The notes under the pieces are model-generated. The model was not told the origin of the DNA. It saw only the letters and a list, made by a program, of their open reading frames with translations, and ran no database searches. 49,215 bases of DNA, taken from the sequence record SRR20825010_1. The stretch is one strand, 5' to 3'. Within the stretch, counting starts at the first letter, position 1, and each line of letters starts with the position of its first letter. The position numbers and the translations under genes are program-made. Positions 1 to 49,215 of this stretch are shown here, one piece after another.

Positions 1-1104
1 GATCAGCATCGCGTCTCCGTAGCTGAAGAATCGGTATTCGTTCGCGATTGCTTCTTGATACGCTCGTCGGATCAATTCGTGACCGGCGAAAGCACTGACC
101 AACACCAGCAGCGAGCTTTTGGGCAAGTGGAAATTGGTCATCAAGGCATCGACCACACCAAAGCGATAAGGCGGCTTGATAAAAATATCCGTTGCGCCGG
201 TCCAGGTTGCAGCAACGCCTCGGCCGTTGGTTTCGTTGCGGTTGGCGACGCAGCTTTCCAGTACACGAACACTAGTCGTTCCGACGGCGACGCATCGACC
301 GCCACCGCTGCGACGATCATTGATTGTTTCGACCGCATCTTCGTCAATGCGGCCCCATTCTTCGTGCATTTGATGTTGGTCGATGTCATCCACTTCGATA
401 GGCCGGAACGTTCCAATGCCGACGTGCAAAGTGACCTCCGCAGATGCCGTTTGACCCTTGGCAATTTCATCGAGCAGTTGTTTGGTGAAGTGCAAACCAG
501 CGGTGGGTGCCGCGACACTGCCTGCGTCTTCGGGATTGGTGCTAGCGAAAACCGTTTGGTAGTTCGTCACATCCGCATCGACCATGTGTCCATCGCGAAT
601 GTATGGCGGAATTGGAACTCGGCCGTACTTATCCAACCATTTGCCTGGCTCGATTGCTTGGGGTGGTCCTTCGAAGGATTCGTTGGGCACTGGCTGGACG
701 AGCAAGTGACCTTGGTCGTCTCTTCCGATAACCATCAATTCGCCGCCGGCGCGGGCGTCGCGATCGTCCAGGGTGATCGTTTCACCGGTTTGGAGGGTGC
801 CGCGAGTCTTGGTCAACAATTCCCAAACGCCCGTCGCTCGATCGGATCGCAAAAACAAACCCTGCCAGCGTCCGCCGGTTTTGGTTCGTCTGCCAAACAA
901 TCGTGCCGGGACGACTCGTGAATTATTCTTGACCATCACGTCTTCGGCACGAAGCAACTGTGGCAAATCGCGAACGTGGTGATGTTCAATCTCGCCGGAC
1001 GCTCGATCGATCACCATCAGCCGAGCGTCGACTCGGTTTTGCAGAGGCTCCTGTGCGATCAGTTCGCGAGGCAGTTCGTAGTCGTAGAGGTCCAAAGATG
1101 GCAT
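1..1104 (-). CDS. queA: S-adenosylmethionine:tRNA ribosyltransferase-isomerase (3' end truncated by window edge)
   Basis: Not in ORF track because there is no stop in the window. Manual translation from ATG at 1104 gives MPSLDLYDYELPRELIAQEP...DARLMV; the end reads ALMTNFHLPKSSLLVLVSAFAG...YRFFSYGDAMLI, the canonical QueA termini, both in the same frame. Confidence 0.96.
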   Translation of the reverse strand, partial: MPSLDLYDYELPRELIAQEPLQNRVDARLMVIDRASGEIEHHHVRDLPQLLRAEDVMVKNNSRVVPARLFGRRTKTGGRWQGLFLRSDRATGVWELLTKTRGTLQTGETITLDDRDARAGGELMVIGRDDQGHLLVQPVPNESFEGPPQAIEPGKWLDKYGRVPIPPYIRDGHMVDADVTNYQTVFASTNPEDAGSVAAPTAGLHFTKQLLDEIAKGQTASAEVTLHVGIGTFRPIEVDDIDQHQMHEEWGRIDEDAVETINDRRSGGGRCVAVGTTSVRVLESCVANRNETNGRGVAATWTGATDIFIKPPYRFGVVDALMTNFHLPKSSLLVLVSAFAGHELIRRAYQEAIANEYRFFSYGDAMLI

Positions 1105-1452
1105 GCGGAAAGACGCGTACGAGCGGAGGAAAGTGTCGGAAAGAATTGATCGACCAGCATAGGGGCGTTCGGCGATCGTCGCGAGGACAGCTTGCCGGAA
1201 CACCAAATCGGTTCGCCTGTTCGGCCTCGGTGTGAGAGGCGTTTCACCCAGGTTGGGGTTACGGCATATACAGCGACTTTGCGGGCGACGTTCGCGGTGG
1301 ATGCGACAGATGAAGCTAATTTGCCGATCAAAAGGGTTGAACCGTCAAGTTTCATTCGGTGTCCACCGGTCTGCTCGCCATGGCGGAGAGCGAAAGTGAT
1401 TAGCAAACTGTTCCGCAGTCGTCGAGCTTCGTCGCATCCCGCCAGCAGGACG

Positions 1453-2931
1453 ATGCTGCTTTGTGCCGCGGTAATTGCCTTGGCTTGGAACCTCACATCA
1501 ACTCTCGTTTTCGGGCAAGACACCGCGAACGTGTTGCTGGATTTGCAATCGCAGCTTGACGCCCAAAGGGCAGAGATCGAAGAGCTGCAAAAACGCGTCG
1601 AGTTGGCGGAAAGTCCTTTAGGATTGTTTGCCGATGCCGAGAGCGACGGATGCACGCCTGGCATGATTGAGCGTGTTGCGTTGGTCGCCGAACAGCAGTC
1701 GGAAGAAAGTTGTGATGGGAGCCTGGAAGCGACGGCATTTCGAACGCTCGATTATTTCGTCGATTACGACCGCGGCTTTGTCGTTCGTCCGTTCGATCAC
1801 AAGAAGCACTCGTTCGATTTGAGGTTCAATGGTTGGACGCAGTTTCGTCACCATGGCTTTGTGACTCAAAGTGACTCGTGGACCGACAATGCCGGGATCA
1901 ACCGAATTAAATCTGACCGAAATGCGTTTGATATTGAACGTGCACGTGTGACGATGCGCGGTCACCTGATCGATCCACGGTTGTCGTATTTCGTTCAAAT
2001 CGACGGCGACACCGATGGAAGTCACATGCTCGACTTTTTTGATTACTTCTGGGCATGGAAGGCGTCGGACACCTTCCAGATTCAAATGGGCAAACGAAAG
2101 GTCTCCGCGAGCCGGCAATGGCTTCTTGGTGCTCGGCGCACGCGGTTTGCTGATCGACCAATGGCGAACGACTTCTTCCGTCCCGACCGAACGGTGGGGC
2201 TTTTCGGTATCGGAAAGTTTGCTGAGCACGGGCACTACCAAGTGATGGCTGGCAACGGATATCGAACGGCCAGCTTGCCCAATTCGGCAACCGACAACCG
2301 TTTCACGTTTGCGGCAACGAGCTACATCGATCCCGCGGGTGACTTCGGATCGCAAATTGTTGACTACGAAAAGACGCACACGGAACTTTGGCGACTCGGG
2401 CACTCGATGGTTTATTCGCCACAGGTCGGTCAGCAGTCCGGTGATCCCTACGACGAAACCAACTTTGTCCGGTTGTCCGACGGCACTCGTTTGACACAAG
2501 TCGGAGCAATCTCTCCGGGCGTGACGATTTCGGATTTCGATATCTGGTTTTACGGAGCGGATTTCGCTTGGAAGCGTCGAGGATGGAGTCTGACGAGCGA
2601 GATGTTTCTTCGCTGGATCGCGGATATGCGTGGTGACGGAACTCTCGCGAAGAACGAGGTTTTTCAACACGGTTGCTACGTCGAGGGCGGCAAGTTCTTG
2701 ATTGCCAAGCAGTTGGATGTGAACCTGAGATTTTCGCGAGTCGATGGGGACTACGGTTCGGCCAACGAGTATGCGGTGGGCATGAACTGGTATCCGTTGT
2801 CCAAGCCAAGTTTGAAGGTCACGTTCGACGTGACTCAGTTCGACGGAAGTCCGTTGCAGAACACGACCAGCGATATTCTGGTTGGAGACGAGGGAACCTT
2901 GTTCCGAACGCAGTTTCAGGCAGAATTCTGA
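1453..2931 (+). CDS. Outer-membrane porin, OprO/OprP (phosphate-selective porin)-like
   Basis: Signal peptide, short coiled coil ([19 protein letters not shown]), [12 protein letters not shown] and IQMGKRKV motifs, alternating beta strands, C-terminal FRTQFQAEF. Start moved from 1192 to ATG 1453 at the signal peptide. Confidence 0.7.
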
Positions 2932-3074
2932 TACCGCGGCGGGAGGTCGCTCTGTTCCAACGCGTCGCCTCGACGAATCGCGTTGGAATCGCCATAACAG
3001 TGGCCGTTGCGAAAACCGCTGGATCATGGCGGTTCGACTCCCACCTTTCTTTCCCCATTCTTTCAGGCAACTCG

Positions 3075-4166
3075 ATGGAAGCCGGAATCGTCGGCTTGCC
3101 CAATGTCGGCAAAAGCACCCTCTTCAACGCTCTGACGTCCAGCGTCGCGGCTCAAAGTGCCAACTATCCGTTTTGCACGATCGAGCCCAACGAAGGGATC
3201 GTCAGCGTGCCCGATTCGCGATTGAATCGGATCACCGACTTCATCAAGCCCAAGAAGGTGATTCCTTCGGCGTTGAAATTGGTGGATATCGCCGGCATCG
3301 TGAAAGGTGCGGCCGAAGGTGAAGGTTTGGGCAACAAGTTTCTCAGTCACATCCGACAAGTCGACGCGATCATGCAGGTGGTGCGTTGCTTTGAGGATCC
3401 CGACGTGATTCACGTGAGCGGCCAAGTCAATCCGATCGCCGACATCGACACGATCGAAACCGAGCTGGTTTTGGCTGATATGCAAACGCTTGAAAACGCA
3501 TTGGGCAAGGCCCAACGGACCGCTCGCAGCGGCGACAAAGAAGCCAAGCTTCGCGTCGCGGCAATTGAGAAGTGCAACGCACACTTGGAAAACGAGCAAC
3601 CGTTGCGGACGTTGGAATTGCCCGAGGCCGAGCAGGTCGCGATCAGCAGTTATGGCTTGATGACCGCGAAACCAATCCTGTACATCGCCAATGTTGACGA
3701 AAACGACCTCAACGGCGAGCACGAATTGGTTGACAAAGTTCGCGAGCATGCGGCGAAGACCGGAGCTTCGGTGGCCTGCGTTTGTGCGAAGCTCGAATCA
3801 GAAATCGCCGAACTGGACGAAGAAGATCAAGCAGAAATGCTGGCGGACGTGGGCTTGGAAGAACCATCGCTGAACATCATCGCTCGCGAAGCCTACCGAA
3901 CACTTGGTTTGCAAAGCTTCTTCACAGCCGGCGAAACAGAGGTTCGTGCGTGGCCGGTTCGAATCGGAGCGACTGCTCCCCAAGCCGCCGGGGTGATTCA
4001 CAGCGATTTCGAGCGTGGTTTCATCCGCGCCGAAATCTACCAGTTGCCGGAGCTGGAAGAATACAAAACAGAGAAAGACATTCGACAAGCCGGTAAACTT
4101 CGTGTGGAAGGAAAGTCGTACGTGATGCAAGACGGTGACATCTGTCACTTCTTGTTCAACGTTTGA
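3075..4166 (+). CDS. ychf: Redox-regulated ATPase YchF (Obg family)
   Basis: [67 protein letters not shown]. True start is ATG 3075, not 2673. Confidence 0.97.
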
Positions 4167-4280
4167 TCGTCATTCCGGCATGCATTTGATCTTCGGTTTG
4201 ATATTCAGGCACCGATTCGTTTTGGTGCTCATTTGCTGATAGCCCATGCTCCCACCGCCATCCCTCCTACTGACGGTTCT

Positions 4281-4862
4281 ATGAACAAAATGTTGATTCC
4301 AATTCTCTTCGCTATCGGCACAGCGTTGTTTTGGGGCTGCTATGGCCCGACCATCGGCAACGCTCAGGCGCCCCGCGTCAACGGTGCACCGTTGTGGTCG
4401 CCGTTCAAACCTTACGTCTTCATTGGGATTGCTTACCTGGTGATCGCGATTCTTGGTGGTTTGGCCATGATGGGCGTCAAAGGAGACTCGTTCAATTTTT
4501 CGGGCGAGCACTTTGCAACCGTCAAATGGGGTTTCTTGGCTGGTTGTTTGGGGGCCTTTGGGGCACTCTGTTTGACCACCGCAATGATGACCAGCAAAGG
4601 CAACGCGTTGTTGGTCATGCCGATCGTCTTTGGCGGTGCGGTGTCGGTGACAGCCCTGGTTTCCGTTCTTCGGCTGGGTGGGCATGTGCAAATCAGCCCT
4701 GTGCTTTGGGTTGGTATGGCGCTGACCGTCGTTGGCGTTGTGATCGTGGCGATGAACACGCCTCACGGTCATGCACCGACGAAGCCTGCGACCGATGCCA
4801 CTGAATCAGCCGAACCGCATGCCGCGGTACCGGTCGAAACCGAAGACACGCAAGCGTCCTGA
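4281..4862 (+). CDS. Small multi-pass membrane protein, DMT/EamA-like
   Basis: About five hydrophobic helices with FWGxYG and GxLGAFG patterns; polar His/acidic tail. Start placed at ATG 4281 (uncertain). Confidence 0.6.
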   Translation: MNKMLIPILFAIGTALFWGCYGPTIGNAQAPRVNGAPLWSPFKPYVFIGIAYLVIAILGGLAMMGVKGDSFNFSGEHFATVKWGFLAGCLGAFGALCLTTAMMTSKGNALLVMPIVFGGAVSVTALVSVLRLGGHVQISPVLWVGMALTVVGVVIVAMNTPHGHAPTKPATDATESAEPHAAVPVETEDTQAS

Positions 4863-4888
4863 TTAACAGAACGAACCAACACAGCGAA

Positions 4889-5248
4889 ATGACTTCTCCT
4901 AGTGATCCACTCACGGTTATTCGAGCCATCGATGCGGAGCTGACTCACGTTTGGATGGTCCGCACGTTCCTCAAGCATGCCGATGAATCGGAAGAGGATG
5001 AGGATTTGCGGGAAGTCGTTCGAGACTTGTACGACTTCATTTTGGCTGTTGGGCCGGTGACGGACGAAACCGACACGGCCGTTTACATGAAAATGGCCAA
5101 GAAGAAATTGCGGCGGCTCCGAGGAGCCACGGAGTTGTACGAGGCGATCCAACCGGAAGTCAGCGGGCACACCAATTTCGCGATGGCGGCGAAGTCGTTG
5201 CGTTTGGCGGTCAATCGGATCATTGCTTTGGTTCAACCGCCGCAATAA
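4889..5248 (+). CDS. Conserved-looking small helical hypothetical protein
   Basis: 119 aa with a natural amphipathic helical pattern (HVWMVRTFLKH...VSGHTNF), 26 nt after the previous gene; function not assignable. Confidence 0.7.
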   Translation: MTSPSDPLTVIRAIDAELTHVWMVRTFLKHADESEEDEDLREVVRDLYDFILAVGPVTDETDTAVYMKMAKKKLRRLRGATELYEAIQPEVSGHTNFAMAAKSLRLAVNRIIALVQPPQ

Positions 5249-5505
5249 TTCGCCTGTCTTTCCTAGAGTCCGAGGCAGCGGAACCGGTCAGATGGTCCTG
5301 CGGCACTCCCCATCGTCGGCCCGTTAAACGGCCGACGCGACCTCAGAATGGTGAGATCCCTCCGACCCGCCAAGAAACCCCGTCAAATCGGCGGGAAAGG
5401 GGGCGGACGCACACTCGGGGGACTGGAAGAAAATGGATTCGACAGCGATAACAGGACACCACGTCGAAGGTATCCCATTTTTTCCGCGACTCCCATTGTG
5501 CATTG

Positions 5506-6672
5506 ATGAGCTCACCTGCCAAAGCTGCCAAACTCGCTCTTGAAGACGGCACCGTCTACACCGGAACCAGCCTCGGAGCAGAAGGCGAAACGACCGGCGA
5601 AGTCGTCTTCAACACCTCGATGACTGGGTACCAGGAAATCCTGACTGACCCCAGCTATCGCGGTCAATTGGTGACGATGACTTATCCCGAAATGGGCAAT
5701 TACGGGATCAACTCAATCGACCTCGAAAATCGCGGCACTTCGCTGGCTGGATTCATCATCCGCAACGAGAGTCGCATGCACAGCAACTACCGATCGGAAG
5801 GTTCGCTGAGCGACTATCTGAATTCGCAAGGTGTTGTTGGAATCGCCGGCATCGACACGCGTGCCCTCGTGCGACGAATCCGCAGCGAAGGTGCCATGCG
5901 AGGCGTTCTGTCGACGACCGATTTGGATGACGCATCTTTGGTGGCCAAAGCCAAAGCTTCGCCGGGTTTGGTCGGGCGTGATTTGGTACAGGAAGTCATG
6001 CCGACTCAGTTGGAAAAGTGGACCAACGAACTGGATGACTGGACCATCCGAGAAATTCGCGAAGCAGCCAAAGATGCGTCAATCGGCGACGATAGCCGAC
6101 CGCACGTCGTCTGCATGGACTTCGGCATGAAGTGGAACATCCCGCGGCACCTGCGTTCACGCGGCAACCGAGTCACGATCGTTCCTGGAAATACATCCGC
6201 CGATGACATCTTGAAGATGGATCCCGACGGTGTGTTCTTGTCCAATGGACCCGGCGACCCCGAACCATTGACCTACGCTCACAAAGCGATTGGTGAATTG
6301 CTCGGCCAAGTCCCCGTGTTTGGAATTTGTCTCGGTCACCAACTGCTGTCCGTCGCCTGCGGTGCCAAAACCTTCAAACTGAAATTTGGTCACCGTGGAG
6401 CCAACCAACCCGTTCTCGATTTGGAAACGGGTAAGGTTGAAATCACCAGCCAAAACCACGGCTTCGCGGTCGATGATCAAGGCTTGCCAGATTGCTTGGA
6501 AGTCACGCACCGCAATTTGAACGATGACACGATCGCAGGTGTTCGTCACAAAGACACCGGAGCGTTTGCTGTTCAATATCACCCCGAAGCTGCGGCCGGT
6601 CCTCACGACAGCCACTACTTGTTCTCACGATTCCAGGAACAACTGAACGAGAAGTGCGGGGTGACCGCATGA
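5506..6672 (+). CDS. carA: Carbamoyl-phosphate synthase small subunit
   Basis: LALEDGT, GEVVFNTSMTGYQEILTDPSY, LSNGPGDP, GICLGHQL (catalytic Cys), QYHPEA. Confidence 0.97.
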   Translation: MSSPAKAAKLALEDGTVYTGTSLGAEGETTGEVVFNTSMTGYQEILTDPSYRGQLVTMTYPEMGNYGINSIDLENRGTSLAGFIIRNESRMHSNYRSEGSLSDYLNSQGVVGIAGIDTRALVRRIRSEGAMRGVLSTTDLDDASLVAKAKASPGLVGRDLVQEVMPTQLEKWTNELDDWTIREIREAAKDASIGDDSRPHVVCMDFGMKWNIPRHLRSRGNRVTIVPGNTSADDILKMDPDGVFLSNGPGDPEPLTYAHKAIGELLGQVPVFGICLGHQLLSVACGAKTFKLKFGHRGANQPVLDLETGKVEITSQNHGFAVDDQGLPDCLEVTHRNLNDDTIAGVRHKDTGAFAVQYHPEAAAGPHDSHYLFSRFQEQLNEKCGVTA

Positions 6673-8174
6673 GCAAAGCCCCCAGGACAGCCATCAGCCC
6701 AACTCGCGAAGAGAATTATCCCGAGTGGTATCAACAAGTCATTCGGGCAGCCGACCTCGCTGAGAACTCGCCAGTTCGCGGTTGCATGGTGATCAAACCG
6801 TGGGGCTATCAGCTTTGGGAAAACGTCCAGCGTGCTTTGGATGACATGTTCAAGGCAACCGGCCACCAAAACGCTTACTTCCCCTTGTTCATCCCGATGA
6901 GCTTCCTCGAAAAGGAAGCGGAACACGTCGAGGGATTTGCGAAAGAGTGCGCGGTCGTCACTCACCACCGTCTTGAACCAGATCCCGATGGTGGGTTGCG
7001 GCCTGCGGGCAAGCTCGAAGAACCGTTGATCGTTCGACCAACCAGCGAAACGATCATCGGTGCAACGTACGCGAAGTGGGTTCAGAGTTACCGTGATTTG
7101 CCAATTCTGATCAACCAATGGGCCAACGTTGTGCGTTGGGAAATGCGGACGCGAATGTTTTTGCGCACCGCGGAATTTCTTTGGCAGGAAGGCCACACCG
7201 TCCACGCGACTTCGGAAGAAGCGGTCGAAGAAACCGAGAAGATGGTCGAGGTCTACCGCGACTTTGCTGAGAACTGGATGGCGATGCCAGTCATCGTCGG
7301 TAGCAAGACTCCGCTGGAACGTTTCCCCGGCGCCGTCGAGACGTTGTCGATCGAAGCCATGATGCAAGATCGCAAGGCCTTGCAAGCGGGGACGAGCCAC
7401 TTCCTGGGGCAGAACTTTTCAAAAGCGCAGGAAATCAAATTTCAAAGTGAGTCCGGCGACATCGAGTTTGCTTGGACAACCTCTTGGGGCGTCAGCACTC
7501 GTTTGATCGGTGCTTTGATCATGACGCACAGCGACGATGATGGGTTGGTTTTGCCACCGCGTTTGGCACCAACGCATGTCGTCATTCAACCAATCTACAA
7601 AGACGATTCGCGAGCCGAGGTGATGGAATACGTTCAATCACTCCGCGACGAATTGGCGGCTCAAACCTACGCGAATGCACCTGTCCGGGTAACCATCGAC
7701 GACCGCGACATTCGCGGCGGCGAAAAGAAGTGGTACCACGTCAAACGAGGTGTGCCGATTCGATTGGAAGTTGGACCGAAGGACATCGCCGCAGGCACGG
7801 TTTTCTGCGGCATTCGCAACCAACCCAAAAGTGTCGGCATCGACCGAGCGGAATTGGTCGCAACGATCGGCGAGAAACTGGCAACGTTGCAGCAGGAGTT
7901 GTTCGACGCCGCGTTGAAGATGCGGGAAGACAACACAGTCGAGCTCACATCCGAAGCTGAGTTTCGCGACTTCTTCGCTGACAAAGGCGACACCGCAATC
8001 ACCGGCGGGTTCGCTTGGTGTCACTACTGCGATGAAGACTCTTTGCAGCCGTTGTTGAAAGAGTTGAAGGTGACGATACGTTGCGTTCCGCGATCGGACA
8101 ACGCGACCGAAGGCACCTGCTTCTTGACCGGCAAACCCGCAGCTCAACAAGCCATTTTCGCGAAAGCGTATTGA
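6669..8174 (+). CDS. proS: Proline--tRNA ligase, archaeal/eukaryotic-like (family II) type
   Basis: EKEAEHVEGFAKE, VRPTSET, FLRTAEFLWQEGHT, ALQAGTSHFLGQNF, SWGVSTRLIGA, C-terminal FAKAY; no editing insertion. ATGA overlap with the carA stop. Confidence 0.96.
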   Translation: MSKAPRTAISPTREENYPEWYQQVIRAADLAENSPVRGCMVIKPWGYQLWENVQRALDDMFKATGHQNAYFPLFIPMSFLEKEAEHVEGFAKECAVVTHHRLEPDPDGGLRPAGKLEEPLIVRPTSETIIGATYAKWVQSYRDLPILINQWANVVRWEMRTRMFLRTAEFLWQEGHTVHATSEEAVEETEKMVEVYRDFAENWMAMPVIVGSKTPLERFPGAVETLSIEAMMQDRKALQAGTSHFLGQNFSKAQEIKFQSESGDIEFAWTTSWGVSTRLIGALIMTHSDDDGLVLPPRLAPTHVVIQPIYKDDSRAEVMEYVQSLRDELAAQTYANAPVRVTIDDRDIRGGEKKWYHVKRGVPIRLEVGPKDIAAGTVFCGIRNQPKSVGIDRAELVATIGEKLATLQQELFDAALKMREDNTVELTSEAEFRDFFADKGDTAITGGFAWCHYCDEDSLQPLLKELKVTIRCVPRSDNATEGTCFLTGKPAAQQAIFAKAY

Positions 8175-8199
8175 CGCTCTCGCGATGACGCGTTGATTG

Positions 8200-10011
8200 T
8201 CAATCTGGTAGAGCTGATTCGGCGATCGCATTGCGTTTTCGCCGACGCATCAGCCATTCAAACGTCATCCATGCCAATCCGCAAAGTGTGGCCGCGCCCA
8301 TCAAGCCGGCCGGCCAAGATCCTATGCGTACATACAGGCTGATTCGCGAGTCTCGCCTCGGCTGGGCATAGATCACATCGCTTTGTCCTTTTGCCAATCG
8401 CTCGACGACTCGACCGGCTGAATCAATCCACACGGTTGGGCCACCGTTGGCGGCGGACAAAATCGGACGCCGACATCCAACCGCAACCAATTGTGCGCAC
8501 CGCAAATGGTGATCCACGACCGCGGAATCATGGAACCAAACGTCGTTGGTCAACGTCACGATTGCGTCAGGCAGTTTTGGGTTGGCTCGTGAATTCAGTT
8601 GGTGCATGTGATTGACAGGAATTCGTTCCACCGCCGTTTCGATGCACAAGTTTGGCATCAATGAAATCCCGTCCAAGTCAAAGCGTTCCGGCTGGGTTCC
8701 TCGATCCAATCCAAGTCCCGGAGGGACAATGTCGCGGATCCAGGGCAAGCTGTGCACCAACGGGATGGTTTCTCCGAACAGGACGAGGTGATTCTTCGAG
8801 TAGGTGCCGGACATGTTTCCGGTCGCATCCACCCAAAACACGCCGCTGTATTGGCTGGGGCGATCCGCGTACTGGACCAATCCACAGCCGCCGATGATTG
8901 CCGGTGGGGCCTCGGTTGGCACGGTGGAACCGGCCCTCATCGCTCGCTGGATGCTGTTCGCGCGATCCAAGAAGTCGTTCTGTTTGCTTTCCACTGCGAA
9001 ACGAAGTTGTTCAGGCTGCAACGGCGCGGCTGCTGGGTTCTGCATGAAGTCAGGAACCACCAGATCGGCGCCGGTCGTCATCCAAGGCAATCCGCCCGAG
9101 AACATCGACTCCGGCCAAACAACTGCATCGATTCGTGTTTTCGATTTAGCGACCGCATCGATTGCCATTTGACCGTATGTCGCAAAGATCTCCTGTTCAC
9201 GCACGATGTCTTGTTCGTAGACCGTCAGTTCGTTGCCTCCCAAAAGTGCGATCGTTTTGCCGGTCGGTTCCGTCTCGGCATTCATCGACATTGCTCCGTA
9301 GGCCATCGTGGCAATCAGTAAACCGCCTGCGGTCACCAATGACTTCATCGGGGAGTCAGAGACACTTGATGTCCGTTGAACGACCCATCGATTCAGTGCG
9401 TCGAACATCGCAACGTTGACGCAGACGATCACGAAGCTGACCGCATAGGTTCCGCCCAAGTCTGCGATTTGGATGAGTATTGGCATATCAGCCAGTGCGT
9501 GGCCGAGCATCAACACCGAGATCCCGGTGAAGAAGTAGTTCCGAATCCACTCCAAGCCAACCCAAACGACGGCGGCGACAAGGCAAAGCGGTACTCGATC
9601 TCGCCGTGCTTGAGAGACATCACGGTTGTCAGTCAATCGCAGGCGCCGGAGCAACGCGACAAAGAGAACGGGATAGATTGCCAAGTAGCCTGACAATGCA
9701 ATCCAAGGCAAAAACATCAACGGGTGTGCGTGGCGGAGACCTTGCAGGCTGAGCAACCAATATGCGAGCGAAGCGGCGTACAGGGGCCGCTTCCAAGAAG
9801 AGCTTGGCGAGACTTCCGCGATCGCCAGCAGCGGAACCAGTGCGATGAACACCAACGGACCGATCGCGAATGGAGGTCCCGAGAGCCAAAGCACCACCGC
9901 GAATGCGGACGATGTCGCAAAAAGCCACCTCATGGAGGCGGGGTCGAGCGATGGTTGCTTGGTGGCGACTTCCGACGCAGGAAGGTCGGTGGCGGTTGTG
10001 TTTTCGCTCAA
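8200..10011 (-). CDS. lnt: Apolipoprotein N-acyltransferase
   Basis: N-terminal TM helices (WVGLEWIR, QIADLGGTYAVSF) plus nitrilase-fold triad E (VWPES), K (YSKNHLVLFGE), C (LCIE), and TNDVWF. Confidence 0.92.
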   Translation of the reverse strand: MSENTTATDLPASEVATKQPSLDPASMRWLFATSSAFAVVLWLSGPPFAIGPLVFIALVPLLAIAEVSPSSSWKRPLYAASLAYWLLSLQGLRHAHPLMFLPWIALSGYLAIYPVLFVALLRRLRLTDNRDVSQARRDRVPLCLVAAVVWVGLEWIRNYFFTGISVLMLGHALADMPILIQIADLGGTYAVSFVIVCVNVAMFDALNRWVVQRTSSVSDSPMKSLVTAGGLLIATMAYGAMSMNAETEPTGKTIALLGGNELTVYEQDIVREQEIFATYGQMAIDAVAKSKTRIDAVVWPESMFSGGLPWMTTGADLVVPDFMQNPAAAPLQPEQLRFAVESKQNDFLDRANSIQRAMRAGSTVPTEAPPAIIGGCGLVQYADRPSQYSGVFWVDATGNMSGTYSKNHLVLFGETIPLVHSLPWIRDIVPPGLGLDRGTQPERFDLDGISLMPNLCIETAVERIPVNHMHQLNSRANPKLPDAIVTLTNDVWFHDSAVVDHHLRCAQLVAVGCRRPILSAANGGPTVWIDSAGRVVERLAKGQSDVIYAQPRRDSRISLYVRIGSWPAGLMGAATLCGLAWMTFEWLMRRRKRNAIAESALPD

Positions 10012-10104
10012 CGGAGGGGCTCACGTTCGCGGGATGATTGATATCCCCGTGAAATACCAGCCCAACCGCGGGCCGGCAACCCGTTTCACATTTCCCGACG
10101 CGTG

Positions 10105-11334
10105 TTAGGCCTTGGCGGCACCCGGCCAGAATCGTTTCCAACGGCTTTCGTTGTTGGCGTGGTCGTCCGCACCGGCGCCTTCTTCCGCAGTTACCCCGGT
10201 TTCTCGGTGCGTCAATCGATACGCAACATCCCGGAAAGCCTGGGTCAAGGCTGCCTTCGGGGCTTGCGTGATCAACGGCACACCGTTGTTGCGGACTTCG
10301 ACCATCGTTCGGTAGTCGTTGGGCAACAAAGCGAAGATCTCTCGTCCGAGTGTTTCCTTCGCTTTCTTCAGGCTGATTTGTCCGGCGTCCAAACCAGCTC
10401 GGTTGACGATGATTTCAACTCGTTCGGCGAGACCTTCGGTTTCATCGAAGCTCATCATCAAACGAACCACGTTGCGGAGACATGGCAGGTCCAATTGAGT
10501 GACCAGTAATACCTTCGACGCGGATTCGATGGCGATCATGTCGAGCGCGTTGTAGGTCTTCGAAAGGTCGACGATCAAATGCGTGAATGAGGCCTTCAGC
10601 AAACCGACAACTTTGCGAAGACTTTCGGTGTCGATGGCTTCCAGGTCATGCAGTTCAACTGGTCGCGGCAGCAGATACAGACCGCTGGAGTGTTTCGTGA
10701 GCGACTTCTTGAGCAGTTGAATGTCCAGTCGTCCGATGTTTTGGACGACGTCGGCGAGTGTGTAATCCGGAATAGCATCCAAGAAAACGTCGGCGTCACC
10801 GAGCGCTAAATCCAAATCCAACAAGGCAACACTGTTGCGGCTTTCTTCGGCCAACACGCAGCCCAGGTTTACTGCGGTGCTGGTCGTTCCCACACCACCG
10901 GTTGCTCCAGCGATCGCGATGACTTCGCATGAACGATTGCGTGCGTCTCCACCGCCGAACTTGGTTTGACTGATCCGACCGAGCGCCGAAGACAGTTCTT
11001 CTTCTACCAAAGGCAACGTCAGAAACTCACGTGCTCCAGCACGAATCGCCTGCAGGATCAATTGTCCATCGCTGACGGCACTGGTCGCGAGCAACGCGGT
11101 GTCGGGCGTTTCGCGAGTGATCCGCTCAATCAGTTTGATTGCGGCGGTGGAATCGGTGTCCAGCGAGATGACCCCGACATCGGGAGTCGTTTGATCGACG
11201 ATGTCAGGAAAGAACTCGTAGCGTGAGCAGTCCGCTTCCAGCCAAACGGTGTCCATCCCCAAAAGCATCGCTTTCAGTGTTTCGCGGGACGAGTCGTTTG
11301 GATCGACCAAGGCCAATCGTAGGACGTTACTCAT
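10105..11334 (-). CDS. cpaE: Tad/Flp pilus localisation protein CpaE/TadZ (receiver-like + ParA/MinD-like)
   Basis: AIRAGAREFL receiver-like segment, deviant Walker A GATGGVGTT, LLDLDL...GD; directly downstream of cpaC. Confidence 0.88.
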   Translation of the reverse strand: MSNVLRLALVDPNDSSRETLKAMLLGMDTVWLEADCSRYEFFPDIVDQTTPDVGVISLDTDSTAAIKLIERITRETPDTALLATSAVSDGQLILQAIRAGAREFLTLPLVEEELSSALGRISQTKFGGGDARNRSCEVIAIAGATGGVGTTSTAVNLGCVLAEESRNSVALLDLDLALGDADVFLDAIPDYTLADVVQNIGRLDIQLLKKSLTKHSSGLYLLPRPVELHDLEAIDTESLRKVVGLLKASFTHLIVDLSKTYNALDMIAIESASKVLLVTQLDLPCLRNVVRLMMSFDETEGLAERVEIIVNRAGLDAGQISLKKAKETLGREIFALLPNDYRTMVEVRNNGVPLITQAPKAALTQAFRDVAYRLTHRETGVTAEEGAGADDHANNESRWKRFWPGAAKA

Positions 11335-11430
11335 AACAGGCAGCTTCGATAGACGGAGAAAGGTTTCATAGGGGACAGCCCGCTTGTCAGGCGGGCGACA
11401 TGGTGGGGCGTATCGAGTTCACTCAGGCGA

Positions 11431-13176
11431 TCATCTGTAGTCCGGTTGGCTGACGATCACACCTTCGGCAACCTTCGTTGGTTGTGGACCAGGGACGATT
11501 GCATTCGGTGGAAGCAACTCGCCAGCACCGAAACGATTGTTGGCGGGTGACGCGGTGTTTCGTGCAGTCCGCTGCGGGTAGTAGCCAGACGGATTTGGCA
11601 TCGCTCGCTGCGGCATGTTTCGCGAAGCTTGCGGGGTCGACATGGTTGGATCGACAATCTCACCTTGCGGGTAAATGAGCTCTGGGGCACCGTTCAGCGA
11701 GTCTTGGTAGATCGGTGCTTGGTGCATCATCGGACCAGATTCGATTGGTCCTCCGCGGAAGCCGCCGCTGATGCCAGGTTGCAAGTTTTCGTTGTCGCAA
11801 TCGTTGGCTTTCAAGTTCGGCACTTCGATGTGACCGTAAAGGTAAAGCTCTTTGTCGTCAGGCGAATGTGTGTTCATGCCAGGGCCACCGCGAGGCACTT
11901 CGTGTGGATCCATGGCTTCCACCAATTCGGGCGTCACCATGATCAGCAACTCGATTTCGTTTCGGCGTTCCTGCACGGAACGAAATAGCGATCCAACATA
12001 TGGAAGGCTGCCTAAGAACGGCGTGCGTTTGATGGTCGACTCTGTACGGCTTTGCAACAAACCAGCCAGGGCGAACGTTTGTCCCGCTTGCATTTCGACT
12101 GCGGTTTCGACGTATCGCGTCGTGAAGGCGGTCACGTTGGTGCCGTCGATCGTGATGGCTCTCGAGGAGTCGGGTTCACTGACCTCAGGGCGAACTTCCA
12201 AACGAATCCGACCGGGGCCAACGACGAAGGGCAGGAAGTCAATGCTGGTTCCGTAATCTTCATACTTGACTTGGACCTGGCCGTTTTGGCCGGGGATAAT
12301 CGTTGGGATGCGACCACCGACGGTGAATCGTGCTGGACGTCCGTGTGTGGCAACCACAGTGGGTTCAGCCAGCAGTTTGACTAGACGTTGTTCTTCCAAT
12401 GCATTGATCAGTGCTTCGAAGTTTCCATTCACACCGATTCGAAGATTGGTGTCTCCAGCCGGAATAATGCCATCCGTGGTGCCGGCACCGACATCCAAAA
12501 TTCCACTTGGGCCGCTTAGAATGCCGAAGTTGTCATTGAGGATCGCCAAGTCGACGCCGAGTTCACGGAGCTTCGTACGGCTGACTTCCATGATCTTGGT
12601 GTGCAACAAGACTTGTTGGATGCCGACGACTTGGATGTTGTTGATGACCGTCGTGTAAAATTGTTCGGTGATCGCGACCGCTTTGTCCACGTCGTCAACA
12701 CTGGTGACATATCCAGAGATGATCGCAGACTCGCCGATGGGCGTGACTCGAAGCGATGCCAGCGGCAGCTGCGAGTTCAAAATGCCTTCGACTTCACGAG
12801 CGTCGGCGACGACGGTGACGTCAATGGTGTAAAGCTTGTCCTCGGTGTCCCAAAGGTTGATCTGAGTGGTACCCGGGGTCTTACCGAAGACCTGGATTTG
12901 ATTTTCAGAAACCGGGGTCGCACCCAGGACTTCCTCGTTGTGAACTTGGAATCGTGGAATGCGTTCGCCGAGCGAGAGGATGCGACTGCTCTTCACGATC
13001 AAGTCCATCCGCTCAACGGTTTGGTTGATCTGGTGATCGCCTGCGGCAGAAGCAAGCGTCGTCGCGGACTGCGCCATCACCGGTTGAGAAACCGAAAGCA
13101 TCGCCAATCCAAATGCGGTGGCGAGCAGACAGCGGACCGATAGGTCGCGACGGATAAGAAAAGTGCACACTCGCAT
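11431..13176 (-). CDS. cpaC: Tad pilus secretin CpaC/RcpA
   Basis: Signal peptide, GKTPGTTQINLWD N-domain, BON-like part, QVLLHTKIMEVSR, LAEPTVVA, AGQTFALAGLL, PFLGSLPYVGSLFR, ELLIMVTPELV. Start placed at ATG 13176 behind an AAGGA SD (alternative 13185). Confidence 0.92.
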   Translation of the reverse strand: MRVCTFLIRRDLSVRCLLATAFGLAMLSVSQPVMAQSATTLASAAGDHQINQTVERMDLIVKSSRILSLGERIPRFQVHNEEVLGATPVSENQIQVFGKTPGTTQINLWDTEDKLYTIDVTVVADAREVEGILNSQLPLASLRVTPIGESAIISGYVTSVDDVDKAVAITEQFYTTVINNIQVVGIQQVLLHTKIMEVSRTKLRELGVDLAILNDNFGILSGPSGILDVGAGTTDGIIPAGDTNLRIGVNGNFEALINALEEQRLVKLLAEPTVVATHGRPARFTVGGRIPTIIPGQNGQVQVKYEDYGTSIDFLPFVVGPGRIRLEVRPEVSEPDSSRAITIDGTNVTAFTTRYVETAVEMQAGQTFALAGLLQSRTESTIKRTPFLGSLPYVGSLFRSVQERRNEIELLIMVTPELVEAMDPHEVPRGGPGMNTHSPDDKELYLYGHIEVPNLKANDCDNENLQPGISGGFRGGPIESGPMMHQAPIYQDSLNGAPELIYPQGEIVDPTMSTPQASRNMPQRAMPNPSGYYPQRTARNTASPANNRFGAGELLPPNAIVPGPQPTKVAEGVIVSQPDYR

Positions 13177-13343
13177 CTGAGGCATCCTTGCCGGGGCGGG
13201 TCGAGTTATTCATTCATCTCCGCGAGAATTCATCCATGAACTCTCGGCGATCAGTCCGTCGATTAAGCGGCGGGCTGGGCGGCGATTCGCTGGGGGCGAA
13301 CTTGCCTTGGCATCAGTCGTGAATCTTGTTTTCGTCCGAGCCT

Positions 13344-14468
13344 TTAGCGGCTGGTCGGACCAAACTCATCGGACCGCGAATCATCCGCTTCGGAACGGTT
13401 TGGTGGTCCGCTGTTGTAGAACGGACTTTGCGATCCGTTCAGGTAGCTGTAATCGGTCGGTGCACTGGGTTCATCCAGTTCGTTCTCGCTAGGGAGGGGA
13501 TAATCTGCACCCGGACGAGTTCGCAGGTCGTTGTTGGTGTCTTCCAGTTCTTCACGACCTGATTCAGCCAAGACCTTCGGCACGCTGGATCCTTCTTCGA
13601 TCCAGTATTCAGTCAGCACACCACCGGACATCTTCAACATCTTGAAGCCCCGTTTCTTTTCTTTCTTGGGTGCTTGAATGGAAGGTGTCGTCACTGGAAC
13701 TTCGACGCGATTGTTGTCTTCTTCGCGTTGTGCTTGAGCGATCTGATAGTCGGACAGCCATCGCAAGAATTCTTGCCCGGCACCGCCATCGGTCTCGCCG
13801 TCCTTTGTTTCGTTGATGTCGCTCGGGTTACCCAGCGTCAGGCGAATCTTGCCGAGTTCGCTGGCATAGGTCCAAGCGGGAGTGTCTTTTTTATGAATCA
13901 GCAGCGAGATCGACCGGGCCGGTTTGGCTTCGGCTTCCGAGTCAACTTCGCGTTCGGTGCGTCCGTCAACGGCGAAGACTCGAACGCCTGTCAAAACCGT
14001 TTTCGCGGTCGTCTCAGGAATCAATTCGCTTTTGACAAAGTAAGCCATCACGTCCACACGGTCGCCGGGGCGGACCAGGGTCGCAACGCTACTTTCAGGG
14101 TCGGCTCGCATCGACACGACGCTGAAACCGACAGGAATGGTTTGGGATGAACCGTTGGCATCGGCCATCAATTTGACCGGCATCACGGGTTCGCCTTCGT
14201 AGAAACGCTGGCGCGCAAATTTGCCTTCGACGTCTTCGAGTTTGCCACTCGCTCCGGTCGGAACACGATCGGCGGGCCATTGTTCGAGACGGATTTTGTC
14301 AGCGGTGATTTCTTCGGCGATATCAATGGTTTTCGCAGTGACGAAAATCTCGACCGTTGCTACCGAACTCTGACCCGTCGATTGAGCTTGCATCCATTGG
14401 CTAACGCCGATCGCGGCGATCGTGCCGCAAACGCAGGCCAAGATGAGGAAGACTGATTTGTTTCGCAT
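13344..14468 (-). CDS. cpaB: Flp pilus assembly protein CpaB/RcpC
   Basis: N-terminal TM anchor, SAF-like domain, signature LVRPGDRVDV, TVLTGVRVFAVD, GKIRLTL. Start at MRNKSVFLIL (14468). Confidence 0.9.
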   Translation of the reverse strand: MRNKSVFLILACVCGTIAAIGVSQWMQAQSTGQSSVATVEIFVTAKTIDIAEEITADKIRLEQWPADRVPTGASGKLEDVEGKFARQRFYEGEPVMPVKLMADANGSSQTIPVGFSVVSMRADPESSVATLVRPGDRVDVMAYFVKSELIPETTAKTVLTGVRVFAVDGRTEREVDSEAEAKPARSISLLIHKKDTPAWTYASELGKIRLTLGNPSDINETKDGETDGGAGQEFLRWLSDYQIAQAQREEDNNRVEVPVTTPSIQAPKKEKKRGFKMLKMSGGVLTEYWIEEGSSVPKVLAESGREELEDTNNDLRTRPGADYPLPSENELDEPSAPTDYSYLNGSQSPFYNSGPPNRSEADDSRSDEFGPTSR

Positions 14469-14747
14469 GGCAATCGAGTGGGTAACCAGAGGTGACAGAC
14501 TGCTCGCGTTGAATTCGATCGATGACCGACCGCCCGCAATGGAAGCGTCACTCACGGTATCGGGTGTGAGTCTTCAAGAGCTAAACACACTTGGGGCAAC
14601 CGAGTCCCTTTGCGCAATCGCTACAGATTGCCAAACGAACTTTTTGCTTCGAATTTCCAACGCTAGGAGGAAAAACCCCGGGAAATGGGGTGCAAATGAT
14701 GACAGGCCGCATGGGGGTACCATGCGGCCCTCGATCTTCAATTTGAA

Positions 14748-15305
14748 TCAGACCAATTGGCCCGTCGCGGCGAAGTAGATGATTGTGCCGATGGCCATTG
14801 GAATTCCGTATGGCAACAGGTACATGGTCGGTTTTCGCTCTCGAGCAATCGCGGCGAGTTGCTCAGGTTTGCGAATCGTTCGCCATTCATCCATGATTTT
14901 CCAGAATTGAGCATAGTGTTTCACCCATGCTCCGCTCTTCCAGATCATGAAGGCTGCCATGATGCCGCCGACGATGGCGGTCGCAGCAAACGCTTGCAAC
15001 GTGATCATGGTACCGCACCAGGCTCCGATGCCCGCGAGCAGTTTCACGTCGCCTGCACCCATTCCGCCTACGTTGCGAAGTGGCAACAGAAGCATCATGC
15101 CGACGAAAGTGCCGAGCAAGCTGTATCCCAGTTCGGGAAAACCGCCCTGGATGAAACAGTGTGCCCATCCGCAAATTATGAACGGGAAAGTCAACCAGTT
15201 AGGGACTTTCAAAATCATGCCGTCGATGACAGCAGCAACGATAAGGACAACCGTCACGAACCAGATGGTCCAGTTTTCGGTGATGCCTTGAAGGAGAGTG
15301 TCCAT
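14748..15305 (-). CDS. cpaA: Flp prepilin peptidase CpaA/TadV (A24 family)
   Basis: AAVID..KVPNWLT, GGMGAGDVKLLAGIG (two catalytic Asp), LPYGIPMAIG. Confidence 0.92.
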   Translation of the reverse strand: MDTLLQGITENWTIWFVTVVLIVAAVIDGMILKVPNWLTFPFIICGWAHCFIQGGFPELGYSLLGTFVGMMLLLPLRNVGGMGAGDVKLLAGIGAWCGTMITLQAFAATAIVGGIMAAFMIWKSGAWVKHYAQFWKIMDEWRTIRKPEQLAAIARERKPTMYLLPYGIPMAIGTIIYFAATGQLV

Positions 15306-15430
15306 GGTGATTTCCCCGTGTTTCTTCGGCCGAGTCGTCCGTGAAACGAGTCGTCCGTTGGTGGTTTCAAATTGGAAGGTGTGTGAGTTGGCGGTGAACG
15401 TCTGGTTGGTTTCCGGTTGAAACGGACGGA

Positions 15431-15541
15431 TCAGCGAGGACCGATCATCCAGCTCAACATTGCGAACAGCAAAGTCACGCCACAGCAGGCCAATTGCCAG
15501 ACATGGGCGGCAGCGTCAGCGGGAATTAGTGGGTAGTTCAT
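15431..15541 (-). CDS. Putative 36-aa single-TM peptide between flp and cpaA
   Basis: ATG 15541 to TGA 15431: MNYPLIPADAAAHVWQLACCGVTLLFAMLSWMIGPR; one hydrophobic helix, co-oriented inside the pilus locus, only a weak SD. Confidence 0.45.
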   Translation of the reverse strand: MNYPLIPADAAAHVWQLACCGVTLLFAMLSWMIGPR

Positions 15542-15667
15542 TCGCTCGATGCCCGGGGGCAAACCTAAAAGGTGTGAAATGAGTGGTAGCGAAGACTTCC
15601 ATTGAACTTTCAATGGCGGATTGTCTCATGGCGATCCAATGAGTCGTCGCAAAAGGGCTCCCCCACG

Positions 15668-15719
15668 GGCGATGCCGAAAGGCGGCGAGAGTGGTCTCGC
15701 CGCCATTCGGTATGTCGCC
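15668..15719 (-). terminator. Long hairpin downstream of the flp pilin (terminator or mRNA stabiliser)
   Basis: Minus strand GGCGGCGAGA-CCAC-TCTCGCCGCC is a perfect 10-bp stem followed by TTT; the stem extends outward via CCGAA/TTCGG and GGCGA/TCGCC. Confidence 0.6.
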
Positions 15720-15751
15720 AAATTGACGGGATGGACCCGCCGGATCAGCAC

Positions 15752-15931
15752 TTAGTTGGCAGCGATTGCAGCGCCAGCTTCGCCGAACTTCGCGTTGGCG
15801 TTGCTACCGATTGTGGTAACAGCACCGATGCAAACGACGATGATCAGAGCCAACAAGACGGCGTACTCAACAGCCGTTGGTCCGTCTTCTTCTTTCAGGA
15901 AAGCAACAACGTTTTCAGCAAACTTTTTCAT
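15752..15931 (-). CDS. flp: Flp family type IVb pilin (59 aa)
   Basis: Below the ORF-track cutoff. MKKFAENVVAFLKEEDG|PTAVEYAVLLALIIVVCIGAVTTIGSNANAKFGEAGAAIAAN*, with the Flp G-xxxx-EY motif and a GGAG SD upstream. Confidence 0.95.
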   Translation of the reverse strand: MKKFAENVVAFLKEEDGPTAVEYAVLLALIIVVCIGAVTTIGSNANAKFGEAGAAIAAN

Positions 15932-16107
15932 ATCTAACTCCAGACAAAAACGGGGGCCACGATTATGTCTCGTTAACCCGGCGACAAAGTGTCAGTCGAT
16001 TCGATGTGAACCGACCCAGGTGACAACAGCCTTCGTCAATGGAAATCAAACTGACAAGCCTCGGTTCAAACTCAAACGTGTTTCAAATCGAAACGACGTA
16101 GAGTTCT

Positions 16108-16224
16108 TTCCACGGCAACTCGGCTTTCCTGAAGCCAAGCCGAACGCAAACAATGCGATCGACCGACTCACGGACCCGTGGTTTTGCGTGCCGTCCTCTC
16201 GAACGGTTTGCCTTTGTCAGGGAA
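16108..16224 (-). ncRNA. Cyclic di-GMP-I (GEMM) riboswitch aptamer in the flp leader
   Basis: Minus strand UUCCCUGACAAA-GGCAAA-CCGUUC-GAGA-GGACGG-CACGCAAA-ACCACGGGUCC...GGAAAGCCGAGUU-GCCGUGGAA. P1 is UUCC-UG/CG-GGAA, P2 has a GNRA tetraloop, P3 is extended, and the GGCAAA and ACGCAAA junction motifs match the GEMM consensus. Confidence 0.88.
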
Positions 16225-16324
16225 CTTCGGCTGACCCAGTCGAGCAGTCCAAGGCAACACACCTTCGAATGCTCGACGTGGCAGTGAACCGCCGCATTTA
16301 GGCAATTCACTTTCTCACTACCGA

Positions 16325-16352
16325 ACACTACGACAGAAAACGAAGGTGTCAA
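16325..16352 (-). promoter_or_regulatory. Sigma70-type promoter for the riboswitch-flp transcript
   Basis: Minus strand TTGACA-N16-TAGTGT, about 100 nt upstream of the aptamer. Confidence 0.55.
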
Positions 16353-16518
16353 AAAAGATCGGTTGGCCGAACCTTAACGGCGAGGCAAGTTGCCGGGTTG
16401 CTCCGGTCGTAACGATTGGGCGGCCGGCCACGATTGTAAAAATGACAATTGGGCGCATGCACTTATAGAAGACCGTTGCCCCTCTGCGTGTTAGTTCGAA
16501 AACCCGAACCTGGCGGAG

Positions 16519-17697
16519 CTAATTTTTAGGCCATCCCGGCAGCGCGAACTTCTTTTCCGTATTGGATGTGTGTTCGCTGTAATGCCGATCCATTTGTTTC
16601 AGCAACGCCTTCAAAGTTGGCCAGCGACTGCCCGGCACCTTGTCGTCGACTGAGTATCCGTCTAGCAAGTAAGCAAACCGACGCGAAAAGTCGCTGACGC
16701 GTTGCATCTGTCGAGCTTCTTCGGCCCCATCCCAGTCTGCATTGGCGAATTCATAGTCGGGTGGCATCTGGGCAGGATTCAAATCCATCACTGGAATGGA
16801 AGCGTCAGCCTCGTGGTACATCTGAGAGAAAAACAGCAACTGACGCCCCATCATGTGTTCGACATTCCAGCGCGGGGTATGGGTTCCGTTGGCCGGTTTG
16901 AAATTCATTTGAGCTGTCGTCAGCTTGGCGAAGACTGCTTGCGACTCAGCACAGGACTTTTCCATCGCGGCGAAGAGTTTGTTCATCTCTTCGGACATCT
17001 GCCAGGGTTTCGGAGAGACGTTCCACCAAACAACAACCGGTTCCGATGCCGATTCAGTCGAATTCGATGAGATGGCAACCGTGTTGTGGTCCTGATCTGC
17101 GACTTTGACCGAGTCGGGCGATCCCGATGAAGCGGAAATCCAGTTCCGAACGGTCACCGGCATCGGGCTTCCTTCTACGACAAAACGTTGAAGGTCTGAT
17201 CCAATGACCGCATCAATGTGCTGAAAAGATGCCAGCGTCTCGGTAGTGCAACCGGGGCCAGCGACAACGAGGTCGATGCCATCCAATTGAACATGAACGG
17301 CGTCTCCACCCAAATGGCTCACTTGAATGTCATTTGGTGTGACACTGACTGGATCAGTTTTCGTTTCTTCCCGAGATACTTGCTGCCATGTCACTTCTTC
17401 TTTGTTGGCCGGCCTGCTGAGTAGGTACCTACCGGACTCACCAACCGTCACCGTCGCGTCTGCATTTGGGATTGTGGACGCTTCCTCATCTGACAGATCT
17501 TCGGTGTTCTTTGTTTTACCTTTGATTGCAACACTCAAACCCCAGTGCGATTCAATCGTTACAGTTCCCCCAGGCCAAACGCGAACCGCAACCGGATCAC
17601 CCTCGGCGGCTCGGGCGGGAGCACTGATCAATGACGTCAGGAGTGCAGCACCAAAAAGTGATGTGGCAGTTCCCTTCCAAAAACAGATTGAATTCAT
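16519..17697 (-). CDS. Secreted protein with C-terminal DinB-family domain
   Basis: Signal peptide ending ARA-A; C-terminal helical domain with HTPRWNVEHM and RHYSEH (His...HxxxH metal triad pattern); beta-rich N-terminal half. Confidence 0.65.
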   Translation of the reverse strand: MNSICFWKGTATSLFGAALLTSLISAPARAAEGDPVAVRVWPGGTVTIESHWGLSVAIKGKTKNTEDLSDEEASTIPNADATVTVGESGRYLLSRPANKEEVTWQQVSREETKTDPVSVTPNDIQVSHLGGDAVHVQLDGIDLVVAGPGCTTETLASFQHIDAVIGSDLQRFVVEGSPMPVTVRNWISASSGSPDSVKVADQDHNTVAISSNSTESASEPVVVWWNVSPKPWQMSEEMNKLFAAMEKSCAESQAVFAKLTTAQMNFKPANGTHTPRWNVEHMMGRQLLFFSQMYHEADASIPVMDLNPAQMPPDYEFANADWDGAEEARQMQRVSDFSRRFAYLLDGYSVDDKVPGSRWPTLKALLKQMDRHYSEHTSNTEKKFALPGWPKN

Positions 17698-17766
17698 CGC
17701 GATGGCCTATCAGTTTGCCACGCAGCGCGAGGCGGCGTGGTCGAATCGTGGAATGATCGTGAGAGG

Positions 17767-19083
17767 CTACTTTAACACGATCCCTTGCACACGTTTCCAC
17801 TCTGTGATCGCCAATGAAACATCCAATTGCCGGGCGAGTTGATCACCACGCAACTTTTCGAGTTCCAAGCGAATCAGGTCATCCGAGCCAACGGGTTGTT
17901 GGTCCAGTTCGATCGCGGCCTTTGTTTCAGCCAACCGTTCCTCCGCCCATTGCAATTGACGATCAATCAGGCCGAGACGAGCGTTCGCCAGCCGAACGTC
18001 AAGGACAGCTTGCAGTGTTTCGTTGCGAATCACATCCGACAACGATTCGCGAAGAAGTGAACATTGTTGACGCCGGCAACTCAAATCGCTCGTGTTCGAA
18101 TCTGGCGAGAAACACGAAAAGAGTTTCTTTCCGGCGGCCGACGCGATGGCCAAACCGGCGCTCGGGCTGAGGGCACCGATTAATTGTCGTGCCGAGGACA
18201 GATTGCAACTTCGCATACCGGCGCACAGTTGTTTGACCGCTTTCAAGTCATTGCGGTTGTCCAAAGCGGTTGCAACGCTGAAGCCCGCGTCGACCGATTC
18301 GATGGATTGCAATGAATCGATTGTTACCGCGAGGGCGACTTCGAATTCGGGCTGACCGGTCCGTCGGGCCAATTCTTGTCTTAGTTTCTGCGTTGCGAAC
18401 GTTTGTTGGACTTCCATGTCTTGCCAAACCAGTTTGGCTTGTTGCAGTTGCAAAACATTTCCATCGGGGACGCCCAATCGATCGGCTTCGTTTGCCAAGT
18501 CGATCAATCGGTTTTGCACCTCGATCCCTTGTCGAGCAATTTGCTTGCCGAGCTGTGCCGCAACCAATCGATCGTAGGCTTTGGCCGCATCTGCGGCGTC
18601 GTCCGAACGGCGACCCAACGCGATCTCGGCTAGGACGGACCGGATCAAACGAAGTTGGCAGACGGCATCGTCATCATCACAATCGACTCCACAAGCAACC
18701 GCTCGGGATTCTTGGTCGATCATGTTGGCTTCGGGTGAGTGCTGATACGCCCACTGCATGACCTGTTGCCGTGTGTAGCTGATCGACGGATCCGCTCCGA
18801 TTGGCTCAGTAAGATTCTCGATGACTATTGTTTCGATTGACTGGGGGCCGTCGAGCTCGAGCGATGGCGTCTCTTTCGAGGTCAACGTCAGTTCCGAGGT
18901 CGGAAAGGCATCACTCGGGGAAGCGATTGCCGGGGAATCTGCCAACGACCAATCCATGGCAGGATCGCCGGGTGATTGAGCGGAAAGGACCGCCATCATG
19001 GCCACGCCGAGAATCAACGGAAGGATCCAGCGGTGGGCCGGGGACCGAGCGGCTTGGATCGCGGGTTTCACGGCAGAAATCAT
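17767..19083 (-). CDS. Exported helical protein, possibly TolC/outer-membrane efflux-like
   Basis: Signal-like N-terminus; two long helical repeats with AYDRLVAAQ, ALDNRNDLKA and a terminal ITEWKRVQG resembling OEP repeats; many Cys. Confidence 0.5.
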   Translation of the reverse strand: MISAVKPAIQAARSPAHRWILPLILGVAMMAVLSAQSPGDPAMDWSLADSPAIASPSDAFPTSELTLTSKETPSLELDGPQSIETIVIENLTEPIGADPSISYTRQQVMQWAYQHSPEANMIDQESRAVACGVDCDDDDAVCQLRLIRSVLAEIALGRRSDDAADAAKAYDRLVAAQLGKQIARQGIEVQNRLIDLANEADRLGVPDGNVLQLQQAKLVWQDMEVQQTFATQKLRQELARRTGQPEFEVALAVTIDSLQSIESVDAGFSVATALDNRNDLKAVKQLCAGMRSCNLSSARQLIGALSPSAGLAIASAAGKKLFSCFSPDSNTSDLSCRRQQCSLLRESLSDVIRNETLQAVLDVRLANARLGLIDRQLQWAEERLAETKAAIELDQQPVGSDDLIRLELEKLRGDQLARQLDVSLAITEWKRVQGIVLK

Positions 19084-19301
19084 CCCTGGAATGAACAGAG
19101 GCTCCCTTTCGTCCGTGAAAGAGTTTTGCAGTTTCCTCTATTCAGGTGTGTTCGGTCGGATTCTGCGCCCAAAACCAGCCGAGGTTCCCACCACTGCATT
19201 GGCGGGATTGCACCGGTTTGGACGAAAAAAACCGATGGTCCGGTCGAGACGATCTTTCGCTAGACTGCGTCCTTCGCAAAATACCCCGATTTTCCAACAT
19301 C

Positions 19302-21329
19302 ATGAAATCATCGACCGAATCGAAGTCCGGCAAGGACGGTACCGTGTCGGAGGCCCAGGCGGCTTTCGATGCATTGACGATTCCGCAGCAGAGAGCAGCC
19401 GTCTTCCGATTGCAGGGCGGACGCGAAACCGTGGAAGCCTTCGCGGTGGCGTTCATTTTGGCTTTGTTGTTCCGTGCTTTCATCGCAGAAGCCTTCGTTA
19501 TTCCCACCGGATCGATGGCTCCAGCGTTGATGGGCGCCCACAAAGATGTCTTTTGCGACCAATGCGGGCAACAGTTCCCAATCGGAGCGAGTTTGGAAAA
19601 TCGCACGCCCGCTCTGGAGAAGGCCGTCGTCGGTGGCATTTGCCCCAATTGTCGGCACGTGAACCCGTTGGATTTGGCAAACGATCCCGATCACCAGACC
19701 TTCAGCGGTGATCGGATTTTGGTCAGCAAATTCGCTTACACGTTGAAAGAACCCAAACGCTGGGACGTGATCGTCTTCAAGGTGCCGGTCAATCCAAAGC
19801 AGAACTACATCAAACGCCTGGTGGGATTGCCCGGCGAAACCATTTCGATTCGATACGGTGACGTCTACGCGAGCCAAAACGCGGACGAGGCGTCGGCGGG
19901 GATCGGCGAGATCCAACGCAAGTCACCTGAGAAGTTGATGGCGATGAGCCATTTGGTTTACGACAGCGAGCACCAGGCACAGGCATTGATCGAGGCGGGG
20001 TATCCATCGCGATTGCAGCCTTGGACACCGGGGGGCGATTCTGTTCCGAAGGATTCTTGGTCGGTCGACCAGTCCACCGAAGGTCTCACCGCAACAGTGC
20101 AGGCTGCCGAGGGACAAACACAGTGGCTTCGTTACTACCACCACTTTCCAAATCAAGAACAGTGGGACGCAGCGATTGCCGGACAGTCGTTGGCGGAAGT
20201 GGACCCACACAGTGGGCGCCTCGTGACCGACTTCTATGCCTACGATGCATATCTGAATGTGGATTCCGATCGTGTCTATGACCAGAAACCGAGTCCGGTA
20301 AACGTTTCGCGTATGAAACGTCTTCTTGGTCAATCCCGATCCGATGGCGTTTTCCGAATGGATTACAAATCCGGTGGTGATTTGTCTCAGTTTCGCGGCA
20401 CAGTGAATTTCGGCGGTTCCTTCCATGGTGCCGATGGGGTGCACTGGGTTGGCGATTTGATCGTTTCCAAAAGTATCGAAACCTCAGCGGATGCGGAGCG
20501 GTTGACGTTTGAGGTTGTCGAAGCCGGCGTGCGGCATCTTTGTGAAATTGATTTGAAAACCGGTGAAGCCAAGCTGACGCTCGATGACGGAGAAGTCCGC
20601 GCGTTTGATGGCGATGGAAATCAGCACCCCGTTGCGACAACATCCGTGCGTGCCGGTCAACAACACGATTTTCGGTTCAGCAACGCGGACAACGAACTGA
20701 CGCTTTGGATCGATGACGAGGTTGTTGCGTTTCAATCACCAACCACTTTCGATTTCGACTCGATTGTCCCGGTCGCTGAGAATCAACCACGGTACGACGG
20801 GCCGGGCAATCCGCTGGACGCCGCACCGGTCGCCATCGGTGTGACCGGTGGCTCCGCCACGCTGAATCATTTGTTGATTCATCGTGATAAGTACTATATC
20901 GCGGTCGATAGCAGGGACTATGACATGCTCGACTATGACATGGGGGCCCTGCGACGCTTCGTCGGTGCTGGATCGCAAACCGAAGAGATCGTTCGTGACA
21001 TACAGTTGCTAATGGGCGAACCGACAATCTGGTCGGACTTTCCCGGTTGGCAAAATCGCCGCACGGTTTCGTTCCGTATGGAAGAGGACCAGTTCTTTCC
21101 GATGGGCGACAACAGTCCTGAAAGTTTGGATGCGCGGTGTTGGGCTGGCAACAAGACTCGGCTGGGCAATTACGCCAGTCCCGATAAAGACGCCTACAAA
21201 TTCGCGGATGTTTCGTACGTCCCGCGAGACTTGTTGGTGGGCAAGGCTTTGCTGGTGTTCTGGCCGCACCCGTGGAAGTCGCCGTTGCCGTTTTGGCCCA
21301 ACTTGGACCGGATGCAACGAATCAAGTGA
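19302..21329 (+). CDS. lepB: Signal peptidase I (S26) with large insertions
   Basis: FVIPTGSMAPAL (Ser), GDRILVSKF, RWDVIVFK, YIKRLVGLPGE (Lys), MGDNSPESLDAR, VGKALLVFWP. Confidence 0.92.
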   Translation: MKSSTESKSGKDGTVSEAQAAFDALTIPQQRAAVFRLQGGRETVEAFAVAFILALLFRAFIAEAFVIPTGSMAPALMGAHKDVFCDQCGQQFPIGASLENRTPALEKAVVGGICPNCRHVNPLDLANDPDHQTFSGDRILVSKFAYTLKEPKRWDVIVFKVPVNPKQNYIKRLVGLPGETISIRYGDVYASQNADEASAGIGEIQRKSPEKLMAMSHLVYDSEHQAQALIEAGYPSRLQPWTPGGDSVPKDSWSVDQSTEGLTATVQAAEGQTQWLRYYHHFPNQEQWDAAIAGQSLAEVDPHSGRLVTDFYAYDAYLNVDSDRVYDQKPSPVNVSRMKRLLGQSRSDGVFRMDYKSGGDLSQFRGTVNFGGSFHGADGVHWVGDLIVSKSIETSADAERLTFEVVEAGVRHLCEIDLKTGEAKLTLDDGEVRAFDGDGNQHPVATTSVRAGQQHDFRFSNADNELTLWIDDEVVAFQSPTTFDFDSIVPVAENQPRYDGPGNPLDAAPVAIGVTGGSATLNHLLIHRDKYYIAVDSRDYDMLDYDMGALRRFVGAGSQTEEIVRDIQLLMGEPTIWSDFPGWQNRRTVSFRMEEDQFFPMGDNSPESLDARCWAGNKTRLGNYASPDKDAYKFADVSYVPRDLLVGKALLVFWPHPWKSPLPFWPNLDRMQRIK

Positions 21330-21350
21330 TTCACTGAAAGGAATCGAATC

Positions 21351-22304
21351 ATGAGTGACGAATTTACACCGACATCCTTTCCCACCGAATCTGTGATGGG
21401 ACACGGTGTCATGCCGCAATCGTCCGAACCGGTGCTCGAAGCAGTTGGTTTGCAAAAGACCTATGGTCGTCGCCGCGTCGTCGATGGCGTGAATTTGCAC
21501 GTGGGCGAAGCGGAGATCGTTGGCTTGCTCGGGCCGAACGGTGCGGGGAAATCGACCAGCTTTCGAATGATATGCGGACTCGTTCAGCCCGACCAAGGTC
21601 GCGTGTACTTAGGCGGACAAGATGTCACCGATTGGCCGATGTTCCGGCGTGCTCGCGACGGTCAGATGGGGTATCTACCTCAGGAACCGAGCGTTTTTAA
21701 GAAGCTGACGGTGGAACAGAATATCTCCGCGTTGTTCGAGTTGTTGGGCGTGGATCGCAAGCAACGCAAACAGCGAACCAACGAGTTGTTGGAAGAATTC
21801 AATATCACGCACATTCGAAAGAGCCGGGCGGCAGGTTTGTCCGGTGGCGAGCGCCGCCGGCTCGAGATCGCACGATGCCTCGTATCCAATCCACGGATCG
21901 TGATGCTTGATGAGCCGTTCGCGGGGATCGACCCGGTGACCGTGCAATCCATCCAAGGCGTTATCCAACAACTGCGTGATTCTGGGATCAGTGTATTGAT
22001 CACGGATCACGCGGCTCGCGAAATTTTGACGACGGTGGATCGCTGCTATGTGATCTACCAGGGTCAAGTGTTGATTGATGGCACACCCGATGAAGTCAAA
22101 CGTCACCCCAAGGTTCGTGAAGAATACTTGGGTGACCTCGACGCTGCCGCCGGGACATCGGTCGATAGCGTTCACGCAGCTTCCAATGCGCCTGCCGAGA
22201 ATCAATTCCGAGTCGATCCGGCTCACCCTCAACCACCACCTGCGTCACCCGCCACCGCAACACCGCGACGGCAAGTCCCTCGGCGTCGTGTGACTGACGT
22301 TTGA
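21351..22304 (+). CDS. lptB: LPS export ABC transporter ATP-binding protein
   Basis: GLLGPNGAGKST, GYLPQEPSVF, LSGGERRRLEIAR, LDEPFAGIDP, VLITDH, VREEYLG; Pro-rich C-terminal extension. Confidence 0.93.
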   Translation: MSDEFTPTSFPTESVMGHGVMPQSSEPVLEAVGLQKTYGRRRVVDGVNLHVGEAEIVGLLGPNGAGKSTSFRMICGLVQPDQGRVYLGGQDVTDWPMFRRARDGQMGYLPQEPSVFKKLTVEQNISALFELLGVDRKQRKQRTNELLEEFNITHIRKSRAAGLSGGERRRLEIARCLVSNPRIVMLDEPFAGIDPVTVQSIQGVIQQLRDSGISVLITDHAAREILTTVDRCYVIYQGQVLIDGTPDEVKRHPKVREEYLGDLDAAAGTSVDSVHAASNAPAENQFRVDPAHPQPPPASPATATPRRQVPRRRVTDV

Positions 22305-22323
22305 CACCTACCTGATTAGCACC

Positions 22324-23571
22324 ATGTCCCCTCTGATCGCCGCCGACAAAATTGAAGCGGCTCGCAAGCGAATCGCAAAAGTGGTTCGCCACACGCCAAT
22401 GATGCGAAACGCTCGGCTCTCTGCACTTTATGATGCGGAGATTTTGCTCAAACGTGAGGACTTGCAGGAAGTTCGCAGCTACAAAATTCGTGGCGCGTAC
22501 AACCGGATGTCGCAACTCAGTGATGCACAACGTGCCGCGGGAGTCGTTTGCGCTAGTGCCGGAAATCACGCGCAAGGATTCGCCTACGCCTGCCATGCCA
22601 TGGGGATTCAGGGGCGAGTTTTTATGCCGGCGGTCACGCCGAAGCAAAAGGTCGACAAAGTCAAGCTGTTTGGACAGGAACACGTTGAGGTCATCTTGAT
22701 TGGTGACACCTTTGACGACGCCGCCGCGGAGGCTCATCGCGCAGCTGAGGAAGGCCTGACGTACATTCCTCCGTTTGATGATCCCGCGATCATTGAGGGA
22801 CAAGGCACCGTTGGTGCTGAAATTTTAGAGGACCATTCCGAGCCAATTGATATGGTGCTCGTTGCCGTCGGTGGCGGCGGTCTGATCTCGGGATTGGGCA
22901 GCATCTTCAAACAGCTTTCACCGAAAACGAAGATCATCGGCATTGAACCCACCGGTGCACCAGCGATGCATGATAGCCTTCGAGCAGGCGAGGTGATCAC
23001 GCTGGAAAAGATCGACAACTTCGTTGATGGAGCCGCGGTCAGGCGTGTCGGAGATTTGAATTTCAAGATCGCTCAACATGTGATTGACGAAATGATTTTG
23101 GTGCCGGAAGGAAAGGTGTGCAGCGTGATGTTGCAGCTCTACAACGACGAAGGTTTGGTCGTGGAACCGGCTGGCGCGTTGTCGATCGCCGCACTGGACC
23201 AGCTCGCATCCGAAATTTGCGGCAAAACTGTTGTCTGCGTTGTCGGCGGAAGCAACAACGACATCACTCGCACCGAAGAAATTCGTGACCGAGCAATGTT
23301 GTACGAAGGTTTGCAGCACTACTTCATCATCAAGTTTCCGCAGCGAGCCGGGGCTTTGCGAGAGTTCCTCAACAATGTGCTTGGGCCAACCGACGACATC
23401 ACACACTTTGAGTACACACGAAAGCACAATCGCGAAACCGGGCCGGCGCTCGTTGGTTTGCAGGTCGCCCACCGCGACGACTACCAAGGCTTGCTCGACC
23501 GGATGGCCGCCAGCAACATCGAATACCAAGTCGTCAACGAACAACGCATGCTGTTCGAGTTGTTGGTGTAA
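22324..23571 (+). CDS. ilvA: Threonine ammonia-lyase, short form with one regulatory domain
   Basis: LKREDLQEVRSYKIRGA (PLP Lys), ASAGNHAQG, VGGGGL, EPAGALS, FPQRAGALREF. Confidence 0.95.
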   Translation: MSPLIAADKIEAARKRIAKVVRHTPMMRNARLSALYDAEILLKREDLQEVRSYKIRGAYNRMSQLSDAQRAAGVVCASAGNHAQGFAYACHAMGIQGRVFMPAVTPKQKVDKVKLFGQEHVEVILIGDTFDDAAAEAHRAAEEGLTYIPPFDDPAIIEGQGTVGAEILEDHSEPIDMVLVAVGGGGLISGLGSIFKQLSPKTKIIGIEPTGAPAMHDSLRAGEVITLEKIDNFVDGAAVRRVGDLNFKIAQHVIDEMILVPEGKVCSVMLQLYNDEGLVVEPAGALSIAALDQLASEICGKTVVCVVGGSNNDITRTEEIRDRAMLYEGLQHYFIIKFPQRAGALREFLNNVLGPTDDITHFEYTRKHNRETGPALVGLQVAHRDDYQGLLDRMAASNIEYQVVNEQRMLFELLV

Positions 23572-23768
23572 GGATTGATTTCGACGATGCCGGGATTCGC
23601 ATCGTCGCTACGTGTTTGTCGCGTATTGTCACCAACAATCTCTGTTGTGTGACACGGTTGCCCTTGCTGGCATACAATCAAATCCCTCAGGCAGGCTGAT
23701 CGAGATACTGGTCTCAATTGGCTGCTCTGACGCTCTTAAATGGTGCGTTCTATACGGGAGAAGATTGG

Positions 23769-26700
23769 ATGATTTCGAAAGCATGTTGCCGACTCTTGTT
23801 GATCGTCGTTTCGCTTTTTACATCGCTGTCGGTTGGAACTCCCCGGCACTTGCATGCGGGAAGTTCCGACGAGTCTGTTCGAGAGCTCTTGTTTACGAGG
23901 GAGCACGACGTTCTTTCGCAGGGCTTTGACAGCGTTGTCCTGCAAGCGTCGAAGCTTACCCCTGAAGATCGCTTTGATGTTTTGGCCGATTGGGTGTTGC
24001 CTTCAGAAACGCGTTCAAACTTTCGAATGCAATCCAGGTTTGTGCAGATCTCTCCCATCGCAGACTCAGAGGTTGCTCCTAAGGAAAGCGTTGTCGAAGG
24101 AATCACATCGCCAGCGTTCTATCTTCTAACATCAGCCAAAGAAACAAACCGTCTGAGCGAACTTCGCCGACGAGTGCATGAGGTTCCGGATTCGTCGCAG
24201 TCGGATCAAATTCGAGCGAAGCTGGCTCTGCTGTTCATGATCGATGTTGCGAGTCTCACGTCGAAGTCACCTGCGACTCCGTCTCAATCCACTTCCGCAA
24301 TTTTGGATGCGTTGGCAACTCTCGTTCGGAAACAATCTCCTGATTCAAACAGGCAGGATTGGTCGGAGATCTTGGCGCTCGCCTACGGGAGACAGAGTGC
24401 GTTGCGGCGAAGTGAATTGGTCGAACTTGCCGCCAGTATTTGCTTGCCGAAAATGGAGGACTTCGAATGGGATTCAAACGGGGTTTGGGATGTCTATGCC
24501 TTTGGTTCTCTTGCTGCTCTCACCTTGAGCAACGAAACCAATGCAATGCATCGATCGGTGTCGTCGAGTGCCTTCGAGAATTCGCCCTTCCGATCTTGGC
24601 AGCGAGCCTCGGTGGTGTCTGCCAACTCTCGGGGCAACGGCTTCGCCGCTGCAACATGGCGGCCTATGGGCTATGCCGTGCACAAGGTCTCGGGCCACAA
24701 CAACGATTACCTGTATTTGCCTTCGCCGTTGACGGGGGATTTTGAAATTGAATGTGATTTGACTGGTCAACCTTTTCAAGAAATGCAAGTTGCGTATGCC
24801 GGACTTTTTGCTTCGCATCATTCCTCTCGAGACCAAGCCGAGATCGGCGGGATCCGCAGTCAAGAAATGCTGCCACTGGATCCCCCGATGAGCCCGCCAG
24901 ACGAGTGGATGAGTTGTCGAGTCTCGGTTCGTGATGGGGTCTGTCGTCACTTCATCAACGGAAGGCCCATTTTGCAGCGAACGTTGGTGGACGGGCAGTT
25001 TCCTTGGCTGGCGTTGCGAGCACATCGGTTGAGCCACGGAGGCATTCGCAACCTCACTATCACGGGATCGCCTGAAATTCCCTCTTCCGTCGACATGGTC
25101 AATTCGCCGAAACTAGTTGGTTGGTACAGCTACTACGACGAGACTGTTGACAACCCGAACGACATGTTTTCATGGCGATCCGTTGCGACGCAAGAAACGG
25201 AAGCGTCGTTTGAGGTTCAGCACGCAGCTCGACGTGAACTCGCGGGATCCAATTTGGAGAGTCTGCTGATGTATCACCGGCCGATGGTGGAACATGGCTC
25301 GATTGAATATGAGTTCTTCTACGCGAAGGGAAAAACGGCCGTCCACCCAGCGATTGATCGGATGGCTTTGATGCTCGAACCGGATGGCGTCAAGGTGCAC
25401 TGGGTGACAGACGGTGCGCATCAACCAGGCATTCTTTCGCCTGCGAATCGAGTATTCGCAATCAAGGAAGGTCAGAGACGTCCCCAGCTCGACTTGAAAG
25501 ACAATTCATGGAACCGAGTTCGATTGGAGCTTCGAGGCGATGATGTTCAGTTGCATCTGAATGGAAAGCCTATCGTGGAGAGGACGCTTGAACCATGGAA
25601 TCAACGGCAGTTCGGATTGTTCCATTTCGCGGACGAAACGAACGTGCGAGTTCGTAATTTGCGATGGTCAGGTGACTGGCCGAATGCGGATCAAGTGTTT
25701 GGTGAGAATTTTCGCGTGATGCCGAATACAGCTGAGATGGAACAGTTGGCGTCTGCACTGCCGCAATCGTACCAGCAAGATTTTCGCAAATTGGAATTCG
25801 ACGCGAGCCATTTCATTCAACGAGGTGGGCCGATCTCAGTCGAAGAGGACGGCATCACAATGAAAGCGAGCGGTAGTCAAAGCACCGATCTTCCCCTTTG
25901 GCTCGAGGTGCGCGGCGACTTCGATTTACGCGCACGATTCGAGAACTTTCAACATGCGGACGTCGGCGACGGGGCTCTCGAAATGCTCGCGTACCTGCCA
26001 AGTGATGGTCAGAAAATTCGCGTTGCTCGACATCGATGGGATAACAAAGAGCAAAAGCTGCGAACCCGATTTTCGCCGATGACGGATGCCGGCCATCAAG
26101 CTCAACGAGCAAGAGATCATTGGGTCGCGAACGAAGCGACATCGGGGGTTTTTCGAATGGTCCGTCTGGGCACCACCGTTCACTACTTGTTCGCTGAAAA
26201 CGATTCTGAAACCTTTCGTCTTCTGTCGACTGATCAAGTCGGCCGTGGTTCCCTGAACGCGGGAGGCATCACCCTCAAAGCGTTTTCCTCGAAGGGGGGT
26301 TCTGCATCGACGACCTGGACCAACATCAGCGTGCGCGCCGAGGAAATATCGGGCGTCGCGGTACCGGACATGCAAGCGTTGCGGAACCAGTTGGACGACT
26401 CGAAGAAGCTGTTGAAGAAGTCGTTCGTGCACGACTTTACGAAAGCAGCTCCGGATGCGGAGATGTTCGCGAGGATAAACGATACAAGACCTTGGAACGA
26501 GGCTGACGATGGTCTTCGGATGCGAGACATCGGAACGGGCGAGTGGGGGGCGAGTGCCCTCGTCGCGCAAATGCCCGTCAAAGGTGACTTTGATATTCGT
26601 CTAGAATTTGATGAACTCAAACTTAGTTCGGGAAACGGGCAACAAGCCATTCTCGCAATCGAGGTTCAGCCGACGTCTGAACCGCGAACGACGGTCAATT

Positions 26701-27020
26701 CGATGTTGGGGCTGAATGCACCCGGCGTTATCCAAGCGGAAGGCTACGCGCGAGTGCGAATGCCAGATGGAAGTCATTGGTTCAACGGAACCGAACGGCA
26801 CACCGTGACATCTGCCACCGCGTTGCGAATCGCTCGCCGGGGTGAGCGATTCTTCATGATGGTTCGTACCGAAGGTGAACAGCACGATCGTATCGTGTCG
26901 ATGTCAGATCACTCGAACGCGCCGATCAACGGAATCATTGTGATGCTGCACAGCGGAGGTTCGGGAAGTGAATCAAGCGTTCGCCTCAAGAAGTTTGAAG
27001 TTCACTCAGACGAACAGTGA
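23769..27020 (+). CDS. Large secreted planctomycete-type protein (DUF1581/DUF1583-like) with repeated beta-sandwich modules
   Basis: Signal peptide from MISKACC; ESLLMYHRPM..EYEFFY..VHPAIDR..HWVTDG block; recurring GDF(D/E)(I/L) motifs. Family recognised from memory only. Confidence 0.65.
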   Translation: MISKACCRLLLIVVSLFTSLSVGTPRHLHAGSSDESVRELLFTREHDVLSQGFDSVVLQASKLTPEDRFDVLADWVLPSETRSNFRMQSRFVQISPIADSEVAPKESVVEGITSPAFYLLTSAKETNRLSELRRRVHEVPDSSQSDQIRAKLALLFMIDVASLTSKSPATPSQSTSAILDALATLVRKQSPDSNRQDWSEILALAYGRQSALRRSELVELAASICLPKMEDFEWDSNGVWDVYAFGSLAALTLSNETNAMHRSVSSSAFENSPFRSWQRASVVSANSRGNGFAAATWRPMGYAVHKVSGHNNDYLYLPSPLTGDFEIECDLTGQPFQEMQVAYAGLFASHHSSRDQAEIGGIRSQEMLPLDPPMSPPDEWMSCRVSVRDGVCRHFINGRPILQRTLVDGQFPWLALRAHRLSHGGIRNLTITGSPEIPSSVDMVNSPKLVGWYSYYDETVDNPNDMFSWRSVATQETEASFEVQHAARRELAGSNLESLLMYHRPMVEHGSIEYEFFYAKGKTAVHPAIDRMALMLEPDGVKVHWVTDGAHQPGILSPANRVFAIKEGQRRPQLDLKDNSWNRVRLELRGDDVQLHLNGKPIVERTLEPWNQRQFGLFHFADETNVRVRNLRWSGDWPNADQVFGENFRVMPNTAEMEQLASALPQSYQQDFRKLEFDASHFIQRGGPISVEEDGITMKASGSQSTDLPLWLEVRGDFDLRARFENFQHADVGDGALEMLAYLPSDGQKIRVARHRWDNKEQKLRTRFSPMTDAGHQAQRARDHWVANEATSGVFRMVRLGTTVHYLFAENDSETFRLLSTDQVGRGSLNAGGITLKAFSSKGGSASTTWTNISVRAEEISGVAVPDMQALRNQLDDSKKLLKKSFVHDFTKAAPDAEMFARINDTRPWNEADDGLRMRDIGTGEWGASALVAQMPVKGDFDIRLEFDELKLSSGNGQQAILAIEVQPTSEPRTTVNSMLGLNAPGVIQAEGYARVRMPDGSHWFNGTERHTVTSATALRIARRGERFFMMVRTEGEQHDRIVSMSDHSNAPINGIIVMLHSGGSGSESSVRLKKFEVHSDEQ

Positions 27021-27048
27021 TTGTCTAGCCGCTGCTCACTCGATCGGT

Positions 27049-28617
27049 TCACTCGACGATCGATTTGAGCAACGCTTGCATCTCTTTCCGTTTCGCGGCT
27101 TCTTGTTCGTATAGGTTCACCGCTTCCATCGGGTCTTGCTTCAGGTTGTAAAGCTGGCCCGGGTAGTCGGTTTCAGCAACCTTTTTCGCGTAGGGTTGGA
27201 GCACTCGGTCGTTGTAATTGTTGCCTCCCGATCCGGTGTGATCCAAGTACTTCCAGTCACCGACTCGAAGTTGAAATTCACCGCGAAAACTTTGGGTGAT
27301 CATGTGAGGGCGAATGGACTCGCCCGCGGGGACTTGTCCTAGAAGCTCGGGAAGCATGTTTAAACTGTCCAGAGCAACGTTCTGGGGCAGATCCACTTTT
27401 GCGACTGCCGCCAGGGTTTTGTAGATGTCGGTCGTGTTGATCAATTGATCCGAAACGCGACCGGGTGATATCTGGCCGGGCCATTTCATCATCATGGGAA
27501 CACGGTGGCCGCCTTCCCATCCATCACGTTTCATCCCACGCCATCCACCGGCGGCGTCATGCTTGTGGTCCTCACGCATCCACACGGTGTGCATGGTTTC
27601 GGGACCGTTGTCGGAGTTGAAGATGACCAGCGTGTTGTCGTCGACGCCGAGTTCCTTCAAGTAATCGAGCAAGTCCCCGGTGAGCGAATCGAGTTCGCGA
27701 ACAAAATCGCCTCGGGCACCGGCCTGCGTGGACTTTGAGTATTGATCGGCGGGAAGCACGGGGGCGTGTGCGATTTGGGTGGAGACAATGGCGAAGAAAG
27801 GTTGCTCAGGTGACTTGTTGACGTGAGCACCAAGAAATTCTCGCGTCTTCTGAAAAAAGAGAACGTCCGCTTCGACGAACTCGTAGCCGGGGGCTTTCCA
27901 TCCCTCGTCGTTGTCCCATCGCCATTTGCCGCCGGGGTTAGGAAGCGTGTCGCTCTTGTGTCGTTGATTGGCCGGGACGGGGACCATGCCGTTTTCGATA
28001 TACAGATACAACGGGTCCGTTGTGGGGCAGTTGGGAGTCACGAATGATTCGTCAAAGCCTTGGTTGTTGGGGCCATCGATCAGCGGCGTGCTTCGTTCGT
28101 AATCAATTTCTGTGACATCTTTGAAACCACCTCGAAGTTGTTTTCCGTCGCTGTCGTACCACGTCAGCCCGAGGTGCCATTTGCCAAAAATGGCTGTTTT
28201 GTAACCGGCCTGCTGAAGCATTTCCGCGATCGATAAGTCATCCGGTCGCAGGTAGCTCGGCCCACTGGCTCCTTCGAACGCCGTCGTTCGCCGTCCGGTT
28301 CGGAAAACACACTGACCGCTCATCAATCCGTAGCGTGACGGGGAGCAAATGGTCGAGGGGCTATGGGCATCGGTGAATCGAATGCCTTCGGCCGCTAATT
28401 GATCCAAGCGGGGTGTTTGGTAAGCACACTTTTCGTTGTACGAGGACAGGTCTCCGTATCCGAGGTCATCGGCATAGATGATCAGAATATTGGGTTGCTT
28501 GTCCGCCGTGACGGTCTGGCTGGTGAGCACCAAAGACAGGCAGGTCATCATTGCAGCGAGGACCGTGATGCGGGATCGCATGACGACGGAGGCACACAGG
28601 CAACGTGTGGAAGGCAT
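27049..28617 (-). CDS. Sulfatase (formylglycine-dependent, arylsulfatase A-like)
   Basis: PNILIIYADDLGYGD, CSPSR (CxPxR), GKWHLG, SDNG, EGGHRVP, QLYNLKQDP; signal peptide. Confidence 0.95.
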   Translation of the reverse strand: MPSTRCLCASVVMRSRITVLAAMMTCLSLVLTSQTVTADKQPNILIIYADDLGYGDLSSYNEKCAYQTPRLDQLAAEGIRFTDAHSPSTICSPSRYGLMSGQCVFRTGRRTTAFEGASGPSYLRPDDLSIAEMLQQAGYKTAIFGKWHLGLTWYDSDGKQLRGGFKDVTEIDYERSTPLIDGPNNQGFDESFVTPNCPTTDPLYLYIENGMVPVPANQRHKSDTLPNPGGKWRWDNDEGWKAPGYEFVEADVLFFQKTREFLGAHVNKSPEQPFFAIVSTQIAHAPVLPADQYSKSTQAGARGDFVRELDSLTGDLLDYLKELGVDDNTLVIFNSDNGPETMHTVWMREDHKHDAAGGWRGMKRDGWEGGHRVPMMMKWPGQISPGRVSDQLINTTDIYKTLAAVAKVDLPQNVALDSLNMLPELLGQVPAGESIRPHMITQSFRGEFQLRVGDWKYLDHTGSGGNNYNDRVLQPYAKKVAETDYPGQLYNLKQDPMEAVNLYEQEAAKRKEMQALLKSIVE

Positions 28618-28751
28618 GTTTCAAATCCTCGAGTGGTTTGTCATTGTTGCTGGATCATTCAGCAGAACGCTCGCGGCATGGGGGCCGGCATTAGCAGGCA
28701 ATCCTAGCGACCAGGGTTGAAACTCCGAACCAGTCGATTGAGGCAGGGCCC

Positions 28752-28776
28752 AAAAAAACGGCGGCCTCCGGCCGCC
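28752..28776 (-). terminator. Intrinsic terminator after the sialidase-family gene
   Basis: Minus strand GGCGGCC-GGA-GGCCGCC-G-TTTTTTT. Confidence 0.75.
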
Positions 28777-28852
28777 ATGTCGCAAATCGTTTCTGAAATC
28801 CAGTGGGTTACGCCACACATGGAATCGTGTGCGGCGTGACTGGCCCGCGGAT

Positions 28853-29995
28853 TTATTCGTCAGACGCGTCGCTGATCACCTGCCGCAATTTCACTGAGTC
28901 CGTGATCGCTTTCCCTGCCGCAACATCTTCTTCGCGAAAGCTGGCTAAGAGGATGTGCTGGTCTTTGGTGCGGTTGTAGTCATAAATGATGTGGATGACG
29001 CCGTCCGCATCTTGTTGACCATCAGGGTAGGAGACGCCCGCACGTTCATCGAGCATCAGTCCGCCTTTCCAGGTCTTGCCATCGTCGATCGATACGAAAG
29101 CCATGAGATGAGAACGAAGCGTTCTTTCCTCGATCGGGCCGTGTTTGACCAGCAGGAGATTTCCCGAAGCAAGTCGGCGGATAAAAAAGCGTGCACTGGG
29201 GTGAGCAATTTTTGATGGTGTTAGTTCAGGCCAGGTTTTTCCTCGATCGGTGGAGACGCTCTCGCCGATTCCGTATTTCGTCCGAGCAAGCAGCCAAATC
29301 GATCCGTCATTTCGCTCGACAAACATGTGCTCGTCGAAGGCGCGAACGTCTTTGGGGACATTGCAGCCACCGCGTTGCGCCCAGGTCTTGCCTTGGTCAA
29401 CCGAGACGATCATGCGGGCACTTTCATCGGTCTCACGCCAAGTCGAAGCGGGTAATGCCCATTCGCCAGTCGAGAGAACGAGTGGTTTGCACATCATGAT
29501 TCCATCGGTGACGCGTTTCGCTTCGCCGTGAACTGGTTGCTCCACATCAGGATCTTCGATCTCCAGAAACCAAACTCCCGCAATCGTTCCCAAATGGCCG
29601 ACGGCCTGTGCCCAGATCAGCCTCAACTTTCCGTCAGGAGCAATCCACAGCTCAGGATCGTAGGCGCGGACCGGACCGTTTTCGTCTGGATCAACAACGA
29701 GGACTTCCTCCCAGGTCTCTCCGCCATTGCCACTGGTGCTGAGAACGACGTAGTTGTTGGCGTCCTCCCGTGGGGTTTTGCCTGCATACCAGGTTGCCCA
29801 AAGTCGGCCACCGCGTGAGACGGCAAGGCTGGGGATTCCCGTGAAGGCTCGGTTCGTTACCGCGTGAACCGTTTGAGGTGGACCGACGTATTTTGGCGGC
29901 GCCAGGAATGAGGAATCTTGAGCTTGAAGGACACCAAGCGTTGAGAGGATGAAACAGACCGCAAGTGGGATGGTTCGGTTCATGAGGTGGGACAT
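28853..29995 (-). CDS. Sialidase-family / BNR (Asp-box) beta-propeller protein
   Basis: Asp boxes SGNGGETW, SVDQGKTW, STDRGKTW, SIDDGKTW; SYPD and YDYNR near the end; signal peptide from MSHLMNRT. Confidence 0.85.
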   Translation of the reverse strand: MSHLMNRTIPLAVCFILSTLGVLQAQDSSFLAPPKYVGPPQTVHAVTNRAFTGIPSLAVSRGGRLWATWYAGKTPREDANNYVVLSTSGNGGETWEEVLVVDPDENGPVRAYDPELWIAPDGKLRLIWAQAVGHLGTIAGVWFLEIEDPDVEQPVHGEAKRVTDGIMMCKPLVLSTGEWALPASTWRETDESARMIVSVDQGKTWAQRGGCNVPKDVRAFDEHMFVERNDGSIWLLARTKYGIGESVSTDRGKTWPELTPSKIAHPSARFFIRRLASGNLLLVKHGPIEERTLRSHLMAFVSIDDGKTWKGGLMLDERAGVSYPDGQQDADGVIHIIYDYNRTKDQHILLASFREEDVAAGKAITDSVKLRQVISDASDE

Positions 29996-30301
29996 TGTTA
30001 AGGCGGGATTTGGGGGGCGAGAAGTCGCGTCAAAATTGATCTTCGCGGCGTCCGGTCTGCTGTGTTTGGTGAATCGAACAACCGCGGAGCGGTGACAGTT
30101 GTCAGCCTCGGGTTTTCGACCCGATGTCTCGGTTGAGAACCCCTCGCTCAACAAGCCGCGGGGCGGCGGCAGGTGACGAGCGATGAGGTGGGGGATCGAT
30201 TGAAAGAGTGAAGTTGTAAATTGTCAAATCTGGCGATTGAGGCGACGGTTGGAAGATGGCTGGCACCATATACCCGGGCACCATGTGGCCATGCTGATTG
30301 C

Positions 30302-30335
30302 AAAAAAAAACACGGCGGCCAAGTGGCCGCCGTGT
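30302..30335 (-). terminator. Intrinsic terminator after the doxX-oxidoreductase pair
   Basis: Minus strand ACACGGCGGCC-ACTT-GGCCGCCGTG followed by T9. Confidence 0.88.
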
Positions 30336-30362
30336 CGTTTGTCATTTTTAGAATCGTGGCAA

Positions 30363-32204
30363 CTATGCCACAGGTTTCTTCATGAACTCGGTTTCCGCAG
30401 CGATGTCGCTGTCGTCCGGAGTCGCATCGTTGTCGATGTCGAACCATTCTTCTTTGAACTGCAGGTAACCGCTTTCACCCTTGGCTGAACGCTTCAGAGC
30501 CACGTTGGTTCCAAGCGCGATGACCGCGTCACCCATGGCGACTTCGGGGTAGCAGCGAGGTTTGTTTTCGCCGTCCGGGTTGCGAATGCAGTAGGCCCAG
30601 TGCTCGATCTCTTCGCGGTACCCGCGACTGACTGGGCCACTCGAAGCGGCTTGGGCAACCGGAGCGGCGTAATCGCCACTGGCGGATGTGTCCAAGGCGA
30701 AGCCAGCGTCCTTCTTCACAACGCCAGCTTTGCTGCTGGTGTCGCTGTTGCGGTACAAGTAAACGTCGGTTTCCTTGTCCAGGATCAGCGTTCCCTTTGT
30801 GCCCATGACGACTTCGCCCCAGCCACCGAAACCGTTGCCGTTGATCGACGAGTAGGTCACGACGACCTTCTTGTTCGGATCGGTTTCGTAGCCAGCAACA
30901 GGTCCGTTTCCGGGGCTTTCCGGGTTGGGATAACGCTCGACACGGTCGTAGTAACCGACATCGAAAGTGCTGCTGTATTCTGGCCCAGGGAACTCGAACA
31001 TGCAGTAGACGTGGTCGCCGACTTCACGATCCAGTGGCATGATGTGGCGTCCGCCAACGGCGTGGACGCTCAGTGGGTGAACTTTTTTCTTGTCGTCACG
31101 CAACGAGCTGAGGAAAATGCTGACAGCATCCAGTTGGTGGCTGCCCAATTCTGCCATCAGGCCAGCGCCGGTGCGATCGAACAATCGCCAGCGGTGGAGT
31201 TCTTCCATCGCACTGAAGGTTTTGTCGCCGAGCGAGAAGTTTTCGTAGCCAAACTCCTTCGGGTCGACGCTTTTGTCGGCATCCCAAGCGGTCCACTGAT
31301 CGATCTCCATTTTCAAACGAATCATTTCGTCTGGGTCAGTGGTCTCGTTCAGCTTCTTCTTGCGGTATTCGATGTCCTTTGCGATCCGATCAAAGTTCTT
31401 TCCGTTGACCATTTCGCCACCGGGGATCGGCATCGACCAGCTATCTGCGCCGGGCACGTTGCTGCGGTGCCACTGGGCACGGATGTGGTGCAGTTGGCCC
31501 AACAAACCCCAACGGATCAGGTTGATCGCGTCTTGATACTTGACGTTGTAGTGACGTTGGTGACCGGTCGCCAAGTGAATCGGATTACCGTTCTTGTCTT
31601 CCATGCTGCCGGCCATTCGCGACATGACTTTGCACTGAGCCACGTTGTGGGCCATCAGTTTTTCGGTCAGCACGTGAAGGCCACGTTCCATCGCTTGAGC
31701 GGCGACGGGAGCGTGCAACCAAAGTGGCAAGGCAATGATCACCGCTTCGATATCGGGATCGTCCAGGCACGCCATGATGCCGCCGTTGGATCCGTCATAG
31801 ACTTTGACGTTCTTGCGAGCTTCCGCTTCGTCTTTGTAACCAGCAACGCTGATCAAACCCGGACGGCGTTTCAGAGCCGATGAGGACGACCAGTCACCGT
31901 GAAACGCACGGAATTGGCTGAATGGACGAATGTCGCAGATTGCTTTGACGTCCACGTACTCGGGGTTGCAGCCACCAATCAGCACATTGCCTTCGTCGCC
32001 GGTGCCGATGACCGCAACGCGGACCGGGTCGGTGACTTTGCTGTATCCGAAGTAAGCCGCACCCAGGCCGGCGCCACTGACGGCTCCGGTGGCGACGATC
32101 CCGCGAAGGAAGTCACGACGATTGACGTCGTAGTAACTGCCGACGGCGGAATAATAATTGTGTGAGCCGACTTCTTTTTGATCGGCGTTGAGCTTGTCTA
32201 CCAT
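30363..32204 (-). CDS. Tat-exported Gfo/Idh/MocA family oxidoreductase
   Basis: RRDFLRG twin-arginine motif plus hydrophobic stretch, Rossmann VAVIGTGDEG, HVLTEKLMA, GLMAELGSHQLD. Confidence 0.9.
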   Translation of the reverse strand: MVDKLNADQKEVGSHNYYSAVGSYYDVNRRDFLRGIVATGAVSGAGLGAAYFGYSKVTDPVRVAVIGTGDEGNVLIGGCNPEYVDVKAICDIRPFSQFRAFHGDWSSSSALKRRPGLISVAGYKDEAEARKNVKVYDGSNGGIMACLDDPDIEAVIIALPLWLHAPVAAQAMERGLHVLTEKLMAHNVAQCKVMSRMAGSMEDKNGNPIHLATGHQRHYNVKYQDAINLIRWGLLGQLHHIRAQWHRSNVPGADSWSMPIPGGEMVNGKNFDRIAKDIEYRKKKLNETTDPDEMIRLKMEIDQWTAWDADKSVDPKEFGYENFSLGDKTFSAMEELHRWRLFDRTGAGLMAELGSHQLDAVSIFLSSLRDDKKKVHPLSVHAVGGRHIMPLDREVGDHVYCMFEFPGPEYSSTFDVGYYDRVERYPNPESPGNGPVAGYETDPNKKVVVTYSSINGNGFGGWGEVVMGTKGTLILDKETDVYLYRNSDTSSKAGVVKKDAGFALDTSASGDYAAPVAQAASSGPVSRGYREEIEHWAYCIRNPDGENKPRCYPEVAMGDAVIALGTNVALKRSAKGESGYLQFKEEWFDIDNDATPDDSDIAAETEFMKKPVA

Positions 32205-32220
32205 TTGCTAGGACTCCCGG

Positions 32221-33171
32221 TCACGCAGTTGCGGCGTCGTCGCCGTTGAATTTTCGAATAATGAGATGCAGAAAGAAATCGAGGCCGGCGAAACGACCAG
32301 CGCCCGTGGCGGCAAGCACCAGGCACGCCATGCACTCGATCAGCTGGTAATTGCTGGATGTCGGCCCAGTCAAAGGTGGGTACTGACTCAAGAATACAGA
32401 ACCGAGAAAACCGGCTGCTGCTAACGCGGCAACGGGTGTGAACAGTCCAAGCAGTAGGCACCAACCCACCAGCATGTCGAAGTAAGGCACGATCGAATCA
32501 ATCACGCTGGTGTCCATCATTTGCAAGCGTGGTCGCACCAGTGGATACGCAAGATGACGGGCCTGTTGTTCCGCCGTCGCGACTTTGTTTTGAGCGGTTT
32601 CGTAATTTTCCCAGATCGCGTCGATTTGGCTGAATACGGGGTCGATCTTCTGGGACAGCTCTTTTCGGACGCTTTCGCGTTGTCCGCTCAGTGAGCTGAC
32701 TCCCGAAGCGACCGCATCGCCATCCAGTTCCTCGATCCGGCCGAGGCCAAGCTGGAACTCCTGGATTTCGTTTGCGTTGAGCTCAAGCACCATGGCCAGT
32801 TGCTTGGCGGCGATGCTGTAGTTGTTGTGAGCTTCGATCTTCTGCTTGTCATCAAATCCGTAGTGCTCGGAGATTTGATCGCGGTAGTAAGCCCAGGTGA
32901 GATTGGTTTGGTCGACGTCCAGTCGCATCGTGCCGTCGTAATCCCACACCATTTGGCGGAAATGACCGGCAAATGGGCCGCGAGCGTTGGCGAAGAACGG
33001 CTTGGCGGACCAGTTTCCAGCCTGGTATTTATCGATACCTTCGCTGATGAAGTGCCAGCCGATAGTGAGACGAAGGAGGGTCAGCATGACCACCGCGATC
33101 GTTCCGAGCAGCCGGGGTGAGATTCCCCATCCGACAGCCAAACGCAAAGGGGAAAGCAGATACTTGGCCAC
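32221..33171 (-). CDS. DoxX/DoxD-family membrane protein with large soluble insertion
   Basis: LLRLTIGWHFISEGIDK at the N-terminus; VGWCLLLGLFTPVAA and GAGRFAGLD at the C-terminus. Confidence 0.85.
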   Translation of the reverse strand: MAKYLLSPLRLAVGWGISPRLLGTIAVVMLTLLRLTIGWHFISEGIDKYQAGNWSAKPFFANARGPFAGHFRQMVWDYDGTMRLDVDQTNLTWAYYRDQISEHYGFDDKQKIEAHNNYSIAAKQLAMVLELNANEIQEFQLGLGRIEELDGDAVASGVSSLSGQRESVRKELSQKIDPVFSQIDAIWENYETAQNKVATAEQQARHLAYPLVRPRLQMMDTSVIDSIVPYFDMLVGWCLLLGLFTPVAALAAAGFLGSVFLSQYPPLTGPTSSNYQLIECMACLVLAATGAGRFAGLDFFLHLIIRKFNGDDAATA

Positions 33172-33306
33172 CGAGAATGGGCTCCGTCGTGGGCAGGGAG
33201 GATGGAACGCCTAGGCGACAAAACGACCACCGACACGTGCCGCGATTGACACGCTCAAGGTTGGTTCAGCTCACGCCAAGGGACGTCCAGTGAAGGGGGA
33301 ACACTC

Positions 33307-33335
33307 ATTATGGCAGCCAAGTGACCATTCGCCAA
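33307..33335 (-). promoter_or_regulatory. Sigma70-type promoter for doxX
   Basis: Minus strand TTGGCG-N17-CATAAT with a TGn extended -10. Confidence 0.45.
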
Positions 33336-33843
33336 CCGAGTGTATACAGAATCACCCGAATCCTTCAGCGGTTGGAATCACATTCCTCTCTTGGATCTGA
33401 TTGTGGGGGTCGACAAAGTCGTTTGGATCAGAAACCCTTTGCCGGCGATGGGAAAGCACCAACTAGACGGCAGACCAACACGCGTGGCTCTGCAGCCCGG
33501 CGGTCAAACAGGGGCCAGGCGGCTAGCCAGAGATTGACCGGCGCGGAAAATATCGCGTGCTGGAGTTGCCGGAACGCCTCGGCTCTCAGTCGCTCTTTCT
33601 GACGTGCTCGACATGATCTGTTTGGCAGTGGATCTGTCGGCGATTGAGGCGAGTCTCGGTTTCGGTGGAACAGGTGACGGCGAAAATGCGGTCTTCCCGC
33701 CAGTGACCTGTCAACTTCCGCGGTTTGCTGCTTCGTGCCACGATCGTTGTCCATCGTTTGCCTGTCGATTCGTTTGCGTGTCTATTCGTTCATTTGGCAA
33801 CTCCTCAACTACCTGACAACTTCTCAACCCAGGAATCTCTCCC

Positions 33844-34272
33844 TTGTCCATCCGAATCATGCGTCGCTTTACGTTCTGCGCTGGGCACCGATTGGTCGGC
33901 CACGAAGGGAAATGCCAAAACCTGCATGGGCACAATTATGTGCTGGAGGTCTACGTGACCGGAGAAGAGCAGGATGCGATCGGACGGATCCTCGACTTCA
34001 AGCAGCTCAAAACTCGCTGTAAGAACTGGATCGACGAGAACTGGGACCACACGTTTGTATTGTGGGAAAAGGATCAGAACGGATTAGATGCGATCCGCAG
34101 TTCAGAGCCTCACCGGATCTACGAGCTGGAAAGCAATCCGACCGCGGAGAACATGGCCAAGCACTTCCTGGAAAAGATCTGCCCTTCGATTCTAGGCGAT
34201 TCCGGAGCGACCGCTTACAAGGTTCGCCTTTGGGAAAGCGAAGAGACTTATGCGGAAGTCGAGTTGGACTGA
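33844..34272 (+). CDS. queD: 6-carboxy-5,6,7,8-tetrahydropterin synthase (QueD/PTPS family)
   Basis: FTFCAGHRL, KCQNLHGHNY, ILDFKQLK, NPTAENMA, VRLWESE; TTG start with AGGA upstream. Confidence 0.88.
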   Translation: MSIRIMRRFTFCAGHRLVGHEGKCQNLHGHNYVLEVYVTGEEQDAIGRILDFKQLKTRCKNWIDENWDHTFVLWEKDQNGLDAIRSSEPHRIYELESNPTAENMAKHFLEKICPSILGDSGATAYKVRLWESEETYAEVELD

Positions 34273-34865
34273 ACCAATCGCAGCAATTGCGGAATGAACA
34301 AACGCAGTGCTCGTGAGCGATGGCTGAGAGCTCGCTTCACGGTCAGGTTCAGCTCGCCAAATGTTTTGTGATATTCGGGGATCACAAACAGCGGGTCGTA
34401 TCCAAATCCTGCACCGCCGCTTCGTTCCGTCGCGATTCGACCGCGACAAATACCGGACTCGGCGAGTCGGACGTTGCCGTCGGGATCAGACAGACAAAGG
34501 TGGCAATTGAACTGTGCGCCGCGGCGATCCATTGGCACGTCCGACAGTTCACGCAGAAGTTTCTCATTGTTCGCTTCGTCGTCGCCATGTGTTCCGGCAT
34601 ACCGAGCGGAGTAAACGCCCGGGGCGCCTTTCAACGCATCGACGGACAGTCCGCTGTCTTCGGCCAAGACCCAGCGTCCAAGATGCTTGGCTTGTTCGGT
34701 CGCCTTCTTCGCAGCGTTCGCGGAAAACGTTTCGCCGTCTTCGACCACGTCGATCGCGTCTTCTATTTCCGACAACGCGGTCAGGGCGATTGTTTCTTCG
34801 GGCAACATCATCCGAAGCTCAACGAGCTTCTTTGCGTTGCCGGTTCCGAGAACGAGATCAAACAT
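34248..34865 (-). CDS. rdgB: Non-canonical purine NTP pyrophosphatase (RdgB/HAM1)
   Basis: GTGNAKKLVE, EDGETFSANAAKKA, EDSGLSVDALKGAPGVYSARYAG, GFGYDPLF, SHRSRA. Confidence 0.95.
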   Translation of the reverse strand: MFDLVLGTGNAKKLVELRMMLPEETIALTALSEIEDAIDVVEDGETFSANAAKKATEQAKHLGRWVLAEDSGLSVDALKGAPGVYSARYAGTHGDDEANNEKLLRELSDVPMDRRGAQFNCHLCLSDPDGNVRLAESGICRGRIATERSGGAGFGYDPLFVIPEYHKTFGELNLTVKRALSHRSRALRLFIPQLLRLVQSNSTSA

Positions 34866-34870
34866 TCGAT

Positions 34871-36061
34871 TCAGCGTCCAACTGCCGCGCTGTAGAAGCT
34901 GCGTTTGCTAGCCTTCGGAATGCGAATCGGTGTCGGCTGAACATCGAAAGGGATGTTTTCGATGTGTTTAGCCGCCAGACCGTCGTTGGTCTTGCTTTTA
35001 ACTTGATTCGCGATGCTCGGATCGACATTGAATGCCCGGTAGTTTGACATGATCGCTTGAATCTCTGGTGCGTATTCAAATCCGCCATCGGGCAGATCGT
35101 AGCCCAGCGTTTCGAAGCTGCCGATGGTCACAATCGATCGAGTGCGATCGTGGTACTGGTAGGCTTCTTGGCCTTCTTTTCGAAGTGCGACCACCATTTT
35201 ATTGGCGTCCATCGCCATGCGGTCCAGGCGATTGATGTTCGGTTGGAAGTTCTTTTCCTTCTTGCCGTCAACGATGGTCTTGTAGCCCTCGAAGGTGCGA
35301 ACGACGACGGTGAATTTTCCTTCGCACTCCAGCAAATTGAATTGCTTGTCTTCGTTTAGTTTGCGAACAAACGAATCAACTTCGGGTGCGTGCGAGAAGT
35401 CATCGGGCAGCATCGGATTGCGGGTCAGGAATGCACTGCCCATTTCACCGCGATCTTTGTCGCCGCTGCGGCTGACGAATTGACGGTGCAACGCTTTGAC
35501 CGCTGTAACTGGATTTCGGAAGTCTGTTTCGGCTTCCATCTCTTTCTTGTCACCAAAGACAGGCAGCTTTGCCGACTTGATGCGTTTCAGGTCTTCTGCG
35601 ATTTGCGGGTGTTCTGCGTGATCGTATTCGCCGACCAGAACCGCGTGAGCGTCATACTGAATGCTGTTCGCGTATCGCATTCGGCGATGGTTGGGACGAG
35701 TGGCTCCACCGGCAACTTGGATGGTTGAGGTTGGGGTTTCCACCTCGCCCGAGAAGTCGAAGTTCTCTTCGTAGACATACGAAGGCAAGTTGAGTTCTTG
35801 GCGGATTTCGAGTGCCAATCGTTCGGCTCGTTCCTTTGATCCCGCACCGACAAAGGTGTGAGCCAGGATCAACCAAGGCCCATCCTCTTGAGTCAGTTCA
35901 TAGGTCTTGGTCGTATCGACTTCGACTTTGTTGCCGCGTTTGAACATCCGCAGAAACGGAGAAGTTTGTGCGGCTGCGGGCGAAGGCGAAACGAGGCCGG
36001 AGGCGACTACGGCGAGGATTGCGATCAATCCGAGGCGAAGCGAACTGTTCATCGGAACCAA
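34871..36061 (-). CDS. Secreted hypothetical protein with two SPOR-like modules
   Basis: Signal peptide ending AAA-Q; two similar blocks (WLILAHTF..AERLALEIR..VLVGEY and FTVVVRTF..ANKMVVALR..VTIGSF); stop is 5 nt before rdgB. Confidence 0.6.
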   Translation of the reverse strand: MVPMNSSLRLGLIAILAVVASGLVSPSPAAAQTSPFLRMFKRGNKVEVDTTKTYELTQEDGPWLILAHTFVGAGSKERAERLALEIRQELNLPSYVYEENFDFSGEVETPTSTIQVAGGATRPNHRRMRYANSIQYDAHAVLVGEYDHAEHPQIAEDLKRIKSAKLPVFGDKKEMEAETDFRNPVTAVKALHRQFVSRSGDKDRGEMGSAFLTRNPMLPDDFSHAPEVDSFVRKLNEDKQFNLLECEGKFTVVVRTFEGYKTIVDGKKEKNFQPNINRLDRMAMDANKMVVALRKEGQEAYQYHDRTRSIVTIGSFETLGYDLPDGGFEYAPEIQAIMSNYRAFNVDPSIANQVKSKTNDGLAAKHIENIPFDVQPTPIRIPKASKRSFYSAAVGR

Positions 36062-36135
36062 ATCCTGAATCGAAACGATGCGAGCGAGTTGTTTGACTCG
36101 TCATTAGCAGATTCGGTGGATTCGCAGCAAGAGTG

Positions 36136-37602
36136 TCAAAGCGTTTTGAGATATTCCAAAACCGCTCGCTTTTCCGCTTCGTTTAATTCGTCGGGATAGT
36201 CGTGGCCGGAGGCACTTTTGCCAAACCGACGGGTGTCAAAATAGCTGCGTCGAATCAGGACGTCGGGCTGGAACAAAGGCGTTTTCTCAGCCAATTCAAT
36301 CTGAAAACCAACTCGCTCACGATCGATCGCTTCTTCGGATCGTCTCCATACAACAGGTCGCTCCTCGGGGTGTAGGACATGCCATAGAGTCGGAACGCTG
36401 CCGTTGTGGAAATACGGTGGGCTAGCCCATACGCCATCTAAAGGCGGCGCGACGTAGCCGTCAGGATTGACCAGCGTTTTCTGCGAGTTTCCGGGCCCGA
36501 GTTCAGCGAACCAGGAATCGGCGTACTTCTGACGACCTTCGCTGGGAAGGGCTTCGAAACGGACGGGATCGGTTCCAATCTCATCGATCGAAACCATTTG
36601 GTTCGGGTAGCTTCCGCCGTCATCGCCGTAAGTTCCGTGGCAACGCGAGCAGGTTTGTTCGAACAAATGACGTCCGGTTTCGGCGAGGTCTTCATCGATC
36701 GGGCCGTCGTACTTCGGTGCCCGTAATGAGGACAGGAACGCGAAAACGTTTCGGAAGTCGTTTTCATGTTCGCGATAAAAATCGGGGCCGTTTTCGGGGA
36801 CCAGCGTGAACTGCATCAACCCGCGATGCCCCTTTTGTGCGAACCCATCAATGTAGAGGTACGGTCGTTTGTAGAAGTGCCACCAAGGCGGAGCGTCCAT
36901 GTCGTGATGAACGAATGTCTGAGGTGTCTTTTGGACGAGATTCAGTTGCGAATCCCGGTAATGCATCAGCCCCATGCCGAACACCACTGCATTGGTGGTT
37001 CCGTTGGTCGTACCCAGGGGAATGACCAGCGAACCCAACTCCATTCGGCCCAGCGGTTTGCCCAATCGAAACTTGGTGCTGCGGACTTCTTCGGTGAGCG
37101 TTTGAAGTGCGTAACGGTTGTTGGGGGCACCTGGCGTTGGCGTCCCGTAGACGGAACCACCGTGGCAAGAGAGGCAATTCATCGTCCAGTTGCCGTCTTC
37201 ATCAACGACATACTGCATTGACGGGCCGACGGAGTGCTGTTCTTCCGCAGAATGAAACGTTGCGACGCCGTCGTCTCGCATGACCAATTCGGGACGCTCT
37301 GACAATCCGTAGCGATGATAGATCGCTCGCAGTCGGTCTTCCGGTGACGCGTTTTCGACCTTTTCGCGAGCCTCATCGGGCCAGCTTCTCCAGATGTCGT
37401 TAATCACTTCCTGAGAAAAGTCGCTGGGCAACAACGCTTTTCGAGTCAGCACTTCCCAGCCGAGCTCGATCGCGCGAGCGTCCGACCACGAGGCATTGCC
37501 CTGCGGATTCGCCGAAGTCTTCGCGAATTCGGTGGCGTGAACACTCGGGGAAATGGCAGGCAACGCGAGCAAAAAAACGCAACCGGCAATCAGCCGACGC
37601 AT
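36136..37602 (-). CDS. Secreted di-heme cytochrome c, RoxA/MauG/CCP-superfamily-like
   Basis: CLSCH and CSRCH heme sites, IGTDP, YVAPPLDGVWASPPYFHNGSVPTL, GH..EKRAVLEYLKTL. Start placed at the signal peptide MRRLIAG. Confidence 0.82.
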   Translation of the reverse strand: MRRLIAGCVFLLALPAISPSVHATEFAKTSANPQGNASWSDARAIELGWEVLTRKALLPSDFSQEVINDIWRSWPDEAREKVENASPEDRLRAIYHRYGLSERPELVMRDDGVATFHSAEEQHSVGPSMQYVVDEDGNWTMNCLSCHGGSVYGTPTPGAPNNRYALQTLTEEVRSTKFRLGKPLGRMELGSLVIPLGTTNGTTNAVVFGMGLMHYRDSQLNLVQKTPQTFVHHDMDAPPWWHFYKRPYLYIDGFAQKGHRGLMQFTLVPENGPDFYREHENDFRNVFAFLSSLRAPKYDGPIDEDLAETGRHLFEQTCSRCHGTYGDDGGSYPNQMVSIDEIGTDPVRFEALPSEGRQKYADSWFAELGPGNSQKTLVNPDGYVAPPLDGVWASPPYFHNGSVPTLWHVLHPEERPVVWRRSEEAIDRERVGFQIELAEKTPLFQPDVLIRRSYFDTRRFGKSASGHDYPDELNEAEKRAVLEYLKTL

Positions 37603-37935
37603 TTTCGCGAAGTGGTGGCTATCGAGCTGGGAACAACAACGAATCATCGATTCAAATCGCTGGAAGAATGGATGCGACCGGGAATTCAACTTGCGGGATC
37701 GAGTTTGAAGCAATCCGCGAGTCTGGAGAGGGACCGTGTAGCCCGAGTCAGTTTAACAGTGCGTCCACCGTCGCAGTTCAGTGATTGTCCGATTCGCAGG
37801 AAACGGATGTGATCGGATCGCATTGAACGGCATTGAACTCCAGTGTCGGTCTGCTCTTGTGTCGGGTTCTCTGGATTGGCTACTTCCTGAAGTAATCGTG
37901 GCCAACCAACTTACGACGAACGCATTCGTACGCTC

Positions 37936-39666
37936 ATGAACGCAACTACCGCTCTCCAACGCTGCCGATTCGGGTTGGTGTGGATCACGCTGTCGCTGAC
38001 CGCCGCTGGCGGATGCACATCGTTTTGGAAACGTGATCAGAACGACCCGTCGAACAATCCAAAATTGGCCAAATTGCTGAAGGTTCCTGATCCGCCGGAT
38101 TTAATTCGAGAAGCGGCCATTCCTCATGGAATGCAAAGCGTTCGCGTCAATGGCGTTGCGATTGTCAACGCGTTGCCCGACACCGGCGGCCCCGCATTGC
38201 CTTCTACCTTTCGCGATATGTTGCTGGAGGAGATGAAACGGAAAGAAATTCCAAATCCAAATGATTTCCTGGAACTCAACACCACCGCGCTTGTTCAAGT
38301 GCTGGGAACGATTCCACCAGGATCACGTCGTGGCGACACGATCGATTTGGAAATCTTGACCCCTACGAAAACCGAAGCGACCGACCTACACGGTGGTTGG
38401 CTGCTTGACACTCGCCTGCGTCACCAAAAAGTTCTCGACAGTGCCGTTCGCAGCAGCGATGTGTTGGCGGTTGGTACCGGACCCGTGCTCACGCGAGGCG
38501 ATCACGAAGGCGAAGCAGACGGTGCGTTGCGAGTCCAAGGTACGGTCTTGTCCGGCGGTGTCGTGCAGAACGATCGCAAGTTGGGATTGGTTTTGCGGCC
38601 TGATTTTCAACACGTCAAAATGTCGGCGGCAATCGCTCAAGCCATCAACCATCGCTTCTACTTCTTTGACGGATCAACTCGTCGTGGCATCGCCGAACCG
38701 ATCGAAGACGACTTCATTCAGTTGGATGTCCATCCTCGCTACCGCAACAGTGTCTCCCGCTTGATGGCGGTTATTCGTGCGATTGGTGTCGCACCTGAAT
38801 CATCCAACACGCAGGTGCGTCTGACGGAACTTGGCGAACGCATGAAGCTGCCTGCGAAGGCTGCCGATGCGGCGTTGCAGTTGGAAGGGCTCGGCGAACC
38901 AGCCATTCCAACATTGCTGGATGCGGTTCAGTCGTCCAACCCCGAATTGCGTTTCTATGCCGCGGAAGCGTTGGCTTACTTAGATCGCGAAGAAGCGGTG
39001 GATCCTTTGATCGCGGCAATTCGTGCGGAGCCCGCGTTCCGTGCGCCAGCGCTCAAAGCACTCGAAGACATGCAACACCACAACGTGGTTGAGGGTCTGC
39101 AGCGCTTGATGGATTCGCCCAGCTTGGAGACTCGCTATGGCGGATTCAGCACACTGCGAAATCGTGAAGATGGCCGACAAAAACTCGCCGGACAAAATCT
39201 TCGTGGAACCTATCGGCTGTATCAAGTTGCATCGACCGCGAAACCCGCCGTCGTGGTATCGCTGCGTCGCAATCCAGAGATCGTTTTGTTCGGCGATGTT
39301 CAGCCATTGCAGATCGAAACGTTCTTCTTAGGCCCATCGGGGATCATGATTCGCTCCGTGCCTGAAACCGGACAGCTTCGGATCAGCCGTTTTCAAGCGG
39401 GCAAAGACGATGCGTTTGCCGAAGTCGACAACACGCTCGCTGGGATGCTGGAAGGCCTGACGGAAGTCGGCGGAGGCTATGGCGATGCGGTTGCACTGCT
39501 GAGGATGGCCAAGACACAAGGCATCCTGCCCGATCAGTTGGCTTTCGATCCGCTGCCAAAGAACCTGAGAACCTATTATCGCAACGAAGGTTCTGACGAA
39601 GACGACTCGGACGAGGATAGCAAGGGATTCGCGAGTGACTCCGATGAAGAATCCGACGGAGTCTGA
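37936..39666 (+). CDS. FlgI (P-ring)-like lipoprotein with HEAT repeats
   Basis: Lipobox-like AGG-C; VNGVAIVNALPDTGG, TALVQVLGTIPPGSRRGDTIDL and DLHGGWLLDTRL resemble the FlgI N-terminus; HEAT-like ELRFYAAEALAYL and FRAPALKAL; acidic tail. Confidence 0.75.
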   Translation: MNATTALQRCRFGLVWITLSLTAAGGCTSFWKRDQNDPSNNPKLAKLLKVPDPPDLIREAAIPHGMQSVRVNGVAIVNALPDTGGPALPSTFRDMLLEEMKRKEIPNPNDFLELNTTALVQVLGTIPPGSRRGDTIDLEILTPTKTEATDLHGGWLLDTRLRHQKVLDSAVRSSDVLAVGTGPVLTRGDHEGEADGALRVQGTVLSGGVVQNDRKLGLVLRPDFQHVKMSAAIAQAINHRFYFFDGSTRRGIAEPIEDDFIQLDVHPRYRNSVSRLMAVIRAIGVAPESSNTQVRLTELGERMKLPAKAADAALQLEGLGEPAIPTLLDAVQSSNPELRFYAAEALAYLDREEAVDPLIAAIRAEPAFRAPALKALEDMQHHNVVEGLQRLMDSPSLETRYGGFSTLRNREDGRQKLAGQNLRGTYRLYQVASTAKPAVVVSLRRNPEIVLFGDVQPLQIETFFLGPSGIMIRSVPETGQLRISRFQAGKDDAFAEVDNTLAGMLEGLTEVGGGYGDAVALLRMAKTQGILPDQLAFDPLPKNLRTYYRNEGSDEDDSDEDSKGFASDSDEESDGV

Positions 39667-40292
39667 TCGTCGCCGCTTTGTTTCCGCAGTTGCTTGCTCT
39701 GCCGCCCTCGCCCCGTCAGTCTCACGATGGGGTAGATGCACATTGCCAGCACCATCAAAAGGATGTTGAGCAGAACTCCTTGGATGAGAGTGGTAAAGAC
39801 GGTGGAAATGAACCCTAATCCCGTGCCGTCGTTGAGCTGTGAGATGGAGGTGACGGTCACCACCGCAATCATTCCGGTGAACATGTCGACAATCATTCCG
39901 GCCGGAAGAATGACCGAAACGATCAGGCGGAGTATGTAAACCGTCCGCAAGGTGATCCTGATGTTCCGGTACCGTCGCCACGGCCGATTTCGCGTGACCA
40001 GATCGGCCCAAACGTAACCGGCGACGAAGATCGCAATCCCGGTGACCATCCCCAGAAATTGTCCTTCGGTGACGTTTAGCCCGATCACAAAACTGGGGAC
40101 CGCGGCGATGCCGCAGACCAATGCCCACCGCAGAATGGTGGAAGGCAACGTCGGAAACGGCTTTTCCTCGAGAGGAATGTCCAGCAACAGCTCTTGATCG
40201 TCGTCGTCTCCCTCTTTTAGAGGGCCCGTCGCGTAGGGGTTCGGTGGGTCGACGACATCAGGCGGGGCGGCATTGTCAGTGTCGGAATTCAT
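39576..40292 (-). CDS. Hypothetical membrane protein with N-terminal NPY motif
   Basis: Acidic/Pro N-terminus (PPNPYATG), four to five TM helices; overlaps the 3' end of the FlgI-like gene. Confidence 0.65.
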   Translation of the reverse strand: MNSDTDNAAPPDVVDPPNPYATGPLKEGDDDDQELLLDIPLEEKPFPTLPSTILRWALVCGIAAVPSFVIGLNVTEGQFLGMVTGIAIFVAGYVWADLVTRNRPWRRYRNIRITLRTVYILRLIVSVILPAGMIVDMFTGMIAVVTVTSISQLNDGTGLGFISTVFTTLIQGVLLNILLMVLAMCIYPIVRLTGRGRQSKQLRKQSGDDQTPSDSSSESLANPLLSSSESSSSEPSLR

Positions 40293-40395
40293 GCAACCAG
40301 CATAACCGGTTCGGTTGCTTTACACGGAAGTGCTCGCCAATTCTCTGGCGTCGCGGCAAACGTTTCATTCGTCCTGATCCGGCCACGCGGATAGA

Positions 40396-43300
40396 ATGAA
40401 ACCCATGTTTCCTTCCTATCGCTTTGCTGGCATGACCGTGCACCCATCACCCACACCACAAAGAACTTGGACGCTTCTCTCGTTTGCGATCGCTGCGTTG
40501 TTGACCTTTGGTGCAGCGAATTGCACCGAGGCTCAAGTCGTCGGCGGAGGAAACACGGGCAACCAGTATCCGCCGCAAAACTATTACACGGCGCTGGAAA
40601 TTTATCGCGACGGCGACATGAAGAACGCCATCAATGCGTTTGAGTCGGCGCTTCGTAGTTCGCGAACGGACGTCAACGGCAAATGGATCGATGCGATTCC
40701 GGTGCATGCGATGTTGGCCGAATGTTATTGGCACCTTGGGCACTTGCCTCTTTGCCGAACGCATCTGGACGCGGGAATGCAGATCACGGTCCGCAACCGA
40801 GGTTGGTTGGGTGCGATCGATTGGAACGGTTTGGATCAAGGTGGCGCCATCAGGGCCGGGGCGACGAACCTGTGGCCGGAGGCCAACGCGGTGCGGCTGG
40901 CTCCGGTTCCAAAAGGATTGATGCTTCACAGCGGCGAAATCTTGACCGAACAGCGGTTGCAACAAGGTGGCCGCATTGAGAATCAGAATTTGAAACGCGT
41001 CGACGCGATTGAAATCATGCGATCGATTGCGTTGATGATGTATCGACGCCGAGTTGTGATGGGCGAACTGTCCGCTCAAGAACCCTTGGCCGCAGAGCTG
41101 ATGGAGTCGACCAAATACCCGAGCGGTTTGAATTCGCCCGGCGGTCGATCATTGATCGGTGCAATGCGAGGTGTCGGGCAGCTAGCTGTTTCAGAAGACT
41201 CGACGGTTGTGGATCGCGTCGGGAAATACTCGACGCTTGGTGGTGCCGTGCATCCGATTACGCCGTTGATGTTGCTGGCGGGAATGACGGTCGGCGTTTC
41301 TGGTGACGCAACTGGTGCACTGGATCCAAACATGGCAGCGGGATTGGTGGCAACCAGCCAACAAGCCGTCAATTCCGCGGCGGCACTGGAACAGTACGAA
41401 TTCATTGGAGAAGCCTTGCAGTTGGCAGTTGGTGCGGCCGGACCACAGCAATACGGAAAGGTCGAGCAGACCGCGTTGCTTGCAGGACGCACATTGATTC
41501 GCGAATCTCGTCTCGCTTCGCTGCATTGCTATCTCGTCGCGGCGGATGCTGCGATCAGTGCCGGGCGAGTCGATGCGGCTGCGGAGTCGATGACACTGGC
41601 GATCGAAATTGCATCCCGGCGCGATGTGGATTTTCCGCGTTTGGAAGCCTACGGTGCCTATGTTGCGGCTCGGATTGCCGCCGCCCGTGGTGAATCACTC
41701 GGTGGCCCGGAAGGCAAACTGTCCAACGCGATGGGATCGTTGAATGAGTTCGTGAACAATCGACGGGACCGCAACCGACCGGTCATCTCAATGCCATCGC
41801 ACTACCAACTGAGTTTGGTGCAATCCATGATGGGACGGTCGATCGGTAACCAGTCGACCAAGAGCTTGTTGGACTACTTCACCTCGCCCGTGTCGTTGCC
41901 AACATGGCGGCGAGACCCAGTGGACGCGATTGCATTGATCGGTCTTGATTCGACACCTTTGCATCGTGGTCGGTTGGAATTGGCCGTGGCGGAAAACAAC
42001 GGGTTGGATGTGCTGAAGTCCACCGACCGAATTCATGCGGCACGTCTGGCTTCTGCTTTGCCGCTGCGAGGTCGCTTGATGGACGTTCGGTCTTTGGTGA
42101 CGGATCCGGTCGAATCGTTTTGGCCGTCCACCAAAGACATGGTGGTGCAACCGCCGCAGATGATCGCCGAGTTGCGTCAGAGAGTTCAAACGTCTCTGCG
42201 AGAAGGGGCGGACGATACTGAACCGCGAGCCGCTGCGGTCGCCAGTGTGCAAGAATCGCTTGTCACCCAGATTGCACTTCAGCGGTTGCGAATTCCTTCG
42301 ATCTGTCCGCCGTCGGTTGCATCGGAGGATGCCGCGGCGCTTCCACCGGGGACTGGGTTGCTGACCTTTGTGGTGGATGGACCTCGTTTGGTCGCTACGC
42401 TTTCGCGAGACGGTGACACGACCGGATGGATTTCACCCGCCGGACGTCGCATCCCAACAATCATCTCGAAGTTGTTGGCAGACATTGGTGCCAACCGAAG
42501 TCGCGGCAAGCGGTTGCCTGACGATGAGTCGTGGCGCGATACCGCTGCGAAGCTGAAAGAAGTGTTGTTTCCACCAAACTCGGGTTGGAACGAAACCGGG
42601 CTGGAGAATCTGGTGATCGTTCCTGATGGGCCACTGTGGTATTTGCCATTTGAATTGCTGCCCGCCAGCGATGGTCCAGACGTGACCGAAGAAGAGAACG
42701 ACGATGCGGCGGATGATGCCGAAGCCGATCGCGATCCGCTTTCACCCGGACAACTTTGGGCCGACACGATCAAACTCAGCTACGCCCCCACGCCGGGGTT
42801 GGCACTTCGGGAAGTCGGTGCCGCGAGTGAAGCGAATCGAGTGGCGGTGATGGCTGGAACGTTCTTCGCACCTCGCCAAAAAGAACTGAACGATCAAATG
42901 ATCGAGGAGATGTTGGCAGCGGCGGATGACCCGTTGCAATGGACGATCGGTTCCGCACCACCGACCGATCGAGTCGGCTTGGGCGTGGCTCACTTGATTG
43001 TCGCATCGCCACTGACACCAAACGTCACGGCGCCGATGGCGACGACGACCATCCCCAGCACCACGTCCACGCCGCGATCGGATGCCAGCGGTCAATGGGA
43101 TCAGTTGTTCGGTTGGGTTCGTCTTCCCGCCGGTGGTCCGCGGACGGTTGCACTTCCTGGATACCGAACGGCAGCGGGCGCGGCAAAGCTTGGCGATGGA
43201 TCGGAGCTCTTCTTTCCTCTCGCCGCGCTTCGTTGTAGTGGCGTGAAAGAGATCACGCTGAGTCGATGGGTCACCGGAGGCCATTCAGCCGCGACGGTGA

Positions 43301-43521
43301 TCGGTGAATTAATCAATGAAACACCTCACACATCGCTTGCGTCAGCGACACGCCGCGGAGTGTCGTTGCTTCGGCAAGCGGAACTTGCCGTCGCCGGCGA
43401 ACCATTGCTCGGCAAAGCGGATGAGGATTCTCAGGACATCACGGGGAATCAGCCGTTGTTCTGGGCCACGTATCTGACGTCAGGGTCAATTGGATTGCCC
43501 GCTCCGAAGAGCGATGAGTGA
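40396..43521 (+). CDS. Secreted TPR-like/helical protein with C-terminal CHAT-like domain
   Basis: Signal peptide, helical repeats, LVIVPDGPLWYLPFELL, LSYAPT, ITLSRW, PLFWATY as in CHAT domains. Confidence 0.78.
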   Translation: MKPMFPSYRFAGMTVHPSPTPQRTWTLLSFAIAALLTFGAANCTEAQVVGGGNTGNQYPPQNYYTALEIYRDGDMKNAINAFESALRSSRTDVNGKWIDAIPVHAMLAECYWHLGHLPLCRTHLDAGMQITVRNRGWLGAIDWNGLDQGGAIRAGATNLWPEANAVRLAPVPKGLMLHSGEILTEQRLQQGGRIENQNLKRVDAIEIMRSIALMMYRRRVVMGELSAQEPLAAELMESTKYPSGLNSPGGRSLIGAMRGVGQLAVSEDSTVVDRVGKYSTLGGAVHPITPLMLLAGMTVGVSGDATGALDPNMAAGLVATSQQAVNSAAALEQYEFIGEALQLAVGAAGPQQYGKVEQTALLAGRTLIRESRLASLHCYLVAADAAISAGRVDAAAESMTLAIEIASRRDVDFPRLEAYGAYVAARIAAARGESLGGPEGKLSNAMGSLNEFVNNRRDRNRPVISMPSHYQLSLVQSMMGRSIGNQSTKSLLDYFTSPVSLPTWRRDPVDAIALIGLDSTPLHRGRLELAVAENNGLDVLKSTDRIHAARLASALPLRGRLMDVRSLVTDPVESFWPSTKDMVVQPPQMIAELRQRVQTSLREGADDTEPRAAAVASVQESLVTQIALQRLRIPSICPPSVASEDAAALPPGTGLLTFVVDGPRLVATLSRDGDTTGWISPAGRRIPTIISKLLADIGANRSRGKRLPDDESWRDTAAKLKEVLFPPNSGWNETGLENLVIVPDGPLWYLPFELLPASDGPDVTEEENDDAADDAEADRDPLSPGQLWADTIKLSYAPTPGLALREVGAASEANRVAVMAGTFFAPRQKELNDQMIEEMLAAADDPLQWTIGSAPPTDRVGLGVAHLIVASPLTPNVTAPMATTTIPSTTSTPRSDASGQWDQLFGWVRLPAGGPRTVALPGYRTAAGAAKLGDGSELFFPLAALRCSGVKEITLSRWVTGGHSAATVIGELINETPHTSLASATRRGVSLLRQAELAVAGEPLLGKADEDSQDITGNQPLFWATYLTSGSIGLPAPKSDE

Positions 43522-43604
43522 CATCGTGGCTGCACGACGCGGAGGGGCCATTCCTCCTGTTATGATTGTGGAACACCATCCGTGTTTTGCTCATTTGCAT
43601 CGCC

Positions 43605-43985
43605 ATGATCAACCCGTACCAACCACCTGAATCGGCGCCCGCGAATCGGACTCACGACTGTCCTGTTTGCGGAGGGCCGGTCGGCTTTTGGCGTTTCGTA
43701 TTCCCGCTGGGATATTGCGAGCATTGCCGCAACTATCTCACGATCCGTCACTGGGATCGAAAACCGTGGATTTGGTCAATCACCGTCATCGGAATCATCG
43801 TCATTCCGAACATTCTTCGTTCGTACCGATACATCACGTTCACGCCACCGATCGGCACCCTCTTGATACTTTGGTTTGCTGCCTCCATTGTGCACAGCAA
43901 ACTTTACGGGCGGCTCGTCCCAGCCTATTGCTGGGGCTTCTTTGCGGTGCAGAATGACGACCGAATCATCGCGGAAGATGGCTGA
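43605..43985 (+). CDS. Small membrane protein with zinc-ribbon
   Basis: MINPYQPP start, CPVC...CEHC, two TM helices; extended -10 TGtTATGAT at 43558-43566. Confidence 0.6.
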   Translation: MINPYQPPESAPANRTHDCPVCGGPVGFWRFVFPLGYCEHCRNYLTIRHWDRKPWIWSITVIGIIVIPNILRSYRYITFTPPIGTLLILWFAASIVHSKLYGRLVPAYCWGFFAVQNDDRIIAEDG

Positions 43986-44004
43986 GACTCGACGGTGCCG
44001 GATC

Positions 44005-47000
44005 TTAGGAAGGACTCCATCGCCTTCCGAACGAATACAGAACTGGCACAACGATCAACGTGAGTAGCGTTGCAAAGCTGAGTCCAGAAACCAGCAACCA
44101 CGCCATGCCTTCCCAAAGTGGTCCGCCATCAAGGGCGAGCGGAACCAATCCTCCTACCGTGGTTGCCGTGGTCAGGAAGATAGCGGTCAATCGCTGCTGT
44201 CCCGCCGATACGATCGCGTTTTGAAACTCCTCGGTCGCATCGGTATCGCTCATTTGTTTTGAATTGCTTTCTGAAACCGACATGTCCGCGAATTCGACAA
44301 ACAAGATGGCGGCGTTGAGCACGATGCCGAACAGAGCCAAGACACCTAATTGAGGCATGAAGCCGAAGGCACTGTTGGTCAGCCACAAACCTAACAAGGC
44401 ACCCGCCAGAGCGAGCGGCAAAGTCGCGACGATGATTGACGTTCGGAACAGGCTATTGAATTGCACGATCAACAAAATGATGATTGCGACAAACGACATG
44501 CCAAACGATTTTAGCATCTTGATCTGAGCCTTCTGGGATTCTTCAAGTGCCCCGCCCACTTCGACTTTGTATCCGTCGGGCAGTTCAGCTTGGAGTGCTT
44601 TCATCTCGGGCGAACTGAAAACGCCTGTTGTGATATCGTTCCCCGAGGCACCCACTTTGACTTGCGAGCGAACTTCAATGGTTCGGTTGCCATCGCGACG
44701 ATCAATCAGAGCGGGACGCCATTGCGGAACGATGCTTGCGATTGAGGCGAGCGGCAGTTTGCCCTGGCTGGTTTCAACGTGTGCGTTGGCAATCGACGAC
44801 AGGGAACGACTATCTGGTTCGAGTCGGAAATAGACGGGGATCTGGTGCTCCCCTTCGCGGTAGTAAGTCAGCAGGCGGCCCGAGAAGTAGGTGTCCAAAG
44901 TCTTCGCGACTTCCGTGTTGCTCACGCGAGCCAGATTGGCTCGATCCGATTCAACGTCAACATACAATTCTTGACTGCTAACGCCCCATGAATCGCTGAG
45001 TGAGATGGTGTCAGGATTCGAGTTCACCATTTTCTTGATGCGATCGGCTGCGTTCCGAAGAGTTTTCATGTTTGCGAAACCGTTGCCAACAACCCGCAAT
45101 ACCACGGGATCAGCCGGTGGGCCAAGCAGTAACTCAATTGGCACGACACGGGCCCCAACGATTGGCTGCAATCCTAAATCAGGATCTCCGTGGGCAATGA
45201 CGTGACGCAGTTTTTCTGCGAACTCATGTGTCAGCTTTCCGTCGGTCGTTTGAATCAAGATCTCGGCGAAATTTGGTTTCAAGGCCTCGGGTTCCCACGA
45301 CAGATACCACCTGGCACCTCCGCCGCCCACCATCGTTCGCATATTCAAAAGACGTTCTTTTTGGTTGCCGTCTTCATCTAGGAAAACGCTGCAGCGGCGA
45401 ATCATGTCTTCGACTTCTCGAGCAAGCTCATCGGTTTGAGCGATCGAAGATGATTCAGGAAGCCAGACTTCAACGGCGAATTGATTTCTTTGAGTCAATG
45501 GAAAGAACTCTGCCGAGATGGGTAGTTGCGTCGTTGCGAGCAATGCACCAAACGCGGCGGCGATCGTGATGAAACGATGTCTCAATGCCCAACGCAGTGA
45601 AGAACCATACAGCCGAAAGAAAATTCCGTCTGTTGCCGTGGCTTGAGGGGCGAGTTCGGATTGCCCTGCAGGCAACTCAGAGGAAGACGCGGTCGTACGG
45701 TGACTTCCAAATCGACGACCCAATCTGGATGAACTCAGTTTTCCCATCAGCCATGGCAGTGGCGCAGTTGGTTTGCTTGGGTCTTTCGGGGGTCGAATGA
45801 ACCAGGCCGCCAAGATCACACAAAACGTCATCGCCAGCACCCAGCTTACTGCCAGCATCACGGACAGCGTTGTTGGTAAACTGTAGATGAATTCTCGGTT
45901 GACTCCGTCCATCGCAATCAGCATGGGCACGAACGCAGCGATGGTTGTCAGCGTTCCGTTCAACATCGACTTGCCCAGCGTTTGGGCTCCTTGAACCGCT
46001 GCTTCTTTTGGCGGCATGCCGGCGATTTGGTTGGTTCTCGCTTGGTCGCAGATCTGGACGGCATTGTCGACTAGCAAACCGAGTGAAATGATCATCGAAG
46101 CCAGCGACATCTGTTCCAGTTGTACGCCAAACAAAGTCACAATCGCGAGCGATGTAAGCACGACGAATGGAATGTTAGCCGCCATGACCGCCGCAGTCCG
46201 AAACCCAACAACGAGGTAGACCACGACGACCACGATCATGATCGCCGAGATGATGTTCATCACGACTTCGCGGAGCCTTTGATTCACGCTGTCGGATTGG
46301 TCTGAAATGATTGGAACGGCCAAGTCCGGCGGCAGTTCACCACTGTTGCGAAGCTCGACAATGCGTTGTTTAGCACTGCTGCAAATGTCGACGATGTTGG
46401 CACCCGATTTCATTTGCACGGCGACCACGTTGGCGGTCGCTTCCAAATGAACGTCGCCATAGCGGCAAATTCGAGTGGGAGGATCCACATAGCCTCGTCG
46501 GACTCGAAGTCCCAGGTCTTCCAAGTGAATGGGATTGACGCCACCACGAGACGGCACACCGCTGACCACCAACCGATTGATTTCCGCGAGCGCGTTGACC
46601 TCCCCGGCTGGCTTGACGAAAAAACGTCCGTCCCCTGCATCGATTCGGCCACCTGGTTCAACAATATTTTGAGCCTGCGCCAGATCAGCGATTTGGTCGA
46701 TTGTCAATTCCAACTGAGACCAGTTGCGTTCGTCCGTTTCGACATAGATGGCTTCTTCGCGGACTCCATGACGCTCCACTTTGGCAACGCCAGGGAGCAA
46801 ACGCAGTGCGTCACGAATTCTTTCGGAGTAAATGTCCAGTTCACGGTCGGTGTAGACGAAAGCGGGATCGATCGAATCGCTGCCATCGGTCGGTTGCTGA
46901 TGGACAGCAAACAAAATGACGCTCGTGTCCGCGAATTCGTCGTTCACAAACGGAACCACAGAAGGGTCGGGCATCGGAACGTTTTCAACCCTCGCGCGAA

Positions 47001-47334
47001 CGCGATCCCAGGCGTCGTCGATCTTCGCCCCTGGCAACCATTCTTCGAGTTCGACAAAGATGACCGATTGTTCGCTGCTGGAGGTAGAGCGAATCAGGCG
47101 GACCTCCTCCATTCCATCGATGGCTTCCTCGAGAGGATCGGTGACCAGCTCTTCCATCTTTTCCGCCGACGCACCTGGCCAGCGTGCCGAAACGACACAG
47201 ATTTTCAATGTGAATTCGGGGTCTTCACGGCGAGGCATTGTCAAAGCGGCGATGATGCCCCAGCAGACAAACATCATCACAAAGGCAATGACGACGGTCG
47301 GGCGTGCGACGGCAAATGCGGGTAGGCGATTCAT
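44005..47334 (-). CDS. RND efflux permease (AcrB/AcrD/AcrF family)
   Basis: PRREDP, WPGASAEKMEELVTDPLEE, GLLVDNAV, GIVLNAAIL, RLTAIFLTTATTVGGLVPL; 12-TM architecture. Confidence 0.95.
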   Translation of the reverse strand: MNRLPAFAVARPTVVIAFVMMFVCWGIIAALTMPRREDPEFTLKICVVSARWPGASAEKMEELVTDPLEEAIDGMEEVRLIRSTSSSEQSVIFVELEEWLPGAKIDDAWDRVRARVENVPMPDPSVVPFVNDEFADTSVILFAVHQQPTDGSDSIDPAFVYTDRELDIYSERIRDALRLLPGVAKVERHGVREEAIYVETDERNWSQLELTIDQIADLAQAQNIVEPGGRIDAGDGRFFVKPAGEVNALAEINRLVVSGVPSRGGVNPIHLEDLGLRVRRGYVDPPTRICRYGDVHLEATANVVAVQMKSGANIVDICSSAKQRIVELRNSGELPPDLAVPIISDQSDSVNQRLREVVMNIISAIMIVVVVVYLVVGFRTAAVMAANIPFVVLTSLAIVTLFGVQLEQMSLASMIISLGLLVDNAVQICDQARTNQIAGMPPKEAAVQGAQTLGKSMLNGTLTTIAAFVPMLIAMDGVNREFIYSLPTTLSVMLAVSWVLAMTFCVILAAWFIRPPKDPSKPTAPLPWLMGKLSSSRLGRRFGSHRTTASSSELPAGQSELAPQATATDGIFFRLYGSSLRWALRHRFITIAAAFGALLATTQLPISAEFFPLTQRNQFAVEVWLPESSSIAQTDELAREVEDMIRRCSVFLDEDGNQKERLLNMRTMVGGGGARWYLSWEPEALKPNFAEILIQTTDGKLTHEFAEKLRHVIAHGDPDLGLQPIVGARVVPIELLLGPPADPVVLRVVGNGFANMKTLRNAADRIKKMVNSNPDTISLSDSWGVSSQELYVDVESDRANLARVSNTEVAKTLDTYFSGRLLTYYREGEHQIPVYFRLEPDSRSLSSIANAHVETSQGKLPLASIASIVPQWRPALIDRRDGNRTIEVRSQVKVGASGNDITTGVFSSPEMKALQAELPDGYKVEVGGALEESQKAQIKMLKSFGMSFVAIIILLIVQFNSLFRTSIIVATLPLALAGALLGLWLTNSAFGFMPQLGVLALFGIVLNAAILFVEFADMSVSESNSKQMSDTDATEEFQNAIVSAGQQRLTAIFLTTATTVGGLVPLALDGGPLWEGMAWLLVSGLSFATLLTLIVVPVLYSFGRRWSPS

Positions 47335-49031
47335 CGGGCAACCACCGATCCGGATTGCTTAGGTACGACTCGAACTCGATCACCGTCGTCGAGGTAGTGA
47401 GTGCCGCGGACGACAACCTGGGTACCATCGAGCACGTCACCGGATTCGACTGGTTCAATGCAGAGAATCAACGAATCTTCGTCCAATGAGTCTTCGTCTT
47501 TGACATTGATTTGAACGCGTCTCGCTGTTGGTTCTGACTGCATGTTGTCCACGATATGGACGAACGTCTCACCATTCTCTTGGCGGACCGCCTTCATGGG
47601 AACATAGAACCCGACGTTGGAATTGTCGGGGATCAATGCAACCCGAACGGTATCGCCAGCACGAAGCATCCAACGGGTTTGTTCCAAATAGACGTGTTCA
47701 TTCTGTTTTCGAAGCAGCGCCTCACGTTCCGGTTGCGAACCATCGATTGCCAAGAGTTGGCCCGTGATCAAGTCGTTGTCGAGATCGATGGATGAAGGAT
47801 CCGCAAATTCGATGGCAACGAAATTCCATGTGCCCAAGAACGGAATCACATCACTGACGAGATTCACTTTCATTCGCTGAACCGTCAATCTGCGATCATG
47901 AGCATTTGAAAGTTGGTTCCAGGATCGATTGGTGACCTTCCACACAAACGACTCTTCGCCGATCCGATGGATACAGCGTTGCTCAACCAGAAGACGCCGG
48001 TCGCCCGTGACAATGGGGCCGATGTTGAGAGGGAAGATGTCTTTGGTTTTCAATTGAGCTTGCGAAGATGCATGCAAATCAACGCTGCTTTCCTGTTGGT
48101 TGCGAACGTGCAGCGATACCGTGAACGTTCGGGTGTTGGCATCCGCAATGGAGTCCACGGTGTAGACCATACCTGTGACACGATGTTGGCTTCCGTCATG
48201 ACCGGTCACCGTCACGCCGAGAGTGTCACCACGTTGATAGCGACGAGAATTCGCCGCAGTGACTTCGAACTCCACTAACATTGGGTCAACCATTTGCACG
48301 GTCACGATCGGATCGCCTTCTTTGACATAAGTCCCAGGGACCGCATGAATCTCAGTGACTTGGCCGGGGAAGGAGCTGTAGAGTGTTGTATTTCTCAGAT
48401 TTCGCTCCGCTTCGGCCAATCGCTGGCTGGCCTGTTGCACTTGAGCGTCCAGCGCCAATTGTTCCGCGTTGGCCTGGGCCAGTTCAGCGGTCGCACTGTC
48501 GACCTGAAGTTGTGCTGTCGATGCTCGAGTGCGAGTGGTGTCCAGTTCCGATCCTGACATCGCGTTGGAGCGTGATAGCCTTTGAGCGCGATCCAATTCT
48601 CGCTGGGCCAATTGCAGTTCAGCTTCCGCTGTGCGGATTCGACTCGGCAACCGTTGTTCGATCGAGATCAGGTTGGCTTCTCGCCGACGTTGGGCAACTG
48701 CCAAGTCGGCACGTGCAGCATCAACCGCTATTTGAAACTGTTCTTCATTGAGGCGAGCGAGTGGAACGCCAATGCGACCGTTCCCGATTCCGGTCGCCAT
48801 TTCGTTGGGTTCAATCACCTGCACCACGCGTCCGGCCTGTTCGAATGCGATTCGTTCGGCTTTCCAAGGAGCGACGGAAGCGGTGGTGTGATGTTGGTAG
48901 GAAGGACTGCTCGGTTGCAACCTCATCACGGTGACGGTTTTGGGCGGCTTGTCGACTTCAGCGGAATCGGTCGCCGATTCGCTGGAACATCCAATCGTCG
49001 CGAGCAACAAGCAAGCCGTGCTGGAGGCCAT
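47331..49031 (-). CDS. RND periplasmic adaptor (membrane fusion protein), lipoprotein
   Basis: Lipobox TIG-C, lipoyl halves (GRVVQV; SSFPGQVTEIHAVPG) flanking a long helical hairpin, ADANTRTFTV, VVRGTHYLDDGDRV; ATGA overlap with the permease. Confidence 0.9.
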   Translation of the reverse strand: MASSTACLLLATIGCSSESATDSAEVDKPPKTVTVMRLQPSSPSYQHHTTASVAPWKAERIAFEQAGRVVQVIEPNEMATGIGNGRIGVPLARLNEEQFQIAVDAARADLAVAQRRREANLISIEQRLPSRIRTAEAELQLAQRELDRAQRLSRSNAMSGSELDTTRTRASTAQLQVDSATAELAQANAEQLALDAQVQQASQRLAEAERNLRNTTLYSSFPGQVTEIHAVPGTYVKEGDPIVTVQMVDPMLVEFEVTAANSRRYQRGDTLGVTVTGHDGSQHRVTGMVYTVDSIADANTRTFTVSLHVRNQQESSVDLHASSQAQLKTKDIFPLNIGPIVTGDRRLLVEQRCIHRIGEESFVWKVTNRSWNQLSNAHDRRLTVQRMKVNLVSDVIPFLGTWNFVAIEFADPSSIDLDNDLITGQLLAIDGSQPEREALLRKQNEHVYLEQTRWMLRAGDTVRVALIPDNSNVGFYVPMKAVRQENGETFVHIVDNMQSEPTARRVQINVKDEDSLDEDSLILCIEPVESGDVLDGTQVVVRGTHYLDDGDRVRVVPKQSGSVVAR

Positions 49032-49215
49032 GACAAACAAACGCGGTTGAGTTCGGATAGGCACAATCGTTCGTTTCCTTAGTTGGACGCGATGAAAGGT
49101 CAACGAGAGAAGGAGAGCCTGCAATGGCTTTCCACGAAGCGGAGCAGCTCAAGTAACAGAGGTGTCATTGGGGAGGCTAAGAGGTTGTTGATTTATTGAG
49201 CCGCACCGCGTTAGC

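Follow-up and report, generated by a model that had tools for sequence, protein, structure and literature searches.

Does a c-di-GMP riboswitch lie in front of the Flp pilin gene of a Rhodopirellula-like planctomycete, and if so, how might it act on that gene? The question is raised by a stretch of 49,215 nucleotides from sequence record SRR20825010_1 (hereafter the window), in which an earlier note, made from the letters alone, had proposed a complete GEMM aptamer in the leader of a small pilin gene heading a Tad pilus locus. The reading we favour, at a probability of about 80% on the sequence evidence, is that this is an ordinary c-di-GMP-I (GEMM-I) riboswitch, carried on a structured flp mRNA leader of ~390 nt with a conserved promoter ~100 nt upstream. 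By analogy with its class, the element would bind c-di-GMP and thereby alter the output of flp; the output of the small ORF behind flp and of cpaA-cpaB-cpaC-tadZ would possibly be altered as well.

An aptamer of the c-di-GMP-I class

A cmscan search of the whole window against Rfam, at gathering thresholds, returned a single riboswitch locus, with an E value of 9e-12:

16110..16221, minus strand: c-di-GMP-I class (GEMM-I) aptamer with P1, P2 bearing a GAGA loop, and P3 with a long extension

The top model is RF03167 (c-di-GMP-I-GGC), which is matched over its full length (1-80 of 80) with 60.0 bits against a gathering threshold of 59, a margin of 1 bit only. A second match in the window, to a different family in the clan of RF03167 (CL00126), also reaches gathering level but scores lower. 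In the covariance-model check that the earlier note had called for, the window is thus above threshold with RF03167. For RF01051 (c-di-GMP-I, gathering threshold 35), scores of 52.6-54.6 bits were obtained, these belonging to the near-identical aptamers of relatives and not to that of the window itself. Our own covariance model, R1, scores the window aptamer at 132.4 bits.

The ligand-contacting positions in the window are G at 16212 (model position 10), A at 16185 (position 37) and C at 16115 (position 75), while G at 16218 pairs with C at 16114 (positions 4 and 76). We take these to be G20, A47, C92 and the G14-C93 pair of the Vc2 aptamer, in Vc2 numbering. The nucleotides had been placed exactly there in the earlier note, as both the sequence and the cmscan alignment confirm. 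P2 is capped by GAGA, a GNRA loop, P3 contains an insertion of ~45 nt predicted to extend the helix, and both features had been correctly described; the conserved J1/2 ACAAAGGCAAACC is also present. In its score, its covarying P1, P2 and P3, its ligand-contacting nucleotides and its 5' position in cis to a gene, the element agrees with clan CL00126. Judged by its sequence, it is a c-di-GMP-I type aptamer with the canonical G/A/C binding-site nucleotides.

The pilin gene and the Tad genes behind it

Between the aptamer and flp, which share a strand, there are 178 nt. The genes and elements that follow are:

15752..15931, minus strand: flp, for a Flp/Fap prepilin of 59 aa (motif EEDG/PTAVEY; PF04964, Flp_Fap, 42.1 bits, cut-off 32.2)
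15675..15710, minus strand: long GC-rich hairpin after the flp stop (CCGAAU-GGCGGCGAG-ACCACU-CUCGCCGCC-UUUCGG), seen in the window sequence only
15431..15613, minus strand: small conserved ORF separating flp from cpaA (found by tblastn in 71 of 80 loci)
14748..15305, minus strand: cpaA/tadV prepilin peptidase (PF01478, 65.8 bits)
13344..14555, minus strand: cpaB/rcpC (PF16976, 63.6 bits, and SAF)
11431..13185, minus strand: cpaC/rcpA secretin (PF00263, 131.1 bits; PF13629, 54.9 bits)
10105..11334, minus strand: tadZ/cpaE-like ParA/MinD ATPase with a receiver-like N-terminus (AAA_31, 33.5 bits; CbiA, 30.4 bits)

The product of flp, which reads ...EEDGPTAVEYAVLLALIIVVCIGAV..., has the G/xTAxEY processing motif and the hydrophobic segment of the Flp/Fap family in addition to the Pfam score, so that its identification as a 59-aa Flp pilin holds. 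Its absence from the track of open reading frames fits a length just below the 60-aa default of the listing. The hairpin behind its stop codon may be an attenuator or a stabiliser. The conserved part of the small ORF is its last ~36 aa; no Pfam family was matched by this ORF, which is the 'hypo' of a gene-context row published in 2007 and discussed below. CpaB homologues are 350-370 aa long and align from about residue 30, and the true start of cpaB is probably the methionine at residue 30, near 14468. The tadZ/cpaE-like ORF scores 22.2 with TadZ_N, under the cut-off of 26.4.

That flp heads a Tad pilus locus is borne out in part. It precedes, in order, the small ORF, cpaA, cpaB, cpaC and tadZ/cpaE, but lnt comes next, and among 38 scanned ORFs, of the 70 with at least 150 aa in the window, none showed a T2SSE or T2SSF domain of CpaF, TadB or TadC. 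The window thus holds the pilin, peptidase, CpaB, secretin and TadZ of a Tad/Flp locus, and its scanned ORFs yield neither the ATPase CpaF/TadA nor the platform proteins TadB/TadC. These genes may be encoded beyond the ends of the window.

Conservation and covariation in relatives

The search for the aptamer before flp in relatives, which the earlier note had suggested, was carried out on 80 loci collected through CpaB from GTDB species genomes, 73 of which have enough upstream DNA. The aptamer is carried by 61 of these 73 testable loci and is lacking from 12. All 65 aptamers found are on the cpaB strand, and an ORF with the Flp motif lies downstream of 64 of them, at a distance from aptamer to start of 99-224 nt in the 62 cases with a clear start. 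In three loci aptamer and flp are duplicated as one unit. The whole arrangement is conserved across the Pirellulaceae.

Among 64 distinct sequences, standard pairs occupy 94.3% of cells, compared with 82.9% in shuffled alignments and at most 50.8% when pairing partners are slid. Double (compensatory) changes are seen in 22 of the 32 aptamer pairs, and the observed values were reached by none of 500 shuffles, although fitting the alignment to the model biases it toward the model structure. The binding-site positions are invariant or nearly so (n = 65): G14 in 65, G20 in 61, A47 in 65, C92 in 65 and C93 in 64. In the other four aptamers the position-20 equivalent is A (L074 and L056) or C (L072 and L073). 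An alternative GGCAA/UUGCC pairing, preferred by RNAalifold on the 11 closest aptamers, was set aside for the Rfam-like P1/P2 closure, which the 65 sequences then supported.

The leader around the aptamer

The leader, taken as 16318-15929 from an approximate transcription start, is ~390 nt long and predicted to be highly structured (z = -3.9). The aptamer sits mid-leader, preceded by ~100 nt with two hairpins and followed by the 178 nt to flp. Its elements, from 5' to 3', are:

16325..16352, minus strand: putative sigma-70-type promoter, with -35 TTGACA (16352-16347), a 16-nt spacer and -10 TAGTGT (16330-16325), read from the sequence
16283..16311, minus strand: first 5' leader hairpin (GUGAAUUGCC..GGCGGUUCAC), from RNAalifold on 61 leaders
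16234..16282, minus strand: second leader hairpin, whose inner pairs each have 12-25 double changes (RNAalifold)
16229..16233, minus strand: block alpha, CAGCC, inside the conserved GGUCAGCC directly 5' of the aptamer, from the upstream alignment
16068..16106, minus strand: H1, a hairpin of variable sequence directly 3' of P1, from per-sequence folds
16058..16064, minus strand: block beta, CCGAGGC (CCAAGGC in most relatives), from RNAalifold
16031..16058, minus strand: H2 hairpin (CUUGUCA ... UGAC-G-AAG), from the sequence and aligned blocks, with a lineage-variable interior
16027..16037, minus strand: block gamma, GACGAAGGCUG, from the RNAalifold consensus line, able to pair with alpha
15993..16017, minus strand: H3 hairpin, from the alignment of 61 leaders
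15955..15979, minus strand: region equivalent to H4, a strongly covarying hairpin in relatives
15938..15941, minus strand: Shine-Dalgarno (SD) sequence GGAG, 6 nt before the ATG

The TTGACA-N16-TAGTGT promoter that had been claimed is there in the sequence, preceded by a T-run, and is conserved in relatives. A consensus promoter scan of the window listed no site at this place, because TAGTGT matches at 3 of 6 positions only. Alignment of the upstream part of 65 leaders yields the consensus TTTTTTGACt..N..TGtC.TAg.TTT, and a relaxed promoter pattern occurs in 57 of 61 leaders as well as in the aptamer-less leaders L028 and L029. A strict pattern is found in only 13 of 65, so that conservation of the motif rests on the alignment together with the relaxed pattern. 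The first leader hairpin, in which 17-24 sequences are altered on both sides of each pair (61 leaders), is likewise retained in the aptamer-less leaders L028, L029 and L032.

Downstream of the aptamer, the sequence of H1 varies by lineage, yet a hairpin is present in each. In H3, five of the ten pairs have 10 to 21 double changes and the other five 1 to 5, with 4 to 22 non-standard cells per pair. The H4 pairs have 13-22 double changes each across the 61 leaders, and the window has standard pairs at 3 of the 7 aligned pairs. Most relatives have a conserved CUCACUCGCGAGGAGAGAGAC-AUG, with the GAG of the SD within a small local hairpin, while the U-run GUUUUUGU ahead of the SD is confined to the window and two related loci (L001 and L002). 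A pairing between CUGACAA of the aptamer and a downstream UUGUCAG was discarded: it has 7 bp in the window and 3-4 bp in other lineages, and is probably due to chance or part of H2.

Three blocks of the leader are complementary to each other or to the aptamer. Block beta complements the 3' strand of P1, here called pi (GCC..GG, 16116-16114 and 16111-16110), including the ligand-contacting C. Block alpha complements block gamma and, in part, block beta; in the RNAalifold consensus it is paired with gamma. Its GGUCaGCC context is conserved in the upstream alignment. At least 90% of the 61 leaders retain the GGCUG of block gamma, as read from the RNAalifold consensus line; among the aptamer-less flp leaders L028, L029, L032 and L044 this GGCUG occurs 0, 1, 0 and 1 times, respectively. 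A first regular expression for gamma was too strict to inform, matching only L029 of these four and 6 of the 61 aptamer leaders.

How the aptamer might reach flp

These complementarities allow a three-way toggle to be envisaged, which we offer as a tentative and rather doubtful proposal. The aptamer would serve as the sensor of a larger leader RNA, ~390 nt long and specific to the family, in which alpha picks one of two look-alike blocks downstream, beta or gamma, according to whether the 3' strand of P1 holds beta, with the choice relayed over more than 150 nt to the ribosome-binding region of flp. Without ligand, the 3' strand of P1, with its ligand-contacting C, would pair with block beta 50 nt downstream, and alpha would pair with gamma. 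With ligand, P1 would close and beta would pair with alpha instead; gamma, now freed, would pair further downstream, toward the ribosome-binding region. Candidate outputs are translation initiation, Rho-dependent or weak intrinsic termination, and mRNA stability. As part of the same proposal, ligand specificity might have shifted, on an unchanged scaffold, in the few relatives whose position 20 is A or C.

Folding predictions agree with some of these steps. The pi:beta pairing is in the local minimum free energy (MFE) structure of 54 of 61 homologues. When the folded stretch runs from alpha to gamma, the MFE structures contain pi:beta in 48 of 61 cases, alpha:gamma in 53 and P1 in 2. When the aptamer is forced, the likeliest partner of beta lies in the alpha region, with P of at least 0.5, in 28 of 61 (a hand count), the mean P(alpha:gamma) falls from 0.30 to 0.15, and gamma pairs with a downstream block in place of alpha. 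The window's own alpha:gamma pairing has 5 bp only, with an ensemble probability of 0.0 in both states. The beta:pi pairs are 87-100% standard with just 0-3 double changes (RNAalifold); over all alpha, beta, gamma and pi pairings there are 0-7 double changes per pair and many non-standard combinations, the outer alpha:gamma pair having the most, 24 of 61. This near-lack of covariation follows from the blocks being nearly invariant, and conserved sequence by itself would be enough to produce these MFE counts throughout the homologues.

Effects on the ribosome-binding site itself were sought by predicting SD accessibility with the aptamer forced or not. When folded from the aptamer to 30 nt beyond the ATG (n = 62), accessibility was higher in 33 of 62 and the means were 0.48 and 0.48; when refolded from the approximate transcription start, with alpha included (n = 61), it rose in 7, fell in 3 and was unchanged in 51. 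For the window, the predicted accessibility drops from 0.33 to 0.06 once the aptamer is forced, which points to an OFF switch. That the switch is, on the contrary, ON at high c-di-GMP is a guess from c-di-GMP biology, and one that we favour only slightly.

The aptamer could also be functional in another manner, its ligand setting the amount of full-length flp mRNA through premature termination (Rho-dependent or at H3) or through RNase access, and not through a translational toggle of alpha, beta and gamma. The distance of 178 nt from aptamer to start is long for direct sequestration of the SD, whose accessibility in most homologues does not respond to whether the aptamer is formed. A loose rule for a hairpin with a U-rich tail is passed by 19 of 62 leaders, mostly at H3 and with a tail of 6-8 U in the Roseimaritima-like group. 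However, the window and 42 other leaders have no terminator-like site under that rule, so that no conserved intrinsic terminator was found among the 62, and a terminator scan of the window found none on the minus strand. The strong predicted structure of the leader, for its part, disfavours loading of Rho. We consider control of this kind a serious possibility, if on the whole an unlikely one.

Ligand, mode of action and origin

Could the element be a specificity variant, of the c-di-GMP-I-GGC or the c-AMP-GMP (GEMM-Ib) type, and sense a ligand other than c-di-GMP? RF03167, not RF01051, is the top Rfam model for the window, and the 12 closest loci scanned have 11 aptamers, of which 6 likewise fit it best; to this may be added the A or C at the position-20 equivalent of four related aptamers. 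Model position 37 tells otherwise, since RF03167 has G there in its consensus but the window, at 16185, and all 65 aligned aptamers have A. The 'GGC' of RF03167 presumably denotes a G at the A47-equivalent position, as its consensus also suggests, and with A at 16185 the binding site of the window would be of the ordinary G/A/C type, without the presumed defining feature of the GGC group. The window moreover has G at the position-20 equivalent, and sister sequences with the same core clear the RF01051 threshold by 17-20 bits. A changed specificity is therefore improbable for the window.

About as improbable is a leader whose main role lies in trans, where it would accumulate as a stable RNA and either buffer c-di-GMP or bind a protein, its link to flp being incidental to regulation. 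The leader is long, strongly structured and conserved beyond the needs of a simple platform, and it contains several conserved blocks with AGG or GGA. Against this stand the placement of the aptamer in cis, on the same strand before flp, in 64 of 65 cases and within a limited range of distances where the start is clear, the duplication of aptamer and flp as a unit, and the fact that the leader in the window is not ended by a separate terminator.

A chance resemblance or a decayed, functionless relic, to which the single bit above the threshold of the best model and the absence from 12 relatives might point, is refuted as far as sequence analysis goes by the E value, the compensatory changes over 64 distinct sequences and the near-invariance of the ligand-contacting positions.

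Relation to known systems

The ordinary c-di-GMP-I reading places the window aptamer beside RF01051 and the V. cholerae Vc2 aptamer. It shares with them two hairpins closed by P1, the J1/2 segment and a GNRA loop on the first hairpin. In Vc2 numbering, it has the same G, A and C at the ligand-contacting positions, and P1 is closed by G14-C93. As is typical of the class, it stands in cis ahead of a gene for a surface appendage. It differs from Vc2 in the helical extension of P3 and in its location in the middle of a long conserved leader, and from RF01051 in that a sister model scores best.

A functional parallel is known from another phylum: in work attributed to Bordeleau et al. in 2015, a c-di-GMP-II riboswitch reportedly precedes pilA1, a type IV pilin gene of Clostridioides difficile, and is said to be an ON switch acting on a terminator. 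Both systems would have a c-di-GMP riboswitch directly before a major pilin gene of the type IV-filament family, but they differ in riboswitch class (II as against I) and in the appendage, a type IVa pilus in C. difficile and a Tad/Flp pilus here.

Within the planctomycetes, GEMM was described as common ('Plantomycetes') when it was discovered, and cpaA was among the gene families that it regulates (Weinberg et al. 2007, NAR 35:4809). The supplement (Weinberg et al. 2007) has a row 'RNA -> Flp -> hypo -> CpaA' for Blastopirellula marina, and its file 1 also gives a GEMM match in Rhodopirellula baltica SH 1. The element of B. marina DSM 3645, Bma-1-1, has the same context as that of the window, from the RNA to Flp (COG3847), a hypothetical gene and CpaA (COG4960), and belongs to the same planctomycete order; the species is a different one, and the likeness is one of gene-context and taxonomy rows in that supplement, not of compared sequences. 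The 2007 entry is a catalogue row, which analyses neither the leader nor how the element is distributed in the family (Weinberg et al. 2007). The association of GEMM with Flp and CpaA in planctomycetes has thus been known since the discovery paper, and the novelty that the earlier note implied does not extend to the prediction, which was catalogued in 2007; it may hold at the level of experiment, as no experimental study was found in the literature searched. The conserved leader that surrounds the aptamer is possibly the new part, offered here as a hypothesis.

Significance for the Pirellulaceae

The finding leaves knowledge of the c-di-GMP-I riboswitch class itself unchanged. Should the proposed toggle prove true, a platform that encloses the whole aptamer, with a strand on its 5' flank, would be new to this class as a platform architecture.

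For the organisms, the element is predicted to provide a direct link, at the level of RNA, between c-di-GMP and the major Tad pilin in the Pirellulaceae. The life cycle of this family passes from swimmer to sessile cell, and to our knowledge c-di-GMP signalling has hardly been studied in it. By analogy with other members of the class, it is reasonable to suppose, as the earlier note did, that c-di-GMP would switch production of the Tad pilin at the transition from swimming to attached cells. The occurrence of the element in most of the family could make it useful as a native reporter of c-di-GMP and as an entry point to studies of planctomycete attachment.

The aptamer and its class

Sequence comparison confirms that the element upstream of flp genuinely belongs to the c-di-GMP-I riboswitch class, is conserved, and lies in cis to the pilin gene. 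A complete GEMM aptamer had been proposed in the pilin leader, and a cmscan of all 49,215 bases (Rfam 15, gathering thresholds) bears this out, the clan being matched at gathering level with a single riboswitch in the window:

16221..16110, minus strand: c-di-GMP-I type aptamer (RF03167, the variant model c-di-GMP-I-GGC; 60.0 bits with the gathering cut-off at 59, E 9e-12, whole model covered)

A second family of the same clan also matches, with a lower score. A permissive Rfam scan of 15700-16500 gave nothing beyond noise (e.g. RAGATH-26, 21.9 bits against 86.3). The coordinates proposed for the ligand contacts are exact, model positions 10, 37 and 75 of RF03167 falling on G 16212, A 16185 and C 16115, and G 16218 pairing with C 16114. 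We take these to be G20, A47, C92 and the G14-C93 pair of the Vibrio Vc2 aptamer. The predicted GNRA loop on P2 and long P3 extension are likewise present, as a GAGA loop capping the first aptamer hairpin and an insertion of ~45 nt extending the helix of the second.

The RF03167 label, which clears its own threshold in the window by one bit, appears to reflect the make-up of the models. The sole binding-site position at which the RF03167 consensus departs from the ordinary class is position 37, where the consensus is G and the window has A, a mismatch in the cmscan alignment; the meaning of ‘GGC’ in the model name is presumed here from the consensus. The aptamer is found in 11 of the 12 closest loci, the twelfth (L006) having too little upstream DNA. 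RF03167 is the best model for six of these (60.0-66.2 bits) and RF01051 (c-di-GMP-I) for five (52.6-54.6 bits, threshold 35), with nearly identical cores in the two sets. Because position 37 is A rather than the variant G, and because near-identical cores score best with either model, the element is filed, on its sequence, in the ordinary c-di-GMP-I class.

Conservation in related loci

Eighty related loci (labelled with L) were fetched through alignment of CpaB homologs and searched, along with the window, with our own covariance model, built from 11 aptamers with an Rfam-like structure. This gave 65 matches, every one with E <= 4.7e-14: that of the window and 64 in 61 loci. All 65 lie on the cpaB strand. 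In loci with full flanks, most sit some 1.4 to 1.9 kb ahead of cpaB; where there are two aptamers, the upstream copy is about 2.5 kb from cpaB. Three loci contain tandem aptamer-plus-flp units, both complete, about 0.9-1 kb apart:

L031: aptamers at 3400-3526 and 4374-4497
L047: aptamers at 3437-3558 and 4392-4513
L066: aptamers at 3550-3660 and 4455-4566

In seven of the 80 loci, the DNA upstream of cpaB is shorter than 1,500 bases; with these left out of the count, the aptamer is present in 61 of 73. The other 12 (L025, L028, L029, L032, L043, L044, L050, L059, L064, L068, L071 and L078) gave no match to our model, and a separate Rfam gathering scan of the same loci was also empty; five of them retain flp. 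In relatives too the aptamer precedes flp: an ORF with the Flp motif follows 64 of the 65 aptamers, and in the one remaining case, L058, it appears to be frameshifted. The distance from aptamer to start codon is 99-224 nt for the 62 aptamers with a clear flp start.

Among 64 distinct aptamers, standard pairs make up 94.3% of cells; the figure drops to 82.9% when columns are shuffled and does not exceed 50.8% when partners are slid. The fitting of this alignment to the model works in favour of the structure. Double-sided changes occur in 22 of 32 aptamer pairs, and none of 500 shuffles matches any observed covariation measure. The ligand-contact positions are G in 61 of 65 aptamers, and A and C in all 65.

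At the equivalent of Vc2 G20 (window 16212), A is found in L074:4169-4282 and L056:4175-4289, and C in L072:4223-4321 and L073:4222-4320. An A at this position marks GEMM-I variants selective for c-AMP-GMP; the ligand preference of these four aptamers may therefore be shifted.

Flp and the Tad genes

The 59-aa ORF, read as a Flp pilin in the earlier note, matches the Flp/Fap family, and is followed by further Tad genes:

15752..15931, minus strand: flp, 59-aa Flp/Fap pilin (PF04964, 42.1 bits against 32.2; motif EEDG/PTAVEY)
15431-15613, minus strand: 60-aa small ORF between flp and cpaA (no Pfam match; matched by tblastn in 71 of the 80 related loci)
downstream of the small ORF, minus strand: cpaA (Peptidase_A24, 65.8 bits)
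13344-14555, minus strand: cpaB (RcpC, 63.6 bits), a 403-aa ORF from GTG
after cpaB, minus strand: cpaC (Secretin, 131.1 bits)
after cpaC, minus strand: TadZ/CpaE-like ATPase (by domain search)

The conserved part of the small ORF is its last ~36 aa (MNYPLIPAD...), probably the real protein, which would belong to these Tad loci as a small membrane component. CpaB homologs are 350-370 aa long, and their alignment begins around residue 30 (MRNKS...); the cpaB ORF is probably over-extended, with a start near 14468. The Tad genes end at tadZ/cpaE and are followed by lnt (8200-10011, minus strand). The description of flp as heading a Tad pilus locus stands for these genes, but CpaF/TadA and TadB/C domains were not found in the 38 ORFs scanned, of 70 ORFs of at least 150 aa in the window. 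The window thus contains one half of a Tad system, comprising pilin, peptidase and outer-membrane components, and the motor and platform genes may be encoded elsewhere.

Directly 3' of the flp stop, at 15675-15710 (minus strand), is a long GC-rich hairpin, CCGAAU GGCGGCGAG ACCACU CUCGCCGCC UUUCGG, which may act as an attenuator or stabiliser setting the ratio of pilin to machinery. Elsewhere, in an ORF at 37936-39666 (plus strand), HEAT repeats occur together with a flagellar P-ring (FlgI) domain (56.7 bits). Comparison of CpaB gives 97% identity to Rhodopirellula europaea 6C (at the level of the DNA locus) and 86% to R. halodulae; these identities, together with DUF1581/DUF1583 domains and a sulfatase, place the window in or near Rhodopirellula.

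Promoter and leader structure

The promoter proposed upstream of the aptamer is present and is conserved, and several helices of the leader show covariation in 61 leaders:

16352-16347 and 16330-16325, minus strand: putative promoter read from the sequence, TTGACA, 16 nt, TAGTGT
16311-16283 and 16282-16234, minus strand: two pre-aptamer hairpins, covarying
within the aptamer, minus strand: P2, P3 and the P3 extension, covarying
16017-15993, minus strand: hairpin H3, covarying
15979-15955, minus strand: hairpin H4, covarying, poorly formed in the window
16233-16229, minus strand: block alpha, CAGCC, almost invariant, just 5' of the aptamer
16064-16058, minus strand: block beta, CCGAGGC, almost invariant
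16037-16027, minus strand: block gamma, GACGAAGGCUG, almost invariant

A consensus promoter scan does not list the site, as its -10 hexamer matches at only 3 of 6 positions. When 65 upstream regions are aligned, a T-run, TTGAC and a TAG.TT/TAGTGT element are seen to be conserved with constant spacing, and a relaxed pattern is found in 57 of 61 leaders and in the aptamer-less L028 and L029. This supports, short of proof, transcription starting at about 16318, ahead of the aptamer.

The 61 complete leaders are the 65 less three with no clear start codon and one with no -35 match. In the window, a stretch of 431 nt that runs from the -10 element into flp folds with z = -3.93, none of 100 shuffles being equally stable. 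RNAalifold on the 61 leaders pairs the 3' strand of P1 (GCC..GG, 16116-16110, which includes the ligand-contacting C) with beta, and alpha with gamma. The former pairing is in the local minimum free energy (MFE) structure of 54 of 61 homologs; in the context from alpha to gamma it is found in 48 of 61, alpha:gamma in 53 and the P1 G14-C93 pair in two, counts that are not independent since homologs share the blocks. With the aptamer forced, the likeliest partner of beta lies in the alpha region at P >= 0.5 in 28 of 61 (hand count), and the partner of gamma tends to be a block ~50 nt ahead of the start codon. In the aptamer-less flp leaders L028, L029, L032 and L044, the invariant core of gamma, GGCUG, occurs 0, 1, 0 and 1 times, and an over-strict gamma pattern matched L029 only; the first 5' hairpin is kept in L028, L029 and L032.

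From these pairings, re-pairings and comparisons, a toggle around the aptamer can be hypothesised, whereby P1-3':beta and alpha:gamma would form without ligand, and ligand would close P1, allow beta to pair with alpha and free gamma for downstream pairing. Its weaknesses are serious. The toggle pairings have only 0-7 double changes per pair, because the blocks barely vary, and up to 24 non-standard cells in 61 leaders; in the window, alpha:gamma is just 5 bp, with an ensemble probability of 0.0.

Possible output of the switch

Predicted accessibility of the Shine-Dalgarno (SD) region does not change consistently with aptamer state, being higher in 33 of 62 leaders and averaging 0.48 in either state. 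In full-leader folds it rises in 7, falls in 3 and is unchanged in 51 of 61. For the window it is predicted to fall from 0.33 to 0.06 with the aptamer forced, which would mean an OFF switch; a similar drop is clear only in L002. No conserved intrinsic terminator was found: a hairpin (mostly H3) with a U-rich tail satisfies a loose rule in 19 of 62 leaders, and the window fails it. Possible outputs are a relay acting on translation, Rho-dependent termination and altered mRNA stability. That high c-di-GMP turns flp on would be a guess, based on the general role of c-di-GMP and the C. difficile pilA1 switch.

Relation to earlier work

According to the GEMM discovery paper and its supplement (Weinberg et al. 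2007), the motif is common in planctomycetes, cpaA is one of the gene families with more than one GEMM-regulated instance, and the species with a hit include Rhodopirellula baltica SH 1. A supplement row for Blastopirellula marina reads RNA -> Flp -> hypo -> CpaA, the same gene order as in the window. The earlier note knew of no characterisation in the phylum. This stands for experiment, in that a full-text search covering few subscription journals found no experimental study of a c-di-GMP riboswitch in planctomycetes or before flp, but not for prediction. Novelty is therefore low, since the association with flp has been published before as a prediction. Only three things go beyond the catalogue entry: the conserved architecture of the leader, the small number of variants at position 20, and the relatives that lack the aptamer. 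c-di-GMP control of flp would be the reading expected for this class of riboswitch.
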